Below are positions 1-64,000 of a stretch of DNA of 64,000 bases, in pieces; positions within the stretch are counted from its first letter, which is position 1; each line of letters starts with the position of its first letter. The stretch comes from Planctomycetota bacterium. Lineage in GTDB: Bacteria; Planctomycetota; Phycisphaerae; UBA1845. Both the position numbers and the translations under genes were made by a program. The stretch spans positions 7,560-71,559 of the forward strand of contig JAZDHF010000266.1 in the NCBI GenBank assembly GCA_043806315.1, in the 5' to 3' direction. The notes under the pieces were generated by a model. That model was not told the origin of the DNA and searched no databases. It worked only from the letters and a program-made list of their open reading frames with translations.

Positions 1-85
1 TTCGGCCAGGTACACTCCGGGCGGCGCGGATAGGTCGCTCCAGGGGAGATCGGAATGGACGGCCCGTGGGAGCCGAACCCAGACT

Positions 86-418
86 TTATCTGGCATCGGT
101 CACCTCCGTTTCCGCCGGCGCGGGCGGGTCCGGGGAAAGGGCTTGATGGATGATCCACCCGAGTACGCATCGCAGGCAATTATCGTTGCCGCACAGTCCA
201 TCCTGGTTAGGCGAGGCGGGTTGCTCGTGATCCAAGGCAGAATGGATAACTGGGATGAGTTCTTCCAGTGCCCCCCGATACTGCTTCAGCATGGCGAGCG
301 CCCGGCGGATGGCGGCAATATCGTCGGGAGAAAGTTCGTCACCCCAAGCTAGAACCGTAAGTCTCCGTTGCGCCAGCACTTCCAGCCGCGCGAGCATCTG
401 GGGTTCAGTTTCCGGCAT
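86..418 (-). CDS. hypothetical early protein (110 aa)
   Basis: ORF is open 86..469. The in-frame ATG at 418 has an AGAGG-type SD about 7 nt upstream and overlaps the upstream stop (405) by 14 nt. No domain recognised. Confidence 0.5.
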   Translation of the reverse strand: MPETEPQMLARLEVLAQRRLTVLAWGDELSPDDIAAIRRALAMLKQYRGALEELIPVIHSALDHEQPASPNQDGLCGNDNCLRCVLGWIIHQALSPDPPAPAETEVTDAR

Positions 419-926
419 CGGGGGCCTCTTCCCATTCATCATAGATTCCGTCCCAGTCATATGCGCCATCGTGGGTCGCCGGCTTGGTTACCAACTCCTT
501 CAGATTGATCGCAATGCCGAGGCAGTACGGTTCCCCGTTTTCCATAATCTTGAACGTAGCGTGGGGCACGTCTGTCCGGTAACTCCAGGAATACTCAGGT
601 TCGCCCGGATCGCACCAGAGAGCCTCGATCTTGACTGCCAGTTTGTGACGCGCCTGCACCGTCTCCAGAACATCGTGCTTCTTGAGCACCTCGATATCGT
701 CGTGGTCGATCTCGGCCAACAAACCTCCATTGGAATCAATTAAGACCGTGCCACCGTCGCAGACTCCGACCTCATCGTTAATCGCGCCCCGCAGTTCGCA
801 ATTGTCGTCCGAGTACCCGAAGATCACAACGAGAGCCGACTTCTTAGCCTCAGCCTCTTCGGCCTTGGTAATTTCTTGGCCGACCTGTCGGCCTGTCAGT
901 TTCGCCGCCAACTCTTCCTTTGTCAT
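405..926 (-). CDS. hypothetical early protein (173 aa, acidic C-terminus)
   Basis: Long ORF whose start shares a tcat (ATGA) overlap with the upstream ORF at 923-926. No motif I can name. Confidence 0.7.
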   Translation of the reverse strand: MTKEELAAKLTGRQVGQEITKAEEAEAKKSALVVIFGYSDDNCELRGAINDEVGVCDGGTVLIDSNGGLLAEIDHDDIEVLKKHDVLETVQARHKLAVKIEALWCDPGEPEYSWSYRTDVPHATFKIMENGEPYCLGIAINLKELVTKPATHDGAYDWDGIYDEWEEAPDAGN

Positions 927-1207
927 TTCGCCTCCGGTTTAGGGTACGCCGCTCCATAGCCAGCGTCTACCCGGTTATCGCTCCGGTGGAGTTTCCAAAC
1001 CCCAGCGCCCTTTTGCGGGGCGCGATCTGGTGCCGGAGATCCTTCCTGCCGTTCTCGCCCTCGCCGTTGGCGATTGGCCGCAGTTTTCGGATCCCGGCAT
1101 AAGCTGGCGGGCCGGGTCGATGTTACCGGCCGTGTCCGCAGCGATTGACCGTCGCCTAGAACGTGCCGCGCGCACGCCGCCGCCAGCGTAAACTCGTTCA
1201 TTTCCAT
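923..1207 (-). CDS. hypothetical Arg-rich protein (94 aa), frame uncertain
   Basis: ATG at 1207 (MEMNEF...) follows a GGAAGG SD, and the stop overlaps the next start (ATGA at 923-926). Hand-counted codon-position GC is inconsistent along the ORF, so the coding frame in 927-1229 is not settled. Confidence 0.35.
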   Translation of the reverse strand: MEMNEFTLAAACARHVLGDGQSLRTRPVTSTRPASLCRDPKTAANRQRRGRERQEGSPAPDRAPQKGAGVWKLHRSDNRVDAGYGAAYPKPEAK

Positions 1208-1229
1208 CCCCGCCTTCCAATTGCCCTCT

Positions 1230-1622
1230 TCATTCCTCGCCTTCCCCGCAACCCGCCATGTCCCGCTCGTGATCACCGGGTTTGTCCCAGAGATCGCTTC
1301 GGAAATCGGCGATCGTAGAGAGTTTGTCGCAGCGTTTGCACCGGCTCACGCCGATAATCACGCCAAACCCGCCGCGGGCATCCCAGTCATGGCAACCCCA
1401 GGCACATAGTTCGGGAGCACTTGGGCGTCGGTAGAGAGACGCATCGGGGACAGCGGGGTAGGTACCCGCTGAGTTCGGCTCTGGCGAGGTTATGCGACGA
1501 TGCTCGCGCACTTCTTCGCGATCCATCACCGCCTGGTCCCGCTCCCATGCACGCGCCTGTCGATACGACGCAGGGAAACAAGACGCGCAGGCCGGATCGC
1601 CGCAGAGGCAGAGTTCAGGCAT
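1230..1622 (-). CDS. hypothetical Cys-rich protein (130 aa)
   Basis: ORF with CLCGDPACASC and CKRC clusters. Its start overlaps the upstream stop by 8 nt. Confidence 0.55.
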   Translation of the reverse strand: MPELCLCGDPACASCFPASYRQARAWERDQAVMDREEVREHRRITSPEPNSAGTYPAVPDASLYRRPSAPELCAWGCHDWDARGGFGVIIGVSRCKRCDKLSTIADFRSDLWDKPGDHERDMAGCGEGEE

Positions 1623-2793
1623 CCACCGCCCCCATCGTGAATCCAGCCGCTTGAGCTTCCGTAACCATGGCCTTGTAGACCTTGCGGCCGGTTTTGAAAT
1701 CGGGGATCTCGGTCAAGGTGGCGTAGCCGGCGGCTCCGAGCATTCGACCGAAAGCCGAACTGCCAAGAATCGTTTCGAGCGCATTGAACCCCTTCGCCAA
1801 TTCGATGCCAAGCAGCGAACCTTCCTGTGCTTTCATATCGGCAATCTTCCGTTCGGCGGTTCCCTGTTGAGTCGGTCCTTTCTCGCCTTCCGGCGGCTCC
1901 GCCGCAGTGTAGCGGATTTTGAGGGCCTGCTGAAACGTCGTCTCACCTTCCTTGATGGCGGTTCCGAGTTCGCGGAGCGTAGTCACATCCTCATCGCGCC
2001 ATTGTTCCACGGGCTTCCCGAGATAGTTGATAAGGTCGCTCGGGATCACACCGAGTCCACCGAAGCGGTCAATCCACTTCTTTACCGCCGCCTTCGGGTC
2101 GCTCTTGTCTTCTTTCGCCAAGGTTTCCGCGACCTTCTCTTCGCAATCCTCCAAGATGTCGCGCGGGCAGAGTTTCAGGAGGAAGTTTCTCTGCACCTTG
2201 GAAATGGCCGAATTCTGTTTCGCCAGAATCTCATCGTCCGTCGCCGCGACCAGGAACGTCATGTCGCCGCGCGAATTCACACGACTGGAGATCACATCGC
2301 GCCCTTCCGGGGGAAGCCATTCTTCGCCGCGTTTCTTCCCGCGCTTCTCGACTACCTTCGCAACCGTGACCTCTTGCGACCACGGTACGTTGCGCTGAAG
2401 ATCCGTCACGCCGATGCGGACGATTCTCAGCTGGTCGTCCTCGTAACTGGTAGAGGTCCACGGCTTGACGTTGCCCATTTCCTGAGCCAAGGTCTCCGCA
2501 AAACGGATGGTGAATCCGCGGGCTTTCGTTTCGGTCCACACGTCATTGATGAGCGCCTTGCCGACTGGCTTGCAGTAACGGGTCACCTCTGCGAATCGGG
2601 GGCGCCGGCAGTGATCCATCATCCGCCCCCGCACGTCTAGCCAGACGCGCGGGTGACGTTCGGCCATCACATACTCAGCCTGAATGATGGCCTGCTCACG
2701 CGCCGCTATCCCCGCGACGCTCTTCTCGGAAGTCGTAGCAATTTGCTCCGCGCCGAACTCTTCCCGCTTCACCAGCGCCTGCTGCTCATTCAT
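1615..2793 (-). CDS. early protein, possible RecT/Red-beta-type annealing protein (weak)
   Basis: 392-aa ORF coupled to both neighbours. AKQNSAISKVQRNFLLKLCP loosely recalls the RecT C-terminal motif (AKKTAIRRLFKYLP, from memory). Function is unverified. Confidence 0.6.
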   Translation of the reverse strand: MNEQQALVKREEFGAEQIATTSEKSVAGIAAREQAIIQAEYVMAERHPRVWLDVRGRMMDHCRRPRFAEVTRYCKPVGKALINDVWTETKARGFTIRFAETLAQEMGNVKPWTSTSYEDDQLRIVRIGVTDLQRNVPWSQEVTVAKVVEKRGKKRGEEWLPPEGRDVISSRVNSRGDMTFLVAATDDEILAKQNSAISKVQRNFLLKLCPRDILEDCEEKVAETLAKEDKSDPKAAVKKWIDRFGGLGVIPSDLINYLGKPVEQWRDEDVTTLRELGTAIKEGETTFQQALKIRYTAAEPPEGEKGPTQQGTAERKIADMKAQEGSLLGIELAKGFNALETILGSSAFGRMLGAAGYATLTEIPDFKTGRKVYKAMVTEAQAAGFTMGAVDA

Positions 2794-2956
2794 GCGGTGC
2801 CTCTTCGCTCGTCGGCTTCTCGCCCTTGCGCCACTTCCGTACCGGATTGCACGTCGCGCATCGCAACCCGCCGCGAAATCGGGTGAGATCGTGGCAGGCC
2901 AAGGCGCAGCGTAGTAACCGCAGGGCCGCTTTTAGGCTAGCCAAATAACTCAGCAT
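2786..2956 (-). CDS. small zinc-ribbon-like protein (56 aa)
   Basis: Not in the ORF track (under 60 aa). ATG at 2956 is preceded by GAGGAGGA 5 nt upstream. Product is MLSYLASLKAALRLLRCALACHD...RCATCN..., and the stop overlaps the MNEQQ start (ATGAATGA). Confidence 0.5.
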   Translation of the reverse strand: MLSYLASLKAALRLLRCALACHDLTRFRGGLRCATCNPVRKWRKGEKPTSEEAPHE

Positions 2957-2975
2957 CGGTTCCTCCTCGTTTTCT

Positions 2976-3003
2976 CCGGGCCGGTTCCCCTATCCCGGCC
3001 CGG
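2976..3003. repeat. GC-rich inverted repeat (9-bp stem CCGGGCCGG/CCGGCCCGG, 10-nt loop)
   Basis: Read directly. It sits in the apparently non-coding gap 2957-3332 and has no flanking U-run on either strand. Confidence 0.6.
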
Positions 3004-3332
3004 TTACTACCCTCTCCGGGCGACTCAGCGTGACGGCCAAGCCGCCCGGTACCTCATCATCTAAGTTGTGGTTAAACACCGTGTGCGTTCGGGCTAATAC
3101 CGCATGGCCCACCTCCTTCCTCTCCCGTCACGGAACTCTAAACTGGCGGCGCGGATTCTTACCGCTCCCTGTTCCGGCAGGACCGATGTCCCCGCCAATC
3201 GCACGCGGGCGCGAATCATCGGGTGTTCTCGCCACCTGACCGCCAGCAAGCTGGAGCCGGAGATCCGATCATCCGTCGGACTGACCCGCAGGTCCCGCAG
3301 CCTCGCAAGTCCCGGATCTCCGGCGTAAGTCA

Positions 3333-3863
3333 TCACAATGAACCTTCCTGTGCCACGATGATCTTGTTTTCGGCCTCTTCACGGGCGAGTTCATCATGCG
3401 CCTCGCTCCAGGTATCCATGGACGCGCCGTGAATCCGCTCCGTCTCATCCAGGCACGCCCTGAATTCCTCCGCTGACAATTCAGGTTTAGTGGCCCTCTC
3501 CGCCGCCCGCAGACTCTCCAATAACTCGTCCTTCCGCGGGCCGGTCACGGACGCGGCCTGGGCGCGGGCGGTGGCGATGGTCTGATCCCTGATGCTATAG
3601 GGCGAACCAGGCGGCTGGAGGCCCTCGAAAGTTGCAAGGAGCATTGATAGCGGAAGGCGCGGTTTCCCTTTTCGGTTTGCCACTTCCGCATCGTCCAGTC
3701 GATCAAGTACCGCGATCAGATGCTCCTTCTGCGGTAACATCGGCCCGTCGCCAGCCGCAATCGCCACCGCCTCCGCGAAGAAGTCGCGCCGCGGGTCGGG
3801 TGGTTCACACGCCGGACAATGGCAAGGGTAATCGTTTGGATCTCGAGGTGCTCCGTGTGTCAT
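3333..3863 (-). CDS. hypothetical early protein (176 aa)
   Basis: ORF. It contains IATARAQAASVTGP, encoded by a 39-bp DNA segment that recurs in gene 4188..4529. Confidence 0.7.
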   Translation of the reverse strand: MTHGAPRDPNDYPCHCPACEPPDPRRDFFAEAVAIAAGDGPMLPQKEHLIAVLDRLDDAEVANRKGKPRLPLSMLLATFEGLQPPGSPYSIRDQTIATARAQAASVTGPRKDELLESLRAAERATKPELSAEEFRACLDETERIHGASMDTWSEAHDELAREEAENKIIVAQEGSL

Positions 3864-3906
3864 TTGCTCCTCTTGACTGTCAACGTCCCGTCTCGCGCCC
3901 CGCTTC

Positions 3907-4191
3907 TCATGGCTTCCTTCCTGTCAGGGGTTCCACCTCAAAGACGTGAAACACTAGCGTTCCACGGAGAAGCTGGACGGTCCCGATGAATTGCTTTACC
4001 GGGTGATTGATCGGATGACCTGTTCCGGCCACCCTGAAATAGCGTTTTTCGGGCGCGTCTTCGAGATCTACCAGGACCCAGAGGCAAATGACTTCCCACT
4101 GGGCCTGAACCGAGAGGATAATTGCCCCACGGGGCATCTCAACCTCCAGAAACCCGCCGATCTCAAGCGGGTATTTATAGACCATTTTCAT
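3907..4191 (-). CDS. hypothetical small beta-rich protein (94 aa)
   Basis: ORF with a 4-nt overlap with the upstream gene 4188..4529. Confidence 0.7.
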   Translation of the reverse strand: MKMVYKYPLEIGGFLEVEMPRGAIILSVQAQWEVICLWVLVDLEDAPEKRYFRVAGTGHPINHPVKQFIGTVQLLRGTLVFHVFEVEPLTGRKP

Positions 4192-4529
4192 GGATGGTCA
4201 TTTCGCGCCGCCCGCGCCGCCACGTCTAGGCACGCCGTCAATTGCGCCACCTTCTCGGGATCGGTCACGGACGCGGCCTGAGCGCGGGCCGTGGCGATGG
4301 CAAATTTTCGGTAATCGAACGGTTTCGTCATCCGCAGAAAATGCCCATGGGACACTCTCTGCCGGTTATCGTCGAATCTGACATCTATCAGATATCCGTC
4401 TCCCTGACGGAAATACACCCGCTCAACTGTCGCAGGCTTCCAAAACTGGGAGTTGTCTCCCTGATCCCCTACGGGTGACCATACTTCGGCGTCGAATACC
4501 ACCAGACGAGTACCACGTTGGACACTCAT
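4188..4529 (-). CDS. hypothetical early protein (113 aa)
   Basis: ORF with 4-nt overlaps on both sides. It shares the IATARAQAASVTDP segment with 3333..3863. Confidence 0.7.
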   Translation of the reverse strand: MSVQRGTRLVVFDAEVWSPVGDQGDNSQFWKPATVERVYFRQGDGYLIDVRFDDNRQRVSHGHFLRMTKPFDYRKFAIATARAQAASVTDPEKVAQLTACLDVAARAARNDHP

Positions 4530-4723
4530 GTTGCCCTCCGTACTGCCAGCGTCCCATCACTCGCGCCCCTCACCGACGCCTCCAACAGACGCGACGCAGT
4601 TTTGAGTACCGGGCTATTTGTATTGCAGCCCATCCCAAGGAGCCTGCTCGCCAAGTACTGTAAATCCTTGGCTTCGTAATCCCGACTCAATCGGCGAATA
4701 GTCTCGGCTCGGCGGGTGGTCAT
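4526..4723 (-). CDS. hypothetical protein (65 aa)
   Basis: ORF chained to both neighbours by 4-nt overlaps. Confidence 0.55.
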   Translation of the reverse strand: MTTRRAETIRRLSRDYEAKDLQYLASRLLGMGCNTNSPVLKTASRLLEASVRGASDGTLAVRRAT

Positions 4724-4947
4724 GCCATCCTCCGCATGACCGATGATAATTTCGTCTTATCCTTTTTGGTCCAGCAAGGACACTGATCCCAAGTGTCCCA
4801 GACCCGCATAGGAGACGGCACATTGATCGGCAAGGGAGCCAGCCAACCTATAGGTGGCTTCCAGCCGCACGTCCCCATAGAGTACTTACCACTGGCCGAA
4901 AAGTCCCCGAGTTTACATGTCCCGCAGGTTGTTTTCGCCTTTGCCAT
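4720..4947 (-). CDS. hypothetical Cys-rich protein (75 aa)
   Basis: ORF with CGTC and CPC motifs. GGAGG lies 9 nt upstream of the ATG. Confidence 0.6.
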   Translation of the reverse strand: MAKAKTTCGTCKLGDFSASGKYSMGTCGWKPPIGWLAPLPINVPSPMRVWDTWDQCPCWTKKDKTKLSSVMRRMA

Positions 4948-4948
4948 C

Positions 4949-5053
4949 TCAGTCGGCCTCCAGAACTACGTGGTATATCGCCTTGTGTGTCCACATCGGA
5001 TCGAGTTTCCCCGCTACGCATTTTCTGAGTTGATCTGGAGTTTGTGCGCTCAC
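4949..5053 (-). CDS. possible micro-ORF (34 aa, GTG start)
   Basis: GTGA overlap with the upstream stop at 5050-5053. It ends 1 nt before the next ATG. Hand translation: VSAQTPDQLRKCVAGKLDPMWTHKAIYHVVLEAD. Confidence 0.3.
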   Translation of the reverse strand: MSAQTPDQLRKCVAGKLDPMWTHKAIYHVVLEAD

Positions 5054-5463
5054 GCAATTCTCCACAAGTTCCATACCCACAGAACCAGCCAGCAGATATA
5101 CTCCCGCCCCTGCCAGACGTTCAGCCAAAACAGGGCGCAGATCGCCGACCCGCAGATCCAGATTAGGAGTCGCTTCGTCCGTTGCTCCGCCAGAAGTTCT
5201 CCGATCAGGATGGCCTTCACGTCCTCAACCTGGTCGATCTCGGCCTTCAGGATAGCCTCGCGAGTGTCACGACGATTCATCTCGGCGCGCGCCTTGTCTT
5301 CCAGGTTCAGGAAGATTACGCTGATCGCGTCGAGCGGCGCATCGGGCGGGGGGTATGCGCGGCGGTGAAGGTCCTCGACCTCGCGGACGCCGGGGCCAGG
5401 CACGATCTGGATTTCGCCGAGCAATTGCTCGGCAGTCAACGATTCTGATTGTTGTTTGCTCAT
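5050..5463 (-). CDS. membrane-anchored protein (137 aa, C-terminal hydrophobic region)
   Basis: Start chosen at ATG 5463 (ATGA overlap with 5460..5669). The C-terminus LLIWICGSAICALFWLNVW...WLVLWVWNLW is strongly hydrophobic. Confidence 0.6.
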   Translation of the reverse strand: MSKQQSESLTAEQLLGEIQIVPGPGVREVEDLHRRAYPPPDAPLDAISVIFLNLEDKARAEMNRRDTREAILKAEIDQVEDVKAILIGELLAEQRTKRLLIWICGSAICALFWLNVWQGREYICWLVLWVWNLWRIA

Positions 5464-5669
5464 GCCCACCTCTTCACTTCTCTTACCGCCAGCGGGTACG
5501 CCCGCAGCCATCTCGTCGGGACTAGCGCCACTTCCCACCCCAGGCACAGCAGAAATGCCCTAACGTGCAATACGGCAAGCGCCAGGAGCACTAGCGGGCC
5601 GCGGTGAGAGCGGGAGTACTCCACGCCGAACACCAACGCTAGGGCGACGGCGGAAGCTTCGAGGATCAT
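5460..5669 (-). CDS. small membrane protein (69 aa, about 2 TM)
   Basis: Start at ATG 5669 (ATGA overlap with 5666..6157). Hydrophobic stretches are ILEASAVALALVFGV and LVLLALAVLHVRAFLLCLGW. Confidence 0.55.
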   Translation of the reverse strand: MILEASAVALALVFGVEYSRSHRGPLVLLALAVLHVRAFLLCLGWEVALVPTRWLRAYPLAVREVKRWA

Positions 5670-6157
5670 GCCAGCCTCCGCAAGTGCGAAGCGGAGCGGT
5701 TGCGATGGTAATAACGATTGGCGTTGACCGCATTGCAATCCTTGCAGCGACTTCCGGGAGTCCCCCCGTTGGACTTCGCAATCTCACTGAATGGCTTTGG
5801 CAAATTACATTGACAACACCGTTTCATCCTGACTGTAGCCAAGAACCTATTGATGACTCGGCTAGCATGATTCCCGTTGCATTTTCCAGTCGCCTGCCAT
5901 GCATAGAATATGGCTTGCTCTTCGGCTTGCTTGGCGGTGATCTCGGCTTCCAGGCACATTTTCCTCTGGGTTGCTTCTCGTTGCCTGCCCGTTATTCCGA
6001 ACCGCTTGGCAATCTGCCGCACCCATTCCCGCGAGACGCCGACTTCATCCGCAATGGCCTGGAAGCCGAGGGCCGGGTTATCGAGTAACCGCCGCACCAG
6101 CTCAGGATTGGCAATTGGAATCGGGCCTCTCACCGCCGCATCTTTCTTGTCAGCCAC
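5666..6157 (-). CDS. HTH DNA-binding protein with C-terminal Cys cluster (163 aa)
   Basis: HTH-like segment LGFQAIADEVGVSREWVRQIAKRFG, followed by a CCQC...CKDC zinc-ribbon-like cluster. Confidence 0.7.
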   Translation of the reverse strand: MADKKDAAVRGPIPIANPELVRRLLDNPALGFQAIADEVGVSREWVRQIAKRFGITGRQREATQRKMCLEAEITAKQAEEQAIFYAWQATGKCNGNHASRVINRFLATVRMKRCCQCNLPKPFSEIAKSNGGTPGSRCKDCNAVNANRYYHRNRSASHLRRLA

Positions 6158-6225
6158 GCCGACAGAATCACGCCGAACAGCGCGATGCCGAGCCAGAACA
6201 GCACCTCGATGGCGCGGGCCTTCAT
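6130..6225 (-). CDS. possible 31-aa single-TM peptide
   Basis: Hand-found. GAGGTGGAG SD precedes ATG 6225. Product is MKARAIEVLFWLGIALFGVILSAWLTRKMRR. It overlaps the next start by 28 nt. Confidence 0.35.
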   Translation of the reverse strand: MKARAIEVLFWLGIALFGVILSAWLTRKMRR

Positions 6226-6256
6226 CGTCTCCACCTCTTGCCGGGGCAGGTTTCTT

Positions 6257-6478
6257 TCACTTTGCCCCCATCTGCGCCGCGACCTGCGCGGCGATCTCGC
6301 GGATCAGATATGCAGTCCTACTTTGTCCGGTCCCGCGCAATGCGGCGGCCACCTTGAGCGCGCTCACCACCTCCCGGCATCGCGCCGGGCTTCGCTCTTG
6401 CTCTGCCAGCCGCGCGTTGACCCGCAGCGCCACTTCGGCGCGGAAGGCGGCAGTGTCGAGATCGCGGGTGGGCGTCAT
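6257..6478 (-). CDS. hypothetical protein (73 aa)
   Basis: Start at ATG 6478 (ATGA overlap with 6475..6765). This is the C-terminal part of track ORF 6257..6673. Confidence 0.55.
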   Translation of the reverse strand: MTPTRDLDTAAFRAEVALRVNARLAEQERSPARCREVVSALKVAAALRGTGQSRTAYLIREIAAQVAAQMGAK

Positions 6479-6765
6479 GCGGCCCTCCAAGATTTCCGCA
6501 TGATGTTCAACGCCATCCGCCGCCGGTTCTTGCGCGGTTCGCCACCGGCCACGTCGGCCCGGCTGACGTACCGGAACGCGGTTGCCAACGCCCGGTGTCG
6601 CTTCTGTTGGCGGCTGTCCAACGACGGCACAGGCACCGCAGCCGGCCGCTTCGGGTCCCGAATCGTCTGCCAAGCGGCTCGGAACATCTTCCGAATGCCG
6701 GAAGACCGGCGGGCAGCCAAACCCGCAATCCTCTCCTGGTGCCGGACTTGCGCGGGATCTCTCAT
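6475..6765 (-). CDS. hypothetical basic protein (96 aa)
   Basis: ORF with ATGA overlaps on both sides. Confidence 0.55.
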   Translation of the reverse strand: MRDPAQVRHQERIAGLAARRSSGIRKMFRAAWQTIRDPKRPAAVPVPSLDSRQQKRHRALATAFRYVSRADVAGGEPRKNRRRMALNIMRKSWRAA

Positions 6766-6944
6766 GCCGCCTCCGCGCCGGTCGTGAGTTTCTTCAGCCG
6801 CGCGAGTTCCCGCTCGATGGCGGCGGAGACGGCCTTATGCTTGCGCTCGCCCTTGGCGACCAAGCAAACGGTCACCGCCGATACTTCGCACATCCGCGCA
6901 ATCCGCGCTTGCGCGCCCCGTGGAAGTTTGATTCGTTTAGCCAT
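6762..6944 (-). CDS. Cro/Ner-like small HTH regulator (60 aa)
   Basis: MAKRIKLPRGAQARIARMCEVSAVTVCLV... has an HTH-like core. The ORF is open to 7103, but the extra 159 nt are AT-rich and contain a consensus-like promoter. Confidence 0.6.
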   Translation of the reverse strand: MAKRIKLPRGAQARIARMCEVSAVTVCLVAKGERKHKAVSAAIERELARLKKLTTGAEAA

Positions 6945-6951
6945 TGCTTCA

Positions 6952-6979
6952 ATCTTACGGAAGATTACGTAAATGTCAA
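6952..6979 (-). promoter_or_regulatory. sigma-70-like promoter TTGACA-16-TAAGAT, probably leaderless
   Basis: The -35 is at 6979-6974 and the -10 at 6957-6952, read on the minus strand. The ATG at 6944 lies 7 nt after the -10. The TTACGTAA palindrome (6965-6972) sits in the spacer. Confidence 0.45.
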
Positions 6980-7194
6980 TACCCTCATGAATATTTATTT
7001 TTGCTGGGTCAAAATCAGCGATTTCTGAAGGCTTCCAGGCATAGCGACGGCTTCCCTTGTCGTTTTTGCCTTCGCGGCCCTTCCGCAAGGTGTTGCCTTT
7101 CAACGTCAGTTCCGGTTCAGAGATCTTGGCGTAGACCGCTTGAGCTTAGTCTGTTAACGACGTGGACCGGGATGTAGCCGCCATACAGGTTCTA

Positions 7195-7359
7195 CTACCT
7201 GCCCAGCGCCCGGATTTCATCCTCGAAGTCTATCGCCATCGGTGCCTTTTTCCGTATCTCTTTGAAACAAGAGGCTGTTTTTTCATATTTCGGTTGCGAA
7301 GGAGCCTCAATAGCCAACCGTCCTGGACAGCCCAGGATAACCGGAACGTCAGCGAACAT
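7195..7359 (-). CDS. hypothetical small protein (54 aa)
   Basis: ATG at 7359 with GGAGG 7 nt upstream. This is the tail of track ORF 7195..7752. Local sequence is AT-richer. Confidence 0.4.
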   Translation of the reverse strand: MFADVPVILGCPGRLAIEAPSQPKYEKTASCFKEIRKKAPMAIDFEDEIRALGR

Positions 7360-7999
7360 TGGACTGCCTCCGTTTTTCATGATGGCCGTCCAACCAATAC
7401 ACATACCTAAACTTGGAAATTCTTGGGATTCGTGAAATCTCGATGCCGTCTGGGACGTGCGCCCGGCGCGAGTACCGCTTCCCCGCCGCGTCTTCGTAAT
7501 CGAACCGGGGCGTTTTCCGCTCTTGATCCGTATGCCCGTCGCTGATCCAGTTTCCGGCCCGGTAAATCGTACCCTGATGCCCCGCGGAGGGATCAGCGTA
7601 AGACACCAGACACCCAACATCGCGCCGGTTCTTCCGTAACCACTGAATCGCGCGGGACATAAACCACGTCTCTGCGTTCTTCGGGGTTCCGTCCTCAATG
7701 AATAGCCGCGCCAGTTCCCATGCCGCTGTTCCGTAACGCTTCGCGGTCTCACGCGGAGGTAGGGCGAACACGATACAGCCGATTACGGAGCACTTTTCGA
7801 TCAAGGCCAGCGTCAAGACGACAACTCCCGGCCAGTGGTGGAGGTAGTGCTTTCGAACGAGGTGGTCCACTGCGGGCCGCCCAACCTCCATCACCCTCCA
7901 ACCTGCGAATGGACGCAGTGCGAGCGTGGGAGTTGAAGCGTCGGTCTGTTTGGTGGATTCCGTACCACCCTCCCTCGAAGGGTCGCGGTGGGCTGGCAT
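7349..7999 (-). CDS. mom: Mom-family (GNAT-fold) DNA adenine modification protein-like
   Basis: 216-aa ORF. HYLHHWPG ... TPKNAETWFMSRAIQWLRK ... LVSYADPSAGHQGTIYRAGNW matches my recollection of the Mom-family signature (SYADP..GH.G.IY.A.NW). The start is uncertain (M1 at 7999 or M37). Confidence 0.6.
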   Translation of the reverse strand: MPAHRDPSREGGTESTKQTDASTPTLALRPFAGWRVMEVGRPAVDHLVRKHYLHHWPGVVVLTLALIEKCSVIGCIVFALPPRETAKRYGTAAWELARLFIEDGTPKNAETWFMSRAIQWLRKNRRDVGCLVSYADPSAGHQGTIYRAGNWISDGHTDQERKTPRFDYEDAAGKRYSRRAHVPDGIEISRIPRISKFRYVYWLDGHHEKRRQSNVR

Positions 8000-8064
8000 C
8001 GAGGGTACCAGCCCCAGAACCGCAATCCGTCAACCTCCGGATGCGCGCCGGAGGTCAATTCCAG

Positions 8065-8092
8065 AATAAAGGATACGCCGGGGAAAAGTCAA
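8065..8092 (-). promoter_or_regulatory. candidate promoter TTGACT-16-TTTATT upstream of the mom-like gene
   Basis: The -35 is at 8092-8087 and the -10 at 8070-8065 on the minus strand, about 60 nt upstream of ATG 7999. Confidence 0.35.
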
Positions 8093-8143
8093 GTGAAAAA
8101 TGGTGGCTCCGGTTGGGGGTCTACGGGCAGTTCGGGGGATGGT

Positions 8144-8192
8144 GAGCCGCGTTACCCCGGTTCCAACCGTGACCAGAGCCGCGTTACCCCGG
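8144..8192. repeat. two perfect 17-bp direct repeats GAGCCGCGTTACCCCGG (8144-8160, 8176-8192)
   Basis: Read directly. Period is 32 bp. They lie between the tRNA and the mom-like promoter. Confidence 0.8.
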
Positions 8193-8238
8193 CACGCGAT
8201 GGGATCCGAGTCGGGGACTGGCGGTTCTGTGCGAGGTA

Positions 8239-8312
8239 TCGGGGCGGCTCGATTCGAACGAGCAGCCTCCTGGTCCCAGGCCAGGCGCGCTACCGGGCTA
8301 CGCTACGCCCCG
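8239..8312 (-). tRNA. trnP: tRNA-Pro (anticodon UGG), 74 nt, no encoded CCA, C at position 33
   Basis: Cloverleaf built by hand. Acceptor stem CGGGGCG/CGCCCCG pairs 7/7. D arm is GCGT-AGCCCGGTA-GCGC. Anticodon arm is CCTGG-CCTGGGA-CCAGG. Variable loop is AGGCT. T arm is GCTCG-TTCGAAT-CGAGC. Discriminator is A. Confidence 0.85.
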
Positions 8313-8322
8313 ACAAGCGAAA

Positions 8323-8430
8323 GCGGTTCCTGGATACACCGGCCTGAGAACCCGTAACCAGGAACCGCCAGCGGATAGCGGAGCGCCGCGTCCGGCATTT
8401 GGACGCCTGGCCGTTTCCATGCGCTCCGCT
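8323..8430 (-). other. stacked inverted repeats (possible terminator or RNA processing structure)
   Basis: 11-bp stem GCGGTTCCTGG/CCAGGAACCGC (8323-8333 with 8358-8368). 10-bp stem AGCGGAGCGC/GCGCTCCGCT (8377-8386 with 8421-8430) encloses a 6-bp hairpin GCGTCC-ggcattt-GGACGC (8388-8406). On the minus strand the first hairpin is followed by TTTCGCTT. Confidence 0.5.
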
Positions 8431-8528
8431 GGTGCATTTCCATCTCCACTCTACGGGCGCCGACCGGGAAAGTCAAGCGTCACTCTCCTGTAATGGCGCA
8501 CTCGGCGAGCAGGGGGACGACTCCCTTT

Positions 8529-8870
8529 TCACCCCGGTATCCGTATAAACGAGACGATTCCCCCTACCGGCGTCGCCACACTGGACCCGATAACCAATCC
8601 AGTCCCGAGCGGCAATTTCTTGATGGCTCCAATAGGGCAGTAGGGAATCGCCACTCCGCCGTTCGCCGCGAAGGGCATGGGTCCACCGTAGACCTCTCCG
8701 AGGGTATCCTCTAAGGTGATTGAGTTCGCCGCAGTGCCTACCAGAATCCCGGAGACGAGCAGAATACACTTGCCCGCCACGCCCGCCACAACCGTCGTCG
8801 GGCCGAGCGCATTGATATTAACCGCCGCACTGTCCGAACCGGCGATTATCAGTGCATCATAGTTCCACAT
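8529..8870 (-). CDS. hypothetical small beta-rich protein (113 aa), last gene of the late operon
   Basis: ORF that overlaps the upstream gene end by 14 nt. Confidence 0.65.
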   Translation of the reverse strand: MWNYDALIIAGSDSAAVNINALGPTTVVAGVAGKCILLVSGILVGTAANSITLEDTLGEVYGGPMPFAANGGVAIPYCPIGAIKKLPLGTGLVIGSSVATPVGGIVSFIRIPG

Positions 8871-9282
8871 CCTGCACCCCCTCGACGATCTCGCCGTCGA
8901 TCTTGAGAGCCTCGTGAGGCGTGTCCCAGACCCGTTGCCAAGCCGGGGTGTAGGCGCGGCACCAACCGTGGTGCTCCCAAGGATGATTATGGTCGTTCCG
9001 TTTCACGATCTCATGGATGTTCGAATCGGGCGGGATATCCGGCGGAGGTTGCGGAGCGGCTGGCGGTCGGGAGGCGACCGGCGGCGGCTCCGACTGTTTC
9101 TCCGGGGCTGAGGGATGGCTTGCGGCGGGTTGCACCAAGCGGATAACCGTGGGTTCCGTCGCCTTTTCCGCAAGGCGTATCAGCAGGGCCGTATGAGTCG
9201 CAGTCGCTTTTCGTTGCGCGAGAAGGATGGCCGCCAGGGCAACCACGGCGACCACCTGAAGTACCAAAATCGCTTCTGTCAT
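8857..9282 (-). CDS. membrane-anchored protein (141 aa)
   Basis: ATG at 9282 (ATGA overlap with 9279..9473, GGGGG/TAGGA SD). It has an N-terminal TM helix (ILVLQVVAVVALAAILLA), a Pro-rich linker and a His/Trp-rich C-domain. Confidence 0.6.
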   Translation of the reverse strand: MTEAILVLQVVAVVALAAILLAQRKATATHTALLIRLAEKATEPTVIRLVQPAASHPSAPEKQSEPPPVASRPPAAPQPPPDIPPDSNIHEIVKRNDHNHPWEHHGWCRAYTPAWQRVWDTPHEALKIDGEIVEGVQDVEL

Positions 9283-9473
9283 AATCCTACCCCCATGAGA
9301 GTGCGGAGACGCGCCAGGACGACGGCGGGGGCACCCGTTAGGATGCCCCGATACGTCCACCCGATCTGCTGTCGCGCCGCCTGGTCGATGACGCCCGCCG
9401 GGAGAACTGAGATTGGGCCGGGAAATCCGACCCATGCTGCGGACTGGCGTTTGGCGCGACTGTCGATTGCCAT
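9279..9473 (-). CDS. hypothetical small protein (64 aa)
   Basis: ORF that starts 3 nt after the fibre-like gene stop and has an ATGA overlap with the next gene. Confidence 0.55.
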   Translation of the reverse strand: MAIDSRAKRQSAAWVGFPGPISVLPAGVIDQAARQQIGWTYRGILTGAPAVVLARLRTLMGVGL

Positions 9474-9475
9474 GG

Positions 9476-10750
9476 TTACGCTCCCGAGATCATCTCGTCT
9501 TCCGTGTACACCGTGCCGTCGTCAGCCAACGCCTTCTTCGCGATCTTCGTGCCTGCGTCGTTGTAGATGGCCTTTTCCGTGGCTGTGACCGTCAACTTAT
9601 TCCGCAGTGCCATGTACGGCAACATCACGGCCTGCTTGATCGTGGGCGTGGCCGTGGGTATGCCCTGCGCCGTCTCCGCGATCACGTCCGTTGCCAGTGC
9701 ATCCACCACTTCGGTGTTGACCTGCGCCGGCGTGGCCCTAGTCGAGACCGTCGCGTCGAGGTTGGCCATGCGGGCGTCGCCCAAGGCGGTCAGGCCCGCT
9801 CCGGCGGCCCCAAGAGTCGTTGCGATCCCATCGACTACGGTGTCCACGGTTGCCACGGGAGCGTTAAGGTTGGCGAGTCTTGCATCTCCGAGAGCGGTAA
9901 GGCCCGCGCCTGCCACCCCCACTGTGGTAATCAGCGCCGCCACGTCGCCGGTCTGGGTCGTGCTGGCGGCGGCTGTGCCCACGCTAGCTAGGACGGTTAC
10001 ACCTGCCGCGCAAGTCACGGCCTGGGTCTTGATGGTATTCACGTCCACCTTTTGAGCATCCGGCACGGTCGCCGCGATGGGAGTCTGAAGGGTGATTACC
10101 GTCGCCGCTCCGCCGTGCGTTCCGTTGGCGAGGGTGACAGCCGGTACGCTCCCCACCGATCCGCTGAGGTTGCCCGTGACATTGCCTGTGATGTTGGCCG
10201 TCAGCGCCGTAGTGATCGAAGTGGCCGCGTTCGCGCCCGCGATGAAGACTCCGCCAGCCGCGCCCGCGACCGCAGCCGGGATTGCGCCGCTGGGGACGGC
10301 GAGCGCCCCGATCAGTTTCGCATTCACGTCGGGAGTGCCTGCGGTCCCCGGAGTAAGCCAAGCCGTGCCGAGGAGTTGCGCCACGTTTATGTCGAGCAGA
10401 TCCGTTCCCACCAACGAGTCGTACACATTGGCGGGTAGCACGAAGTAATCGTCCCAGACGGGAAGAAAGGTTGCGGCCTCCGCCATCATCACGCGAAGCC
10501 TTCCGACTGTGTTCGTGTCCGTGGTGTCGAGAGTAACCAGAAACATCCCATAGGCGTCAAGCACGCTGGCGGTCACGGTCTGATGCCGAATCGCACCCGC
10601 TCCGCCGTTTTTACTCAGGAAGATTCCCGTCGTCGCATGGTCGATGGAGGTTATGATGCCCGCGCCCACCTCAAGAGTGACGCCATCCGTCTTGTCAAGG
10701 AACGGTCCAAATGAAATCACCGCCGCAGTGCTCTGCTTTAGGATCTTCAC
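9476..10750 (-). CDS. tail-fibre-like protein (424 aa, Ala/Thr/Gly-rich)
   Basis: Duplicated AGAGLTALGDAR(L/M)ANL(N/D)A segment and low-complexity shaft-like composition. ATGA overlap with the upstream gene. Confidence 0.7.
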   Translation of the reverse strand: MKILKQSTAAVISFGPFLDKTDGVTLEVGAGIITSIDHATTGIFLSKNGGAGAIRHQTVTASVLDAYGMFLVTLDTTDTNTVGRLRVMMAEAATFLPVWDDYFVLPANVYDSLVGTDLLDINVAQLLGTAWLTPGTAGTPDVNAKLIGALAVPSGAIPAAVAGAAGGVFIAGANAATSITTALTANITGNVTGNLSGSVGSVPAVTLANGTHGGAATVITLQTPIAATVPDAQKVDVNTIKTQAVTCAAGVTVLASVGTAAASTTQTGDVAALITTVGVAGAGLTALGDARLANLNAPVATVDTVVDGIATTLGAAGAGLTALGDARMANLDATVSTRATPAQVNTEVVDALATDVIAETAQGIPTATPTIKQAVMLPYMALRNKLTVTATEKAIYNDAGTKIAKKALADDGTVYTEDEMISGA

Positions 10751-12441
10751 CGCCCACCTCCCATTCGCTTATAAGTCGCCATCGCCACCGGGATCGAGAG
10801 ACCGCCGCCAGCGGCTGTGTAGGTGGCATAAATCGACGTTCTAACCGCCGTTAAAGTCCCATCCCAGGCGGCGATACTGGCGGGCCAAGTAGAGAACGTT
10901 GAGGCTTCGTACCTATTCGTGTAGGTCCCGGCATCGTAATAAATGTTCGTCGTGTTGGGTTGGTTATGGCAAAGGTTGTAACTGGCCGCAGCCAAAGACA
11001 CGACTAAAGCCTTCGTATACCACCGCGGAGTCGCATCCACAAAGGCGATAGTCGTCGTTGAACCTCGCAGAACAGCTGGAGAGTCATTATTGTAAATCCC
11101 CAATTGCGGAGTAGAGTTCACATTGATTTGTGCCGCATAAATAGAAATGGAAGAGACGTTGGCGGCTTCACTCAGGGCGTAAAGTGTGGCATAAACGTAG
11201 TTAGCATAGCGACCGTTGAATGAACCTCCAGCGGTGTCATAACCAAACACGGGATCGATGATAACCGGATACGCTGCGCTATCCAAAAATGCCTGCGGGA
11301 TAGTCACTGTCAAACTCCCCGCATTATAATTCAGCAACCCCCAAACCCATGATCCCACCGCGTCGATGGCTTTCGGACGGAACAAGTGTCCCAACTTCCC
11401 GGTGCGGTAGATCTTACCGGCAGTCGTGTTTAGCGGGCAGTTCTCCCAATAGATCGCATACGACCCGCCGATATGCGAAGGCCGGTCAGACCTTCCTCCT
11501 TCTGCGTCGATCTCCCAGGATGAACCGTCAGACTCAACATTCGCCAGCAAGGGTTGGTAATACCATTCCACGCCGGGCGTTTGCTGGACGGACATAGAAA
11601 TGGCGTTTACCGGCGGTCGTGAGGCCAGGTATATTTCAAACTCGATTCCTCCCTCGGCGCTTTGGATTCCGTAGAAGCGAACGCGGGCCGTCGAACTCTT
11701 CCACTCGATAACTCCATTGGCCTGCAATGCGGTTACCGATAGATTGGCGTCGGTCAGGCGGATAGATATGTTCGCCTCATTGTCCCATCGTTTGATCTTT
11801 ATTTGTGGCAAGTAAGCGGAACGCGTCGCTAGATCACCTATCTCCACTTCGATCTTATCCTTCACATCGGCTTTAGGAACACCGAGAAAGGTATTGTCCA
11901 CGACAGCATAAGTTATCGGAGTCGGTGTGTAATCTCCGGCTTGATATGTTACTTGAATTTCGATGCAGGAGATCCGGATAACCGGATTGGCGTCTGTCGA
12001 GATCACCCCGAAGTGCTGAAGCGGATTCGCGCCAATGCCATTAACATCATCCACGGTCCAAGGCAGCCCCGTGCGAGGGTTTAGCGGCCAATTATCCGAC
12101 CGCGGCGTATACGTCGTCCCGGCCGGATTATGAGTGGCAGAGGCGTAGTAGGTCCCGCCAACCCTCAGCCGACCACCGAGGTTGTTCGTGCCTGCGCTCG
12201 GTTCGGCGTCGTAATATCGCACCTGCACCGAAATGGCAAACGCATTTGCCGGAATCGAGAACGGAGCGAAGCCGAACGTGATGTTCCCGGCCGCCCTGCC
12301 GTGGGCCAGAAACTCCGTCGGTGTTGGATCGGGGTATTTCGCCAGACGCAGATAGCGGCTGCCAACCGCTACAGCGGGCGTGCCGGTCCATGTACCGGCA
12401 ACGGCGTAGTCGCTGATCGAAGGTCGGTTCTGGATGGGCAT
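10747..12441 (-). CDS. virion/tail-associated protein (564 aa), function unknown
   Basis: Long beta-rich ORF, visibly lower GC than its neighbours, lying in the fibre module. Confidence 0.75.
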   Translation of the reverse strand: MPIQNRPSISDYAVAGTWTGTPAVAVGSRYLRLAKYPDPTPTEFLAHGRAAGNITFGFAPFSIPANAFAISVQVRYYDAEPSAGTNNLGGRLRVGGTYYASATHNPAGTTYTPRSDNWPLNPRTGLPWTVDDVNGIGANPLQHFGVISTDANPVIRISCIEIQVTYQAGDYTPTPITYAVVDNTFLGVPKADVKDKIEVEIGDLATRSAYLPQIKIKRWDNEANISIRLTDANLSVTALQANGVIEWKSSTARVRFYGIQSAEGGIEFEIYLASRPPVNAISMSVQQTPGVEWYYQPLLANVESDGSSWEIDAEGGRSDRPSHIGGSYAIYWENCPLNTTAGKIYRTGKLGHLFRPKAIDAVGSWVWGLLNYNAGSLTVTIPQAFLDSAAYPVIIDPVFGYDTAGGSFNGRYANYVYATLYALSEAANVSSISIYAAQINVNSTPQLGIYNNDSPAVLRGSTTTIAFVDATPRWYTKALVVSLAAASYNLCHNQPNTTNIYYDAGTYTNRYEASTFSTWPASIAAWDGTLTAVRTSIYATYTAAGGGLSIPVAMATYKRMGGGR

Positions 12442-12442
12442 G

Positions 12443-12844
12443 TTATTGAGTCGGCGTTGTCTGCACGTCCAACGTCGCCGTGAGCACGCCCTTCTCGCTG
12501 ACTGTAATCTGCGCCGTGGCCGTCGTCGTCCTCAGATTCGTCGGCGGAGTCGGCCCCGCGTCTCCCTGGGCATCGTTGCTCGGGATGGATTCGAGACCTC
12601 CGGCGAACGCGCGGACCTGATAGCAGTAGATTCCGTAGGCGACCCCGCCATCGGTATACGTCTTCGCCGCGACCGCAGAAGCGTTGATCTTCGTCGGAAT
12701 AGGGACGGCCGGTGTCGGGCACGCGCCCGAAGCCCGGTAGACGTTGAAGGTCACTCCCGGAGCGGGGTGGTCCCAGTTCAGGATAACGTCGCGCGTCTGC
12801 CCTAAGGCCAGCGCCGCGAAAACGAAAAGCGTCGAGAGTCTCAT
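12443..12844 (-). CDS. FN3-like protein with signal-peptide-like N-terminus (133 aa)
   Basis: N-terminus MRLSTLFVFAALALG-QT. The pattern VILNWDHP...FNVYR...YCYQVRAF is FN3-like. Confidence 0.65.
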   Translation of the reverse strand: MRLSTLFVFAALALGQTRDVILNWDHPAPGVTFNVYRASGACPTPAVPIPTKINASAVAAKTYTDGGVAYGIYCYQVRAFAGGLESIPSNDAQGDAGPTPPTNLRTTTATAQITVSEKGVLTATLDVQTTPTQ

Positions 12845-12851
12845 GGTGTCC

Positions 12852-13103
12852 TCACTTCCCGGTCTGCCGATGTTCCTTCAATTCCTGATAGATCCGTTCG
12901 AGCATCCGGGCATTCGAATCCAGCCGCTCCAAGACGCCGGCCTGCACCTTTTCGACTATGGCAAGCCGCGTGAATAATTCCGCTTCAGCCGCGTGCCGTT
13001 GCATCGCCCACCCGCCCATCACGGACATCAGGAGAACCGCCAATATCCCCATGGCCCACCGGATGCTGATGAACCGCTCGCCGTTTTCGTTTTTACTCGT
13101 CAT
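12852..13103 (-). CDS. lysis-accessory candidate (83 aa; TM plus coiled coil, i-spanin-like)
   Basis: TM segment WAMGILAVLLMSVMGGWAM followed by a helical charged tail. It lies beside the holin and endolysin. Confidence 0.5.
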   Translation of the reverse strand: MTSKNENGERFISIRWAMGILAVLLMSVMGGWAMQRHAAEAELFTRLAIVEKVQAGVLERLDSNARMLERIYQELKEHRQTGK

Positions 13104-13186
13104 CGTGAACCTCCTGAGCTTGAGATGCCACAGCCTGCGCTACGGCGCGCCCCACAGCCACGGCGGGCAAGGGGCGATGGTTTACC

Positions 13187-13426
13187 CTATTCCCCATCCC
13201 AGGGGCGCTCCTGGGGCTTCAACGTGCCCGGCGGAGGGAAGGTCTTCACGTACAACGCGACCGCCAGCAGGCCGTTGACTACCAGACCGCCGCCGACGAT
13301 CTGCCAGAATGAGATGTCGAAAACGTCATACCCTAGCAGATTCCCGCCGATCACTGATCCGATTGCCGTGCTGAGACTGCCGATAGCCGCAGCCCCCAAA
13401 CCGTGAAGCCATTGTCGCCAGTTCAT
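13187..13426 (-). CDS. holin-like membrane protein (79 aa, about 2 TM)
   Basis: Two hydrophobic segments and a charged C-terminus. It lies immediately downstream of the endolysin (a 1-nt gap). Confidence 0.6.
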   Translation of the reverse strand: MNWRQWLHGLGAAAIGSLSTAIGSVIGGNLLGYDVFDISFWQIVGGGLVVNGLLAVALYVKTFPPPGTLKPQERPWDGE

Positions 13427-13427
13427 T

Positions 13428-14666
13428 TCACACCTCCACCTTCTCTCCCAAAAACATCGCCCGCTCCAACTCTCGCCGCGCTACCAGGGCATCCGAGACC
13501 ACGCCCCGCGAGTGCCGCCAGCGGGAGAATTGATTTGCGGCTTCGACAACCTTACCCTGATCGAGTAGCCGCACCAGGGTCGATGCCCGGAACGCCCCAG
13601 CGCCTATATTGAAGCAATTATGTGAGATCAAGCCATTGGAGAAGAATGTCTTTGTGCTTGTCTGAATGCTAATGACCTCTCCATGGATTGCCGACTTGAT
13701 CTCCAGGATGCCGGCCTTAGGGAGATTGTACATCCCCCTTACGCCGTCCCAATTTCGCATAGCGTTTGCGATGAGTCGCCTAGGGCGAAGAGTTCCGACC
13801 GCCCTAAATACATCAGGTAGGCCACCCTGAATATTATACTGCCCATAGGCGACCCCCTTATTCGGTTTGTGACACCCAACAATGAATCCGCGCTCCCTAA
13901 GAAGTCGAATAGCCAGGTCGGATACGGAGCCATCGTTTTGGCTGAACCCAACCTGTAACGACTTGTCTCCGGCTTGGCCTATAACGGTGGCATATCCTTC
14001 GCCGTCCAGAAACCCAGCAAGGTATCCTCCGTCATAACTGCAATCGGATTCCCACATGGGCAAGTATGGGAGTCTATAGATTCCATGCCGAAGTCCGCCG
14101 CGCCTTCCGTTTTCCGCTGTCATTCTGGCCGATAGTCGGTCTACGCGGGTCCATCGATACTTGGGATGGCCTGATGATTGAACCAGTATTCGATGGTCCG
14201 GAGTAGCGGTGAGTTCCCCATGATCGGTGAGAAGAATAAGTCGCTCCGACCGGAATCGCTTTACGGATTCGACGACGCCGATACGGAGTTTTCGGCTTTT
14301 CCCGCCATTAACATTTTCCTCATCTATGCCCCAGATTTGCAATCCCGGCCTTACGGAGTCAGCGGCGACCCAACAGAAATCGGCGGAGAGAATGCGGGTC
14401 TCCGGTGCCACACAAAGGCTCACAAGAGCATCGTACTGGCACTGTTCGAGAGGAACCCTGACCGTATTCACCGCCCGCTCGAATTCCCGCAGTCTCTCTC
14501 GTAGAAGCGCCTCCGCGTCAATCTCGGTGATCTCCCGGCCCAGCCATGCGGTCGGATTGACCTGGCAGCCGAACCCAATGGCCCAGCCGTCGGCGTCGGG
14601 ATAAAGGTGCGAGCGGAAACCTTCGGCGCGCTTCAGGAAACTGAGACCTTGGGGGCTGAGAATCAT
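13428..14666 (-). CDS. GH24 (T4/P22-type) lysozyme endolysin precursor interrupted by an intein (412 aa; 146 aa after splicing)
   Basis: N-extein is LKRAEGFRSHLYPDADGWAIGFG...QYDALVSL. C-extein is CFNIGAGAFRASTLVRLLDQG.... Joined, they give a normal-size lysozyme. Confidence 0.85.
   Translation of the reverse strand: MILSPQGLSFLKRAEGFRSHLYPDADGWAIGFGCQVNPTAWLGREITEIDAEALLRERLREFERAVNTVRVPLEQCQYDALVSLCVAPETRILSADFCWVAADSVRPGLQIWGIDEENVNGGKSRKLRIGVVESVKRFRSERLILLTDHGELTATPDHRILVQSSGHPKYRWTRVDRLSARMTAENGRRGGLRHGIYRLPYLPMWESDCSYDGGYLAGFLDGEGYATVIGQAGDKSLQVGFSQNDGSVSDLAIRLLRERGFIVGCHKPNKGVAYGQYNIQGGLPDVFRAVGTLRPRRLIANAMRNWDGVRGMYNLPKAGILEIKSAIHGEVISIQTSTKTFFSNGLISHNCFNIGAGAFRASTLVRLLDQGKVVEAANQFSRWRHSRGVVSDALVARRELERAMFLGEKVEV
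13617..14414 (-). mobile_element. class-1 intein with LAGLIDADG homing-endonuclease module (aa 85-350, 266 aa)
   Basis: Starts with Cys1 (TGT at 14414-14412, CVAPETRIL). Carries TPDH (block B) and YLAGFLDGEGY. Ends ...NGLISHN (AAT at 13619-13617) followed by Cys+1 (TGC at 13616-13614). The DNA is AT-richer than the flanks. Confidence 0.8.
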
Positions 14667-14788
14667 ATTATGAACCTACGCTCCAATGTCTTTCGGCTGA
14701 CGACCTTGGCTTTCTCAAGCCGTTTTAGGGCGCGCCGCAACGCTGGCATTCGCGCGCGGAGGCGGGCTTTGATGGCGGCGAGAGTCAC
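14663..14788 (-). CDS. possible 41-aa basic helical peptide upstream of the endolysin
   Basis: GTG at 14788 (GTGA overlap with the upstream stop), and the stop overlaps the endolysin ATG (ATGA at 14663-14666). Product is TLAAIKARLRARMPALRRALKRLEKAKVVSRKTLERRFII. Confidence 0.35.
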   Translation of the reverse strand: MTLAAIKARLRARMPALRRALKRLEKAKVVSRKTLERRFII

Positions 14789-14973
14789 TTCGGCACCATT
14801 GGCGGAATCGGGTCCGCCTCAACGTCAAGTCCGAGCTTCGCCCACAGCGGACGCCAGAACTTGTACCAGCGTCGCCAACCTTCCCGGCGCTCTTCAACTG
14901 GGACATCCGAATACAGTAGGATGAACACGTCGCAGATCCGCGAAATGGCAAGCGCCCAAGCGTCGGTGAGCAT
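14785..14973 (-). CDS. hypothetical protein (62 aa)
   Basis: ORF that starts 2 nt after the upstream stop. Confidence 0.5.
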   Translation of the reverse strand: MLTDAWALAISRICDVFILLYSDVPVEERREGWRRWYKFWRPLWAKLGLDVEADPIPPMVPK

Positions 14974-14974
14974 G

Positions 14975-15463
14975 TCACACCCCCAGTTTCTTGGCGATCC
15001 CTTGAATCAACGCCCGGTCTGCCGGCGTGAAGCCCTCAGTCTCTCGCGCGACGGCCGCTAGGTTTCGTATGTCCGGCAGGTTGCCGTACTTGAAATAGAG
15101 CTCGTACCCCTCTGGGATTTCCGCCAATGGCATCGGACAAGGCGGCACGCCCGCGCCTTCTACATTCGTGGCATCGGGCGGGATGTTTACTGATATCGCT
15201 TCGGCTTTGTCGATCTGCAACAGCTCAAGCATCGGCTTGCCGTCATCGCCGACAACCGGCAGGCCCAGTTCTGTGCGGGCGATCACGCGAGGATAAGACA
15301 CTTTCGCGCTCCGGCTCTTCCAGGCGTCCGGATCGGACCAGTACTTCGGCCTTCTCTTCGGATCGAACGGCGGTGGTTTCAAACCGATGGCCGTTTCGTA
15401 ATCCGCGGGCATAGCGTAAGTCTTAAACAGTGCCAAGTCCGCAATTGAATTCACTTTCGACAT
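14975..15463 (-). CDS. hypothetical protein (162 aa)
   Basis: ORF in the late operon. No motif recognised. Confidence 0.7.
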   Translation of the reverse strand: MSKVNSIADLALFKTYAMPADYETAIGLKPPPFDPKRRPKYWSDPDAWKSRSAKVSYPRVIARTELGLPVVGDDGKPMLELLQIDKAEAISVNIPPDATNVEGAGVPPCPMPLAEIPEGYELYFKYGNLPDIRNLAAVARETEGFTPADRALIQGIAKKLGV

Positions 15464-15502
15464 CCCTTTCTCCTTTTCCTACCACGCGGCTATTGCGCCG
15501 CG

Positions 15503-17116
15503 CTACATCGGTAATCTCACCCGGCCCGTATGCCACACGTTAGCCGCAGTTCTACCAGAATAAAATAGCTCCGCTTCCAGGTTCGTCCACACAACCGAAC
15601 CGCGATACAGGATTGCATTGTCCCATCCCGATACCGATGGACCCATCATAGGCAAGTCGGCGCAGACCCATAGAAGGCCAGTGCTAGCCATGCAAACGTT
15701 CAAACTCGTTACATCGAACAGCGCGAAATATTTAGAGCCGCGCTTAGTGACGTTCCCGTGGTGCAGGGAGTCGCCCATGCTGGCATTCCGAATCACCTTT
15801 GCGTCCACCTCCGCCGACCAAGTTCCGTCGGGAGTGGACGCCGTCCTGCGGAGTAGCGTATCCGGTGCGGCAGCCTCGTTGATATACCACATCACGTACT
15901 GCGCACCGTCCCAAACGACGGCCGGAGACGAGCAACAATTATTCGCCCCAGTGACCAGCGAGGTCGCAGCGCTCCATGCCACTCCATCCGAGGAAGATCG
16001 CACCAAGATTTCCCAAGTCGTCGCACTTCCAAGGCAGTAGAATAGATACAACTTTCCATCTTGCCCCAACAAGAGATCCACATCCGCGTTATGATAGCCT
16101 CCGCCCGGATCGGCCACAATCGGGTTAGTCAGTCCGGCTGGAACCACCCAAGCGGTCCCATCGTTGCTCGCCAAAATTGATGGATTTTCTTTCGTGGCAT
16201 CTCCACCTGGGAACGGCGTCATAGCCATCCAGTAGGAATAGCCGTTCCAGCCGACAGGGATATACAACACGTCCGGGTGCATCGCTTGGCCCGAAGTATC
16301 GTAGGTCGGCGTCGTCAGAGCGCTTGCCGCGTTTGCGATGGTCAGGTTGAGAGTCGAGGCGATACCCCATTTCGTAGCGAGATATCTCTGAGCTACGTAC
16401 ATGTCAGCCGCCGAGGGAGCGTGATTGTAGATCGCCAGTTCCGCAATGTCCCCGGTCAGATAGTTGGCGGTCCCGTCCGATCCAATGTAGAGCGCCGTAT
16501 TGCTGAGGCTTATGTCAACCGTACCCGCGACCGTGCTGAACTTTGCGCCGTTCACGTAGAAGGAAGCGTCGCAGGAAGCGTCAAACTCCGCCGCGACGAT
16601 CATCCATTCCGATGCAATCGCCGGGCGTTGAACAGAGAAGTAGTCCTTCACGCCCAACGTCGTGAAAATCAAAGTTCCGGCGGGGGCGGCGGTCCCGAAC
16701 TGGTATTGCCCGTCCTTGTACACCAGTTTCATCGCCGTCGTCGATTCGGTCTTGAAAACGCCGACGATAAACGCCGGAGCTGTCAGGTCCAGGGAATTGG
16801 AATCGACCGCCGCAAGAGTATCGCCTCCGTCGAAATGCACAGTGGGCTTACCGTTCAACTGGTTCGTCAGATATGTCGGTTTTTTGCTGGCAGTCGCTTG
16901 GGCGGTATGGTTCGCATAGACGGTCAGATCCGACCATGTAGTAACCGAATCATTGTTGGATAGTCCGGTGATCCTGTCGGCGGCGTACCATGCAACTAAG
17001 TTGGTCGTCGGAAGAGACGGAGTATAAAGAGAACCGTAAAAGGGTCCTCTGGAAACTTGCGAATAGCCCGCCAGGAGAAGGCCAAAGAAAATCGCCGGGA
17101 TGAACGAGGTTTTCAT
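15503..17116 (-). CDS. LamG/ConA-like lectin-domain fibre protein with C-terminal glycosidase-like domain and signal-peptide-like N-terminus (537 aa)
   Basis: N-terminus MKTSFIPAIFFGLLLAGYSQ. LamG-type pattern LVAWYAAD...VTTWSDL...KPTY...NGKPTVHFDG...LYIGSDG...GDIAELAIYN...RYLATKWGI. The C-terminal half looks beta-propeller-like. Confidence 0.7.
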   Translation of the reverse strand: MKTSFIPAIFFGLLLAGYSQVSRGPFYGSLYTPSLPTTNLVAWYAADRITGLSNNDSVTTWSDLTVYANHTAQATASKKPTYLTNQLNGKPTVHFDGGDTLAAVDSNSLDLTAPAFIVGVFKTESTTAMKLVYKDGQYQFGTAAPAGTLIFTTLGVKDYFSVQRPAIASEWMIVAAEFDASCDASFYVNGAKFSTVAGTVDISLSNTALYIGSDGTANYLTGDIAELAIYNHAPSAADMYVAQRYLATKWGIASTLNLTIANAASALTTPTYDTSGQAMHPDVLYIPVGWNGYSYWMAMTPFPGGDATKENPSILASNDGTAWVVPAGLTNPIVADPGGGYHNADVDLLLGQDGKLYLFYCLGSATTWEILVRSSSDGVAWSAATSLVTGANNCCSSPAVVWDGAQYVMWYINEAAAPDTLLRRTASTPDGTWSAEVDAKVIRNASMGDSLHHGNVTKRGSKYFALFDVTSLNVCMASTGLLWVCADLPMMGPSVSGWDNAILYRGSVVWTNLEAELFYSGRTAANVWHTGRVRLPM

Positions 17117-18270
17117 TGGAGGTCCCCCGAAAGAACGAAAATATCGGCCACGTAGGACAGCAAACTTGCGACAGCGTAGGCTCCCGCCGTTTTTGTGTAC
17201 GCTTGACGCTGGTAGAGGGTAGTCGATGAGACTGTAGGTGTTACGTTTCCTACCCCCAATTGGACGATGAGCGCGTTGAATCCTATTCCCAAGCTCGCAG
17301 GAATGGTCAAAGTAATCGCCGCCGCGTTGTTAAATGTGAGGATCTTGCCATTGTCACTGGAGGTCGCGTGAATCACCCATTGATCGGCCAGCGTGTGCCC
17401 TGTGGTTGCCTTGAAAGTGGCGGTAACTCCATCTATTAGCGTTTGCGGCGATCCGGTCATTGAGACGGTATTGGTCCATGAACCAGCGTCTTTCCGCCAT
17501 TTGAACGTATCGGGTGTCCCGGTCCCGTCCACAATCACGGTGTAAGTATGGCAGCCGGTGGCGATGTACGTTCCGGCACTGGTAGCATCGTTCAATCCCG
17601 CGCCGGTGAACACAACTGAATCGACCTGCGCCACAATGGTAACACTATGGGCGGTTCCGGTGTAAGCGCAAATCGGTACGGGTCCACTGATCCCGGTCCC
17701 ATCTTCAACCGCTACGCTCGGCACGATCCCGCCAGCAACCGGCCCGATCTTCGTGAGTTTGCCGACATCCCCAGCGGTGAGCGCCGCGGCCCCGGTGACG
17801 GCATCGGCGTCGGCAATCGCGGAGGGCACCCAAGAGACCGTGGTAGCGATGGCCCAAGCGTCGGCCAGGGTGTGCCCGTCGGTTGCTTTGAACGTGATCG
17901 TCACTTCGTCGGCGAGCGTCTGCGCCGCGCCGGTCATGGGAACTGCCGCGCTCAAGGCACCGCCATCCTGCCGCCACTTAAACTCGTCGGGGCTTGCTGC
18001 TGAACTGGAAATCACAATCTCGTAGAGCGACGCCGTGGCTGCCGTGCAAGTGCCCCCGGCTGAAGCGTCGTTCAGTCCCGCGCCCGTGAATACCGCCGAC
18101 GGAACCACGCATCTCCACAGAAGCGTCTGTAAGTTTGTCGGCGCGGTCGGGTCCACGTTCCGTCCACGAATACGCGTGGCGTTAGTCGAGCCGAACTCTT
18201 GGCCGTAGGCGGTAGCGCAGAACAAGATTAAGGCGGCGCATAGAATCAAGAGAACTACCAATCGTTTCAT
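17113..18270 (-). CDS. fibre/virion protein with internal domain duplication and signal-peptide-like N-terminus (385 aa)
   Basis: N-terminus MKRLVVLLILCAALILFCATAYG-QE. It contains two paralogous modules of about 85 aa (VFTGAGLND...FKWR.D.G...MTG..QTL.D.VT.TFKAT.GHTLAD.W). Confidence 0.75.
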   Translation of the reverse strand: MKRLVVLLILCAALILFCATAYGQEFGSTNATRIRGRNVDPTAPTNLQTLLWRCVVPSAVFTGAGLNDASAGGTCTAATASLYEIVISSSAASPDEFKWRQDGGALSAAVPMTGAAQTLADEVTITFKATDGHTLADAWAIATTVSWVPSAIADADAVTGAAALTAGDVGKLTKIGPVAGGIVPSVAVEDGTGISGPVPICAYTGTAHSVTIVAQVDSVVFTGAGLNDATSAGTYIATGCHTYTVIVDGTGTPDTFKWRKDAGSWTNTVSMTGSPQTLIDGVTATFKATTGHTLADQWVIHATSSDNGKILTFNNAAAITLTIPASLGIGFNALIVQLGVGNVTPTVSSTTLYQRQAYTKTAGAYAVASLLSYVADIFVLSGDLQ

Positions 18271-18271
18271 G

Positions 18272-21200
18272 TCAAAATCCCTTTCCCAGTGGCGCGAAGT
18301 GTTGCGCCGGTTTCTTCGCCGGGAAGACGTAGTTTGCGATGCGCGGTCCCGCTATCGGGATGCGACCGAAGACCTGACGAGCCAGCGACCGCATCTGCCA
18401 GTCGCCCTTTTTAATGCCCGCGCGACCGCCCGAGTACAGATTGTAGGCCGCGCTTCCGGCTTCCGAACCCGATGGCCCCGCCGCCCACTCGTACATCCGC
18501 TCCTTGCCCCACGCCATGCTCTGCATGAAGTCGGAGGCGACGCCAAGCGCGCCGTTCGACGCGATATCGTTCCAGTAGCGCTCCAAACCTTCGTCTTCAC
18601 GTTTCCTCCCGCTGATGAGGTTCCGCAATCCGAGAATCGCCTCTCCCGTAATCGGGAAGACCGTGCCTAGGACGAGGAGCGCACCAAAGGCTTCGCCGGG
18701 TCTGCCGCGCCGCAACTCTCCCACCAGTTCGTCCTGCACCAACTTAAACTGGTTGAACGCGAAGTTCTTAAATTGGAACGCCACGCGGCCCATCGGAGTA
18801 GATGCCCACTCCGGCAGGTCCAGATACCGCGCTCGAAACTGAGTCAGATCCGAGAATCGCTTGGCCGCTATCAAGGCGTCCTGCCCGGTTACCTTGCCCA
18901 CCGCCAAGAGATTGTCTGGGCCAAGCCCCATCTGTTCCAACCGGAATCGCGCCTTCGCATCCTTGGGATTCTTCTTCAGGCGTTCCAGCATGGAATCGGC
19001 GTAGATCCTGCCTATGTTGGCTGAGAGGATGCGATTCCATCGCTCGGTTGGCGTGAACCCAGTTGCCGTCAGGAACTTGCTCAATGCCGCGGAATCCTCT
19101 CCGGCATATCGGACCATCTCGTTGATGACGCCTTCGAGCGACGCGCCGGATTCCATTCCGAAACGCCGACCTTTCGGCGTGAGGGCGCGCGCCCATCCGC
19201 GAATCACGATGTCCGGTCGCTTCGTGACGAGCAACGGGTTCAGCGTTCCCTGAACCGAGTTGGCGATTGACGCCGTGCCGAGTCTGAACCCTTGCACGAT
19301 ACGGATAGCGCGGGAAGCCCGAGCGATTCCGGTATCCGGTTCGTTGGCGATGCGGAGAGCCTTGTTGACGTTCAGCCGCACATTGATGGCGTTCGGGTTC
19401 TGCGAGATCGACCGGACCAGTTCGTTGATGACTTCGTTGTTCTGTCCGAACTCTCGGACCTCGGCCAAGCGCATCGAAACGTCGTGAGTCCAGACGGGCA
19501 GGATGCGGAGTGGGTCGGGATCCCACAGAGGCAGGTCGATGTCGCGCGAGTATTCCAGACTCCCCTGCCGATGGATGTGTTGCTTGCGGAAAATCTTCAG
19601 GAGTTTGAAGGCGTTTGCTCGGGCTTGGGCCTCCGTCTTTCCCGTGACCTGTCCAGAGTCGATCAGATATTGCTCCAGCGCCCTCACTCGCCCGCCGCCA
19701 TCGACGTACTTTCGGTATCCGTCGATGAACGCCTGGGCCTCTTCCACGTTTTCCACTACCCCGAGGCGTTGCAGATTCGCCGCGATGTCGCGCCGAATCG
19801 GTCCCTTCTTTCCAAGGATGTCGGTGTTCGGAATTACCTGCGGGAAGTAGTCTTTCCATTCCTCGAAAGGACTCTTGACCCGCAACCGGACTCGTCTGTC
19901 GGCGTCTTCTGCCAGCCGCAGGGAGATCTTCTGCTGTGAGGTCAACTTCATCTCCGGCGACGGTAATTCGCCCGGCTCGAAGATGTGCGCCCGCGTCTTC
20001 ATGATCTTCGCGGCCTTCGCCTCCGTCGCCGTCTCTGCGGCGATGGAACGGAAGATGTCAGCGGTCTTCTGAATCTCGGGAGACGCAGCGGGCGCCTCGT
20101 TCCGCAGCACGTCGATCAGGGAACCGTCTCCGCTCCACCGTTGTTCCGGCGTCAGTTCGTGCAATCCGCCGTCGATCATCAGGCGAGCGATGCGCGGTCC
20201 CGCTTCCGTCGCTCCCACATCTTCGGCGTGGTACATCTTGCCGACAAGTTCCTTGCCTTCGGGGCCTTCGCGTTGGAGACGTGAAGCGGTGGAACGGAAG
20301 ATGGTATCCAGGAGGACTCGCGCGGCGTTCGGGCGTTTCGAGTACTCTGCGCCTTCGAGGATGGCATCCTTCTCGGCGGGTTTTAGGGAGAAGGAGCCGC
20401 GCTCGCCTTCGTTGGGGCGGGAAGTCGAGATGATTTTGCGCCCCTTCTCAGGTGGAGTCGAGTGCGTCCGGGGGGTCGGATAGTTCGGGTCAATCGAGCC
20501 ATCCGGTTTAACCGCTTGCACCTTCACTCTGAAGTCGCCGTCCGGTTTCTCGTTATATTCCAGAACCTTGTCCAGCCCACCGCCGTAAGCCTCGACGACG
20601 TTGCCGGGTTTGTAGAACTCCTTGCGCCGCGCGACTTCGGCCTTACGTGCCGCAGTTCCGGTCAGTTTCCCCTTCCTCTCCGCGACGGCCTTTGCGTTGC
20701 GGGTGGAGGCGGCGGCGAGGGGCGCGGGTTCCAGCAACGCGAGACGTTCCGCCTTTCCTTCCTTGGACAGATATGGACTCTGGCGCGTCGCCTCCGCCAT
20801 CTTTATCCGCTGTTGGGGAGTCAACTTCGCCAGATTCTCATGCCACTGAGGCGTGAGGACGTCCGATTGGACCTCGGTACGAGCACGTTCTCCGCGCGTG
20901 TCCACCACGAACGCCCGGTCTCCTTCTCTCACAACCTCGTCTCGACCAACCTCGAAATCAGAGATCTGGTCGGCACGCATGAGTTTCTTCGATCTCGCTG
21001 GCGGTTTCGCCGCAGGACGCGCGCTTGGGGCAACGGGTTCCGGTTTGACTGTCGATTCCCTTGCGGCTTGACGTTCAGCCTTCGCCTTCGCATCATAAGC
21101 GGCATACTCCGCGTGGTTCTTGTTCCATACAGCAACCGTGTTTCGAGCCTCTTCGAGCGTCGGGAAATTGCTGCCAAAGGTGCTGTTCAGACCACGGCTG

Positions 21201-24200
21201 AAATGCTTCACCTGATACTGACCGTCGGGCCAGCGATTGACGGTGTACACTCCGGTCCCGACATCCGGGTTTACGGCGGGGATCGTTTCGACGAACTCAG
21301 GTTTAGTGGGGGCGAGTTTTTCTTTTACCTCCGCCGTCTTCTGCTTCGCGGCTTCCGAGGCGGCTCGAAGTTTGTCCGCTCCCCGCTCCGGGCCAGCGGA
21401 CCCGGCAGCCTTCGGAGCGGCGGCGGCTTGGGTTTCCTTCAGTCTGTTCTGTGCATCCCGAAGAACCGCTTCCAATTCCTGTTTCCGTTGCCCAAGTCTT
21501 ACGTTTTCGGCACCAGCCTCTTTCGGTCGAAGGGTCCAAACGCTTCTGATGGATTGTTTCACCTGCTCAAGTTCGGATTCGGCCTTTACAACCTTCATCA
21601 ACGCGGCGTGTTCGGAAACCTCCATCCCCGCCGCAGGGCCAGCGGCCCCCACTTCAATAGGAGCGGCAGCGGGCTTGTTTACGGGGGCGACCTCCGCTGC
21701 GGTCGCTGGCCCTGGAGGTGGCTCGCGTGCGGGGGCGGCAATCCGTGGAGGCGCGGGTGGAGGCGCACCGGGAGGGAGAAGTCGGGAGAGCGCCCGCTTC
21801 AGATTCGGCAAATAGTTCAGGATGTACTGATCCAGAGTTGTTTCCCCCGCCGGTTTATTCAGCGCGACGACTTCCCTGACGTGACCTAAAATCACCGGGT
21901 CTTCCAAGGCGCGTGCGGCAACGGAAGCGGGCATCGCGTGTCGTCCACCGTTCACATCCTTGATGAAAACCTGTCGGTCTCCATGCTCCCGAACGATGGC
22001 AGAAAGATCATCGTCCGCAATGAGGTATCCTCCCTCCTTTGCGACCTCTTCCCATGACCGCACACCCGTAATGGGTTTCCGCGGCGGCAAATCCTGATCC
22101 ACTGGGGGAACCCTCGACACTCCATCGAACCGCTCCGCAAATGGGACTTCCGGCGAGACCCCGGCCAATTCAAGCCGATCCGATTCTGGAAGTTGATCGA
22201 ATAAACTGAACATCTGGGCCACGGCTTCATTCGGTTTACCTTCGGATAGCATCTGGGCGTAGCCGGGAGAATCCTTCGCTATCAACTGGAGATTTCGCTT
22301 GGCGATGCTCGCGAGTACCTTCCGTTGCCCTTCTGAACTTCGTTCCCAGATCGTCTCCCCCAACTCGTGCAACAAGGTTCCGTGCAAATCGGCCGCGTTT
22401 GGGTTCAGTCTGACAACCCCGCCCGCCGTGACTCCACCCTCTTGACTGAACTCGAAGGTGTTCGGCGAGTCAACCCGTATCTTCGTGATACCCGCCTGTT
22501 TTGCAAGTTGTTCTATGAGCGGGTTTGAACTGGCGCGCAGGAGACCCTCTTCAGCCTCTGGGGAGAGGGGAAACTTCAACTCAACATCCAACCTCGTTCC
22601 AGTTGGGACCAACCCTGCCGCTTCCCTCTTCGCTCCAGCAGCCTCAGCGGGGTGGGGCGGAGCGGGCGTGGTATCCTTAGAGTAATCCGCGACAGCGGAG
22701 GTGGACGGCTTGACCGTTGCGGGCGTGGGCGCTTCAGCCTGCGCCCGTTCAGGTTCATAGAAGTCTTTGCCGTAGCGATCTTCGATCTTCCCCTTCTCGG
22801 GTCCGTCGAGCCACTTAAACTTCCACCCCGGAATCTGATCGAACCCTCGACCCTTTCCAATGATCTCGACAGGCTGAAGGCCGCTTTCAGATTCGTGAGT
22901 CCACAGGATCTTCCCAGCCCCCGGAACTGCTGAACGCAATCCCTTCGCCCCAGATTCTACGCTTTCGATTTGAACTGGTCCTTCGTTCGTGTAGTTGGTG
23001 CGCTTCGACCGTTCTACCCAAGAGGGCAACCGGGGTGGCGGTTCAGACGGTCTCGCTACTTCAGGTGTCGGTCGGACTACCGGCGCGGGCGCGATGGAGC
23101 GCGTTCCCCCACGAGAAGAACTTGCAAACGCCCTAACCTGCTGATCGCTGAATACTCCCCCACGTCCATCGCCATACAGACCGATTCGCGGATTCCATGT
23201 AAGCGTGTCGCCCCCGTCGGTGACGTATGATTCCGCCATCCCCTCGGGAACGGGTGCCCGACCCGCCTCAAGAGCTTTCTGGGCCTCACTTCGCTGCTTG
23301 TAGACAGGGACCTGCGCTGGCGCGGGCGGAACAGGTTCGGCTGGCGCAACGGGTTCTCCCTTCGATGCGAGGTCGTTCCACTTGGCGCGGGGCATTACGT
23401 CTTCATGGACGTTGCCCTTGAGGTTGGTGAAACGGAACCGGACGTTGTCGCCTTCGGGACCGACGGGTTCGTAACTTCCCTGCTCAATGCGGAAAGGCGC
23501 AAGAGGCGCGTTCCGTCTCGCCAACTCGGCGGCTACCGTTGCGTCCAATGCTTCCAACGGCACTTCAGGGTCACCTGGCTTGACCGGCTTCGGTGGCTTC
23601 GACTTCTCTGCCAGGTCGAGCAACTGATCGTCGGGCAACTGCTTGATCGCCTCCGCCGTGGCCTTCTCGACCTCGACCGGTTGCATCTTGCGGATCTTGG
23701 CGGCAATCTCTGCAACCTTGGCTTCATTCTGCGCTTTGGCTTCCTCCGCAAGCGCCTTCGCCGCTTTCCGTTTCTCGCTGAAGATTTGGTCTGGCGTCTT
23801 GGGCTTCTCGCCTTCCGCGGCAGGTAGCGGCTTCGGTTCCGCACGTTTCTTCGCGTCGTTGAGCCACTGGCGTTGCGCCTTCTTCGTGATGGCGTTCAGC
23901 GGCTTGCCCGTGGCGTAGGACACCCCTGCGGTCTGCGCGGCTTCGACCAAAGCGACCTGTTTCTTCAGTTCCGCGAGATCCTTGGTGGACGGGACCGCGC
24001 CCTGCGGCGGAACTGCCTCTACAGGCGGTTTCTGCGCCCCCGGAGCCACGTCCGACCACTCGGGTTCCACCGGGCCTGCCAGCTTGCCGCGAAGGGCGCC
24101 AGCACGGGCACGAACGCGCGCCTGAGCCATCGAGAGAGGTTGGCCGGCCTCTCTTACCGAGACCTGCATTTCTTGACCTTCTCCCGCCCCGTGCAGTTGC

Positions 24201-24961
24201 GTTCGGGCAGCGACCTTACCGACCTGCTCGACAAGTCCAGGCTCTATCTTGACGCTCAGGTCCGGTACTTTCGCCTGTGGCGACAGATCCGGTTGGGCAA
24301 CCGCCGGCTGCTTCGTCAGAAGTTGCCGACTCTTCCCAATCGCGTGCTTGCCGGCGAGTAGTGCGAAGAGGGACTCCACCGTCCCAAGTCCCAGAGCGTG
24401 CGCCGCACCGGGGTAGTCACCAGACTTCACTTTGCCCCAGGCGTCCTTCCCGGCTTCGTAGGCCCCGGTCCCCATCGTTCCGCTGAAGTAGGCCGACAGA
24501 GCGGTGTCCGCGACCTGGAATGCCTTCATCCCAATTCGGGGGACCGCCTTGACCGCCGCGCCCGCCCCGCCGATGCCAAGCAGGAGGCTGGCGTTCTCCG
24601 CCGTACCGAGACCCTCGATGCCTTCGACGACTCCGCGCATCGCCTCCAGGGGGATGCCACCCTTCTCCTGGGGCAAGAGGAGGGACGGTTTGATCGGAGG
24701 CGTCTGCATGGCCTCGCGGCCCTGTTCCACCGTCATCTTGGCTTGCGGCATCGGGGCCGTCGGTGCGCCGAAGCGACTGATTGCGCCCGCGACCTTGGGT
24801 AAGGTTTCCTTGGCGTGGGCCAGCGCGCGATCCCAGGGGCCAACGGCGGGGACCGGAGCGGTGGCAGCCGTTGCCTCTGCCGGCGCGTTCTCGGCGAACC
24901 AATCTCCAGGCGGCGGAGGCGTTGCCGTACTTGGAGCGTTCTGGGTGAACCAGTCTGACAT
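18272..24961 (-). CDS. giant virion-internal/ejection-type protein (2229 aa)
   Basis: Single 6.7-kb ORF. Duplicated N-terminal DWF..NAP motif, Gly-zipper hydrophobic segments near both termini, and long Ala/Lys/Glu/Pro-rich linkers. It follows two smaller internal-protein-like genes. Confidence 0.75.
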   Translation of the reverse strand: MSDWFTQNAPSTATPPPPGDWFAENAPAEATAATAPVPAVGPWDRALAHAKETLPKVAGAISRFGAPTAPMPQAKMTVEQGREAMQTPPIKPSLLLPQEKGGIPLEAMRGVVEGIEGLGTAENASLLLGIGGAGAAVKAVPRIGMKAFQVADTALSAYFSGTMGTGAYEAGKDAWGKVKSGDYPGAAHALGLGTVESLFALLAGKHAIGKSRQLLTKQPAVAQPDLSPQAKVPDLSVKIEPGLVEQVGKVAARTQLHGAGEGQEMQVSVREAGQPLSMAQARVRARAGALRGKLAGPVEPEWSDVAPGAQKPPVEAVPPQGAVPSTKDLAELKKQVALVEAAQTAGVSYATGKPLNAITKKAQRQWLNDAKKRAEPKPLPAAEGEKPKTPDQIFSEKRKAAKALAEEAKAQNEAKVAEIAAKIRKMQPVEVEKATAEAIKQLPDDQLLDLAEKSKPPKPVKPGDPEVPLEALDATVAAELARRNAPLAPFRIEQGSYEPVGPEGDNVRFRFTNLKGNVHEDVMPRAKWNDLASKGEPVAPAEPVPPAPAQVPVYKQRSEAQKALEAGRAPVPEGMAESYVTDGGDTLTWNPRIGLYGDGRGGVFSDQQVRAFASSSRGGTRSIAPAPVVRPTPEVARPSEPPPRLPSWVERSKRTNYTNEGPVQIESVESGAKGLRSAVPGAGKILWTHESESGLQPVEIIGKGRGFDQIPGWKFKWLDGPEKGKIEDRYGKDFYEPERAQAEAPTPATVKPSTSAVADYSKDTTPAPPHPAEAAGAKREAAGLVPTGTRLDVELKFPLSPEAEEGLLRASSNPLIEQLAKQAGITKIRVDSPNTFEFSQEGGVTAGGVVRLNPNAADLHGTLLHELGETIWERSSEGQRKVLASIAKRNLQLIAKDSPGYAQMLSEGKPNEAVAQMFSLFDQLPESDRLELAGVSPEVPFAERFDGVSRVPPVDQDLPPRKPITGVRSWEEVAKEGGYLIADDDLSAIVREHGDRQVFIKDVNGGRHAMPASVAARALEDPVILGHVREVVALNKPAGETTLDQYILNYLPNLKRALSRLLPPGAPPPAPPRIAAPAREPPPGPATAAEVAPVNKPAAAPIEVGAAGPAAGMEVSEHAALMKVVKAESELEQVKQSIRSVWTLRPKEAGAENVRLGQRKQELEAVLRDAQNRLKETQAAAAPKAAGSAGPERGADKLRAASEAAKQKTAEVKEKLAPTKPEFVETIPAVNPDVGTGVYTVNRWPDGQYQVKHFSRGLNSTFGSNFPTLEEARNTVAVWNKNHAEYAAYDAKAKAERQAARESTVKPEPVAPSARPAAKPPARSKKLMRADQISDFEVGRDEVVREGDRAFVVDTRGERARTEVQSDVLTPQWHENLAKLTPQQRIKMAEATRQSPYLSKEGKAERLALLEPAPLAAASTRNAKAVAERKGKLTGTAARKAEVARRKEFYKPGNVVEAYGGGLDKVLEYNEKPDGDFRVKVQAVKPDGSIDPNYPTPRTHSTPPEKGRKIISTSRPNEGERGSFSLKPAEKDAILEGAEYSKRPNAARVLLDTIFRSTASRLQREGPEGKELVGKMYHAEDVGATEAGPRIARLMIDGGLHELTPEQRWSGDGSLIDVLRNEAPAASPEIQKTADIFRSIAAETATEAKAAKIMKTRAHIFEPGELPSPEMKLTSQQKISLRLAEDADRRVRLRVKSPFEEWKDYFPQVIPNTDILGKKGPIRRDIAANLQRLGVVENVEEAQAFIDGYRKYVDGGGRVRALEQYLIDSGQVTGKTEAQARANAFKLLKIFRKQHIHRQGSLEYSRDIDLPLWDPDPLRILPVWTHDVSMRLAEVREFGQNNEVINELVRSISQNPNAINVRLNVNKALRIANEPDTGIARASRAIRIVQGFRLGTASIANSVQGTLNPLLVTKRPDIVIRGWARALTPKGRRFGMESGASLEGVINEMVRYAGEDSAALSKFLTATGFTPTERWNRILSANIGRIYADSMLERLKKNPKDAKARFRLEQMGLGPDNLLAVGKVTGQDALIAAKRFSDLTQFRARYLDLPEWASTPMGRVAFQFKNFAFNQFKLVQDELVGELRRGRPGEAFGALLVLGTVFPITGEAILGLRNLISGRKREDEGLERYWNDIASNGALGVASDFMQSMAWGKERMYEWAAGPSGSEAGSAAYNLYSGGRAGIKKGDWQMRSLARQVFGRIPIAGPRIANYVFPAKKPAQHFAPLGKGF

Positions 24962-26292
24962 CAGATCCTCTTCGCCCCCTTACTCTCGTAGTGGCCGACC
25001 AACTCGGGTGGGACTTCTGTGACCGTACCGTCTGGCGCTCGCATCTTCACCTTGCCCGTTGGTCCCGTGTACGGCATCTCCGCCTCCGGAATCTCGGTGG
25101 TGACGGTACTCGGCGTCAACTGCTTCTTTCGCGGCCCTTCGACGAAGTAGAGAATAGCGTTATCGTCCTTCCCTTCCTTCCTCCAAGTAGTCCCATCGGG
25201 AGCGGTGCGCGTTTCTCCGTCCTTTACGCTCTCGGCGAACTTATCCGAAGGCTTGGCCCCTTTGAAGATTGCGGCCTTTCGGTATTCGATGCCCTGAATC
25301 CTTGCGGTCGTGGCCTTGAAGTTCGCCATCGCTGGCCGAATCGTAGTTTCGTCGTATACCCCGAGTTCGGCTTCTTCTCCGAGTTTGACTCGATCAGCGT
25401 GATATGGATCGGCTTCCTTATCGAGCGTCGCCAGTTGCGTCGCCGCTTTCGCGTGTTCGGCTTTCTGTTCCTTGCGTGCGGCTTCGGCCTTTCTGAATGT
25501 CGCTTCCTCTTCGGCCAATTCCAAACGGCGTTTGGCGGTAGCGCCTGCCCCGCTGGGCGGTTGCTGAGGTTTCCCAATCCCCTGAGTCTCTGGACCCGAG
25601 AGAACATTTAGACCTTCCGGCGTTCGCTCCAGGCCGGTTACGTTGCCGAATTTGTCCTCTGTCCAATGAACGGGGTATTGCTTCGGAGTTGGCGGTCGTC
25701 GCCTGTACTCCGTCAACGCCCGTGAAGCCTCCGTTGCCGCTCTGGATTGCTCTATCTGTGCTCTCCGCGCGATATTGGCTGGAATTTCAGAAGGAAGAAC
25801 CGTCGTTGCAACTCCCGGTTCCAACTCGAACGACTGTGCGTACTTCGCGCGACCCTCTTCCTTTGCCCCCATGTCGGCTAACGTTATCGCCCTGCGCGCT
25901 TCGGCGGCCCTGCTCTGCTTCTCCGCCTCGGTCGGCATCACCAACCGCTGGCCCCGATAGTTCAGCATCCGTTCGCCCACGTCGGTGCCGCTCACGCCGG
26001 TCCCAACTTCTTGCATGGCCCCGGTTTCGTCCGCGCGAAATCTCGGGACTCCGGCAAGCGACGCCCGAAACTCATCTTCCTCATTGACCGGCCGGATGCC
26101 CGCATTGGTCATCTGTATGCGCTGTTGAAGATCCTGGAGTTCGTTTTGCCGTTGCCTCTGCTGACGCGCCTCGGCAAGGGCCTCCTTCCGCATGGCGAGT
26201 TCTTCCTGCTGGCGACGTGCGTTGCGGAAGGCTTGGGTGAACTGCATCCCTGCGAGCAACCCTCTGACGAGTGGATCTGCGATGTCAGGCAT
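24961..26292 (-). CDS. coiled-coil internal virion protein candidate (443 aa)
   Basis: Charged, helical ORF whose stop overlaps the giant-gene ATG (TGATG at 24961). Confidence 0.7.
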   Translation of the reverse strand: MPDIADPLVRGLLAGMQFTQAFRNARRQQEELAMRKEALAEARQQRQRQNELQDLQQRIQMTNAGIRPVNEEDEFRASLAGVPRFRADETGAMQEVGTGVSGTDVGERMLNYRGQRLVMPTEAEKQSRAAEARRAITLADMGAKEEGRAKYAQSFELEPGVATTVLPSEIPANIARRAQIEQSRAATEASRALTEYRRRPPTPKQYPVHWTEDKFGNVTGLERTPEGLNVLSGPETQGIGKPQQPPSGAGATAKRRLELAEEEATFRKAEAARKEQKAEHAKAATQLATLDKEADPYHADRVKLGEEAELGVYDETTIRPAMANFKATTARIQGIEYRKAAIFKGAKPSDKFAESVKDGETRTAPDGTTWRKEGKDDNAILYFVEGPRKKQLTPSTVTTEIPEAEMPYTGPTGKVKMRAPDGTVTEVPPELVGHYESKGAKRI

Positions 26293-26295
26293 GGT

Positions 26296-26829
26296 TTACG
26301 CCCGTCCTTCTCCAGTTCCAACACCGGGGCCTTGATTATAAGGACTGGTGGCTGGTTTCCCACCGAAGTACGACCCCAAGGCCCCCATTCCCATCCCGGC
26401 GATCTGCATGATGTTCTCCAGCCAACTCTGGGTGGTCTTCTGGGTTCCCGATCCTTCTTGCCCCTTGTTCAGGCCCATGAGTGCGGCGGCCAGATTGTAG
26501 TTCTGATCCTCGCGCCCCAACAACATCTTGGCGAATTCGCTTTCTATCCCGCCGATCTCGCCTTGCCGGGCAAGTTCAAGACCCTTGATGCCCCCACCGA
26601 GCGCGCCACTCTTCCCGTACCCGCGCGAAGCCAGATTCGTGGCGAGTTTCTGAGGTAGACCTGCGAACCTGCGGTTCGTCGCGTCGATGGCGGCGATACG
26701 CAGGGGTTCCGTTCCGGCGGCGGGATTCGCGAGGCGGTCCTGAATGCCCGCCAGCAGCCGCTCATTGAGCGACTGGTATCCCGGAGACCACTCCGGCGTC
26801 TGCGTTGAAGACCAAGTGGTTGTTGGCAT
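26296..26829 (-). CDS. Gly/Met-rich internal virion protein candidate (177 aa)
   Basis: ATG at 26829 with GAGGAG 8 nt upstream. It overlaps the GNAT gene tail by 68 nt. The ORF is open to 26856. Confidence 0.6.
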   Translation of the reverse strand: MPTTTWSSTQTPEWSPGYQSLNERLLAGIQDRLANPAAGTEPLRIAAIDATNRRFAGLPQKLATNLASRGYGKSGALGGGIKGLELARQGEIGGIESEFAKMLLGREDQNYNLAAALMGLNKGQEGSGTQKTTQSWLENIMQIAGMGMGALGSYFGGKPATSPYNQGPGVGTGEGRA

Positions 26830-27313
26830 GTTCGAACTCCTCGCGCAATAGTCCAAGGGCGACCATATCCACCGGCCGTCCGTTTCTGAGCGTCTGCCCG
26901 CGCAGGACGCCCTCTTCCCTCAACCCGATTTCCCGCGCCAGGGATCGGATCGCATTGTTGTCGGCAAAAACAAAGGACAGAATCTTCCGGTAGCCCGCCG
27001 CGAAGATTTCCGCGTAGGCTTCTCGCATCGCCGGAACGCTTGTTCTCGGCTTCCAGAAGGAGCGGCGGAACGTTACGTGGGAAGTCCCGGCGACCGGCGA
27101 GGACGGCTCGAAGACGATCAATCCGCCTAACTCGTCGTCACGATACACGCCCCACGTCATTTGCCGCGCCATCCTCTCCATTTCCACGTCCACGAACTCG
27201 TCCAGGGTCTTCGGGCTGAAGTCGTCGGATATCTGCCGGCGGAACTGCTGGACCCACAGCCATACTCGCGGCAACTCGTACATGGGAAACGGTTTGACGA
27301 GATGCGCGGTCAT
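26762..27313 (-). CDS. GNAT-family N-acetyltransferase (183 aa)
   Basis: Start at ATG 27313 (ATGA overlap with 27310..28089). VFADNNAIRSLAREIGLREEGVLRGQTLRNGRPVDMVALGLLREEF reads as a GNAT core. Confidence 0.65.
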   Translation of the reverse strand: MTAHLVKPFPMYELPRVWLWVQQFRRQISDDFSPKTLDEFVDVEMERMARQMTWGVYRDDELGGLIVFEPSSPVAGTSHVTFRRSFWKPRTSVPAMREAYAEIFAAGYRKILSFVFADNNAIRSLAREIGLREEGVLRGQTLRNGRPVDMVALGLLREEFEHANNHLVFNADAGVVSGIPVAQ

Positions 27314-28089
27314 AGGCTCAGAAAATCCGCTCCTATCGGCAAAGTGTCCGGATGTTCCGATTTCGGCCAGCGGGCTTCCTCTCCATATATCGTCAATGCC
27401 ACCCCGTAAGGGTCCAAGATTGAGGCGGTTAGCGACGGCGTCTGGCGTCCAAAACGCCGGGTCGAAGTAGTCCACGCGCTCAGCCAGATCGCGGCAATGT
27501 GGGTCGGCGGGTAGATTACCGTATTGGACCCCGGCCCGCCCCATCCTACTTCCTTCGCGTACAACTGCACCAGTCTTGGGATGCTCGTTGCGGTAAACAG
27601 TCCCCAAGCCGTATCGGAATGCTCGGTCAGGGCCTCGGCGGTAGAATTTGTCGTAGCCGCTTGCATCTTCGCTTCCGCCTCCGTCGCCGGGTCCACCACC
27701 AAAGACGCTGACAATCTGTTCCCTGGAGCCAAGCTCATCCAATCGACCTCCATCAGCAACAGCCATGTGCCGATCTTGTCGAGAGACAACTTCGCTCCGG
27801 TTACCGGAGTGTTAGCCGCAGTAACCGAAAAGCCGGTGGCGGGCGGAGTCCAGTTGGCGTAGGCGTAGTGGACTGGGACGCTCACCTCGTACTCTTTGGG
27901 CCGCCCTACTTCGTACTCGATCTGGCGGAGTCGGTCGTTTAGGATCTTGAGACCTTCCGGGTCGGCAGTCCAGTTCTCCGGAAGGGTCAGGTGGACGCGA
28001 TTCGCCTCCGTTGCCCCGGCGCCTATTCGCACCACACCACGGCCCGTGTTCTGACTGCCTCCGGTGATCGTCTGCTCGAACCGCGTCAT
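27310..28089 (-). CDS. hypothetical virion protein (259 aa)
   Basis: ATG at 28089 (TGATG overlap with the upstream stop). Codon-3 GC is 17/20 in 27481-27540 for this frame, against 12/20 and 11/20 for the other two phases. Confidence 0.65.
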   Translation of the reverse strand: MTRFEQTITGGSQNTGRGVVRIGAGATEANRVHLTLPENWTADPEGLKILNDRLRQIEYEVGRPKEYEVSVPVHYAYANWTPPATGFSVTAANTPVTGAKLSLDKIGTWLLLMEVDWMSLAPGNRLSASLVVDPATEAEAKMQAATTNSTAEALTEHSDTAWGLFTATSIPRLVQLYAKEVGWGGPGSNTVIYPPTHIAAIWLSAWTTSTRRFGRQTPSLTASILDPYGVALTIYGEEARWPKSEHPDTLPIGADFLSL

Positions 28090-30392
28090 CACATGCTCAC
28101 TGGTAAATCGACCCACTCCGGCAATTCCGGCGTCTTCGTCACCGGAAGATCGAACCAAGACCAATCCAGCGGAGTCTTGGGGACTGGGAGTTCGGCCCAC
28201 TCCCAAACCGGAGCGGTCGGAGCGACGTACACGTCGGCCCAAGCGTACTGCTCCGGCGTCTGCGGAATCGGCATCGGAATCCACTGCCAGAGCACGATGC
28301 CGTTCTCCCCAATCGTGCGGGTCCACACGCGAATCTGGAAGACCTTCAGGTCCACCGCCCCAGCCTGAAGTTGGACCTTCAGCAAACGACCCTGAGCGGT
28401 TGGAGGCAAGCGAAGTTTCAGGGTCTCGGTCCCAGTCGTCGTCGCCAACGTGAATGATCGCACCAGGGTAACGTCGGACTTCGGGAGATCGGTCGAGAAG
28501 TCCAGCGTCCCCGCGCCGTCGTAGATCACCTCGATTTCCTTAAAGAGTTTGATCCGCTCCGAACCCACATCGTGCTCGGCTTCCACCATGCACAGTTGAC
28601 TCGTACCGGCCTCCAGGTACACGCCAATCGGCTTGACGTAAGCCCGCACTTGGAATAACCGGAACGCCGCCGTGCCCGCCAGCGTGACCCGCAGGAGGCG
28701 TCCGTACACGCCCACCATGGGCAGCATGTAGGTGCGGCGCCCCAACCCAGGCGGGACCGTCTGGACGGAGCGCGACGCCATCTCTCCCGCAGCATTACTC
28801 GTGTAAATCGTCGCCGTCAGCGCCGCATCGGTGTGCGCCTCCACCTCGACCTGGAGGATACGCTTAACCTTCTCGCTACCCAAGTCGATGATCGACGAGT
28901 CCCAGATATGCCCCAGACCCGCCTGATAGGCTTCGACGTAGTATCCGACCGGACGGAAGAAGACGTATGCGCCCCACAACCGGAACGCGGCCGATACCGC
29001 CGTTATGGTGATCTTGAGCAACCGGCCTTCGACCGCGGGCGCGATGGGCAGGTTGTACATGCGTCGCCCCGGCGTCGTGTCGGTGGTGTCGATGGTGTAG
29101 GACTGCCGCGCGTCCTGAGTCAGACCGGGCATCTCGGTGACGACGTTCACGGTGATCGGGCCGTCGGTGTCGAGGTCCAGTTGGATCTCGCGGAACTCCT
29201 TGACCTTAGGCGTCCCGCAGTCGAGGGAGTCCGACTCCCAGGTGCGCCCCGCCGCGCTCTCGTATCCCTCGACGTAGACCCCGTAGGGCTTCACCTCCAA
29301 CTTCGCGCCGTAGAGCCGCATCGCCGAAGACCCGCGCAATTTGACCCGCCAGAGTCGGCCTTCGAGATAGGGTTCGGTCGGTATCCGCATCATGCGGCGA
29401 CCCGTGGTAGTGGTCGTTGTATCGAACGTCGCGCCACGCTTGATGCTGAGGTTGTTTCCCGGAAGATCGGTAAGAACCTCCGCCCTCACTTCGCCGTCCG
29501 TGTCCAGGTCCAATTCGAGGCACTTTCCCACGCAGACGTGGCCGGGCGCGATGGGAACGTCGAACGAGTCGTAGATCGCTCCCGCGCCCGACTCGTAGGC
29601 TTCGATGTACGTCCCATAGCGCTGAATCCATGCTTTCAGGCCGTACAGGTAGAATTCTTCGGTTCCGTAGACGAGTACTCGCAGATGACGACCTTCGACG
29701 TAATCCGCGACGGGGACTTGGATTTTGCGCCTCGTTCCGGAGACCGCGATTTCCCTCTGAAACCGAGTCGCCATGGCGGTTCCCGGCATGTCGGTCGCCG
29801 CCTGAACATAAACTACGGTTGAGTTCTCAAGATCCAGTTCGAGCGCCCGGAGTCGCTTTACCTGTTGCGTTCCAAGGTCCAGTTCGTCCGTGTCGTGATG
29901 TTTCGCGCCGCGCGCCTCGATATAGTAATGCAGGAAGATTTGGAAAATTTGACAACCGATATTGGTATTGCCTTCGAGAAGCGTGTCGCCGTAGATCAAC
30001 ACCGCGCAGTTCTTTGCCTTTATGCCCTCTTCCCCGGCGCCGGCGGGAATCTTGAGAACGGTCTGGGTTCGAACGGTACTGACGATGTTCCCAAGATTGT
30101 AAGTGGCCGCTCCGTTATCGGTAACGAGTTCGACGGTGAGTGTGGCGCCCCCGGTGTTATGGTCGATCACCAGGTCCTGATACGTCTTCTTGTTGTTACC
30201 GGCTCCTTGGTCCAAGTAACCGGACATCCACCGGAGCGGAATGGCGGCTCCCCAATCCGTAACCCCATCCTCGATGGAATAAAGGTTCCCATCCCATTGA
30301 GACAACGCTCCCAGTAGGTCTCCGATATTGCCCTCGTAGTATAGAGAATCGAACCCCCGAGTATCCTGAAAGACGGCGCCTTCGGCGCTCAT
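28089..30392 (-). CDS. tail/nozzle-type structural protein built of about six 110-aa tandem modules with a Trp-rich C-terminal tail (767 aa)
   Basis: The motif G-R-R-x-Y/M-x-L/I-P...EGRLL+V recurs at about aa 220, 331, 442 and 551, with a degenerate copy near 654. The C-terminus carries W-x-W-x-x-LPV-x-KTP repeats. Confidence 0.75.
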   Translation of the reverse strand: MSAEGAVFQDTRGFDSLYYEGNIGDLLGALSQWDGNLYSIEDGVTDWGAAIPLRWMSGYLDQGAGNNKKTYQDLVIDHNTGGATLTVELVTDNGAATYNLGNIVSTVRTQTVLKIPAGAGEEGIKAKNCAVLIYGDTLLEGNTNIGCQIFQIFLHYYIEARGAKHHDTDELDLGTQQVKRLRALELDLENSTVVYVQAATDMPGTAMATRFQREIAVSGTRRKIQVPVADYVEGRHLRVLVYGTEEFYLYGLKAWIQRYGTYIEAYESGAGAIYDSFDVPIAPGHVCVGKCLELDLDTDGEVRAEVLTDLPGNNLSIKRGATFDTTTTTTGRRMMRIPTEPYLEGRLWRVKLRGSSAMRLYGAKLEVKPYGVYVEGYESAAGRTWESDSLDCGTPKVKEFREIQLDLDTDGPITVNVVTEMPGLTQDARQSYTIDTTDTTPGRRMYNLPIAPAVEGRLLKITITAVSAAFRLWGAYVFFRPVGYYVEAYQAGLGHIWDSSIIDLGSEKVKRILQVEVEAHTDAALTATIYTSNAAGEMASRSVQTVPPGLGRRTYMLPMVGVYGRLLRVTLAGTAAFRLFQVRAYVKPIGVYLEAGTSQLCMVEAEHDVGSERIKLFKEIEVIYDGAGTLDFSTDLPKSDVTLVRSFTLATTTGTETLKLRLPPTAQGRLLKVQLQAGAVDLKVFQIRVWTRTIGENGIVLWQWIPMPIPQTPEQYAWADVYVAPTAPVWEWAELPVPKTPLDWSWFDLPVTKTPELPEWVDLPVSM

Positions 30393-31792
30393 ACATTCAC
30401 CACCAGGGTGACGTTCTCTCCGCCCTGTTCCTTGTAACTGAAGTATAATCTGCCATGTTTAATCGCCATGCAGGCCCACCTTTTCTCTTCCGGGTCGGCG
30501 CTGCGGACCGGGTTCACTACGCCAGTCCCGCTCTGCCACCCCTTGAAGATCGGGTCCACTCGCTCGGTGATCTTGGTGGAATGGTCTCCATCGAAACGGT
30601 AAAGCCCCTCTCGTCCTTGGAAGTAATCCGCCCCGCCGTAGGATGCCCAAGCCCGGCGTCCGATAAGGCCCGTGTCGGAGTTGGTTTGCTCCAAGGTCCC
30701 GTCGTCCAGGTCTCCAACGAGTCGCCAAATCGAGTTCTCCTTATAAATGACGATCATGCGAGGGTGCAACGAAATTGCGACAACTTCCTCGTTCAATTCC
30801 CCTACGTCCGCCCAGTCCCCCTCGAAGTCGGAATTGGACCCGCGGAAGTACCACGGCATCGTTGCCGGCGTCCACCAGATCCGGTTCGGGTGAAGAAAGG
30901 AGCACGCCGCTATCAGGCGGTTGTTGTACGGCCCCGCCAAGATCTGCGCCGGCGGAGGCGGGTCGTGATCCTCTTCGAGCAGATCCCCCTGCTCAATCGC
31001 GATGGAATCGGTAACGGTCCCGTCGTCCACCCAGGTGGTCGTCGTGTTGTCGGAGATGGTGTGGACCCGATAGGGAGCCGGGAGCATCCCTCCGCTACGG
31101 TAGATGTGCCGCTTGTCAACCTCCCGGTTTAGGGATATAGGAATGTTCATCAACGTTGCGCTGAACGGATTGACCGGATCGATTATTTCCGGCGTTGGAC
31201 CCATTGGGTTCGATTCCTTGCCCTCCGCCGTATCGAACGTAGCGTAATATGTAACGGTTCCACCAAGCGTTCCTGCGGCCGGGGTTCCGTAAGCGTAAAA
31301 CGGACCCGCCGCTAAAATGAACGTGGTACTTGGAAGCCAGGGATAGAAAGAACCCAGAGCTCCTGGAAGGGCATAGGCCCCGCCCAAACTTCCATCGTCC
31401 CGGCCCTGTTTGATGTTGTCCACGATCCAAAGCCATCCGTCGTAGGAAACGGCACCAAACGGAAACCCGCTGAACTCCACGGGGTCTCCGGACCACGCAT
31501 CGCGCTTGATTTCGGCCATAGCGTCGCTCGCTCCGGCTTGGAAGAGGCGGTTTCCGGCGCCCACGTACCGCCATTTGGAGCCGATACCCTCTCCGCTGAC
31601 CAGAATCAGGGTATGAATGAACGCGTCCAGGGAGGACATTACTCGACTCATGCCCTCGCGCGAGCGAAGGTTTCCGACCGTATCCGCCCGCCAGTTCTTG
31701 GCACATTGAGCGCCATCCGGGGGGATCAGATCGGTTGGCTGGGTCAGGTGGAGGCCGCCGGAGAGGAGTTTTTGCGTCTGGACCTTAAACAT
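30389..31792 (-). CDS. structural protein (467 aa), beta-propeller-like
   Basis: Start chosen at ATG 31792 (AGGAG 8 nt upstream). The ORF is open to 31831. ATGA overlap with the downstream gene. Confidence 0.75.
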   Translation of the reverse strand: MFKVQTQKLLSGGLHLTQPTDLIPPDGAQCAKNWRADTVGNLRSREGMSRVMSSLDAFIHTLILVSGEGIGSKWRYVGAGNRLFQAGASDAMAEIKRDAWSGDPVEFSGFPFGAVSYDGWLWIVDNIKQGRDDGSLGGAYALPGALGSFYPWLPSTTFILAAGPFYAYGTPAAGTLGGTVTYYATFDTAEGKESNPMGPTPEIIDPVNPFSATLMNIPISLNREVDKRHIYRSGGMLPAPYRVHTISDNTTTTWVDDGTVTDSIAIEQGDLLEEDHDPPPPAQILAGPYNNRLIAACSFLHPNRIWWTPATMPWYFRGSNSDFEGDWADVGELNEEVVAISLHPRMIVIYKENSIWRLVGDLDDGTLEQTNSDTGLIGRRAWASYGGADYFQGREGLYRFDGDHSTKITERVDPIFKGWQSGTGVVNPVRSADPEEKRWACMAIKHGRLYFSYKEQGGENVTLVVNV

Positions 31793-31814
31793 CGCTTGAC
31801 TCCTGGTATACAAT
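31786..31814 (+). promoter_or_regulatory. candidate promoter TAAACA-17-TACAAT for the plus-strand cassette (leaderless)
   Basis: The -35 is at 31786-31791 and the -10 at 31809-31814. The ATG at 31821 lies 6 nt after the -10. Confidence 0.4.
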
Positions 31815-31820
31815 GGGGGC

Positions 31821-32024
31821 ATGGAAAGCAAGACATCGCTTCCAGTTCAGTTTCGCCATGCGGACTTCGGGCCGGTATTCGTCATTCCCAAGGGCCGCGA
31901 CGCCAAAGCCAAGAGACTCTACAAGTTCCTGAACTGGTTCTTTCGGAAACACAGGGTCCAATACGAGCGCGAAGTTTCCGGTCGTCTGTCCGATCAACTT
32001 CTTTACGGTGGAAGGAAGGGCTAA
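31821..32024 (+). CDS. opposite-strand small basic protein (67 aa)
   Basis: Codon-3 GC is 16/20 in 31861-31920 for this frame, against 12/20 for the third-codon phase of the competing minus ORF 31785..32342 and 9/20 for the remaining phase. Confidence 0.55.
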   Translation: MESKTSLPVQFRHADFGPVFVIPKGRDAKAKRLYKFLNWFFRKHRVQYEREVSGRLSDQLLYGGRKG

Positions 32025-32027
32025 TCC

Positions 32028-32345
32028 ATGACTCGCCGATGGCTGTTGAGTCTGCCGTTTGTCACAGCAATTGCCCGCCCGCTCTGGGCAGCACAGCAGC
32101 GCGCCCACCTCGCCCTGACACCCGCCCTTTGGAGTTTCGCTCTCGATTTCCAGTGTTCCGATCCGGTCCATGTCTTCGTGGACGGCGACGGGGAGCCAGT
32201 CCGCAAGTTGGTATTCCCCCCGAAGCGGCGCGGAATGGTCTGGATTCCAATGTGGACTCCGAGGCCCAAGACGATCCGCATAAGATTCGAAGCCGTCAAA
32301 CGACCGATGAAGTTGTGGGGTGCTCATGTCCGCGCCCCCCAATAA
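32028..32345 (+). CDS. opposite-strand secreted small protein (105 aa)
   Basis: Same frame as the previous ORF, 3 nt after its TAA. N-terminus MTRRWLLSLPFVTAIARPLWA-AQ is signal-peptide-like. It converges on and overlaps gene 32324..32977 by 22 nt. Confidence 0.55.
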   Translation: MTRRWLLSLPFVTAIARPLWAAQQRAHLALTPALWSFALDFQCSDPVHVFVDGDGEPVRKLVFPPKRRGMVWIPMWTPRPKTIRIRFEAVKRPMKLWGAHVRAPQ

Positions 32346-32977
32346 CCCGCGAACGCCTGTTCGTAGATCCCCTGAACGTCCCGGCAGAACTTCGCCGCCT
32401 CGGGCATCGACCCATCGGATTCCTTGCCGCGCGCCTCCGCCACCATGCGAAAGAACAGCCAGTCGGCCACGGCGGATGGCATATCGGGTTCGGTTGCCAC
32501 CGCCAGATCCGTCGGGTACTCGTGATGGAGAATCGCCAATACTTCGACGCCGTTGGGAATCTTATACAGACGGATGGTGGTCGTTCCCGAAACATCCTGG
32601 CAATACCGGGAAGGTGTTCCCGCCCCCATGCAGGCGTCGGTGGTCCATGTAGCCGACAGTGCCTCCAGTTCCCGTACATTGACCGCCCTGAGCGACCGCC
32701 CGCCCAAGGTGACGTGAATGGTCGATAGGTGGCGGGTGGGCAGTACGTAATCGGTCGTGCCAATCCCGGTAATGTTCGCGGTATCCCGCTCGACCCACAT
32801 GGCGAATCGGCGTGCCAAGTCCCGTTGCCCCTGGTTGGCCCATTCGATCAACTCGGCTTCGGTCCAATGGATCAGGTTGGCCGCGTCTTCGGAGTTCAGG
32901 CAGGGATAGACCTCCGCAACCCAGTCGCCCAGCGTTCTGGAGGCCGCCGGGCCTCCACCCATAAACCAAAAGATCAT
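32324..32977 (-). CDS. hypothetical virion protein (217 aa)
   Basis: ATG at 32977 (ATGA overlap with 32974..34260). The track ORF extends to 33235 inside the upstream gene. Confidence 0.65.
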   Translation of the reverse strand: MIFWFMGGGPAASRTLGDWVAEVYPCLNSEDAANLIHWTEAELIEWANQGQRDLARRFAMWVERDTANITGIGTTDYVLPTRHLSTIHVTLGGRSLRAVNVRELEALSATWTTDACMGAGTPSRYCQDVSGTTTIRLYKIPNGVEVLAILHHEYPTDLAVATEPDMPSAVADWLFFRMVAEARGKESDGSMPEAAKFCRDVQGIYEQAFAGYWGART

Positions 32978-34260
32978 GGCGTGATCTCGTAACCGTGAAG
33001 CGTGATGTCCGCAGTGAATCCGGTCCCAGAGGTATACTTCAGGATGTTGTCGGCGGCAGCCGAAATCCAGGGACGGATGAACGACTGGGTGATCTGATCC
33101 GCCACGGCCCACGTTCCCGCGAGAATCGTAGTTGCGGCTGTGTTGGTCCCATCGAAGAGAGTACAAGTCCCTGCGGTGATGACCTTCATGAATATGTCGG
33201 TGATGACGAATTTCTTGCCCGCCGCCGGGTCCCAAATCGTCACACCGGTTTGCGAGGCCACCAACGCCAGGAAGGTCGAAACACGTGTCTGGTCGCCGTA
33301 GGCCGGGGCGGTCAGGACGGGAGCCGTCTGCGTCCCGAGTTCCACTGCCGCCGCGCTACGAAGGGTGACCTCAAGAGGGTCTGCCGCAGTCGCCAATTCC
33401 GTTCCGGCGGCGTTGCGCAAGCAGACCTCGACCGGATCGGCGGCGGTTCCAAGTGCCGTCCCCGCCGCATTCCTGAGACAGACCTCGACTGGGTCCGTCG
33501 CCGTCCCGAGTTCCGTCCCGTCGTTCATTCGCAAATTGACATGGATCGCCCGTTTCGCCGTGATGCGAGCGATACTGGCCTGATCTTCGGTCGGGTCGCC
33601 AGCCAAGGTTTCGTTGTACACGCCGCCGATCACCTGGAGCTTCGTCGTGCCCTCGGTGAACCCGGTCTTGTCCTGCTGTCCCACTCCGATAGCCACAGAC
33701 TGAACCACATCCACCTTCATGGCCTTGACCGCAGCGACGGTCGAGATGCCCACTGTGTCGGTCCCATCGCTAACCTTGACCGGCCATCCGTTCGCCACTG
33801 CTGCCGGAGTGCCCTGGTTAGCCGTGACCATGCCGTCCACGGTAATGACGTTCCCGCCGTCGTCGATGGACAGATTCCCGCCACCGTCATCAACTGACAG
33901 CGTGGTGGAGTTGTCGGTCACCGGCAGGGCCGTGATCGGCGCCGCGCCATCGGACAGGCGCACGAAGACGGGTGTGGATACAGGCGCGTCTACCGTGAGT
34001 GAACCGGCGTTGTCGTCTACCCCCAAGGCCCCCCCGCCGTCGTCCACGGACAAGGTGGTGGAGTTGTCGCCAACCTGGACGACGCCACCGACCCGCGTCA
34101 CGTCCACATCCAAACCGTAAGTAGCGTCGGCTGGGATTAGGGTTCGGATTCCCTCCGCGCTGATCGCGAGTTTCACGACCTGAGCGTGCGAGGAATCGGC
34201 GACGATTTGATCCGTGCAGGCGGATGCGCCAGCGCCGGGCGTGAGACTCAAATTATCCAT
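32974..34260 (-). CDS. repeat-containing virion surface protein (428 aa)
   Basis: GGGGG SD 5 nt upstream of the ATG. DNSTTLSVDDGGG occurs twice, and there are four 19-aa tandem repeats. Confidence 0.75.
   Translation of the reverse strand: MDNLSLTPGAGASACTDQIVADSSHAQVVKLAISAEGIRTLIPADATYGLDVDVTRVGGVVQVGDNSTTLSVDDGGGALGVDDNAGSLTVDAPVSTPVFVRLSDGAAPITALPVTDNSTTLSVDDGGGNLSIDDGGNVITVDGMVTANQGTPAAVANGWPVKVSDGTDTVGISTVAAVKAMKVDVVQSVAIGVGQQDKTGFTEGTTKLQVIGGVYNETLAGDPTEDQASIARITAKRAIHVNLRMNDGTELGTATDPVEVCLRNAAGTALGTAADPVEVCLRNAAGTELATAADPLEVTLRSAAAVELGTQTAPVLTAPAYGDQTRVSTFLALVASQTGVTIWDPAAGKKFVITDIFMKVITAGTCTLFDGTNTAATTILAGTWAVADQITQSFIRPWISAAADNILKYTSGTGFTADITLHGYEITP
33307..33534 (-). repeat. 4 x 19-aa (57-bp) tandem coding repeat LR-x-x-x-G-T-x-L-x-T-A-x-D-P-x-E-V-C/T
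   Basis: aa 243-318 of the 428-aa protein, read from the translation: LRMNDGTELGTATDPVEVC / LRNAAGTALGTAADPVEVC / LRNAAGTELATAADPLEVT / LRSAAAVELGTQTAPVLTA. Confidence 0.75.
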
Positions 34261-34269
34261 AGTACCCCC

Positions 34270-34298
34270 TTGCCAAGTGTACCCACTTGGTGTATCAT
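34270..34298 (+). promoter_or_regulatory. sigma-70-like promoter TTGCCA-17-TATCAT on the plus strand, with a hairpin in the spacer
   Basis: The -35 is at 34270-34275 and the -10 at 34293-34298. A 7-bp inverted repeat CCAAGTG-tacc-CACTTGG (34273-34290) lies between them. Confidence 0.4.
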
Positions 34299-34327
34299 TA
34301 CTTCGTCTCTACATTCGTGGCAAGAAC

Positions 34328-34438
34328 ATGCCCGGCGATACAAGCGGCTATGGCACCTACTACCACGAATGGCAAACAACCCTTGCAAAGATCCGCGAAC
34401 TTGAAGAGCGGGTTAAGCATTTGTCACCGCCAAAGTAG
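34328..34438 (+). CDS. possible 36-aa antisense-oriented ORF
   Basis: MPGDTSGYGTYYHEWQTTLAKIRELEERVKHLSPPK sits downstream of the promoter above. The SD is weak. It overlaps the 3' end of minus gene 34413..35123 by 26 nt. Confidence 0.3.
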   Translation: MPGDTSGYGTYYHEWQTTLAKIRELEERVKHLSPPK

Positions 34439-35123
34439 TCGGTCTCCTTACGTCTTGTTTCAAAGCGCGGGAAAGGTCCGTCGTGATGGTTTCCGCGGGG
34501 ACTGTGTCGTACCGCAGATCGAGGCTTCGTGCCCGAACGTAACGAGCGGCCTTTCCCGCACACTCGATGAACCGTTGCATCAGGGGCAGCGCGCTTTCCA
34601 ACGCCTGCCCGCCTTCCTTCAACCTGAGAAACGGGATCGCCGCCTCGATCAGGTCAGGATGATATTGTTCGGGGATCTCTGGGATGTCTCCGTTCGCCGA
34701 CATTACGACTGGAGTCCTCGCGTAGATCACCGCCAACGAGGTTCCGGGGGCCGCCGGATGACGATAGACCGCGAGCGAGTCCAACCCCAAGTGGACGTAC
34801 CGTTCCACCGTGCCCTCCACCGTTTCCCAATAGCAATTCAACGCGGCCAGTTGAGCGACGGTGGCGGGTCGGATCTTGGAGGTTCCCAAGTTCACCCGCA
34901 ATGGAACCAACCAATCCGGGAACGTGTCGCGCATGTGATACCACGCCAGCGCCGCAGTCAAGGGCAGCGCCCCGGTCGTTTCGAGACATAGCGATAACAG
35001 GACGAACAACCGTTGCGAGCGATTCAAGGCCGCAGAAACTTCAGCCGAAGAATAGTAACCCGTTCCGTCGTCCGGTTCGTCCAGACGTTGCCACACTTCG
35101 GTTCTTAGCGCCGATAGAGTCAT
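34413..35123 (-). CDS. hypothetical virion protein (236 aa), adaptor/connector-like by position
   Basis: ORF with an ATGA overlap with the upstream gene. Confidence 0.7.
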   Translation of the reverse strand: MTLSALRTEVWQRLDEPDDGTGYYSSAEVSAALNRSQRLFVLLSLCLETTGALPLTAALAWYHMRDTFPDWLVPLRVNLGTSKIRPATVAQLAALNCYWETVEGTVERYVHLGLDSLAVYRHPAAPGTSLAVIYARTPVVMSANGDIPEIPEQYHPDLIEAAIPFLRLKEGGQALESALPLMQRFIECAGKAARYVRARSLDLRYDTVPAETITTDLSRALKQDVRRPTTLAVTNA

Positions 35124-36130
35124 GGCAATTGGAACGGGAACGATCTCGCCACTCCACGCAGTTCCCGATGGCGCGCGAATCTATCCGCCATCCGGATCTG
35201 AGCGGCGGGCATCTTGGCGCATTCCGCCGCCAGCATTTCATTCGCTCCGCGAAGGTAGGCAGCCTCGGCGCGGTCGGCTCCCGCGTAGTCCTTCTCTTTG
35301 AATAGAGCGTCCGCCGTCACGCCGGCGTAGAGAACGTCCGGGTTGACCCAAGACGGAATATAACCGTCCGTGTCGGCAACGTCGAACATCGCAGGGTCCT
35401 GAAGATACCAGTAAGGCAACGCCATGACCTCGATTGGAACCGGGTGAACCTCGACCTGTTGCTTCTTTGGACTGCTCCTATCGTCCATGTGCGGGGCGTA
35501 GCGCAGCGGGTTCCCGGTAGAGACTCTGTTCGGGTCGATGGCATCCAACTCCTCCATGCTGACTCGATCCAATGGGCGACTCCGTCCGGGGCATCGCATA
35601 CCCAGGAACTCGCGGCAGTCGGCGGGCAACGGAAAGATATTCCGCCAGATGGAGTAGGTCGCTAGAAGGTTGGTCGCGCCTTCGTAGTCCCGGTCCAGAA
35701 ACCCGGCCCCCGGAGCGGAGTAGATAAACTCGTAGTAGGCCGAGTCGTTGCCGATTCGGATGCTACACCCATCCATATCGGATGTCCAGACCGTCGCGGT
35801 CCCCTCGATGCCATCGCCGCCGAGAGTCGCAGCAACCGTTCCAGAGGTGTACTGCGCTACGGTCGATATGGCATCCTGGATCTTCGTCTGCTGCCACGGG
35901 ATGCGCCGGGCAATACGCCGTAGGCGTTCGTTGATGAAACTCTGAAGGATATCCGGGTCAAGTCCGGAGTGTCGTTTCTGGCACTGAAATTGGAATTCGC
36001 CGAAGGTCGGATTTTGAACGCTCACGATCTTTCCTCCTTCACTGATTCGCCAATCCCCCGCATCACAAAAGCGCCCATTATTGAACCACGGCTCCCCGGC
36101 GGCGGGCGGTTGAGGTTCATCCCCCGGCAA
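35120..36130 (-). CDS. hypothetical virion protein (336 aa)
   Basis: ORF in the structural operon. Confidence 0.7.
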   Translation of the reverse strand: MPGDEPQPPAAGEPWFNNGRFCDAGDWRISEGGKIVSVQNPTFGEFQFQCQKRHSGLDPDILQSFINERLRRIARRIPWQQTKIQDAISTVAQYTSGTVAATLGGDGIEGTATVWTSDMDGCSIRIGNDSAYYEFIYSAPGAGFLDRDYEGATNLLATYSIWRNIFPLPADCREFLGMRCPGRSRPLDRVSMEELDAIDPNRVSTGNPLRYAPHMDDRSSPKKQQVEVHPVPIEVMALPYWYLQDPAMFDVADTDGYIPSWVNPDVLYAGVTADALFKEKDYAGADRAEAAYLRGANEMLAAECAKMPAAQIRMADRFARHRELRGVARSFPFQLP

Positions 36131-36171
36131 CCGAATTTAATCGATTTGTGGTCAAACGCCGGCATGGTTCC

Positions 36172-39100
36172 TCATTCCACCTTCACCGTCATCGGCGCAC
36201 CCAACGAGACCCGCGCCAAACCTGCCGTGAGGTATTCGACGAAAACCGGATGATTCCCCTGCCGGGCGTCCATATTGACTTGACAGGGGGAACTCGAACA
36301 GGTCGTGATTGTTACTTTGCCTGAGGGCGCCGTTGAGGTGAACTTCGCCAGCGTCGCCCCGGCGGGCATGAAAAAGCCGAACTGCATCGCCCGCACGACT
36401 TCCGGCGCCACTCCACCCAACCTCACCGCGGGCCATTGGTGGGCCATTCCCATGCCAAAGAAAAAGCCGGTCCATTTATACGCGCCCAAGGAAACATCGG
36501 AGTTCTCATCGCGGACATAGTTGCTGTCCGAGTAGACGCCGCCGGTCGTGTAGGGCGGGTAGCCCCAGACCGAGCCGTAGGCGGTATCGCCCCAGCTCTG
36601 GACCGTGGGCGTGGGGACCGCCTCGTACTGCGCTCGCAACGCCGAGGACGCCTCCGCCGTCAGCACCCGGCCCGCGCGGATGGAAGCCGGATTCAAGCCG
36701 TAGTTGCATCCGACCTGCCGGAACTCGAATGCCGTCCCCGGCGGCGAGGTGACGTAGGGTTCGCATTGGTCGAACACCCGTCCGTAGTGCAGCCCCTGAG
36801 TCTCGGGATCGTATCCGGTCGAGTAGATCCACGCAGCGGCCAGTGGAAGCAACGCCGCGTAACCGGAGGAGATAGTTGGGTCGTCGTTCTGGCTGGCCCA
36901 GGTGAAGGCGTGCGTTTTCACCCCGAGCATGAACGGCTGCTGACCTCGGCCAGCGATGCCGTTAGCGCCGTAGACATAGATGTGAGACGTAGTGGAGTTC
37001 GCCCCGTCCCAAGCGCGTTGGAGCGTGATTTGAATGGCGCTATCCAATCTGCACACCCAGTTCTTCGCTAACTGCGCGCTGTCTTGGCTCTCTCCAATCG
37101 TCGCAACTCCCCCGAAACTGTCGATCATCCAGGTGATCGAGCCGGTGTCGCCAGGCCACAGTGCGGACAGGGTTAGCGGGCTGGATGTTCCGGTGTATTT
37201 GTAGAACCCCGTGTAAGGGGAACCGCTCCGCGTGCCGGTCACTGCGATCATGTTGCCGGAAGTGAAACCGCTGCCCGTGAGCGTTGCGGAAGCGCTAGTT
37301 GCGCTTCCCGTTCCGCTGGCGGTCACTTTGCATCCTGTATTCGTAGCGGTCAGTCCAGTTCCGGCGGCCGTCGCGCTGCCGTTTGTTAGTGTAAGATGTG
37401 GACTGGCGTTGTTCCATAAGGAGGTCGCCCACGAGTTGTCCGTCTGTTTGCAGTTCTGATCTCGCGTCAGGACGGCGGTTAGACTGGCCTTCCAGGCTGC
37501 GCGTTTGGTCGCGTCCGGGTCGAAGTTCGCTCCCAACGTGAGGGCCGCGGCGAGGTACCCGCTGTCCCTGGCGTCGTAATCGTAGCATCCGGCCGCGCCG
37601 ATCGCTCCACCCGCGACGTAGGGCCGCACATCCCCCCAGCCGATCGGGGCGGATGAGTTAAGCAGGACGTTCGCAATCGCGCCAAGGGCGCCCCCGCCGT
37701 AGTTCAGCGGAGACCCGCCTGGGTTGGATACCTCCGGGTTGCGAATCCAGTTGTCGTCCATCTCGTTGGCGGCGGTTAGGGCAGAAGTCAAGCCCGAACG
37801 GTAGTAAAGCGCCCGGTGCGCCAACCCTTCGCCATAGAAGTTCGGGCCGTATGAATTGCGGTACCCAAGGCCGTCCACGAAGGTGTAGGTCTTGCCGGAG
37901 AAGGTGTCGTTATCCAACCCGCCGCCGTATTCGATTCCCGGCTTCCCATACGCCGCCGTCTCGGATTCGCAGCCAGTCGCAAGCACCAGGGCCTTCGTTT
38001 CGCTGGCGTCCACGCGGGTGTAACCGAGACCCCAATAGCGGGTGCTGACTTGAACGATCTTATAGGTGAATGTTCCGGCGTCCGCATCGGCTGGATAGGC
38101 GCGGGCGAGCGTGATGCTGGTGGCACCGCCGACCGAGGAGACATAGGCCGCGAACACAAACGGCGTCCCTACGGCATGAGTCGCGGCGACGCGCAGCCAA
38201 ACCGAACTCCCCCCGGTGACTCCGTTTGCCGTGGTCCAGACCGTTCCCACGCCGGTAACCGCCGTCGAGCCGGGTGTCATCGTGACGGTTCCCGTGGAGT
38301 AGGGCACTCGCCCCGCGGGACCGTTTGCGCCCGCTGGACAGATCGGGACCGCGGCATCGGTCAGGAATGTCGTGGCGGTCCCAGTGACGCGATACTGACC
38401 TATGTATGTCGTCGTGGCGGTCCAAGCCTGCGCGTTCTGGCCGCGCCCGTCGTAACAAACGGTCAACGTGTTCCCGGAGGCGGAGCAGACGCGGACCTCC
38501 TCGGTGGTATAAGACTGCTGACAACCCGTACTGCCCGTTCCTAAACAGATACGCACCGGCGTCCCCGGAAGACCGGCAAGATCCAGTTTCGTCGCGTCGG
38601 CCACAACGATAGTCAAGTCCGTTGCGTTGATGGTTGTTGCCAGGGTGGTGTCGGCGGTTCCAATGCTGCCGACCCCGGCAAGAATGAAACTGACCGTCCC
38701 GGCGCCGTCGTGGATGAAACTCGGGTGGGCAATCGAGTACCCGTTTCCAGCCACGGTTTCGTAGACGGCTTTCCGTAAGGTGGTGGCCGCCAGCGCCCGC
38801 TCGTCCGCGTAGCCCCAAGGGTTCCGCCCATAGGCGATCATCGGACCGAAGATCGAGTCCACGTTCGGATCGGCGTTCACCACCACACCGTTGTCGTCGG
38901 TGGCAACCGCTCCGATGTGGGCGGTTCCGGTTCCCATCTGCCCCGCCGGGTCGGTGACTTGAAGTTGAATAAGGTAGTCCCCGAATACCAGGCCAGTCAG
39001 CGTCGGAGTGCCACTAGTGCGGCTGGACCATAATGGAACAGACGGGCCGCTAAGGCTCTGCCAGAAATAGATGACGCCCGCGCCCGCGTCGCTTTGGCTG

Positions 39101-39855
39101 TAACTCCCGGACCCGTCCAACTGGCCCGCGTGTCCCGCGCGAAGACTGACCGTATTCGTCCACGATGGGGCGCCGTAAGTTTTCAGTAGTGGGAACACGA
39201 GCGTCTGACCGGGCGTGGCCGGGTACGTTGCAGACCCTCCGCTCAGGGTAGCGGTGTACCCGTTCCCGCTGGAGTCGGTCAAGCCACCATCGAACTTCCA
39301 CTCCAGCAGATCGCCAGTATCGGCGGTGACTGGCGGGCGGGAGTTCGTATCGGCCAACGACGTAAACAGACGCGTATACGCCGTACTCATAGCTTCGCCC
39401 GCGCCTTGGACCCACGCTCCATTACCGTTCGAGCCGGAGTGTCCCGTGTACTGCTGGATCGTCCCGACGAACCTCGTTCCGTTCACGTCCCATGCTTCGC
39501 AGCGGGTCTGCAATGTGGCGTGGTCGATCTGAAAACGATACGAGAAGAACTTGCTAGGTAGCGCTGATAGATCGATCCCGCAAAAACTCCCGCCCGTCCC
39601 TCGTGTCCAATAAATCTGGTAATACAGCGCCCCGGCATTGTTCTTCGCCTGAATGTCGATTCCGCAGGCTGCAACATCCGCCGGATGCCCCGGAGTCCAA
39701 TTGTCGGTCCAGTCGTGAATGGACTGCTCCAACCGGCAGGGGGTCTCGACGGCCTGCGCCACGACGGAGGTGTTCTCGGCCTTGGCAGCGGTGACCCGAA
39801 GCGACTGGCCCGCGAACGCCGTGAAGGCAACCAAGAACAGAGTTAGGGGTCTCAT
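36172..39855 (-). CDS. large multi-domain receptor-binding/depolymerase-like protein with signal-peptide-like N-terminus (1227 aa)
   Basis: Start at ATG 39855 (ATGA overlap). N-terminus MRPLTLFLVAFTAFAG-QS. It contains a LamG-like segment (LLEWKFDGGLTDSSGNGYTA) and a PKD/Ig-like segment (VIYFWQSLSGP...LQVTDPAGQ). Confidence 0.75.
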   Translation of the reverse strand: MRPLTLFLVAFTAFAGQSLRVTAAKAENTSVVAQAVETPCRLEQSIHDWTDNWTPGHPADVAACGIDIQAKNNAGALYYQIYWTRGTGGSFCGIDLSALPSKFFSYRFQIDHATLQTRCEAWDVNGTRFVGTIQQYTGHSGSNGNGAWVQGAGEAMSTAYTRLFTSLADTNSRPPVTADTGDLLEWKFDGGLTDSSGNGYTATLSGGSATYPATPGQTLVFPLLKTYGAPSWTNTVSLRAGHAGQLDGSGSYSQSDAGAGVIYFWQSLSGPSVPLWSSRTSGTPTLTGLVFGDYLIQLQVTDPAGQMGTGTAHIGAVATDDNGVVVNADPNVDSIFGPMIAYGRNPWGYADERALAATTLRKAVYETVAGNGYSIAHPSFIHDGAGTVSFILAGVGSIGTADTTLATTINATDLTIVVADATKLDLAGLPGTPVRICLGTGSTGCQQSYTTEEVRVCSASGNTLTVCYDGRGQNAQAWTATTTYIGQYRVTGTATTFLTDAAVPICPAGANGPAGRVPYSTGTVTMTPGSTAVTGVGTVWTTANGVTGGSSVWLRVAATHAVGTPFVFAAYVSSVGGATSITLARAYPADADAGTFTYKIVQVSTRYWGLGYTRVDASETKALVLATGCESETAAYGKPGIEYGGGLDNDTFSGKTYTFVDGLGYRNSYGPNFYGEGLAHRALYYRSGLTSALTAANEMDDNWIRNPEVSNPGGSPLNYGGGALGAIANVLLNSSAPIGWGDVRPYVAGGAIGAAGCYDYDARDSGYLAAALTLGANFDPDATKRAAWKASLTAVLTRDQNCKQTDNSWATSLWNNASPHLTLTNGSATAAGTGLTATNTGCKVTASGTGSATSASATLTGSGFTSGNMIAVTGTRSGSPYTGFYKYTGTSSPLTLSALWPGDTGSITWMIDSFGGVATIGESQDSAQLAKNWVCRLDSAIQITLQRAWDGANSTTSHIYVYGANGIAGRGQQPFMLGVKTHAFTWASQNDDPTISSGYAALLPLAAAWIYSTGYDPETQGLHYGRVFDQCEPYVTSPPGTAFEFRQVGCNYGLNPASIRAGRVLTAEASSALRAQYEAVPTPTVQSWGDTAYGSVWGYPPYTTGGVYSDSNYVRDENSDVSLGAYKWTGFFFGMGMAHQWPAVRLGGVAPEVVRAMQFGFFMPAGATLAKFTSTAPSGKVTITTCSSSPCQVNMDARQGNHPVFVEYLTAGLARVSLGAPMTVKVE

Positions 39856-40946
39856 CGAATGCTTATCCCCCTGTGCCGCGTCGCCCCAGTGCCGGCGTAG
39901 GTTTCCCACGTTCCACCTCCGACCCAGAAGGTGCTCGGGTCGAATTGGTTGTTATACTCGGCTAGAATCCAGTCGGCGGAACGGACAATGGAGGAAAGGC
40001 ACACCTCGTCAAGAATGGAACCGCTTGCCATCGGATAAGCCGTATTACCCCGATTAAGGAGTTGCCCTGTAGCGCTGAAAGTTGAAAAGTGCGTAGTGCC
40101 AGTTGTTCCACTTGGCGCACCATTGATGTAAAACTGTGTAATTGTACCATCGCTGGTCAAGACGACGTAGTAATATCCGGTTACAGAGATGGAACCAGCG
40201 GCGCTCAAAGCTCGGTTGGTATAATTTCCGCCGAACAAGTGAGTTCCATTGTCCACCATTATCTCCATCGAATCACCATCGCTCGCGTAAATGGAGATAA
40301 TCCCCTGATAACTGGCTACATCGGCAAAATGTACCCAAGCCGACAGCGTTAGCACATTAGAACTAAATAAGTTAGCTGGTAATGTTATTTGTTGCGTTAC
40401 CCCACTAGACTGCGCCCCACCGTCAACTTTCCCCGCAACTGCCGAAGCATTAACTACTGTGCCATGCTTAGCATTCGAAGTTGAATCCAATGCGCTCAGT
40501 GTCGTCCCGTTCGGCAAGTGCCACACCCCTAGGTAGTTCGAGTTCCAGACGCCGGTTATGTTCTCCTGGCTGGTGGTGACGGAAGCGTTTCCCACGAAGA
40601 TATATGTCAAGGTATTAGCCAAGTGGGAAACCGAAGGTTCTCGAACCCAGACGCAGAACTCGCCCGTCGCATGGTCGTACCGCTCGATCTCGTGATCCAA
40701 CCTCGTGTTTCCAGGAGCGTCGCTGGTGAGAACGATGTCGTAGCCGTTCAGATCCGTCGCGTAGCCGCCATGAGAAGTGTGGGCCAGGGCCGCATCCGTT
40801 CGGCAATAGAGCGCCGGAAAGTTCGCGTGCGTCGAACTGCCCACCTTGGTGTAGTCGATAGCATCGGTGTAGCGATAAGTGTACCCGTTGCCCCAGGCTC
40901 CCCAGCAGGGAAGGGCCAGCAACGCAAGGATGAGGAGTTTCGTCAT
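39852..40946 (-). CDS. DUF2341 plus LamG-like fibre protein with signal-peptide-like N-terminus (364 aa)
   Basis: Start at ATG 40946 (ATGA overlap). N-terminus MTKLLILALLALPCWGAWG. DUF2341-like pattern NFPAL...GYDIVLTSD...LDHEIERYD...GEFCVWVREP...TYIFVGN, then a LamG-like HLPNG...SAWVHF. The DNA is markedly AT-richer. Confidence 0.75.
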   Translation of the reverse strand: MTKLLILALLALPCWGAWGNGYTYRYTDAIDYTKVGSSTHANFPALYCRTDAALAHTSHGGYATDLNGYDIVLTSDAPGNTRLDHEIERYDHATGEFCVWVREPSVSHLANTLTYIFVGNASVTTSQENITGVWNSNYLGVWHLPNGTTLSALDSTSNAKHGTVVNASAVAGKVDGGAQSSGVTQQITLPANLFSSNVLTLSAWVHFADVASYQGIISIYASDGDSMEIMVDNGTHLFGGNYTNRALSAAGSISVTGYYYVVLTSDGTITQFYINGAPSGTTGTTHFSTFSATGQLLNRGNTAYPMASGSILDEVCLSSIVRSADWILAEYNNQFDPSTFWVGGGTWETYAGTGATRHRGISIR

Positions 40947-43900
40947 GGCAGTTGGAAGATCAGCGTCACGATCAGTCCCTTGGTCCCCGTCCCGGCCACG
41001 TCCACGTCCACGCGGATAATCTGATCCGTCGCCACATCGTCCTTGGTCGCATCGATCACCGCCGCCGCCGCCGCGCTGGTCGTCGAGTTCTCGTTGATGT
41101 CGATGGTCATTCGAGTCGAAAGCATGTCGTCGCCCACGCCCGAGCAGGCGTTTCCAGTGGCGGCGTAGGCGCAACGAGTGATCTGGACGGTTGGCACGCC
41201 CGACGTGCTGGCGGTGATGACTTGCGCCTTCACGCCCACCAGGTTCATCCCGTTCAGTCCCGGTGGAACTACGGAGTATATCTTCCCGTCGCCGGTGGCA
41301 ACATCGTCGATTGGGCCAAACACTTCCAGTTGAACCGTCCTGGTGCCGAAGATCGTGGAACCAGCGAGGCCGTCCGGCGTCACTGCGAGCGCAGCGGAAC
41401 TCCCCGCCGTCGTCTGAGCGGCGTTGGCAAACAGGGGCGTGCTCACCAGTTCCTTGAAGGCTCCCGCTGCCGTGTCCAGTGCGGCATCGTAAGAAATCGC
41501 GTAGTCCAGACCCGCCAAACAGGCCATGCTGGTCGCGCCATCGGCACCGAATAGTTTCTTCGCCCCGAGCGTGTCGATGTTCAGGGTCGCCGGAGTCCCG
41601 GTGCAGTTTACGTCGGGCCGGAACTTCAGGGCCATGCCGTTTGTGTAGGCCGTCAGGACGGGCAGCAACGTCGCAGTGAAGACCGTTCCACTGGCGCTGG
41701 CTGGGATCGCCACCGTGTCCGTTCCCGCCTGCCCTTGCGCCCGCGAAAGCATCGTGGCGGTATCGGCGCTCACGGTGGGGTTGCCCGCTTGGAGGTCGCC
41801 ATTGACCACGAGTATCCCGGCGCCGGCTTCGAGCGTCCGGCTGACAGTCGTATTGACGGCGACGCGACCTACCATCCCGTTTGAGCCAGGGTCGCCAAGC
41901 CCACCGCCGCCCCCAGATCCACCGCCTCCGCCGGGATACCAGTACGTCCCGTCGAAGACAAGGGAGAGCATTTGGTTCTGAGCAACCGTCTGAGTCTTGG
42001 CGATACGTCCGGCGCCGGACCCGCCCGTGGCCACGCCACCTGGCGCGGCGTTGGTGAACACCAGCGCGATCTCCCGCCCGATCCACCCTCCCGTGATCTT
42101 GGTTACGGTGGTCGTTCCGGTGACTTCGAACGTCGGGTTCATCGGCGCGGCGATGGTGGCTCCCGAGGCGACGGTGCCGATCACGTCGTCGATGCCCTGA
42201 TTCTCGCTGAGAACAACCCGAGTCAATGCCCCGCCAACAACCAAAGGAGCCGTGTCGTTATTGTACAGGGAGTTTCCAGAGATCATTCCATCTGTAAGCG
42301 CACCAGCAATGACAATTCCATACTTCTGGTGGCCGGTACCTGTTGTGTTATAAATCGGACAGTTTGTGACTTGCACTCGCGTAGCGCCGTCTACGATCTG
42401 GACGGCCCCTATCGCCGCAGTGTTGCTAAGGTTGTTGTCAGTAATCGAGACGCCATTGATTCTGATATATCCAGTGCCCGCATTCTGACCGATCCAAAGA
42501 CCGTTGATGCTGCCTCCGGCTATCCATCCCCCTGTGAATTCAATGTCGCCGGCGTTGATCGTGGGTCCGTAAGCGATTGCCACTACGGGGCCAACCGCCG
42601 GGAAAGTAAGTCCCTGAGAGTGGAAATGGCAGTCGTTGAACCGTATCCCGCCAAACGCCCCGGTTCCTGCAATCGTAAGGACGTAACTGCGTGCGCCGTC
42701 CACTTGGCAACCAACGAACTGAAGGTTTACCGTATAATCTGGCGTAACCGAAGTAACTGCAATCCCCGTATCTCCGGCGAACCCAGAATTGGTGACCCAG
42801 ACTCCATCTGCATTGTTGATGATGATTCCGTATTGTAGGACGTTTGCATTCGTAAGCGGATAACCAAACGATAGACTTCGATTAATGTAAGTATTCACAG
42901 CCATTCCAGTAATTTGAATACCGGAGATTGCCTTGTAGGTCATATCCCCGTTCATATACAGGAAATCGTCGATGTTGGAGAAACTGGTGCCGTTCAGGAA
43001 AAGCCCATACCTGCCATTGAAAATCTGCACGTTGGACACCCTGGCCGTCGTGCCCGTATTGTAAAAGATCCCCGCTCCGCTCGTCGGGATGTTGTTTCCT
43101 CCGTGGATCGACAGATCCCGAAACCAAACCTCCTTACCCGCGCCCGAAATGAAGAACATATCGCCGGTAGTAAAGTCGGATGCTCGTTGGACCATCCACC
43201 CGCCAGGACCGTGACCCTCGATAGTAATGTTCTTGGAAATGGTAACTGGAGCGTGAAAGTAAATAGGACCAGTGGCTTCCCAGTCCGGTATGGCAATCCG
43301 AATTACCGCTGGCTCTCCTGACGCCTGCACCGCCTCCTGAATCCCTCCCGTCGCGCTGGCGATGTTGAATGCTCCGCTGTGGTTATAGACTGGAATGAAT
43401 GTGATTGTCCCTGTTGGGTCCCCGGCGTGACCCGCGCCCCCCGTGATGAGAACCGCCTCCGCCGTGCCGGTCCCCCCGGAGATGTAGAGGTAGTGCGCCG
43501 CATCGTCGTGGTTCACGCCCAACGGCATTGGCGTGAGCGTCACCGTATTCGGCGCTCCGCCGTTCAGGGTCCCGCCCGGAGTCTGCGCGGCGAAGTTATA
43601 ACGCGAAACCGAAGTAGCCAGGGTGGTCGCCATCCCAGTGCTCACCACGTCGCCGGTCAGATTCCCCGTGATGCTGGCGGCACTGCCGCTTGCGTTTCCC
43701 GAGAGAGTCGCGGTAAGCGTGCCCGGAACGGTCAGGTTTTGAATCGTGGCGGTTTGGGTTCCCAGGACATAACTCAGGCCGGAGTCTCCGCCGAAGGCCC
43801 CGACTTTATTGAACTGGACGTTGCCGTTCGCTCCGCCCGGAGCGGTAGCCGATCCTCCGCTCAACAGCGTCCAGGTGTCTAGCGACGTGCAACCGAACCA

Positions 43901-44233
43901 GTTCTGACCCGCCGCCGCGTCGGTGTCGAAGAAGACCTGGCCGGGGACGCAAGCCACCGGCGCCGTGACTCCCGCCTTGTGACTGATCGGATGCCAAGCA
44001 TAGGAGGCTACGCCGGTCTGGACGCACTCCCAGAGTTGGGTAGGCACAGTCGCCGGGTTACCCGTCTGGAGATAGTAGGAGTTGACTTCCCCCGAGGCGT
44101 CGCAGGAGGCGGCGGTCGGGGCGGCGGTCCCGTAGGCCGTGATGCGTCCGCTCGCCCCGAACACCTGCGCTCGAATCGGAACCGCCGCCAGCGCCAGAAG
44201 CGCCGCCAGAACGATGAATCTAGGCATGGTCAC
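40943..44233 (-). CDS. tailspike, right-handed beta-helix (pectin-lyase-fold) depolymerase-like, signal-peptide-like N-terminus (1096 aa)
   Basis: N-terminus MTMPRFIVLAALLALAAVPIRA-QV. Beta-helix rungs NITIEGHG, LSIHGGNN, VSNVQIFNGRYGLFLNGT, GIIINNADGVWVTNSGF. Confidence 0.8.
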   Translation of the reverse strand: MTMPRFIVLAALLALAAVPIRAQVFGASGRITAYGTAAPTAASCDASGEVNSYYLQTGNPATVPTQLWECVQTGVASYAWHPISHKAGVTAPVACVPGQVFFDTDAAAGQNWFGCTSLDTWTLLSGGSATAPGGANGNVQFNKVGAFGGDSGLSYVLGTQTATIQNLTVPGTLTATLSGNASGSAASITGNLTGDVVSTGMATTLATSVSRYNFAAQTPGGTLNGGAPNTVTLTPMPLGVNHDDAAHYLYISGGTGTAEAVLITGGAGHAGDPTGTITFIPVYNHSGAFNIASATGGIQEAVQASGEPAVIRIAIPDWEATGPIYFHAPVTISKNITIEGHGPGGWMVQRASDFTTGDMFFISGAGKEVWFRDLSIHGGNNIPTSGAGIFYNTGTTARVSNVQIFNGRYGLFLNGTSFSNIDDFLYMNGDMTYKAISGIQITGMAVNTYINRSLSFGYPLTNANVLQYGIIINNADGVWVTNSGFAGDTGIAVTSVTPDYTVNLQFVGCQVDGARSYVLTIAGTGAFGGIRFNDCHFHSQGLTFPAVGPVVAIAYGPTINAGDIEFTGGWIAGGSINGLWIGQNAGTGYIRINGVSITDNNLSNTAAIGAVQIVDGATRVQVTNCPIYNTTGTGHQKYGIVIAGALTDGMISGNSLYNNDTAPLVVGGALTRVVLSENQGIDDVIGTVASGATIAAPMNPTFEVTGTTTVTKITGGWIGREIALVFTNAAPGGVATGGSGAGRIAKTQTVAQNQMLSLVFDGTYWYPGGGGGSGGGGGLGDPGSNGMVGRVAVNTTVSRTLEAGAGILVVNGDLQAGNPTVSADTATMLSRAQGQAGTDTVAIPASASGTVFTATLLPVLTAYTNGMALKFRPDVNCTGTPATLNIDTLGAKKLFGADGATSMACLAGLDYAISYDAALDTAAGAFKELVSTPLFANAAQTTAGSSAALAVTPDGLAGSTIFGTRTVQLEVFGPIDDVATGDGKIYSVVPPGLNGMNLVGVKAQVITASTSGVPTVQITRCAYAATGNACSGVGDDMLSTRMTIDINENSTTSAAAAAVIDATKDDVATDQIIRVDVDVAGTGTKGLIVTLIFQLP

Positions 44234-44574
44234 CCCTTCAGGTGCGCCGCCACCAAAGTAAGGATACGGTTGCCCCCTTGGTTGACCGGCACGCCCGTCG
44301 TACCGCTTCGGACCTTGAGATACTTGATCCCCGCGAATTCGGACACCGGCATGACGATGGCCCGAGATACGGCGGTTGCGACGGAGTACTCCGTACCGCT
44401 GGCGTCGTACAGGTTGTTGTAGGTCACGTTGTCGTCGCTGGACTGGAAGGTAATAACGGCGGCGGTCCAGGCGGCGGGCATGTCGATCCGCGACAACGTG
44501 CCGGAACCCAGATAGACCGCCGCCGACAGACTCTCGCCGTTCAGAATGGTCGCGCTGATGATGTTATTCTGCAT
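44230..44574 (-). CDS. hypothetical small beta protein (114 aa)
   Basis: ORF with an ATGA overlap with the tailspike start. Confidence 0.65.
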   Translation of the reverse strand: MQNNIISATILNGESLSAAVYLGSGTLSRIDMPAAWTAAVITFQSSDDNVTYNNLYDASGTEYSVATAVSRAIVMPVSEFAGIKYLKVRSGTTGVPVNQGGNRILTLVAAHLKG

Positions 44575-44622
44575 CGGGCCGTCTCCTGAAACGGGGGCCG
44601 AAGCCCCCGCTCGTTGGATTGC

Positions 44623-45639
44623 TTACGCGCCGGTTACCGGCAACATCAATCCGGAACCAGTCGTTGCTACCGGGACACGCCCGCTGGTGTAGACGATGCC
44701 CGAAATGCCGGCCGCAGTCTCCCAGTTGAGCGCTCCCACGTAGGAGCAATTGTCCAGGATGATGTACGGCGAATGCCCCCCGGCGGTCACAGCCAGAGCC
44801 TCCAACATGGTGGCTCCGCCGGCGGCGTTGGTCCCGACGTTGAGGAACAGGCAGTTCCGGAACAGAAGCATCCGGTCGTGACCGGCAGATCCACGTCGCA
44901 GGAAGTGGTGGGTATTCGCCCCGGCCCACGTCAAGATGAGACAGTCCTCAAAGACGTTGCGGGTGGCCAATATCGGACCCGTCAGGGAACCGCCCATGAT
45001 GATCTCGGCGTTGTCCGCCGTCCCGCGCGTGATCGTGTCCAGTCCGATGGTGCAACCTTTGAACAGGTTTTCCGAACCCGACAGATACAGACTATAGGCG
45101 TCTGCGATGTCGTTGTTGTCGTGTCCGATCCCGGCGATATGGCAGTTCACGAAGACGTTTCGGTCTCCGGTGACCTTCAAACATCCGGTTGGAAGCGTTC
45201 CCGCCACTCCGGCGTAGAACCCGATGTTCTCGAACCGGCATCCGTCCGCGCTGACGGTGAACAGGTTGCTCGCCGTATCGTAGGTCGAAGCGAATGCGAT
45301 CCTGGACCGATGAGATATCCTCGGCCCGGCGTTCACGCCGATCAGGTGGACGTGATCCTTGGCCCAATCGAGGGTGGCCGATAGATAGTCGGTACACCAG
45401 TACGTTCCGGCGACGTTTCCGCTGGCGTTTCCTTCGGCGTACAAATAAACCACGTCGTTCTGGTTGGCTGTCGCCAACTGCTGCGCTTTGAGCGCCGTCT
45501 TGAGCGAGTGAGTTATGGAGCGACCCTTGTTCCCGTCCAACCCCGTTCGGGGCTTGACGTTAAAGACCTTCCCCTGTGTGTGCATGAACGGGCCGATGAA
45601 CAGGTTGGCCTGGCAAATGTCGAGGTTACTGAGTCCCAT
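44623..45639 (-). CDS. beta-helix protein directly downstream of the capsid gene (338 aa)
   Basis: Repeated N-x-F-x-x-C rungs: NVFVNCHIAG, NLFKGCTIGL, NVFEDCLILT, FRNCLFLNVG. Confidence 0.7.
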   Translation of the reverse strand: MGLSNLDICQANLFIGPFMHTQGKVFNVKPRTGLDGNKGRSITHSLKTALKAQQLATANQNDVVYLYAEGNASGNVAGTYWCTDYLSATLDWAKDHVHLIGVNAGPRISHRSRIAFASTYDTASNLFTVSADGCRFENIGFYAGVAGTLPTGCLKVTGDRNVFVNCHIAGIGHDNNDIADAYSLYLSGSENLFKGCTIGLDTITRGTADNAEIIMGGSLTGPILATRNVFEDCLILTWAGANTHHFLRRGSAGHDRMLLFRNCLFLNVGTNAAGGATMLEALAVTAGGHSPYIILDNCSYVGALNWETAAGISGIVYTSGRVPVATTGSGLMLPVTGA

Positions 45640-45700
45640 TTCGATTTCTCCCTATCCCTTGGTTGTGGGGCCGGTTGCCCGGCCCCGTAGGCGGATACGG

Positions 45701-46630
45701 TTAGGCGCCGGGCGTTCCGACCAGTCCGAGGTAATCGGACCAGCCGAACGACTCGGCGTACCACATTGCCGTCTTGGCACTCCGTGTGTCGAAGTCCACG
45801 TCGTGCAGGGTATCCGGTTCCTCGCGCTGGTAGTGCCGGAGTTCGCTGTCCTCCGGCGCGCACACGACGAACCAGGCGTCCGCGTCGGTCAGATAATCCC
45901 AGCACCAGAAGTCGGTGAAGGCCGGGAAACCGTCGCGGTACTGAAGCGCGTTCACGGCTCGGTTAGCCGTGTCGCTACGGTCGCGGGACTTCAGAACTTC
46001 GCCCGCGGTGAATTCCAGGTCGGAGGGGACGACCAGAGCGCGCGGCGGGATTCTCACCCGCTTGCCGGTCTGGTCCTTCATCTGTCGCATCAAGGTCAGG
46101 ATCAGGCGCAGGCTGTCGTCGTCGAAGTCGGCGGCGGTGGCCAGGATGTTGCTCTGAGTCCCGCCCGTGTAGACCTGCGGGTGAGTCAGCGAAAACAGCG
46201 CCACGCCGTCCGGACCCGCCGTCGCGCCAGCCGTAAACCCGTTGTTGAACGTTGCCGCGTGCGCGAGTTCGCGGGTCTCCTTGGCGCTCTTGCCGAGTTC
46301 GGTCGCCATCCGCTTGATGATGCCGAACTTGTCGTCCCGGATCAGTTGGTGTGAGGTCTTGAAACCCTTCGCGTAATCCAGGTGCGTATAGGTCTTGTCG
46401 AACAACTGCACCGGCTGGTCGTAACTGACCGCCGCGCCTTCGTTCAACGTGGTGAACAGTCCCATCCCGCTGATTCCGGTGGTCTGTTCGTTCGACCGGC
46501 TAGATGTCATCTGCCGGAAAATGCGCTTCCACTGGTCGGGGTATTGGCCGAACTTGCCCATGATTACCTCGTCCAGCATGGGAAGCATCGTGGTGAGTTG
46601 CGTGTCGGTGTACTGAGCTCTTGTCATCAT
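45701..46630 (-). CDS. major capsid protein (HK97-fold type, 309 aa)
   Basis: Position after the scaffold and decoration-like genes, typical size, and a sequence that reads like an HK97-family MCP by eye. Confidence 0.75.
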   Translation of the reverse strand: MMTRAQYTDTQLTTMLPMLDEVIMGKFGQYPDQWKRIFRQMTSSRSNEQTTGISGMGLFTTLNEGAAVSYDQPVQLFDKTYTHLDYAKGFKTSHQLIRDDKFGIIKRMATELGKSAKETRELAHAATFNNGFTAGATAGPDGVALFSLTHPQVYTGGTQSNILATAADFDDDSLRLILTLMRQMKDQTGKRVRIPPRALVVPSDLEFTAGEVLKSRDRSDTANRAVNALQYRDGFPAFTDFWCWDYLTDADAWFVVCAPEDSELRHYQREEPDTLHDVDFDTRSAKTAMWYAESFGWSDYLGLVGTPGA

Positions 46631-46645
46631 GGTGATCCGTCTCCT

Positions 46646-47167
46646 TTACACACCGACCGTCGCACCGTGCATCCGGTGGCTGTTGAACAGAACCTCGACG
46701 CGGCACCAACCGCCGTAGGCGTTGTCGGGCACGTTGAGTTTCTGAAGCAGGTGAACGTCGAACGTGGCGGTTTCGGCGGCGCCCGTCTCGTTGATCTCGT
46801 GACCCGAGATCTGAGTGATAGCCGATCCGGCTCCGGCTACGAGGTCGGCGTTCAACCCCATGTCCGCTTCCGCGAAACCGTCCGTCGCGTTGTTGTCCTG
46901 GGCCTCGAAGACCACGTAGGGGTCCTCGATGCACAGGTGAGTGGTGGCGGTGAGCGTCGCTCCGTAGTTCAGCGCGACGCCGCTGATAAGCAACGTGTGC
47001 GCGCTCAAACTCGAATCGATAGTCCCGTCGTTCAGGCGATTGTAAGCGTCCCCGATGAAGATCGCCGGTTCGCTCCCTACCGCCTTACTGCGTTCCGCAA
47101 GGATGATGGCTCCGCCTTGGTAGTGACGGAGGGGCCTCAACCCATGCGGATTGTCCGCATTGGCCAT
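46646..47167 (-). CDS. head decoration-like protein (173 aa)
   Basis: ORF immediately upstream of the MCP. Beta-rich with a DNPHGLRP N-terminus. The call rests on position only. Confidence 0.45.
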   Translation of the reverse strand: MANADNPHGLRPLRHYQGGAIILAERSKAVGSEPAIFIGDAYNRLNDGTIDSSLSAHTLLISGVALNYGATLTATTHLCIEDPYVVFEAQDNNATDGFAEADMGLNADLVAGAGSAITQISGHEINETGAAETATFDVHLLQKLNVPDNAYGGWCRVEVLFNSHRMHGATVGV

Positions 47168-47185
47168 TTGATTCTCCTTTGTGTG

Positions 47186-47929
47186 TTACTCGACTGCGTT
47201 ACCTCGTCGGATGTGAACACCTTCCGCGGCGACCGGCTGGCCGCCGCTGCGGAGAATCTCGCCGGGCCTGATAGCCAAGCCACCTTCGCGAACGAACCGC
47301 TCCTGGTTCACCTGCATTCTTTCGCCAATCTCTTTTTGCTGAGCGTCGGACTCGGCCTTGTTGCGCGCGCGCCGCTTCGCCGCCATCTCCTCGGGCATCT
47401 CGCCCAGGAATAGGTTGCGTCCGACCTTTACTAACTCGCCGCGCTTATTCTTGACCGGATTCCACCCACGCAGACCGGCCTGGTTGCATCGCTTCTCGCC
47501 GAGAAACCGCTGAGCCATGCCCGGTTTCGCAAATGCGCTCGCGGTGTCCTTGAGGATGTCCGGATTCTCGAAGTTCTGAAATTCCCGATCCTCGGTAGGG
47601 GGACTGTAAGTTCTCGTTTCCCACTTCTTACCAGTCTCGCTCTCGAATGCCGCGATGCCTTCGTCCGTGTTGCGGAATGCGATCAGCGCCACCTGCTCCG
47701 GCGTGAAGTGCAGGTCGGCGATCAACTTCCCGCCCATGTGACACTGCGCGATGTCGATTTCGCGTTCCATGGAACCTTCCGGGGCGACGAACACTTTCGA
47801 CTCACCCACGCCCGCAAAGACCCCGGATTCCCTTCGCGCTTCGCTGCGCGCCTGACGCACCGCCTTCTCCCGCTTGTGGCGTTCCCGCGTCTCCGCCGCT
47901 TTCTGCCGCGCTTCAAGTGTCCAAGCCAT
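47186..47929 (-). CDS. hypothetical head-assembly protein (247 aa)
   Basis: ORF whose ATG overlaps the scaffold stop (TAATG at 47929). Confidence 0.65.
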   Translation of the reverse strand: MAWTLEARQKAAETRERHKREKAVRQARSEARRESGVFAGVGESKVFVAPEGSMEREIDIAQCHMGGKLIADLHFTPEQVALIAFRNTDEGIAAFESETGKKWETRTYSPPTEDREFQNFENPDILKDTASAFAKPGMAQRFLGEKRCNQAGLRGWNPVKNKRGELVKVGRNLFLGEMPEEMAAKRRARNKAESDAQQKEIGERMQVNQERFVREGGLAIRPGEILRSGGQPVAAEGVHIRRGNAVE

Positions 47930-48828
47930 TACTGGAACCTCCCTTGCGTGTCGCGTCCGGGTCGGTAGACCATGCGGGGACCCCGCGCCATTCGCTTGAG
48001 AAGAGCCTCCTCGGAAATGTCCGGGCCGCCGCCCGCCTGATTGAACTTCCGCATCATGTCCTTGGCTTCGTCGTCAAGGGCGATGGGTTTGTCGTCCGAG
48101 AACTCGCCGCCGCCATAGCGTCCCGTATCGCCCGCTTGCGCCGCGATACGAGTGCGGCGCTCGGCTTCGGTCTCTTTCGGTTTCCTGGCTTCCGCGATCT
48201 CGAAGGCGGCCTTCAGCCGCGCCGTTGCGGTCTTGACCGCGATCTTGATGGCGGCGGGGCTTTTGGCAAGGGACTTGTCGAGCGAGATCATTTCCTGATA
48301 GTCCTTCTGGGTCTCCCTGAAGAGTTCGCTCGACTCGTTCTCCAAATCCGGGTATTTGGCAATCAGTTGAGCGTGACTCGTGGCACTTCCGATCTTGGCG
48401 TCAACCCTGGCTTGAATAGTCTCTTCGATGTCCTTCGCCGGCAGGTATCCGCGTTTCGCCATGTACTCGTCGATGGCCTTGGACCCGACCGTGGCGAGTT
48501 TGTTCACGAACTTATCGGGATCTTCGTCCTCGTCTGGTTCGGCCGGGGCCGCCTTCGTTCGTTTGGCCGGCGGCTCGTCCTCATCGCCCCTGGGCGCAGT
48601 GACGCCTTGGGCTTTGTTGTACCAGTGCAGGGCGCTTTGGTTCAGTTCCTCGATCTGCCTGTTCTTTTCCGCGAGTTCGGTCTCGTAATCGCGGGCGGGT
48701 TTGCCGTCGGGCTTCGCGTCGGCCTTGACAGCGGGTTTCTTGTCGGGTTCGCCGCCCGGCGGTTTGCCGGAGTCGGGAACGGGTGGAGATGCGGCGTCTG
48801 GACCGCCGACAATCTCGGGATCGGGCAT
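47929..48828 (-). CDS. scaffolding protein candidate (299 aa)
   Basis: Highly charged and helical with Pro/Lys/Glu/Asp-rich linkers, lying between the portal and capsid genes. Confidence 0.65.
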   Translation of the reverse strand: MPDPEIVGGPDAASPPVPDSGKPPGGEPDKKPAVKADAKPDGKPARDYETELAEKNRQIEELNQSALHWYNKAQGVTAPRGDEDEPPAKRTKAAPAEPDEDEDPDKFVNKLATVGSKAIDEYMAKRGYLPAKDIEETIQARVDAKIGSATSHAQLIAKYPDLENESSELFRETQKDYQEMISLDKSLAKSPAAIKIAVKTATARLKAAFEIAEARKPKETEAERRTRIAAQAGDTGRYGGGEFSDDKPIALDDEAKDMMRKFNQAGGGPDISEEALLKRMARGPRMVYRPGRDTQGRFQ

Positions 48829-48926
48829 AGGTTCACCTTTCGTATTGATTTGGACTGCCAGCGGGAATATCGGCAGGGGAAATGTGAAAGCCTATCGCGG
48901 GAAAGGACTAAGGGGCGTTACGGGGA

Positions 48927-49268
48927 CTACTTCAATCCGCGAATGTGGCCGTACTGAGTGCTGCCGTACAAATCCCTCCGTTTGGGTTCGTACTTCGCGG
49001 AACAGGGGAGACACAACACTTGCAGAATGGCATCCTTGTAGTGGAGTTTCATACGGACTTCGGGATTGACTTGCTTCAGGTGGGCAAACGTAACGCCGCA
49101 CTCCTGACAACCGCGCGGCGGGTTCAGGCAAAGTACCTTCAATGCTTTGTTGTGGCGCTCATGACATGCCCAACACAGGTAACCCGAGCGAACGTCGCCT
49201 ATTAGTTCGCGCGGATCTATGTAGTGCGAACACAATTTACACCGCTTGCCGAAGATGATGACGGGCAT
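48927..49268 (-). CDS. four-CxxC zinc-binding protein (113 aa)
   Basis: CKLC, CWAC, CQEC and CLPC. GDVRSGYLCWAC weakly recalls the endonuclease VII core (G.VRGLLC..CN), but the DHDH motif is absent. Confidence 0.6.
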   Translation of the reverse strand: MPVIIFGKRCKLCSHYIDPRELIGDVRSGYLCWACHERHNKALKVLCLNPPRGCQECGVTFAHLKQVNPEVRMKLHYKDAILQVLCLPCSAKYEPKRRDLYGSTQYGHIRGLK

Positions 49269-49274
49269 GGTCAG

Positions 49275-49349
49275 TTACTTCTTCTTACAGGGCCTCGGCG
49301 GACGCTTCGGCGGAACTATTGCCTTCGGATATGCGGCCCGAGTCATCAT
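49275..49349 (-). CDS. micro-ORF C (24 aa, MMTRAAYPKAIVPPKRPPRPCKKK)
   Basis: Hand translation. ATGA overlap with micro-ORF B at 49346-49349. Confidence 0.3.
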   Translation of the reverse strand: MMTRAAYPKAIVPPKRPPRPCKKK

Positions 49350-49480
49350 TTCTTCTTCGCTCCTCCCTTCCCCGCCGGAGGTTTCGCCATCGGCGGTTTC
49401 GGTACGCCACCGGACTTCGCCCATGGCGGAATCCATGCGGGTTTCGTCGGTCTCGGAGCCGACTTCGGCGCTGGTTTCAT
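49346..49480 (-). CDS. micro-ORF B (44 aa, Pro/Lys-rich)
   Basis: Hand translation MKPAPKSAPRPTKPAWIPPWAKSGGVPKPPMAKPPAGKGGAKKK. ATGA overlaps at both ends. Confidence 0.35.
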   Translation of the reverse strand: MKPAPKSAPRPTKPAWIPPWAKSGGVPKPPMAKPPAGKGGAKKK

Positions 49481-49647
49481 TTTCGTTTCTCTCCTCGTTT
49501 GATTACCGCGTTCGCCCGCCGAATCGCGGACCCTTCACTCGCTCCCTTGGCGAGTAGACGATCAGCGATGTGCGCCCACTGGCGCTGTTCCTCCGGCGTG
49601 TCGGCTTTCTTGGTATGCGACTTTGCCTGCGACGGTTTCCAGGGCAT
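49477..49647 (-). CDS. micro-ORF A (56 aa, basic)
   Basis: Hand translation MPWKPSQAKSHTKKADTPEEQRQWAHIADRLLAKGASEGSAIRRANAVIKRGEKRK. TAATG overlap with the 84-aa gene at 49647. Confidence 0.45.
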   Translation of the reverse strand: MPWKPSQAKSHTKKADTPEEQRQWAHIADRLLAKGASEGSAIRRANAVIKRGEKRK

Positions 49648-49901
49648 TACTTACCCCCCTCTTTCAACTGCTCGGCGATCTCTTCTATAAGGATACGCGG
49701 GGCCTGCAAAGCCAACCTCAGCCCATCGCGTTTCCCTCTAGCTTCCCGCACCACGTCCCAGTTCGGGGCCTTGTGCTCCTCGTCGGCGGCGCGAAGTTCC
49801 AGCGACTCCAGTTTGCGGACGATCAGCGCCCATCCCGCACTGGCGAGGACCTGTTCGAGGTGCTGGAGTTCGATGGCGGTGGTGCGGATCGGCAGGTTCA
49901 T
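49647..49901 (-). CDS. hypothetical protein (84 aa)
   Basis: ORF with an ATGA overlap with the portal stop. Confidence 0.6.
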   Translation of the reverse strand: MNLPIRTTAIELQHLEQVLASAGWALIVRKLESLELRAADEEHKAPNWDVVREARGKRDGLRLALQAPRILIEEIAEQLKEGGK

Positions 49902-52042
49902 TGCGTCTCCGGCAACCCGAGCGGCTGGTTAGCGCCCTCAAGCCCCGCCTCGAACTCATCGGGGGGCAGACCTCCAGGGATGGGCGGTGGGCTTGCCGAA
50001 CCCGGCGTCGGAGGAATTGCGCCGGGCCGACCTGGAGGAACCGCTCCCATCCCCGGAGTGGCAGGCGAACCCGGAGCCTGCTGGCTCGCCTGAACCTGCT
50101 GGGCCATCTTCTCGGCCAAAGCCGACATCATAACCTTCGCCATCTTCTGTTTCTGGTGCTCTTTGATGTGCGCCGCCATCATTTGTTGCGCCTGCCGGTC
50201 GGTGCTGCTGTCGGCCCGTTGGACGTGGTCGATGACGTGCAACTCGTCGTTGTCCTCGGGGTGCGCGTGAATCTCTTCACCCTGAAGCATTAGGGTCCAC
50301 TCTTCCTTGGGGTTCTTCATCAGACCCATGTCCGGCGGTTCGGGAACCACGTCGGCGAAATTGTCGTCACCCAGGGCTGCATGGATCTTCTTGGCTAACG
50401 TCCACAACGCCTTGGGACTCTGGACGATCAGCGGGTTGGTCAGATCCAACTGATACATCGCGAGGGCGTTCTGTTTCTTCGCCTCGCGCGACCAGACGCT
50501 CGACGCGAACCGGATGTCGAAGTCGTATCGCCCCGCCCGTTCCCCCTTGGCGATCTTGGCCCCTCCGCCTTGCAAACTGTGGCCGGGCAAGTCGTCCTCG
50601 GCTACACGGAAGAACAATTCCTCCGGAGCGTAGAGGCAGTCGAGTTCCCAGATGTCGCGCAGGATCGTCCGCATGTCCTCGCGCAGGAACCGCACGTCCA
50701 GACCGCTCAACCGGATGTTCCCCTGCTCGATCATGGCGATCTGGCCGGTTGCCGTGCGCGGCTCGTTGGGGCGGTCGCTCGAACGACCCATCCCGAACGA
50801 TGACAGGCCGGCGGTTTTCTCGCCTATCGCCTCGATCGCTTGGCTCTTGATGGTGAATGCCACCGGGTCGAACGAACCTTTGACCTCGCGCACGGCAGAC
50901 GGGTCCGTGGTCGGGTATGCCATCCGCGGCGCCAGTTTTTGAACCTTCGGGTCCCAACCCTCTCCGGGTTTGTAGAAGACCGACGGCGACGAAGCGAACT
51001 CTCCCGCCTCCGTCATGATGTTGTGATTGGCGCTCTCCTCATCCTCCAGATGGCCGATCTGTTCCCCCGTCCCCGAAGGCCAGTAGGAACCGTCGTAGAC
51101 TAGAGACGTTTCCGCAAACGGCCGCTTGTTCTGCATCCCAGGCCGGATCTCTTCGAGGTCCTGGACGCCGATGATCCCATCGCGTCCCTCCAAGGTAACG
51201 TCGGGTAGCATTCGCACGACCAAGTGCCGGGGCGGAACGGCCTTGTCCTTTTTCGCTTCAGACCGCCAGTACCCGTACCACTCCCAGACCTGCAAGGTGT
51301 TCCGGGGGGACAGACCGCCCTCGTATAGAACTCCTTCGGCCTCGTCCTTGTCGGCCTGGACCGGCTCGGTGGAAGCGTCGCGGTGGATTCCCTCCTCCGC
51401 CGCCCCGATAATTTTGACCCAGTCCTTGCGGATGCCCTGGTAAAGCGTCCCCTCTCTCGACAGGAGTTCGTCCGGGGTGGCGCGGTATTTCCGCACGACG
51501 AACGAGAACTTCTGGATCGAATCCACGTTCTCGGCGGGAACCACGATGTCGTCGGGCCAGAGCGGGAAGAAGCCGGGCCGGTCCTCGTACACGTCTCCCG
51601 TGCATGGGTCGATCTCCTGCCACCACGGCGTGTAGGCGATGGACTTGCCGAACAATCGGCGCCGGAATGTGAACACCGCCAGCGGCCTGGTCGCGTTCAT
51701 GCTGTCCAGAACGCGCCAAGTCATGTAGCGTCCGATCTTCTCCACGTTACGCTGGTCCGCCGGGCCGGTGGGTTTCGCGATGATCTCGGCATCGTCGCCC
51801 ATCAGCGCGTCGAAGTCGCGCGCCCAAAGCTGGAAGACGTACCACTGGACCATGGGCACGCGGAAGTTCGACCGCCCCTTCTCGTCCGCCGATTGCGGAT
51901 CGTAGCGGCAACGCCACCGTTGCCATAGATCGCGCATCTTCTCCAGGCGTTCTTGATGCTGCGGCAGCGCCCCGGTGAAGTCCTCGCGGATGCGGTAGGC
52001 CAGCCGCTTCAGTTCGGCCTCGGGCAGTTTCAGTTGCGCCAT
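49898..52042 (-). CDS. portal protein (714 aa)
   Basis: Lies immediately downstream of TerL (a 4-nt gap), is of portal size, and has a Pro/Gly-rich C-terminal tail. Confidence 0.75.
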   Translation of the reverse strand: MAQLKLPEAELKRLAYRIREDFTGALPQHQERLEKMRDLWQRWRCRYDPQSADEKGRSNFRVPMVQWYVFQLWARDFDALMGDDAEIIAKPTGPADQRNVEKIGRYMTWRVLDSMNATRPLAVFTFRRRLFGKSIAYTPWWQEIDPCTGDVYEDRPGFFPLWPDDIVVPAENVDSIQKFSFVVRKYRATPDELLSREGTLYQGIRKDWVKIIGAAEEGIHRDASTEPVQADKDEAEGVLYEGGLSPRNTLQVWEWYGYWRSEAKKDKAVPPRHLVVRMLPDVTLEGRDGIIGVQDLEEIRPGMQNKRPFAETSLVYDGSYWPSGTGEQIGHLEDEESANHNIMTEAGEFASSPSVFYKPGEGWDPKVQKLAPRMAYPTTDPSAVREVKGSFDPVAFTIKSQAIEAIGEKTAGLSSFGMGRSSDRPNEPRTATGQIAMIEQGNIRLSGLDVRFLREDMRTILRDIWELDCLYAPEELFFRVAEDDLPGHSLQGGGAKIAKGERAGRYDFDIRFASSVWSREAKKQNALAMYQLDLTNPLIVQSPKALWTLAKKIHAALGDDNFADVVPEPPDMGLMKNPKEEWTLMLQGEEIHAHPEDNDELHVIDHVQRADSSTDRQAQQMMAAHIKEHQKQKMAKVMMSALAEKMAQQVQASQQAPGSPATPGMGAVPPGRPGAIPPTPGSASPPPIPGGLPPDEFEAGLEGANQPLGLPETQ

Positions 52043-52046
52043 GTTC

Positions 52047-53792
52047 TCACATCCTTATTCTTATAGCCGTCTCGTCGGACCGCCCCGTCCGGTAGTCCAC
52101 CGCCTGCGGTCGGATCTCGACCACCTCCCCGCCCGGCAGGATCTTCCGGTCGCGCGGGGCCGTCCGCAACGCCACCACCGCCAGCGCCAGCGCTAAGACA
52201 GTATCGTCATGACACCCCTGACTGGCTTCCGCCTTCCCGCTGGCCTTGATGACGAAGGTCCGCAATTCCTGGAGGGTCACGGAGTCGTGCACGATAATGG
52301 ACCCCTCGCGCAACGCCGTGTCCAGCGCCGAAACCAACTGGGGCCGCGTCACCATGTCGGTGCGCCACCCGAGCGAGCCTTCCTGGCCGCGGTGTTGCTG
52401 GTCCGGACTGGGTTGCCTGCGGTAGATGAGGTGCAGCGGATAGCCGAGGCGAAGCAGTTCCTCCAGCAGGCCGATCTCAATGTTGACCTCTATAATAATG
52501 TAGGCCCAGTTGTAAAACCGTCCTAGATCGTACAGATATTGCGCGAAGGTGGCGGGGGTGAGACGCTCCCGGACCACAGCGACCTGTTCCCCCACGTCCT
52601 GATCGAGCACTTGAGCGACCGAGTAGTTCGGGTCGCCGGCCACCAACTCGCTCCCCTGCGCGATGTCGGCCCCGATGACGTAACCCCTGCCCGCCACCGG
52701 CCTTTTGAACAGCGACATCTCGCCATGTTCGCGGGTGAAGAACTGCACCGAACGCCGGGTCCCCACGGCGATCTCCTCCAGCCCGCCCAGGATCGGGTCG
52801 CGAAACGTCGGCATCCGGGCGATGGAACGCACGTCGAAGCGCGGTCGCCCGGAAGTGAGGAAGGCCTCTTCCGGGCTGATCGGCATTTCTTGATGGAAAC
52901 GGTCCTCGCTGTTCTTGCACTGGTTCGCGATCCACCAGCGCCGCCAGTTCAACTGTTCCAGAACCAACGAGTGCTGCTGTTGCAAGTCCTTCTCTTCGCG
53001 CGTGAGGGACCGTTCCAACTCGATCTTCTCCCGGTCGTCCCGAAACGGGCGTCGGTATTCGGGGTGCTCGTTCCACCCGAAAAAGACCGGGACCCATTCG
53101 CTGCCGCCTTTCGGGTTCGTGGCCTGCTTCCAGAGGTCGTAGAACTCGCCGCCGACGCCGTTCGCCGTGCTCTCCACGATCACCATGGTGTCCGCGTCGT
53201 CCGGGACCGCCTGCATGAGCGCAGTCTGAACCGTCGCCGGATCGCGCCAGAAGGCGAACTCGGACAGGTGCAGGAACCGCAGATTGAAGGACCGGCCCAC
53301 CACCACCGCGTCCGCCGACTTCACCTGGATATAGGAGGAATTGGACCATTCCAGTCGCTCCTCGTTGTCCTTCACCAACGGAGGCAATGCGAACCCGCGC
53401 GCCGCCCGATAGGATTCCTGAAACTGCTGGTAGTAGCCGAACAGGTTCTTCGCGCTGTCGTACTTCTCGCTCACCACGAAGCACTGCTGGCCCGGCGTGA
53501 ACGCGACGCGCCGAAAGAACTCCGAAGCCACGCCCACACTGAAGGAGACCTGCCGGGCCTTGAGCACCACCACCCGCACGGGCCGCTTGCGCTCCCGTTG
53601 GCGCTCGATCACTTCGTCCAGCCGCTTCTGCGCGGGCCACAGATCGAGCGGAACCGACACACCCTTCTTGTCCCGGATCGACAGGTTCTCCCGGCACCAG
53701 ACCTCGTGACCCCCGCGATGGCCGGCGAGGGCGAAGGCCAAGGCCATGTCGGCGGGGGAGAGAGTCTGGGTTGCGGTCACGGCTCCACCCAC
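52047..53792 (-). CDS. terL: terminase large subunit (581 aa)
   Basis: ATPase-type VVVLKARQVSFSVG, MVIVESTANGVGGEFYDLW, and C-terminal nuclease-type CHDDTVLALALA. The portal gene follows. Confidence 0.9.
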   Translation of the reverse strand: MGGAVTATQTLSPADMALAFALAGHRGGHEVWCRENLSIRDKKGVSVPLDLWPAQKRLDEVIERQRERKRPVRVVVLKARQVSFSVGVASEFFRRVAFTPGQQCFVVSEKYDSAKNLFGYYQQFQESYRAARGFALPPLVKDNEERLEWSNSSYIQVKSADAVVVGRSFNLRFLHLSEFAFWRDPATVQTALMQAVPDDADTMVIVESTANGVGGEFYDLWKQATNPKGGSEWVPVFFGWNEHPEYRRPFRDDREKIELERSLTREEKDLQQQHSLVLEQLNWRRWWIANQCKNSEDRFHQEMPISPEEAFLTSGRPRFDVRSIARMPTFRDPILGGLEEIAVGTRRSVQFFTREHGEMSLFKRPVAGRGYVIGADIAQGSELVAGDPNYSVAQVLDQDVGEQVAVVRERLTPATFAQYLYDLGRFYNWAYIIIEVNIEIGLLEELLRLGYPLHLIYRRQPSPDQQHRGQEGSLGWRTDMVTRPQLVSALDTALREGSIIVHDSVTLQELRTFVIKASGKAEASQGCHDDTVLALALAVVALRTAPRDRKILPGGEVVEIRPQAVDYRTGRSDETAIRIRM

Positions 53793-54097
53793 TGTTCCAC
53801 CCAGCGGTCGAGTTGTACGTCGGTGAGGGGTTGGTCGGTGATTACTTTCGGAGGGGGCAACTCATCCTGAATCCAGGTGTGGCCGAAGTAACAGTTGAAG
53901 TACCACGAACCGTCGCCTGGGTATCGGCTCTTGTTCATGTCCGGCTTGGACCCGCAGAACGGACAGTGGTAGGGATGAAACGAACAATGCGCGGATCGCT
54001 TTGAGCACCACTCCGCGTGTTCTCCCGTCCCGAACACGCACTTCTCGCACGCCATCGCTGGGTCCGGGTTGTAGGGGCGGGAGCGGAGGTCGGCCAT
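53777..54097 (-). CDS. Cys/His-rich zinc-ribbon protein (106 aa), Lar-like CPFCG element
   Basis: CEKC...HCPFCGSKP...WYFNC. It overlaps the TerL start by 16 nt. Confidence 0.55.
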   Translation of the reverse strand: MADLRSRPYNPDPAMACEKCVFGTGEHAEWCSKRSAHCSFHPYHCPFCGSKPDMNKSRYPGDGSWYFNCYFGHTWIQDELPPPKVITDQPLTDVQLDRWVEQWVEP

Positions 54098-54291
54098 CAG
54101 TTCCTCGACTCGTCTTCCGCTACCCCCACCGGAACGCGGTCGTAGCAGACACGGTAACCCACGGCCAGGCGCTCTCCGGCCCGCGAGGCTTCCACTTGGC
54201 TGGCGAAGCGGTCCACCTCCACGTACCCGGCGTGGGGGCCGTCCTTGCGGATCTGGAGTACCCAGGGCTTCAGGGGTTCAGGGTTTGGCAT
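54097..54291 (-). CDS. hypothetical protein (64 aa)
   Basis: ORF with a 1-nt stop/start overlap at 54097. Confidence 0.5.
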   Translation of the reverse strand: MPNPEPLKPWVLQIRKDGPHAGYVEVDRFASQVEASRAGERLAVGYRVCYDRVPVGVAEDESRN

Positions 54292-54544
54292 GGCTTTTCC
54301 TTATCCTCTTTCTGAGCGCGAACAGCGCGCCAGCCATCTCGCGTCTAACCTCGGGAGTCGCCAAGACCTCGCGAAAGTGAACGGCCAACGACTGGCGAAT
54401 GCAGTTCAACTCCCTGAGTTCGTCGGCGGTTATGGCGAGCCGGCGGAAGTCTGGCAGACACAGGTCGAGCTTTCGCCTCAGTATAGCCAGCCGCGCCAGG
54501 GCCTTGCGGGGGACGCGGGGCTTTATACTTCCCGGCTCCTCCAT
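54278..54544 (-). CDS. hypothetical helical protein (88 aa)
   Basis: ORF that starts 10 nt after the sigma-factor stop. Confidence 0.5.
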   Translation of the reverse strand: MEEPGSIKPRVPRKALARLAILRRKLDLCLPDFRRLAITADELRELNCIRQSLAVHFREVLATPEVRREMAGALFALRKRIRKSHAKP

Positions 54545-54553
54545 AATTCCTCC

Positions 54554-55135
54554 TTATACCTGCTCCCTCAGCCTCTTTACCGCCCGTTCCTTCCACGCCT
54601 CCACGGTGTTGGCCTTAACCGGACGCCGCATCAGCCGGGCGATCTCCCCGAACCCCAACCCGGCGCAGTAACGCAGGCGCACCACCAGGCGCAGGCGCAC
54701 CGGCAGAGCGTCCACCCGGCGCCAGACGGCGGCGCGAAACTCCTCGTAAGCCATTAAGGACTCGGGGGATGGAGCGGAATCGGCGCGGTAAGTTGCCCGG
54801 TTAGCCGACCAGTCTGGAGTTTCATCGCTCAGAAACATCCGCGGAACCCCTTGCGGCACCCAGGTCAGCCGCGCCGGCTTCCTCCGCCCCAAGTCCCGAA
54901 CCGCCCCCGCTACCGGCTTCCTGATCCACGCGCCCAGCGGGACGCCGCGGGAAGCGTCCCAGCGGTCCACCGCCTGCACCAGAGCCAGGTAGGCTACCTG
55001 GCGGGCTTCGGCCAACTCGATCCAAGGGGGCAACTTCCGATGCTCCCGCTCGGCAAGACCGGCGGCAAGCGGCATCTGGGAGAGAATCAGCGACTCGCGC
55101 GCCTTGCCGTTGCCTTTGGCGGGCGCTTGCCTCAC
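54554..55135 (-). CDS. sigma-70-family (ECF-like, two-domain) RNA polymerase sigma factor (193 aa)
   Basis: Region-2-like YLALVQAVDRWDASRGVPLGAWIRKPVAGAVRD. Region-4 HTH LRYCAGLGFGEIARLMRRPVKANTVEAWKERAVKRLRE. Confidence 0.8.
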   Translation of the reverse strand: MRQAPAKGNGKARESLILSQMPLAAGLAEREHRKLPPWIELAEARQVAYLALVQAVDRWDASRGVPLGAWIRKPVAGAVRDLGRRKPARLTWVPQGVPRMFLSDETPDWSANRATYRADSAPSPESLMAYEEFRAAVWRRVDALPVRLRLVVRLRYCAGLGFGEIARLMRRPVKANTVEAWKERAVKRLREQV

Positions 55136-55326
55136 CCCGCCTCCAGGTTGCCCACGGCGCTGTATCGGGGCTTCGAGGGCGCGGTCCGGACCTGGCGCAG
55201 CCGGACCTCTTCGGCGTCGCCCCGCTTGCGCTCGGCCTCGGCCACCTCAAGCGCCAATTCACGCCGCTCCAGGTCGGATAACGCGCGACCGCGCCAGTCC
55301 CAGGCGCGCTTACGGGCGCCGGTCAT
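55132..55326 (-). CDS. hypothetical charged helical protein (64 aa)
   Basis: ATG at 55326 (ATGA overlap), and the stop overlaps the sigma start (55132-55135). The codon-position GC sample at 55201-55260 is compatible with this frame. Confidence 0.45.
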   Translation of the reverse strand: MTGARKRAWDWRGRALSDLERRELALEVAEAERKRGDAEEVRLRQVRTAPSKPRYSAVGNLEAG

Positions 55327-55499
55327 GGCGCGCAGCTCCAGAGCACGGCGGCCCCCACCCAGCAGCAGACCGCTCCGCGCCACTCTCCCAGCGCCAGGCA
55401 GACGGCGCCGGCCACGGCGAAGCCGACGGCAAGGATGCGGGAGAGCAGCCGGACCCGAGCGAGGGTCTCGGCGGTGACTTGGCGGGCGGGCTTCATCAT
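55323..55499 (-). CDS. small membrane protein (58 aa)
   Basis: MMKPARQV...ILAVGFAVAGAVCLALGEWRGAVCCWVGAAVLW. ATGA overlaps on both sides. Confidence 0.4.
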   Translation of the reverse strand: MMKPARQVTAETLARVRLLSRILAVGFAVAGAVCLALGEWRGAVCCWVGAAVLWSCAP

Positions 55500-55624
55500 C
55501 GACACCCGTGGCAGGATGAGCACTGCCGGCAGGCTTTGCCACCTGGGAGACCGCGCGCCACGAACGTCATCTGCGTTTGTTTCGTGGCCGTTGGCTTTTC
55601 GTATACCTTCGCGTTTGGTTTCAT
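55496..55624 (-). CDS. 42-aa peptide ending in CxxCxxCxxC
   Basis: Hand translation MKPNAKVYEKPTATKQTQMTFVARGLPGGKACRQCSSCHGCR. The stop overlaps the next ATG (55496-55499). It is the first ORF of the sigma operon. Confidence 0.4.
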   Translation of the reverse strand: MKPNAKVYEKPTATKQTQMTFVARGLPGGKACRQCSSCHGCR

Positions 55625-55687
55625 GCGCTTCCGATAACCTCCATTATGTAAACTTCACTCACTGATTCTAAAGGACTTACGGGCGAG

Positions 55688-55740
55688 GTTTTCCACAGGG
55701 CAAAAACCCCAATGAAAACGCTATGTTTTCTGTGGAAAAC
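55688..55740. repeat. perfect 11-bp inverted repeat GTTTTCCACAG / CTGTGGAAAAC with a 31-nt spacer
   Basis: Arms at 55688-55698 and 55730-55740, starting 3 nt after the stop of the winged-helix gene. Confidence 0.7.
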
Positions 55741-55742
55741 GC

Positions 55743-56285
55743 TCATGACGCACACTCCGCAAGCCGAATGTCAACGGCGGACATAACCTTCCGGTCAAGT
55801 TTCAGATCTAGGTTGCAGGATCGGCAGTGGCCGACTCGGAGTAATCCACCGCGCGGTTGCCGGCAACGCGGGCAGATGACGGACGGCTTACTCCGGCGCT
55901 CGGTCGGAACTGCGGCGGGTTTTGCCGGCGTTTGGGCGATTCCTTTGCCGGCGAACACGGGTGAGGTTAGTTCATACCATGACCGCTGGCCGTTCGCGGT
56001 CTTGCCTATCCTGATATCCCCATGGACTACCAGATCGGCAATCCTGCGTTGCACGGTCGAGCGACCCTTCCCGATGAACCGTCCCAAAGCTCGGACACCG
56101 ATACTCGAACGGCCCCCTGAGAGCGTCTTGAGAGACAGAATCCCAAGGATCACCTTCGCGTCCGAGTGCAATCCCGGATCGAGTAAGGCGTCCGCATCCG
56201 TGCGCCCAAACCAGTGTCTTTTGACCTTCCCGACATCCAAAAGCGTCCCATCTGGGTGGGACGGTTTGTCTTGAAAGCGTCCCAT
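55743..56285 (-). CDS. winged-helix DNA-binding protein (180 aa) with C-terminal CPRC...CRSC zinc ribbon
   Basis: LHSDAKVILGILSL...SIGVRALGRFIGKGRSTVQRRIADLVVHGDI is a wHTH-like pattern. Start chosen at ATG 56285. The ORF is open to 56507, but 56301-56360 shows no codon-position GC bias. Confidence 0.6.
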   Translation of the reverse strand: MGRFQDKPSHPDGTLLDVGKVKRHWFGRTDADALLDPGLHSDAKVILGILSLKTLSGGRSSIGVRALGRFIGKGRSTVQRRIADLVVHGDIRIGKTANGQRSWYELTSPVFAGKGIAQTPAKPAAVPTERRSKPSVICPRCRQPRGGLLRVGHCRSCNLDLKLDRKVMSAVDIRLAECAS

Positions 56286-56296
56286 CTGGGTGGGAC
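56240..56296. promoter_or_regulatory. two perfect 23-bp direct repeats, each containing the palindrome GTCCCA-N6-TGGGAC (operator-like)
   Basis: AAAGCGTCCCATCTGGGTGGGAC occurs at 56240-56262 and 56274-56296, 34 bp centre to centre. The second copy contains the chosen ATG (56285-56283). Confidence 0.7.
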
Positions 56297-56520
56297 ACGT
56301 AATAGAAGAACCTACTACACAGGCAACTTTGCGCGCCAGTTGCGTCATCCGACGCGCCTCCGTGCAGCAAGTTCCGCCTGAACCGCAGCGGCGCGCGCGG
56401 AGAATTCTCGCGTGTTTCGGTTTAACCGTCGGTAGAATTCCCGCTCTGAATCTGCCACCCTCAACCCCGCCCGCTTCCCAGTCCTCGCCGGCTCGGGATT
56501 GCGCCAAATGACCGCCAGCC

Positions 56521-57216
56521 TCACGGCTTACCGCCCCCCACGGTTCCGGCGTCCACCACCCGCCGCCCCGCCGGCAAGCCCCGCTCCTCCGCCATGATGC
56601 CGGCCGCGGCGCGCTCGATCCTGGCCCAGCGCTCGGGGTCAGCCTGCTGAATGGCTTGCACCGCGTCGTAAGTGACCGTCAGACGCTGCTCGCCGGGCTT
56701 GAGCTGTTGGCCGCTCTCCTGCCACTGACCGACCTCGATAGCAGCCTGGCGCTGGTACTCCCGCACTTCTTTGAGGTAAGCCGGGTTTGGTTCGGGCACC
56801 TCTACCAATCCTGTCAACTTCGTATGGATTTTGTCGAGCGCGCGAACACGCTCAATCCGTCGCGCGATGGAAAATGAGAGAACATCCTCTGAAATCAACG
56901 ACTTGTGCTTCTCGACTTCGGCGCGAAACTCGGGATGAACCTTCCAATATGCGACAGTTCGTGGCGAAACATTGCAGTCGCGCGCAATGGCCGGGTCTGA
57001 AATCTTGTCCTCTGCGACAAGCACGGCGGCCTTACGAGAGGAAGTGTTCCAGCGGAACGGCCTGCAAGTTTCAGGGGTTTTCTCGCAATTGTCGGCAACT
57101 GAGGTGCAGCTTTCCGCAAGAATCGCGCAATCTGAAGCAATCGGCGGGCAATTTTCAGCGACAACCGTGCAATCGCTCACACTTATACTTTGCACTTCCG
57201 ACATTAACCGTGTCAA
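56521..57216 (-). CDS. terminase small subunit-like HTH protein (231 aa from TTG 57216; 227 aa from ATG 57204)
   Basis: AAVLVAEDKISDPAIARDCNVSPRTVAYWKVHPEFRAEVEK (HTH) and KEVREYQRQAAIEVGQWQE read like TerS proteins I recall. It lies 2.7 kb upstream of TerL, with the sigma operon in between. Confidence 0.5.
   Translation of the reverse strand: MTRLMSEVQSISVSDCTVVAENCPPIASDCAILAESCTSVADNCEKTPETCRPFRWNTSSRKAAVLVAEDKISDPAIARDCNVSPRTVAYWKVHPEFRAEVEKHKSLISEDVLSFSIARRIERVRALDKIHTKLTGLVEVPEPNPAYLKEVREYQRQAAIEVGQWQESGQQLKPGEQRLTVTYDAVQAIQQADPERWARIERAAAGIMAEERGLPAGRRVVDAGTVGGGKP
57064..57183 (-). repeat. six-fold Cys heptad coding repeat, seen as phased GCA(A) every 10-11 bp
   Basis: Cys codons (gca on the plus strand) sit at 57064, 57085, 57106, 57127, 57148 and 57169, exactly 21 bp apart. 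Additional GCAA sit at 57095, 57116 and 57137. Confidence 0.8.
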
Positions 57217-57432
57217 TGTCTTTTTTTTCTTGCTCTGTCAATTCTCATTAACCCGCTTCTTTTGATAGATTTAGGTTCATTTCGTCGCTTCGCTCCGATG
57301 TTTGGCTGCAATCCGCTGATACTATTGAGTTTACGCGTTTCCGCTTTCAGATCCCGGTTTCGCTTGTGACGCTTAAACTTCTTTTTCTCACATGTTATCA
57401 TAGGGTTAGAGGCTCTTGCGCTCGTGAGCTTG

Positions 57433-57460
57433 TTGACTCACCAGCGGACGGGTGTAGACT
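57433..57460 (+). promoter_or_regulatory. sigma-70-like promoter TTGACT-16-TAGACT for the rightward block
   Basis: The -35 is at 57433-57438 and the -10 at 57455-57460. An AGAGG SD lies 6 nt before ATG 57477. It sits in the 260-bp AT-rich divergent intergenic region. Confidence 0.5.
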
Positions 57461-57476
57461 TTAGATAGAGGTCACG

Positions 57477-57692
57477 ATGTATATGTCCTACACCCGTCAG
57501 TACCGCTTGGACCTGGTAGACACCGCCACTGGCGCCCGTCTCGCCAGTTATCCCGAGACTCAGCGCCGGCACGCGCAGCGTGAGGCCGTCCGCTTGTCCC
57601 TCGATCTCAGCGGCGGGCGCAACATGTACCGCGTGGCCGTGGTAGCCGTGCCTGTGATGGTACGACCGAACCTAGAGGAGTGTGCGGCGTGA
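57477..57692 (+). CDS. hypothetical protein (71 aa)
   Basis: First ORF after the promoter, with a good SD. Confidence 0.6.
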   Translation: MYMSYTRQYRLDLVDTATGARLASYPETQRRHAQREAVRLSLDLSGGRNMYRVAVVAVPVMVRPNLEECAA

Positions 57693-57823
57693 AACGACGC
57701 GACTGGTACACGGACCTGTCACACTTGCGGACGGACTACAGCCCATGGCTCATTGTCCGTTGCCCGCTACGGCGCCAGTACTGCCCGGTGTTCTTTTGGC
57801 TGTGGCTCGGGGCGCCACTGTAG
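57689..57823 (+). CDS. possible 44-aa protein (GTG start)
   Basis: GTGA overlap at 57689-57692. Codon-3 GC is 16/20 in 57701-57760 for this frame, against 9/20 for the track ORF 57682..58323 frame. Confidence 0.45.
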   Translation: MKRRDWYTDLSHLRTDYSPWLIVRCPLRRQYCPVFFWLWLGAPL

Positions 57824-57870
57824 CGCCGCGCCCGCCCGGCCGGCGGGAGAGAAGTGGGGAGGAAACGGAA

Positions 57871-58323
57871 ATGGTACACATTAGCATTGTCCGCCAAAGC
57901 GCTCGCGAATGGTGGTTTTTTCGGCAGTTGCGGAGGCAAGGAAGCCACGCTGAAGCGCGCCGCCTGGAGAATCGCTCCACCCGCGATAACATTTCCCACG
58001 TCCGCCAAACTCTTGCCAATGGTGGCGCCCTAACCATCGGTCGCGGGGGATGGACCCTGCATGAGAGCGCGAATGTCACGCTGTCTGGACACGGAGCGGA
58101 CACGTCCGCCACCGTGGCGCTTATCCGAGCTTGCGGGATCCCTATCATCGACAGTCGCACAATACCGGACGATTCCATCGCCCGTACTGTCGGCTTGCCG
58201 ATGCTAGGGCTTGCCGGTATTCGGCCCCAGGACAAATACGGCTGGCTTGATCGGGCGCCGCTTTCCGTATTCGCGCGCAATTACCGCGACCTGGGGGCGA
58301 CCATTGAGAATCTAACCGCTTGA
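57871..58323 (+). CDS. hypothetical protein (150 aa)
   Basis: ATG at 57871 with GGAGG 9 nt upstream. This is the C-terminal part of track ORF 57682..58323. Confidence 0.6.
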   Translation: MVHISIVRQSAREWWFFRQLRRQGSHAEARRLENRSTRDNISHVRQTLANGGALTIGRGGWTLHESANVTLSGHGADTSATVALIRACGIPIIDSRTIPDDSIARTVGLPMLGLAGIRPQDKYGWLDRAPLSVFARNYRDLGATIENLTA

Positions 58324-58380
58324 CTTCTCACCCTAGGCCGGCTTGCCGGCACGGGGCGGAAGGTTTAGCGAAAGGAAAAC

Positions 58381-58608
58381 ATGATTATCACCCTGAAACG
58401 CTCTGGAAACTGCGCACAGTGCGGCGCCGCTCTGCCTGCGGGAACACGGGCATCCTGGTATCGCAACGGCAAGGTGTACGGGTTCGATTGCCACAGTCGC
58501 ACCGGCAAACCGGCCGCCCGTCGCGCGGTAGAGCCAGTTTCTCGGGAAGATTATCCGTGTTCCGACGCTGGCTATGAAGACGCTTGCGCCCGCGCTTGTG
58601 GATTCTGA
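58381..58608 (+). CDS. zinc-ribbon protein (75 aa)
   Basis: CAQC...FDCH plus C-terminal Cys residues. AGGAAAAC lies just before the ATG. Confidence 0.6.
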   Translation: MIITLKRSGNCAQCGAALPAGTRASWYRNGKVYGFDCHSRTGKPAARRAVEPVSREDYPCSDAGYEDACARACGF

Positions 58609-58615
58609 GGATACT

Positions 58616-58840
58616 ATGCTCTTCGATAACCTCGACGACTACCACGCCGAGCACCTGCCCTATGCCGGCGGGACCTCTCAACCCTTACCGGATGCGGACG
58701 CGCAGCCCGACACCGAGCGCACACCCAAGCTCGACGCGGAACGGGTGACGCTGCAATTTCGCGTCAAGAGCGCCCGGACCTTGCGCGATCTAAGTGAGAC
58801 TCCGCTCTTCGGGGGACCGAGACAGATGAGGTTACTATGA
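58616..58840 (+). CDS. hypothetical acidic protein (74 aa)
   Basis: ATG at 58616 with GAGGA 6 nt upstream. ATGA overlap with the next gene. Confidence 0.5.
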   Translation: MLFDNLDDYHAEHLPYAGGTSQPLPDADAQPDTERTPKLDAERVTLQFRVKSARTLRDLSETPLFGGPRQMRLL

Positions 58841-59526
58841 AGCCCCTTGTGGAAAAATACAAACCGCGCGTGCTCGCGGAATTTGCGGGCATGAACCGCC
58901 CCAAGGCGATCCTGGGCGCCGTCGCACGAGAGCCGTATTCGAGCGCATGGCTGCTGCTAGGGGATAGTAGGACCGGGAAGACCACAATGGGGCTGGCGTT
59001 TGCCGAAGCGATCGGCGCCCAGGTGGTCCATATCCCCTCGCGCGAGTGCGATCTTGAGCGCGTGCAACAGGTTTGCCACAACTGCCACAGCGGCCTATTG
59101 TTTGCCAAGTGGACCCTGGTACTCGTCGATGAAGCCGATCAGATGAGTAAGCCGGCACAGCTCGCGTTCCTGAGCAAGCTCGACACTACGGCTATGCCGC
59201 CGAACACAGTGTTTGTGTTCACAGCCAATTCCACGGAAAAACTTGAGGACCGCTTTCTCTCCCGCGTGAGAACGCTCCGGTTTGAAACGTCGGACCTCTT
59301 AGAACCGGGCGCTGCTTTGTTGTCGCGGATCTGGCACGCCGAGACCGGCAACGGAGACTCGATGGACTTTCGGGCGATTCTCACGACGGCTGGTATGAAC
59401 CTCCGCGCGGCCATCATGGAACTGGAAATGCTCGCGCTTGTGGCACCCCGGACGTGGGGCTGCGCGTGCGGCGAGACGAATCCGCAGCGCTGGGAAGTCT
59501 GCGGAGAATGCGGACGGCCACAATGA
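58837..59526 (+). CDS. RFC/clamp-loader-like AAA+ ATPase with C-terminal zinc finger (229 aa)
   Basis: EKYKPRVLAEFAG (RFC box II-like), Walker A GDSRTGKTT, Walker B LVLVDEADQM, SRVRTLRF (SRC-like). C-terminus is WGCACGETNPQRWEVCGECGRP. Confidence 0.75.
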   Translation: MKPLVEKYKPRVLAEFAGMNRPKAILGAVAREPYSSAWLLLGDSRTGKTTMGLAFAEAIGAQVVHIPSRECDLERVQQVCHNCHSGLLFAKWTLVLVDEADQMSKPAQLAFLSKLDTTAMPPNTVFVFTANSTEKLEDRFLSRVRTLRFETSDLLEPGAALLSRIWHAETGNGDSMDFRAILTTAGMNLRAAIMELEMLALVAPRTWGCACGETNPQRWEVCGECGRPQ

Positions 59527-59741
59527 AAACCAAAGACCTATTGCGCGCGTTCCGGCGGGGCTGTAGACCGCTCCTGTCCTGGAACCGGGCAGAGTACCAG
59601 GACTGCAACACTAGGCTGGTGTGCGGTCGTTGCGGACGCTGTATCCTGCACTGCACTTGCCCACCACCTGAGATGCGCTTTCGGGACCGCGAAAATAAAT
59701 CGCTTGAAAAGCGCGCAAGCGGTTGTATGATGGAAGTGTAG
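59523..59741 (+). CDS. Cys-rich protein (72 aa)
   Basis: ATGA overlap at the start. Contains VCGRCGRCILHCTC. Confidence 0.55.
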   Translation: MKTKDLLRAFRRGCRPLLSWNRAEYQDCNTRLVCGRCGRCILHCTCPPPEMRFRDRENKSLEKRASGCMMEV

Positions 59742-59777
59742 CCGCACCCCGGCGCGGACAAGACGGGGAAAGGGGAA

Positions 59778-60380
59778 ATGATGGGCGAATACGCAATACG
59801 AAAATCCGATCAAACCGAAATCAAGATCGGAACCTGCGAGAGTATGTACTATCTGCGATACGAAGACCGCGCCAACGTGGAACCGCTAACTGGGAATGTC
59901 GATCCGCTGAGAGATGCGGAGAGGCTGCGTTTCCGGTTGCCATTCCCGGATGAGGACGGGGTTCCTCCGGGGCAGTATACCCCATACAACCGGGGCGTCC
60001 GCCTCACCCGTAAACGCGGCGAGGGCCAGCGGGAATACTGGGAAGACTTCGCGGACGAAACCACAGTCGAGAATCCGGGTATCGTACAACTCCACCACGA
60101 GAGCGGGTTGCTCCTGAACGTGCCCTGCTACCACGGGCACAAGTTACCCGACGTGACCGACTCCATGAAGGCCTTTTGGAACGGCAAATCTCACTCGTTG
60201 GAGTTATCCCAACTCCGGCCCGTGGGGGTGAACGGGGACACCCAAGTCTGGCCGATTGTGCGTTGCCGTCACTGTGGGCAAGCGTGGCGTTACCAATGGG
60301 CCGACGTGTGGGATTATATCCCGGACGATTTGCGGAAGCGTTTGGCTGTGTACGCGGGCCTCAACGAAGCGACCGCCTGA
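59778..60380 (+). CDS. hypothetical protein (200 aa) with C-terminal CRHC
   Basis: ORF with a GGGGAAAGGGG SD region upstream. Confidence 0.7.
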   Translation: MMGEYAIRKSDQTEIKIGTCESMYYLRYEDRANVEPLTGNVDPLRDAERLRFRLPFPDEDGVPPGQYTPYNRGVRLTRKRGEGQREYWEDFADETTVENPGIVQLHHESGLLLNVPCYHGHKLPDVTDSMKAFWNGKSHSLELSQLRPVGVNGDTQVWPIVRCRHCGQAWRYQWADVWDYIPDDLRKRLAVYAGLNEATA

Positions 60381-60385
60381 TCGTT

Positions 60386-60610
60386 ATGAGCAAACTCCGC
60401 CCCGAGTCCCCGCTGGTGCGCGAGACTGCGGCGACCTACCGGGGGCGCTCGATCATGGTCGAGCTCTCCCCGCACTGCTTGACGCTGCGGCTCAAGCGCC
60501 ACAAGCACAGCGTTACTGTGACGTGGGAAACCGTGCTCGCGCTCGGTTACAAGATCCTCGCGCGCTCCGAGATGGCAGAGCGGAAAACGAAACGAAAGGG
60601 GAAACGATGA
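60386..60610 (+). CDS. hypothetical basic protein (74 aa)
   Basis: ATG at 60386, 6 nt after the previous stop. It lies inside track ORF 60176..60610. Confidence 0.55.
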   Translation: MSKLRPESPLVRETAATYRGRSIMVELSPHCLTLRLKRHKHSVTVTWETVLALGYKILARSEMAERKTKRKGKR

Positions 60611-60798
60611 AGAAAATCAGCCAGGCACTACTGAGCGCCTACGCCCGCATCCTGGGCAGCATCGGCGGCAAGGCCGGAAGCCGAGCCGACAAGGTCCGCG
60701 CGTGCCAGATCGGAAATGCGATGCTCACGCCGGAAGAGAGAACGGCGCGAGCGCGGAAAGCTGGTCTGGCGAGCGCGAAGGCGCGGAGGCGAGCATGA
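60607..60798 (+). CDS. hypothetical basic protein (63 aa)
   Basis: ATGA overlap at 60607-60610. Confidence 0.55.
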   Translation: MKKISQALLSAYARILGSIGGKAGSRADKVRACQIGNAMLTPEERTARARKAGLASAKARRRA

Positions 60799-61034
60799 CC
60801 GACCGCGAGCGCCTGCGCTGGGAATGCCAACGCCACCTGGACCGGCGGCCCATCACGGGCCGCGAATCCGGCCCGGCGGCATGGCTGGCGATCCTCGTGG
60901 GCTTGGCTCTGGCGGTCGCGGTCCTGTGGGGCCTCGGGCGCCTAGCGCCGCTGATCCCGCCCAGCCTGGTACTTGGCGGGTTTTCGCTGGCGGGGCTTGT
61001 CGCCGCCGGCTGGCTGTGGCTGAGATTGAGGTAA
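60795..61034 (+). CDS. membrane protein (79 aa, 2 TM)
   Basis: ATGA overlap at 60795-60798. Hydrophobic segments are AAWLAILVGLALAVAVLWGL and LVLGGFSLAGLVAAGWLWL. Confidence 0.55.
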   Translation: MTDRERLRWECQRHLDRRPITGRESGPAAWLAILVGLALAVAVLWGLGRLAPLIPPSLVLGGFSLAGLVAAGWLWLRLR

Positions 61035-61083
61035 CCTCACGCGCCAGGCGGGCGCGGGTAAGACAGGGACGGAGCGCAAGAAA

Positions 61084-61320
61084 ATGGAATACCGAATCAC
61101 CATAACCGAATGCACAGATCGCGGCGAGCAGCTCCCGATCTGGGCCAAGACCGTAGCGGCAGGCAACCCCAATGCGGCCGCAAAGTTGGCAAACGGGATG
61201 TTTAAGGGCCACGGCTGGGCGCCACGCCTCTACCGTGCGGCCGTACAGCTCCAGGATCAGCCCAAACGCTGGATAGCCTGGCTAAACGGCACGTATCGGA
61301 TGGATATTGAGATTGCCTAG
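61084..61320 (+). CDS. hypothetical protein (78 aa)
   Basis: ORF. Confidence 0.6.
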   Translation: MEYRITITECTDRGEQLPIWAKTVAAGNPNAAAKLANGMFKGHGWAPRLYRAAVQLQDQPKRWIAWLNGTYRMDIEIA

Positions 61321-61381
61321 CCCCCGCCCGCTTCAGGCGCTGCCAAGAGCGCCTGGGTGTGGGCAGGAAAGAGGAGGAAAC

Positions 61382-61669
61382 ATGGAAGATATGAAAGGAC
61401 CGCATAATGGGCCATGGGAAACGCCCGGTACTGACGGGCCTGATAGAGTTGTCTCATTCCGGGACAGAACCGGCAAGCGCCGCACGTTGGCTCATGTACA
61501 CGGGCGCACGAATGCCGAAAGGGACGCCAACGCCCGGCTGATAGCGGTCGCGCCAGACATGCTGGCGGCGCTGGAAGCCTGGCTCGCTCCGGATCACACT
61601 CCGGAAACCTACGATGCTGCGTTGCGCCTAGCTCACGCGGCACGCGCCAAGGCCAGGGGGGCCGCATGA
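61382..61669 (+). CDS. hypothetical protein (95 aa)
   Basis: ATG at 61382 preceded by AAGAGGAGGAAAC. The track ORF begins at 61307. Confidence 0.55.
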
Positions 61670-61839
61670 AGAAATCCGAGGTCGTGATCGGCGCGACGTA
61701 CCGCGCCAAAGTCAGCGGGCGGATGGTCAACGTCCGCATCACGGGGTACTCAGTCTACGGCGGGTGGACCGCGACCAGCCTACAGACCGGGCACGCGGTC
61801 CGCATCAAGACCGCGGCGCGGCTGAGGGGGAAGGTCTAA
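61666..61839 (+). CDS. hypothetical small protein (57 aa)
   Basis: Not in the track. ATGA overlap at 61666-61669. Product is [57 protein letters not shown]. Confidence 0.5.
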
Positions 61840-61856
61840 TCTTGACCTTTTCGTTA
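61831..61856 (+). terminator. weak intrinsic terminator at the end of the rightward block
   Basis: AAGGTC-taatctt-GACCTT followed by TTTCGTT. It spans the stop codon, at the convergence point with the minus-strand genes. Confidence 0.4.
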
Positions 61857-61928
61857 CGCGCCGTATAACGAATCGGTACAGATTCAACCACGCGCAACAT
61901 CCTTCGCCGACGTGCTAATTGAGTCTGC

Positions 61929-62441
61929 CTATGCCCGCGTTGACGCCTTGGCCGCTCTACGCACCGAGCTGACTAGTAATTCCGCCCGGTTGGCCGCCCG
62001 CGTCGCCTGGCGCTTAACCTCGGCACTTCTAGCCGCCGCCTCGCACATGGCATCGCGCTTTCGGGTCGGGAAGGGCGGCGCGGCCTCCGGGAGCGGCCGG
62101 ATCGGGATATCCACTTCGACCGCCGCAGCCCCGAAGAACATCTCGGGGCCAAACATTTCCAGCCGCTCACCGTCAGGTCGTACCAGCCGCACCTTCCAGC
62201 CATCCGCCGGCGATCTTGTGCGGTAACCCTCAGCCTCCAGGCCGTTGAACTCCGACACCCGGCACCGGATCACCACCAAGGCGCGCGTGCCGAGTTGGTC
62301 GGGGCGCCAATGACGCCGGATGGGTCCGGGCGCTAGGATGCTTGCTGTTTTTGGCCCGCGCGAAAGAACCGGATTACGCCGCGGGCGACCATTCACCGGC
62401 ACGCCCTTGGCGAGTAGCGCGGCCCGAATGGCGGGTCTCAT
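61929..62441 (-). CDS. hypothetical protein (170 aa)
   Basis: ORF with an ATGA overlap with the upstream gene. Confidence 0.6.
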   Translation of the reverse strand: MRPAIRAALLAKGVPVNGRPRRNPVLSRGPKTASILAPGPIRRHWRPDQLGTRALVVIRCRVSEFNGLEAEGYRTRSPADGWKVRLVRPDGERLEMFGPEMFFGAAAVEVDIPIRPLPEAAPPFPTRKRDAMCEAAARSAEVKRQATRAANRAELLVSSVRRAAKASTRA

Positions 62442-62710
62442 TTCAACCTGTCCGCTCCGCGTTCGGTGGCTACGGCGATCCGCACTAGGGCGTCCGCTAT
62501 CCGCTCAAGCTGGCGCGTGCAGTCGGGCTGTATGGCGGGAGAGGTTTGCGAGACGACGGACGGTCGCCCTCGCGGCGGCGGAGGTGGCGGGTCACACTGC
62601 GGCCTATTGTATAGCACAGGCGTGCCAGAGCACTGGTGCGGGATACCCTCCGCTATCGGCCCACCGCACGACTGGCAGGCGAAGGTTACGTTCGGCTCTC
62701 CGCTCATCAT
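62438..62710 (-). CDS. hypothetical protein with CQSC and a Pro-rich linker (90 aa)
   Basis: ORF with 4-nt overlaps on both sides. Confidence 0.55.
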   Translation of the reverse strand: MMSGEPNVTFACQSCGGPIAEGIPHQCSGTPVLYNRPQCDPPPPPPRGRPSVVSQTSPAIQPDCTRQLERIADALVRIAVATERGADRLK

Positions 62711-62970
62711 GTTTCTCCTTTCCCGCGCTCCCGCGCGGCAATCAGCCTATCAAGAGCGGCCCGTAAGCCCAGCGGGTTCGAGAGTGCATCGAACAGTTCG
62801 CCGGGCCGGAGTTTGGCGAGACAGTCCAGACGCGTCTGTTCGGTCTCTAGGGCCAGGACGAGTTCCTCAGCGATTCCGAACAGTGGCTTCCGCGCGAGTT
62901 CATCGGGCGTAAAGGCGCGAGTATGATTGTGCAACGCCTCCCGAACCTCCGCCAGCCGTTCCGGGGTCAT
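62707..62970 (-). CDS. hypothetical helical protein (87 aa)
   Basis: ORF with 4-nt overlaps on both sides. Confidence 0.6.
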   Translation of the reverse strand: MTPERLAEVREALHNHTRAFTPDELARKPLFGIAEELVLALETEQTRLDCLAKLRPGELFDALSNPLGLRAALDRLIAARERGKGET

Positions 62971-63188
62971 GGGCGCACCTCACCCACGATCCGGACAATC
63001 TCGGAAACGGCATCATCCAGACATGCGACGTGCGCCCGCCGACCGCGACCGCCGTCGTAGTATCTATTTCCGGCCACGATATCGGTGTTGCAAATATCGC
63101 AGTAGTTCAGGTACATGCACGTTCGGATGGGTCGCAGGCGGAGTTTCATGACTTGCTTCAAGGTGAGCGGTTTAGTTTTCACTTCCAT
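62967..63188 (-). CDS. hypothetical Cys-containing protein (73 aa)
   Basis: ORF that overlaps the helicase 3' end by 17 nt. Confidence 0.55.
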   Translation of the reverse strand: MEVKTKPLTLKQVMKLRLRPIRTCMYLNYCDICNTDIVAGNRYYDGGRGRRAHVACLDDAVSEIVRIVGEVRP

Positions 63189-64000
63189 ATTCCTGTTCCT
63201 TTGCTGTCAATTCAAACCGGGTGAATCGTTTAAAATGCGATAGTTCTAAGTACAATCCGGTCAGGCCATACCGATTCTTACCGAGTTTCAGCCACGTCTT
63301 AACCGGGCCTTTTGCGAATGTCGAACTTGCTAAGGTTCGCTCTACATCTTCCTTGTCTGGGTATAGTAAGAACACCGCCGCAGCGTCTTCTTCGATAGCT
63401 CCAGACCCACGCAAGTCCGATACTTCCGGTTCAACCCGGTGTTGGTGCGCGGCGTTGCGACTTGTTTGGGAAACCAGGAGGATAGGGCAGTCAATGGCTT
63501 TCGCCGTGTCCTTCATCGCGCGAGAAATGGCCGTGAACTTCTCATAATCTCCCCGCACACTTCCGGTCGTCGCCATCAATTGCATGTGGTCTACGATAAC
63601 GAGGTCGATCCGCTCGTTTTTCTTCAGCCGTTGGCACTCTTCGACCAGATACTCGGGAGTGACCCCGCACCTGACGTTCACCAGTAGACGATATTGCATC
63701 AGTTCCCGGCAAGCGGCAGACAATTCTTTCGCATCGGCGTCCACAAGCCCACCGCGGCGTTGAGCCAACTGGTACTCCAATAGATCAACCTTCGCTTCAA
63801 TCGCCACAAGGCGTTGAAACACGTCACGCCAGCCCATCTCCAGGGAATACATGAGTACACCGTGGCGCTTTCGGATGGCCGTCAGAGCGAACTGAAGCGC
63901 AAGACTTGTTTTCCCGGTTCCCTGATCGGCCCCGAGAACGTAGACTTCGCCGGCCCGCATCCCACCGCCGAGTGCGGACGTAAGTTTTGAAAACGGTGTC
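63172..64000 (-). CDS. dnaB: DnaB-family replicative helicase, C-terminal RecA-like domain (5' end outside the window)
   Basis: Walker A GADQGTGKTS, then YSLEM, Walker B LVIVDHMQLM, LLVSQTSRN and DLRGSGAIEEDAAAVFLLY. The frame stays open through ...LTSALGGG to position 64000. Confidence 0.85.
   Translation of the reverse strand, partial: TPFSKLTSALGGGMRAGEVYVLGADQGTGKTSLALQFALTAIRKRHGVLMYSLEMGWRDVFQRLVAIEAKVDLLEYQLAQRRGGLVDADAKELSAACRELMQYRLLVNVRCGVTPEYLVEECQRLKKNERIDLVIVDHMQLMATTGSVRGDYEKFTAISRAMKDTAKAIDCPILLVSQTSRNAAHQHRVEPEVSDLRGSGAIEEDAAAVFLLYPDKEDVERTLASSTFAKGPVKTWLKLGKNRYGLTGLYLELSHFKRFTRFELTAKEQEYGSEN

Follow-up and report, generated by a model that had tools for sequence, protein, structure and literature searches.

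Phage-encoded sigma factors are an established means of taking over the transcription of the host. The described cases, in the phiEco32/7-11 group, in Bacillus SPO1 (gp28 and gp33/34), and in T4 (gp55), combine a small sigma-70 protein, a lytic-type genome, and a presumed retargeting of host RNA polymerase. Transcription of the sigma gene of phage 7-11 uses promoters of two kinds, host-type and phage-specific (PMC4331800), and the seed sequences of phage sigma factors are held by the family TIGR02937 (PMC9429907). A gene of this general kind is found at 54,554..55,135 in the stretch of DNA analyzed here (64,000 nucleotides, hereafter the window). Unlike the described phage sigmas, its product has no detectable sequence relationship with them beyond the superfamily, its gene lies between a terS-like gene and terL instead of in an early or middle region, and neither a cognate promoter motif nor an inhibitor of host sigma was identified in the phage. 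The window is the major part of a phage genome of ~72.2 kb, which is complete and was assembled as a circle, contig C266 having a 141-bp terminal direct repeat; the source is probably a phage of poorly studied groundwater bacteria. All the features given below are on the minus strand, with the exception of one inverted repeat, to which no strand is assigned.

The gene at 54,554..55,135 encodes a genuine, very divergent sigma-70-family factor with the two-domain architecture of the ECF type. It starts with GTG and codes for 193 residues, with sigma2 and sigma4 separated by a linker of ~45 residues. A two-domain sigma had been proposed in the preliminary description of this DNA, and the profiles confirm it: Sigma70_r2 (PF04542) matches residues 31–85 with 24.4 bits (cut-off 24.0), Sigma70_r4_2 (PF08281) matches residues 135–189 with 29.3 bits (cut-off 25.7), and the NCBIfam sigma70-ECF model TIGR02937 gives 60.5 bits against a cut-off of 42.9, with no Pfam match to regions 1 or 3. 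The AF2 model of a homolog (P0006) has two helical domains (pLDDT 75–92) and a disordered linker of ~30 residues, the sigma core being structured only in sigma2 and sigma4, and sigma factors make up all the top Foldseek matches of this model. Among PDB profiles, region 2 resembles FliA/WhiG (6pfv, 6pmi, and 1rp3, E down to 2e-15) and region 4 resembles RpoE (1or7, E = 3e-8), and the two domains with a flexible linker recall ECF factors. Unlike the FliA/WhiG and ECF systems (FlgM, RsiG, RseA, ZAS), the protein lacks sigma3 and has neither a neighboring anti-sigma domain nor a co-conserved upstream partner. It also scores far below the cut-off of each of the 38 other NCBIfam sigma subfamily and equivalog models (for FliA_WhiG, 42.9 versus 189.6), and these models do not give the assignment to an ECF group or subfamily that had been envisaged. 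The best PHROG is phrog_1740 (E = 1.9e-5). The phage contig carries a single sigma gene, which has the weakest region 2 match of the 24 in the metagenome-assembled genome (MAG), and its best tblastn match in its own genome is only 28% identical.

The surroundings of the sigma gene are those of a packaging module. The terminase large subunit TerL is at 52,047..53,792 (phrog_2, E = 2.8e-31), and a TerS-like HTH protein is at 56,521..57,216. The latter has weak similarity to TerS profiles, limited to the HTH at residues 58–115 (phrog_2538, E = 8e-5; phrog_7344, E = 1e-3; HTH_23). Its listed TTG start is probably over-extended; a promoter-like motif, TTGACA-N17-GCAAAGTATAA (TTGACA...GTATAA, 57,183..57,216), falls within the first 34 nt of the gene as listed and has been conserved in three diverged phages ahead of their TerS-like genes. 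Next come a conserved basic ORF of 59 residues (56,345..56,524), with homologs in the relatives L003, L007, L010, and L011, and a winged-helix, MarR-like regulator with a C-terminal zinc ribbon (55,743..56,507), whose homologs in L003 to L011 have weak matches to MarR_2 and HTH_24. Situated after the TerS-like gene and ahead of the regulator, the 59-residue ORF overlaps the 5′ part of the regulator gene as listed, the real start of which is probably downstream of 56,345. On the other side of sigma, one finds g88 (54,278..54,544, 88 residues), which has no family match and a coding-like GC3 of 0.74, then g64b (54,097..54,291, 64 residues), and then g106 (53,777..54,097), a Cys-rich ORF of 106 residues that overlaps the start of TerL, has a faint similarity to Lar-like zinc ribbons, and has a homolog in L003 at 7337–7546. 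The location between a TerS-like gene, weak as it is, and TerL is therefore as first described, but the two are separated by ~10 small genes and not by sigma and three micro-ORFs alone. The interval between sigma and terL has no gaps or terminators, so that no separate late transcription unit obviously begins after sigma. PADLOC returns no matches.

Relatives of this sigma are few. Single-protein and profile searches of IMG/VR and blastn against GenBank phages found none, the only match among GTDB genomes is a 40%-identical fragment in Luedemannella, and the four loci in JGI metagenomes come from the same Hainich populations. In total, the collections hold eight sigma lineages (51–82% identity), mostly from one aquifer. 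The position upstream of terL is kept in every relative found, with TerL and portal genes downstream in L003, L006, and L007, and the genes of the TerS-like, 59-residue, and winged-helix proteins are upstream in L003, L006, L007, L010, and L011. The shared cassette would thus run from the TerS-like gene to the 59-residue protein, the winged-helix regulator, a variable slot, and sigma, followed by g64b or an alternative, further small genes, TerL, and the portal gene; sigma would be the fixed element of a regulatory cassette common to a few groundwater phages. Directly ahead of sigma, almost every lineage has a different gene: p64 (see following) in the window, a membrane ORF of 75 residues in L003, ORFs of 86 residues in L006, 73 in L007, 71 in L011, and 91 in L013, and a "TEFEV" protein of 64 or 61 residues in L010 and L012. 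This makes seven different occupants in eight lineages, a small sample from which to define a variable slot. The small gene most consistently linked with sigma is g64b, which follows it in four of the eight lineages. Its homologs in L003 and L010 (56–63% identity) are directly after sigma, and in L011 (protein P0004) the loss of a stop codon joins the two. The AF2 model of g64b has a β-β-α-β fold (mean pLDDT 69.5) with no significant match in the PDB.

Three micro-ORFs occupy the slot in the window, at the positions first described: p42Cys (55,496..55,624, 42 residues), p58TM (55,323..55,499, 58 residues, or 66 from an alternative GTG start at 55,523), and p64 (55,132..55,326, 64 residues). 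They had been presented as chained to each other and to sigma by ATGA overlaps. This is so for p42Cys/p58TM and p58TM/p64, but the p64/sigma overlap is GTGA, because sigma starts at GTG. GC3 is 0.65 in p42Cys, 0.88 in p58TM, and 0.86 in p64, sigma, TerL, and portal genes having 0.80–0.84, and codon-position GC supports the frame of each micro-ORF. The same analysis rules out an ORF of 136 residues (55,132–55,542) in place of p58TM and p64, and gives no coding signal for an ORF of 44 codons upstream of p42Cys (55,621–55,755). No paralogs of the micro-ORFs are found in the MAG. As had been noted, p58TM is membrane-like, with two hydrophobic stretches (Kyte-Doolittle means over 15 residues of up to 2.55), and p64 is charged. 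The call of p58TM as a gene has composition as its sole basis (GC3 of 0.88 versus 0.50–0.57 for the competing p64 frame), and among 5.8e9 proteins it matches only itself; it would be an orphan ORF resembling a membrane peptide.

Since the sigma is genuine and its position upstream of terL is conserved, a redirection of host RNA polymerase by this protein is plausible. The predicted factor would bind the host core enzyme and activate middle or late promoters of the phage, and would itself be expressed from host-type promoters: the site at 57,183..57,216 and possibly a second one, TTTAGA-18-CATAAT (55,643..55,672), located in a gap upstream of p42Cys that is AT-richer (GC ~0.45) and lacks coding periodicity. 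The latter site is weak on its own, as a sigma-70 consensus scan finds two sites for 1.0 expected. Between it and the stop codon of the regulator there is a perfect inverted repeat of 11 nt (GTTTTCCACAG/CTGTGGAAAAC, 31-nt spacer, 55,688..55,740), accompanied by two copies of GAAAACGCT. The recurrent −35/−10 motif whose search had been suggested did not emerge in a form attributable to the phage sigma. De novo searches in ~5.3 kb of upstream regions (two blocks of 5+5 to 6+3 with spacers of 14–19, and ungapped k-mers, in 43 regions) give nothing above composition, only GC-rich words such as CGCGCGG that occur genome-wide, and scans with the FliA, RpoE/ECF, SigW, SigB, and SigF/G consensus are at chance level. 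GGAAC-N16-18-CGTC occurs six times, with one intergenic copy (56,351), against a rough expectation of ~1.7 that assumes uniform bases and would be higher in GC-rich DNA. AGTCCTT precedes TA-rich hexamers at three intergenic sites of the minus strand, its overall count being that expected. The failure to find a phage-specific motif would fit a sigma that reprograms host transcription rather than the late genes of the phage, and phage sigmas altering host programs exist (PMC9429907), as in the sporulation-type sigmas of phages of Bacillota. We consider this quite improbable here, as no host sigma is close to the protein, and its gene is within the structural-gene strand, around which the window shows no lysogeny context.

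The micro-ORFs and sigma had been interpreted as a compact sigma/anti-sigma or sigma-activating module. In a module of this sort, p42Cys would sense redox state or zinc, p58TM would serve as an anchor, and p64 would be the binder. Anti-sigma factors of micro-ORF size exist (NepR and the class II CnrY type), 4-nt overlaps couple the translation of the four genes, and in L003, too, sigma is directly preceded by a small membrane ORF. That ORF has no similarity to p58TM, though, and both p42Cys and p58TM are missing in all seven other sigma lineages, while at least nine phages have p42Cys by terminase or portal genes with no adjacent sigma. None of the three peptides matches Pfam or NCBIfam families, including anti-sigma, zf-HC2, and ZAS, in agreement with the initial remark that no known anti-sigma domain is present, and the p42Cys tail CRQCSSCHGCR lacks the HxxxCxxC (H-x3-C-x2-C) zinc motif. 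With an upstream gene that differs by lineage and two of three micro-ORFs unlinked to sigma, the joint module appears largely refuted by non-conservation, the outcome that had been named beforehand as speaking against it, and is, in our view, very improbable. The part that survives concerns p64, the N-terminus of which keeps a link with sigma. Its residues 1–37 are 76% identical to a protein of 66 residues in L011, with a dN/dS of 0.14 indicating purifying selection, and its residues 45–64 match the C-terminus of a protein of 113 residues in L003, so that p64 is a mosaic and would be a recombinant small protein. In the L007 lineage, the N-terminal helix is part of the sigma protein itself, as an in-frame N-terminal fusion (P0006; 15 identities over residues 1–25). 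This makes p64 the only candidate sigma partner among the micro-ORFs, on the strength of a single lineage with the fusion and an alignment of 25 residues. The helix may therefore act with sigma, as a detachable N-terminal element, an inhibitor, or a stabilizer working in trans, encoded separately here and in L011. In favor of this, the fusion recurs in several independent assemblies (L007–L009 and L016–L017), P0006 has no alternative start codon between its ATG and the conserved sigma core, AF2 predicts the extension, of 33 residues, as a single helix (residues 3–31), and the GTGA coupling of p64 to sigma comes with a good Shine-Dalgarno (GGAGG, at a distance of 4 nt from the start of sigma). 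Against it, a gene of 71 residues intervenes between the p64 homolog and sigma in L011, the helix is missing from five of eight lineages (it is in two of the seven others), the extension has a pLDDT of 54–64 in a model with pTM of 0.40 in which docking onto sigma is not readable, and the first eight shared codons could just be a recombination junction. Beyond itself and the L011 homolog, phmmer finds only single-repeat TPR look-alikes in 1.84e9 representatives. NepR and T4 AsiA are small helical anti-sigma factors. They are comparable with p64 in size, charge, and helical character (predicted from the homologous extension), but p64 has no sequence or profile similarity to them, and its conservation with sigma is patchy. 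A role of p64 alone as sigma partner is accordingly possible, but we would not call it probable.

The unexpected part of this locus is the p42Cys family, as the sigma itself is of a known kind. The family has the pattern K.YEKP..M.F..ACRQCS[ST]CHGCR-COOH, with a K-rich N-terminal part and a C-terminus that in the window reads ...ACRQCSSCHGCR. Comparison with the copy of L027 gives a dN/dS of 0.17, and p42Cys is hence a real, selected gene; relative to L019, eight of 12 tail codons carry synonymous changes. All members have the same tail, an invariance inflated by the use of exact words or patterns in the collection-wide searches, and no member deviates in the four Cys and the one His (alignment A5). 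The homologs are P0024, P0025, and those of 8–9 IMG/VR contigs, from phages of low to high GC; at least nine unrelated viral contigs carry the gene adjoining TerS, TerL, or portal genes. It is rare (~10 of 2.9 million IMG/VR contigs, 0 of 50,697 GenBank phages) and is absent from Pfam, NCBIfam, PHROGs, and the searchable literature. In L035 it is flanked by TerS and TerL, and stop and start codons overlap; in L029 a distance of 240 bp separates it from TerS-TerL downstream; in L032 it immediately follows a portal gene of the Mu type; and in L036 TerL is 1.5 kb away. The window copy would thus be a translated, selected member of a family that moves together with packaging and head genes, without dependence on sigma.

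Radical-SAM/SPASM enzymes modify Cys-rich peptides, among them SCIFF and the ranthipeptides, and p42Cys looks like a RiPP precursor of the RRE-dependent type in its length, its K-rich, YEKP-containing, leader-like N-terminus, and its C-terminal Cys cluster. It could then be an orphan precursor modified by a radical-SAM/RRE system of the host or of another phage, or a decoy for it, with p58TM perhaps serving immunity or export. The motif YxxP is in seven of nine members and YxxPx[LVIFA] in six of nine (YEKPTA in the window), the latter being the [Y/W]xxPx[L/V/I/F/A] motif bound by discrete lasso-type RREs (PMC13381572). In L020, the only locus of the family with a PqqD-like RRE and a modifying enzyme alongside, P0024 immediately follows the C-terminus of a SPASM domain and a PqqD gene. 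P0025 follows a PP-loop/Asn-synthase-like gene, PqqD and SPASM proteins are encoded in the host MAG, on other contigs only, and the AT-rich gap and promoter-like site before p42Cys give it the look of a moron. Unlike RiPP precursors, p42Cys has no NCBIfam or Pfam match, its usual context is packaging and head genes, and its tail is invariant, RiPPs usually conserving the leader and varying the core. The phage contig also has no RRE (PqqD-like), radical-SAM, or other maturase gene, no similar precursor is found elsewhere in the MAG or among 400 genomes from the phylum of the host (the p42Cys profile giving only sub-threshold matches with stop codons), and the other phages have no small membrane gene after p42Cys. 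The reading as an orphan RiPP precursor is rather doubtful. A lasso peptide, which would need an Asp or Glu at core position 7–9 as macrolactam acceptor together with a B2 protease and a full-length C cyclase, was considered separately and rejected, as the tail ACRQCSSCHGCR has no Asp or Glu; the only lasso-type enzyme neighbor in the family is a PP-loop fragment of 254 residues in L019. The location beside terminase and portal genes, in the window as in L035, L029, L032, and L036, together with the invariant Cys and His, would instead suit a small accessory protein that binds metal (Zn or Fe-S) and assists in packaging the DNA or assembling the head. We find this unlikely: the nearest relatives with the same TerL lack p42Cys, which cannot then be essential, the family is very rare, and the context in L020 is enzymatic and not structural. 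That p42Cys represents an undescribed class of stand-alone phage micro-proteins in the packaging and head modules of unrelated phages, either RiPP-like and borrowing or jamming host radical-SAM/RRE enzymes or a metal cofactor, with a copy in the window under its own promoter, is a speculative proposal.

In conclusion, the explanation that we favor, with moderate confidence, is that of a divergent phage sigma fixed in its cassette, in which p42Cys, p58TM, and p64 would be three unrelated occupants of a hypervariable slot rather than a conserved anti-sigma set, p64 being perhaps associated with sigma. The sigma adds a very divergent lineage to the known phage sigma factors, of modest interest, with a conserved place beside the packaging genes. 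The fast turnover of small genes beside a phage regulator implies that translational coupling alone is no proof of functional partnership. Should p42Cys turn out to be a substrate or decoy of the peptide-modifying enzymes of the host, or a cofactor of packaging, it would represent a micro-protein of a kind new to phages.

The genome segment examined here covers positions 7560-71559 of contig C266 (72,369 bp), which was binned into a 4.6-Mb metagenome-assembled genome (MAG). An exact 141-bp direct repeat at both contig ends indicates that the phage genome is complete and was assembled as a circle, and that it is not an integrated prophage. The four minus-strand ORFs of the locus lie exactly where the preliminary description placed them: the micro-ORFs p42Cys (55496-55624, 42 aa), p58TM (55323-55499, 58 aa), and p64 (55132-55326, 64 aa), followed by the sigma gene (54554-55135, 193 aa). 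They had been described as chained by ATGA overlaps; this is the case for p42Cys/p58TM and p58TM/p64, but the p64/sigma junction is GTGA, because sigma begins at GTG (with GGAGG 4 nt upstream). Codon-position GC backs the frames of all four ORFs, with GC3 of 0.65 for p42Cys, 0.88 for p58TM, 0.86 for p64, and 0.80 for sigma (0.81-0.84 for the portal gene and TerL). The third-position signal is absent from a 136-codon ORF extending p64 over p58TM, which was rejected, and from a 44-codon ORF (55621-55755) in the AT-richer gap.

The assignment to the sigma-70 family holds. The protein matches Pfam Sigma70_r2 (24.4 bits, cut-off 24.0) and Sigma70_r4_2 (29.3 bits, cut-off 25.7), and scores 60.5 against a cut-off of 42.9 with TIGR02937, the NCBIfam model of the sigma70-ECF superfamily; all narrower NCBIfam sigma models fall far under their own cut-offs. 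With a profile of eight homologs, region 2 retrieves FliA/WhiG structures (E 2e-15 to 4e-13) and region 4 an RpoE structure (E 3e-8). The AlphaFold2 model of one homolog, P0006, has two helical domains (pLDDT 81-92 and 75-90) separated by a disordered linker, and its top Foldseek matches are all sigma factors. The phage contig encodes no other sigma, and among the 24 region-2 matches of the MAG this one is the weakest; it was therefore not copied recently from the host. In conclusion, this is a genuine and very divergent sigma factor, within an already known kind of protein.

Its relatives are few. Among 5.8 billion proteins there are only seven homologs (51-82% identity), all metagenomic and several from one aquifer; further scans returned only the same populations, and no relatives were found in IMG/VR or among GenBank phages. 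The contigs of these relatives (L003-L013) have a common gene order, in which a TerS-like gene is followed by a basic ORF of about 59 aa and a winged-helix regulator, sigma comes next with small genes on both sides, and TerL and portal come last. This small clade has thus conserved the position of sigma between the terS-like gene and terL. The basic ORF (56345-56524, minus strand) is kept in L003, L007, L010, and L011, and overlaps the 5′ part of a 254-codon ORF (55743-56507), so that the start codon of the winged-helix regulator probably lies farther 3′.

The immediate upstream neighbor of sigma changes in nearly every lineage. It is p64 in the window, a 75-aa membrane ORF in L003, an 86-aa ORF in L006, a 73-aa ORF in L007, a 64-aa or 61-aa 'TEFEV' protein in L010 and L012, a 71-aa ORF in L011, and a 91-aa Cys-containing ORF in L013, whose sigma is 82% identical. 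None of the three micro-ORFs has a match in Pfam, PHROGs, NCBIfam, or PADLOC, or a paralog in the MAG. The p58TM ORF is probably coding but an orphan: it matches only itself in the 5.8-billion-protein collection and has no similarity to the membrane ORF of L003.

The preliminary description proposed that sigma and the three micro-genes form a compact sigma/anti-sigma or sigma-activating module. Sigma itself stands, and p64 tentatively, through a fusion in the L007 lineage; orphan p58TM and p42Cys, whose homologs lack an adjoining sigma, do not follow. Judged from its sequence, p64 is a mosaic protein. Over residues 1-37 it shares 76% identity with a 66-aa L011 protein, with 23 differing codons (14 synonymous only, 9 non-synonymous) and a dN/dS of 0.14, indicating that this N-terminal stretch is both translated and under constraint. 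Residues 45-64 (...RYSAVGNLEAG) recur as the C-terminus of otherwise unrelated proteins of L003 (113 aa) and L010 (83 aa), and the DNA common to these C-termini contains the GGAGG serving the next gene. That p64 acts together with sigma is tentatively suggested by a natural in-frame fusion: residues 1-25 share 15 of 25 identities with a 33-aa N-terminal extension of the L007-lineage sigma, which is present in several independent assemblies and has no alternative start between its ATG and the conserved sigma core. This fused extension is the only evidence tying any of the three micro-proteins to sigma. However, it is modeled as a lone helix with low confidence, one gene intervenes between the p64 homolog and sigma in L011, five lineages entirely lack the p64 N-terminal module, and an exhaustive phmmer search with p64 retrieved, past two homologs, only single TPR-repeat look-alikes. 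Residues 7-27 of p64, RAWDWRGRALSDLERRELALE, resemble one TPR repeat (AWxNRGxALSDLGRxEEA) of long repeat proteins, a likeness that points to a helical-hairpin shape and not to homology.

If sigma has a dedicated regulator, the 64-aa protein g64b, encoded downstream of it (54097-54291, minus strand), qualifies for this role at least as well as p64 does. Homologs lie directly 3′ of sigma in L003 (6586-6813) and L010 (2852-3052), with 56-63% identity, exceeding in L010 that of sigma itself. Proteins of this type (KPWVLQxRxDGPHAGYVEV...VGYR...EDE) follow sigma in four of eight lineages, and a different small family ('FDASGKF..GV.E') does so in the remaining ones. In L011 the homolog (1950-2141) is joined to sigma via stop-codon loss, giving the 278-aa P0004 on a single 2.2-kb contig, a fusion to be taken with caution. 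There is no family match for g64b, and its model, a small beta-beta-alpha-beta unit (mean pLDDT 69.5), has no PDB fold match.

The sigma-family protein is kept in a regulatory cassette heading the long structural-gene strand. Upstream of the TerS-like gene, three diverged phages have TTGACA-N17-GCAAAGTATAA (window 57183-57216, minus strand; L003 3760-3793; L006 3679-3712). Its one occurrence in the window falls within the TerS-like ORF, whose listed TTG start (57216) must be over-extended. The distance from TTGACA to TATAA in this conserved site is 23 nt, too long for a standard sigma-70 promoter. Host RNA polymerase would start there, and possibly also at 55643-55672, yielding regulator and sigma, and sigma would then steer the host core enzyme to phage promoters. 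Searches for such promoters, both de novo and by consensus, were negative or at chance level, and neither gap nor terminator separates sigma from terL. AGTCCTT, followed by TAGAAT, TCCCGC, or ATAATC, occurs in three intergenic regions (55677, 48909, and 26346, minus strand), a weak lead for a phage-specific element, the overall count of this 7-mer being at expectation. The textbook ECF-type consensus GGAACTT-N16-CGTC occurs once (56351-56380, minus strand), within chance expectation, at the 3′ end of the 59-aa ORF and just upstream of the regulator gene. The proposed scheme is comparable to published phage systems, for instance the phage 7-11 group, in which both host-type and phage-specific promoters lie ahead of the sigma gene (PMC4331800).

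The p42Cys family has a different distribution. Two homologs were found in the protein collection, P0024 (MKKIKKKVYEKPIVRKQMKMDFPLQIINASNRELACRQCSSCHGCR) and the similar P0025, and IMG/VR contigs with the family number eight by back-translated pattern and nine by profile-seeded scan. Nine aligned members share invariant Y8, M19, F21, and the final 12 residues ACRQCS[ST]CHGCR, although the collection-wide searches demanded exact words or patterns, so that some of the tail invariance stems from the way members were found. The underlying codons nevertheless vary freely: between the window and L019, 8 of the 12 tail codons differ synonymously (including Ser TCC versus AGC), and dN/dS against L027 is 0.17 over 34 codons. 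No member of the family occurs among 50,697 GenBank phages or in 400 host-phylum genomes, NCBIfam does not contain it, and the searched literature does not mention it.

The gene neighborhoods of six homolog loci are consistent with one another, and at none of them does a sigma gene adjoin the peptide. It lies between TerS (phrog_4044, E 9e-29) and TerL with overlapping stop/start codons in L035, 240 bp upstream of TerS (phrog_51, E 1e-34) and TerL in L029, immediately 3′ of a Mu-type portal gene and ahead of a Mu-F-like gene in L032, and 1.5 kb downstream of TerL in L036. In L020 its immediate upstream neighbors are the C-terminal end of a SPASM-domain protein and a PqqD gene; the phage contig has neither PqqD nor SPASM genes, and both are present on other MAG contigs. 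In L019 (4271-5147), where a T4-type portal gene is located about 1.3 kb upstream, it overlaps the immediately preceding 254-aa Asn-synthase-like gene with a PP-loop (SGGLDSS), which may encode a minimal modifying enzyme. Seven of the nine members contain YxxP, the core of the leader motif [Y/W]xxPx[L/V/I/F/A] bound by discrete RiPP recognition elements (PMC13381572).

In the window, p42Cys is preceded by a gap of about 120 bp (about 45% GC) with a promoter-like TTTAGA-18-CATAAT match (55643-55672). Also in this gap, just past the stop codon of the regulator (55688-55743), lie a perfect 11-nt inverted repeat (GTTTTCCACAG / CTGTGGAAAAC, 31-nt spacer) and two copies of GAAAACGCT 21 nt apart; these repeats could serve as an operator or form an RNA hairpin. 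The AT-rich gap, repeats, and promoter-like match give p42Cys the look of an independently promoted insert. A more fitting description of it is a RiPP-precursor-like phage micro-protein tied to packaging genes, not to sigma. The Cys peptide, and not sigma, is the surprising element of the locus.
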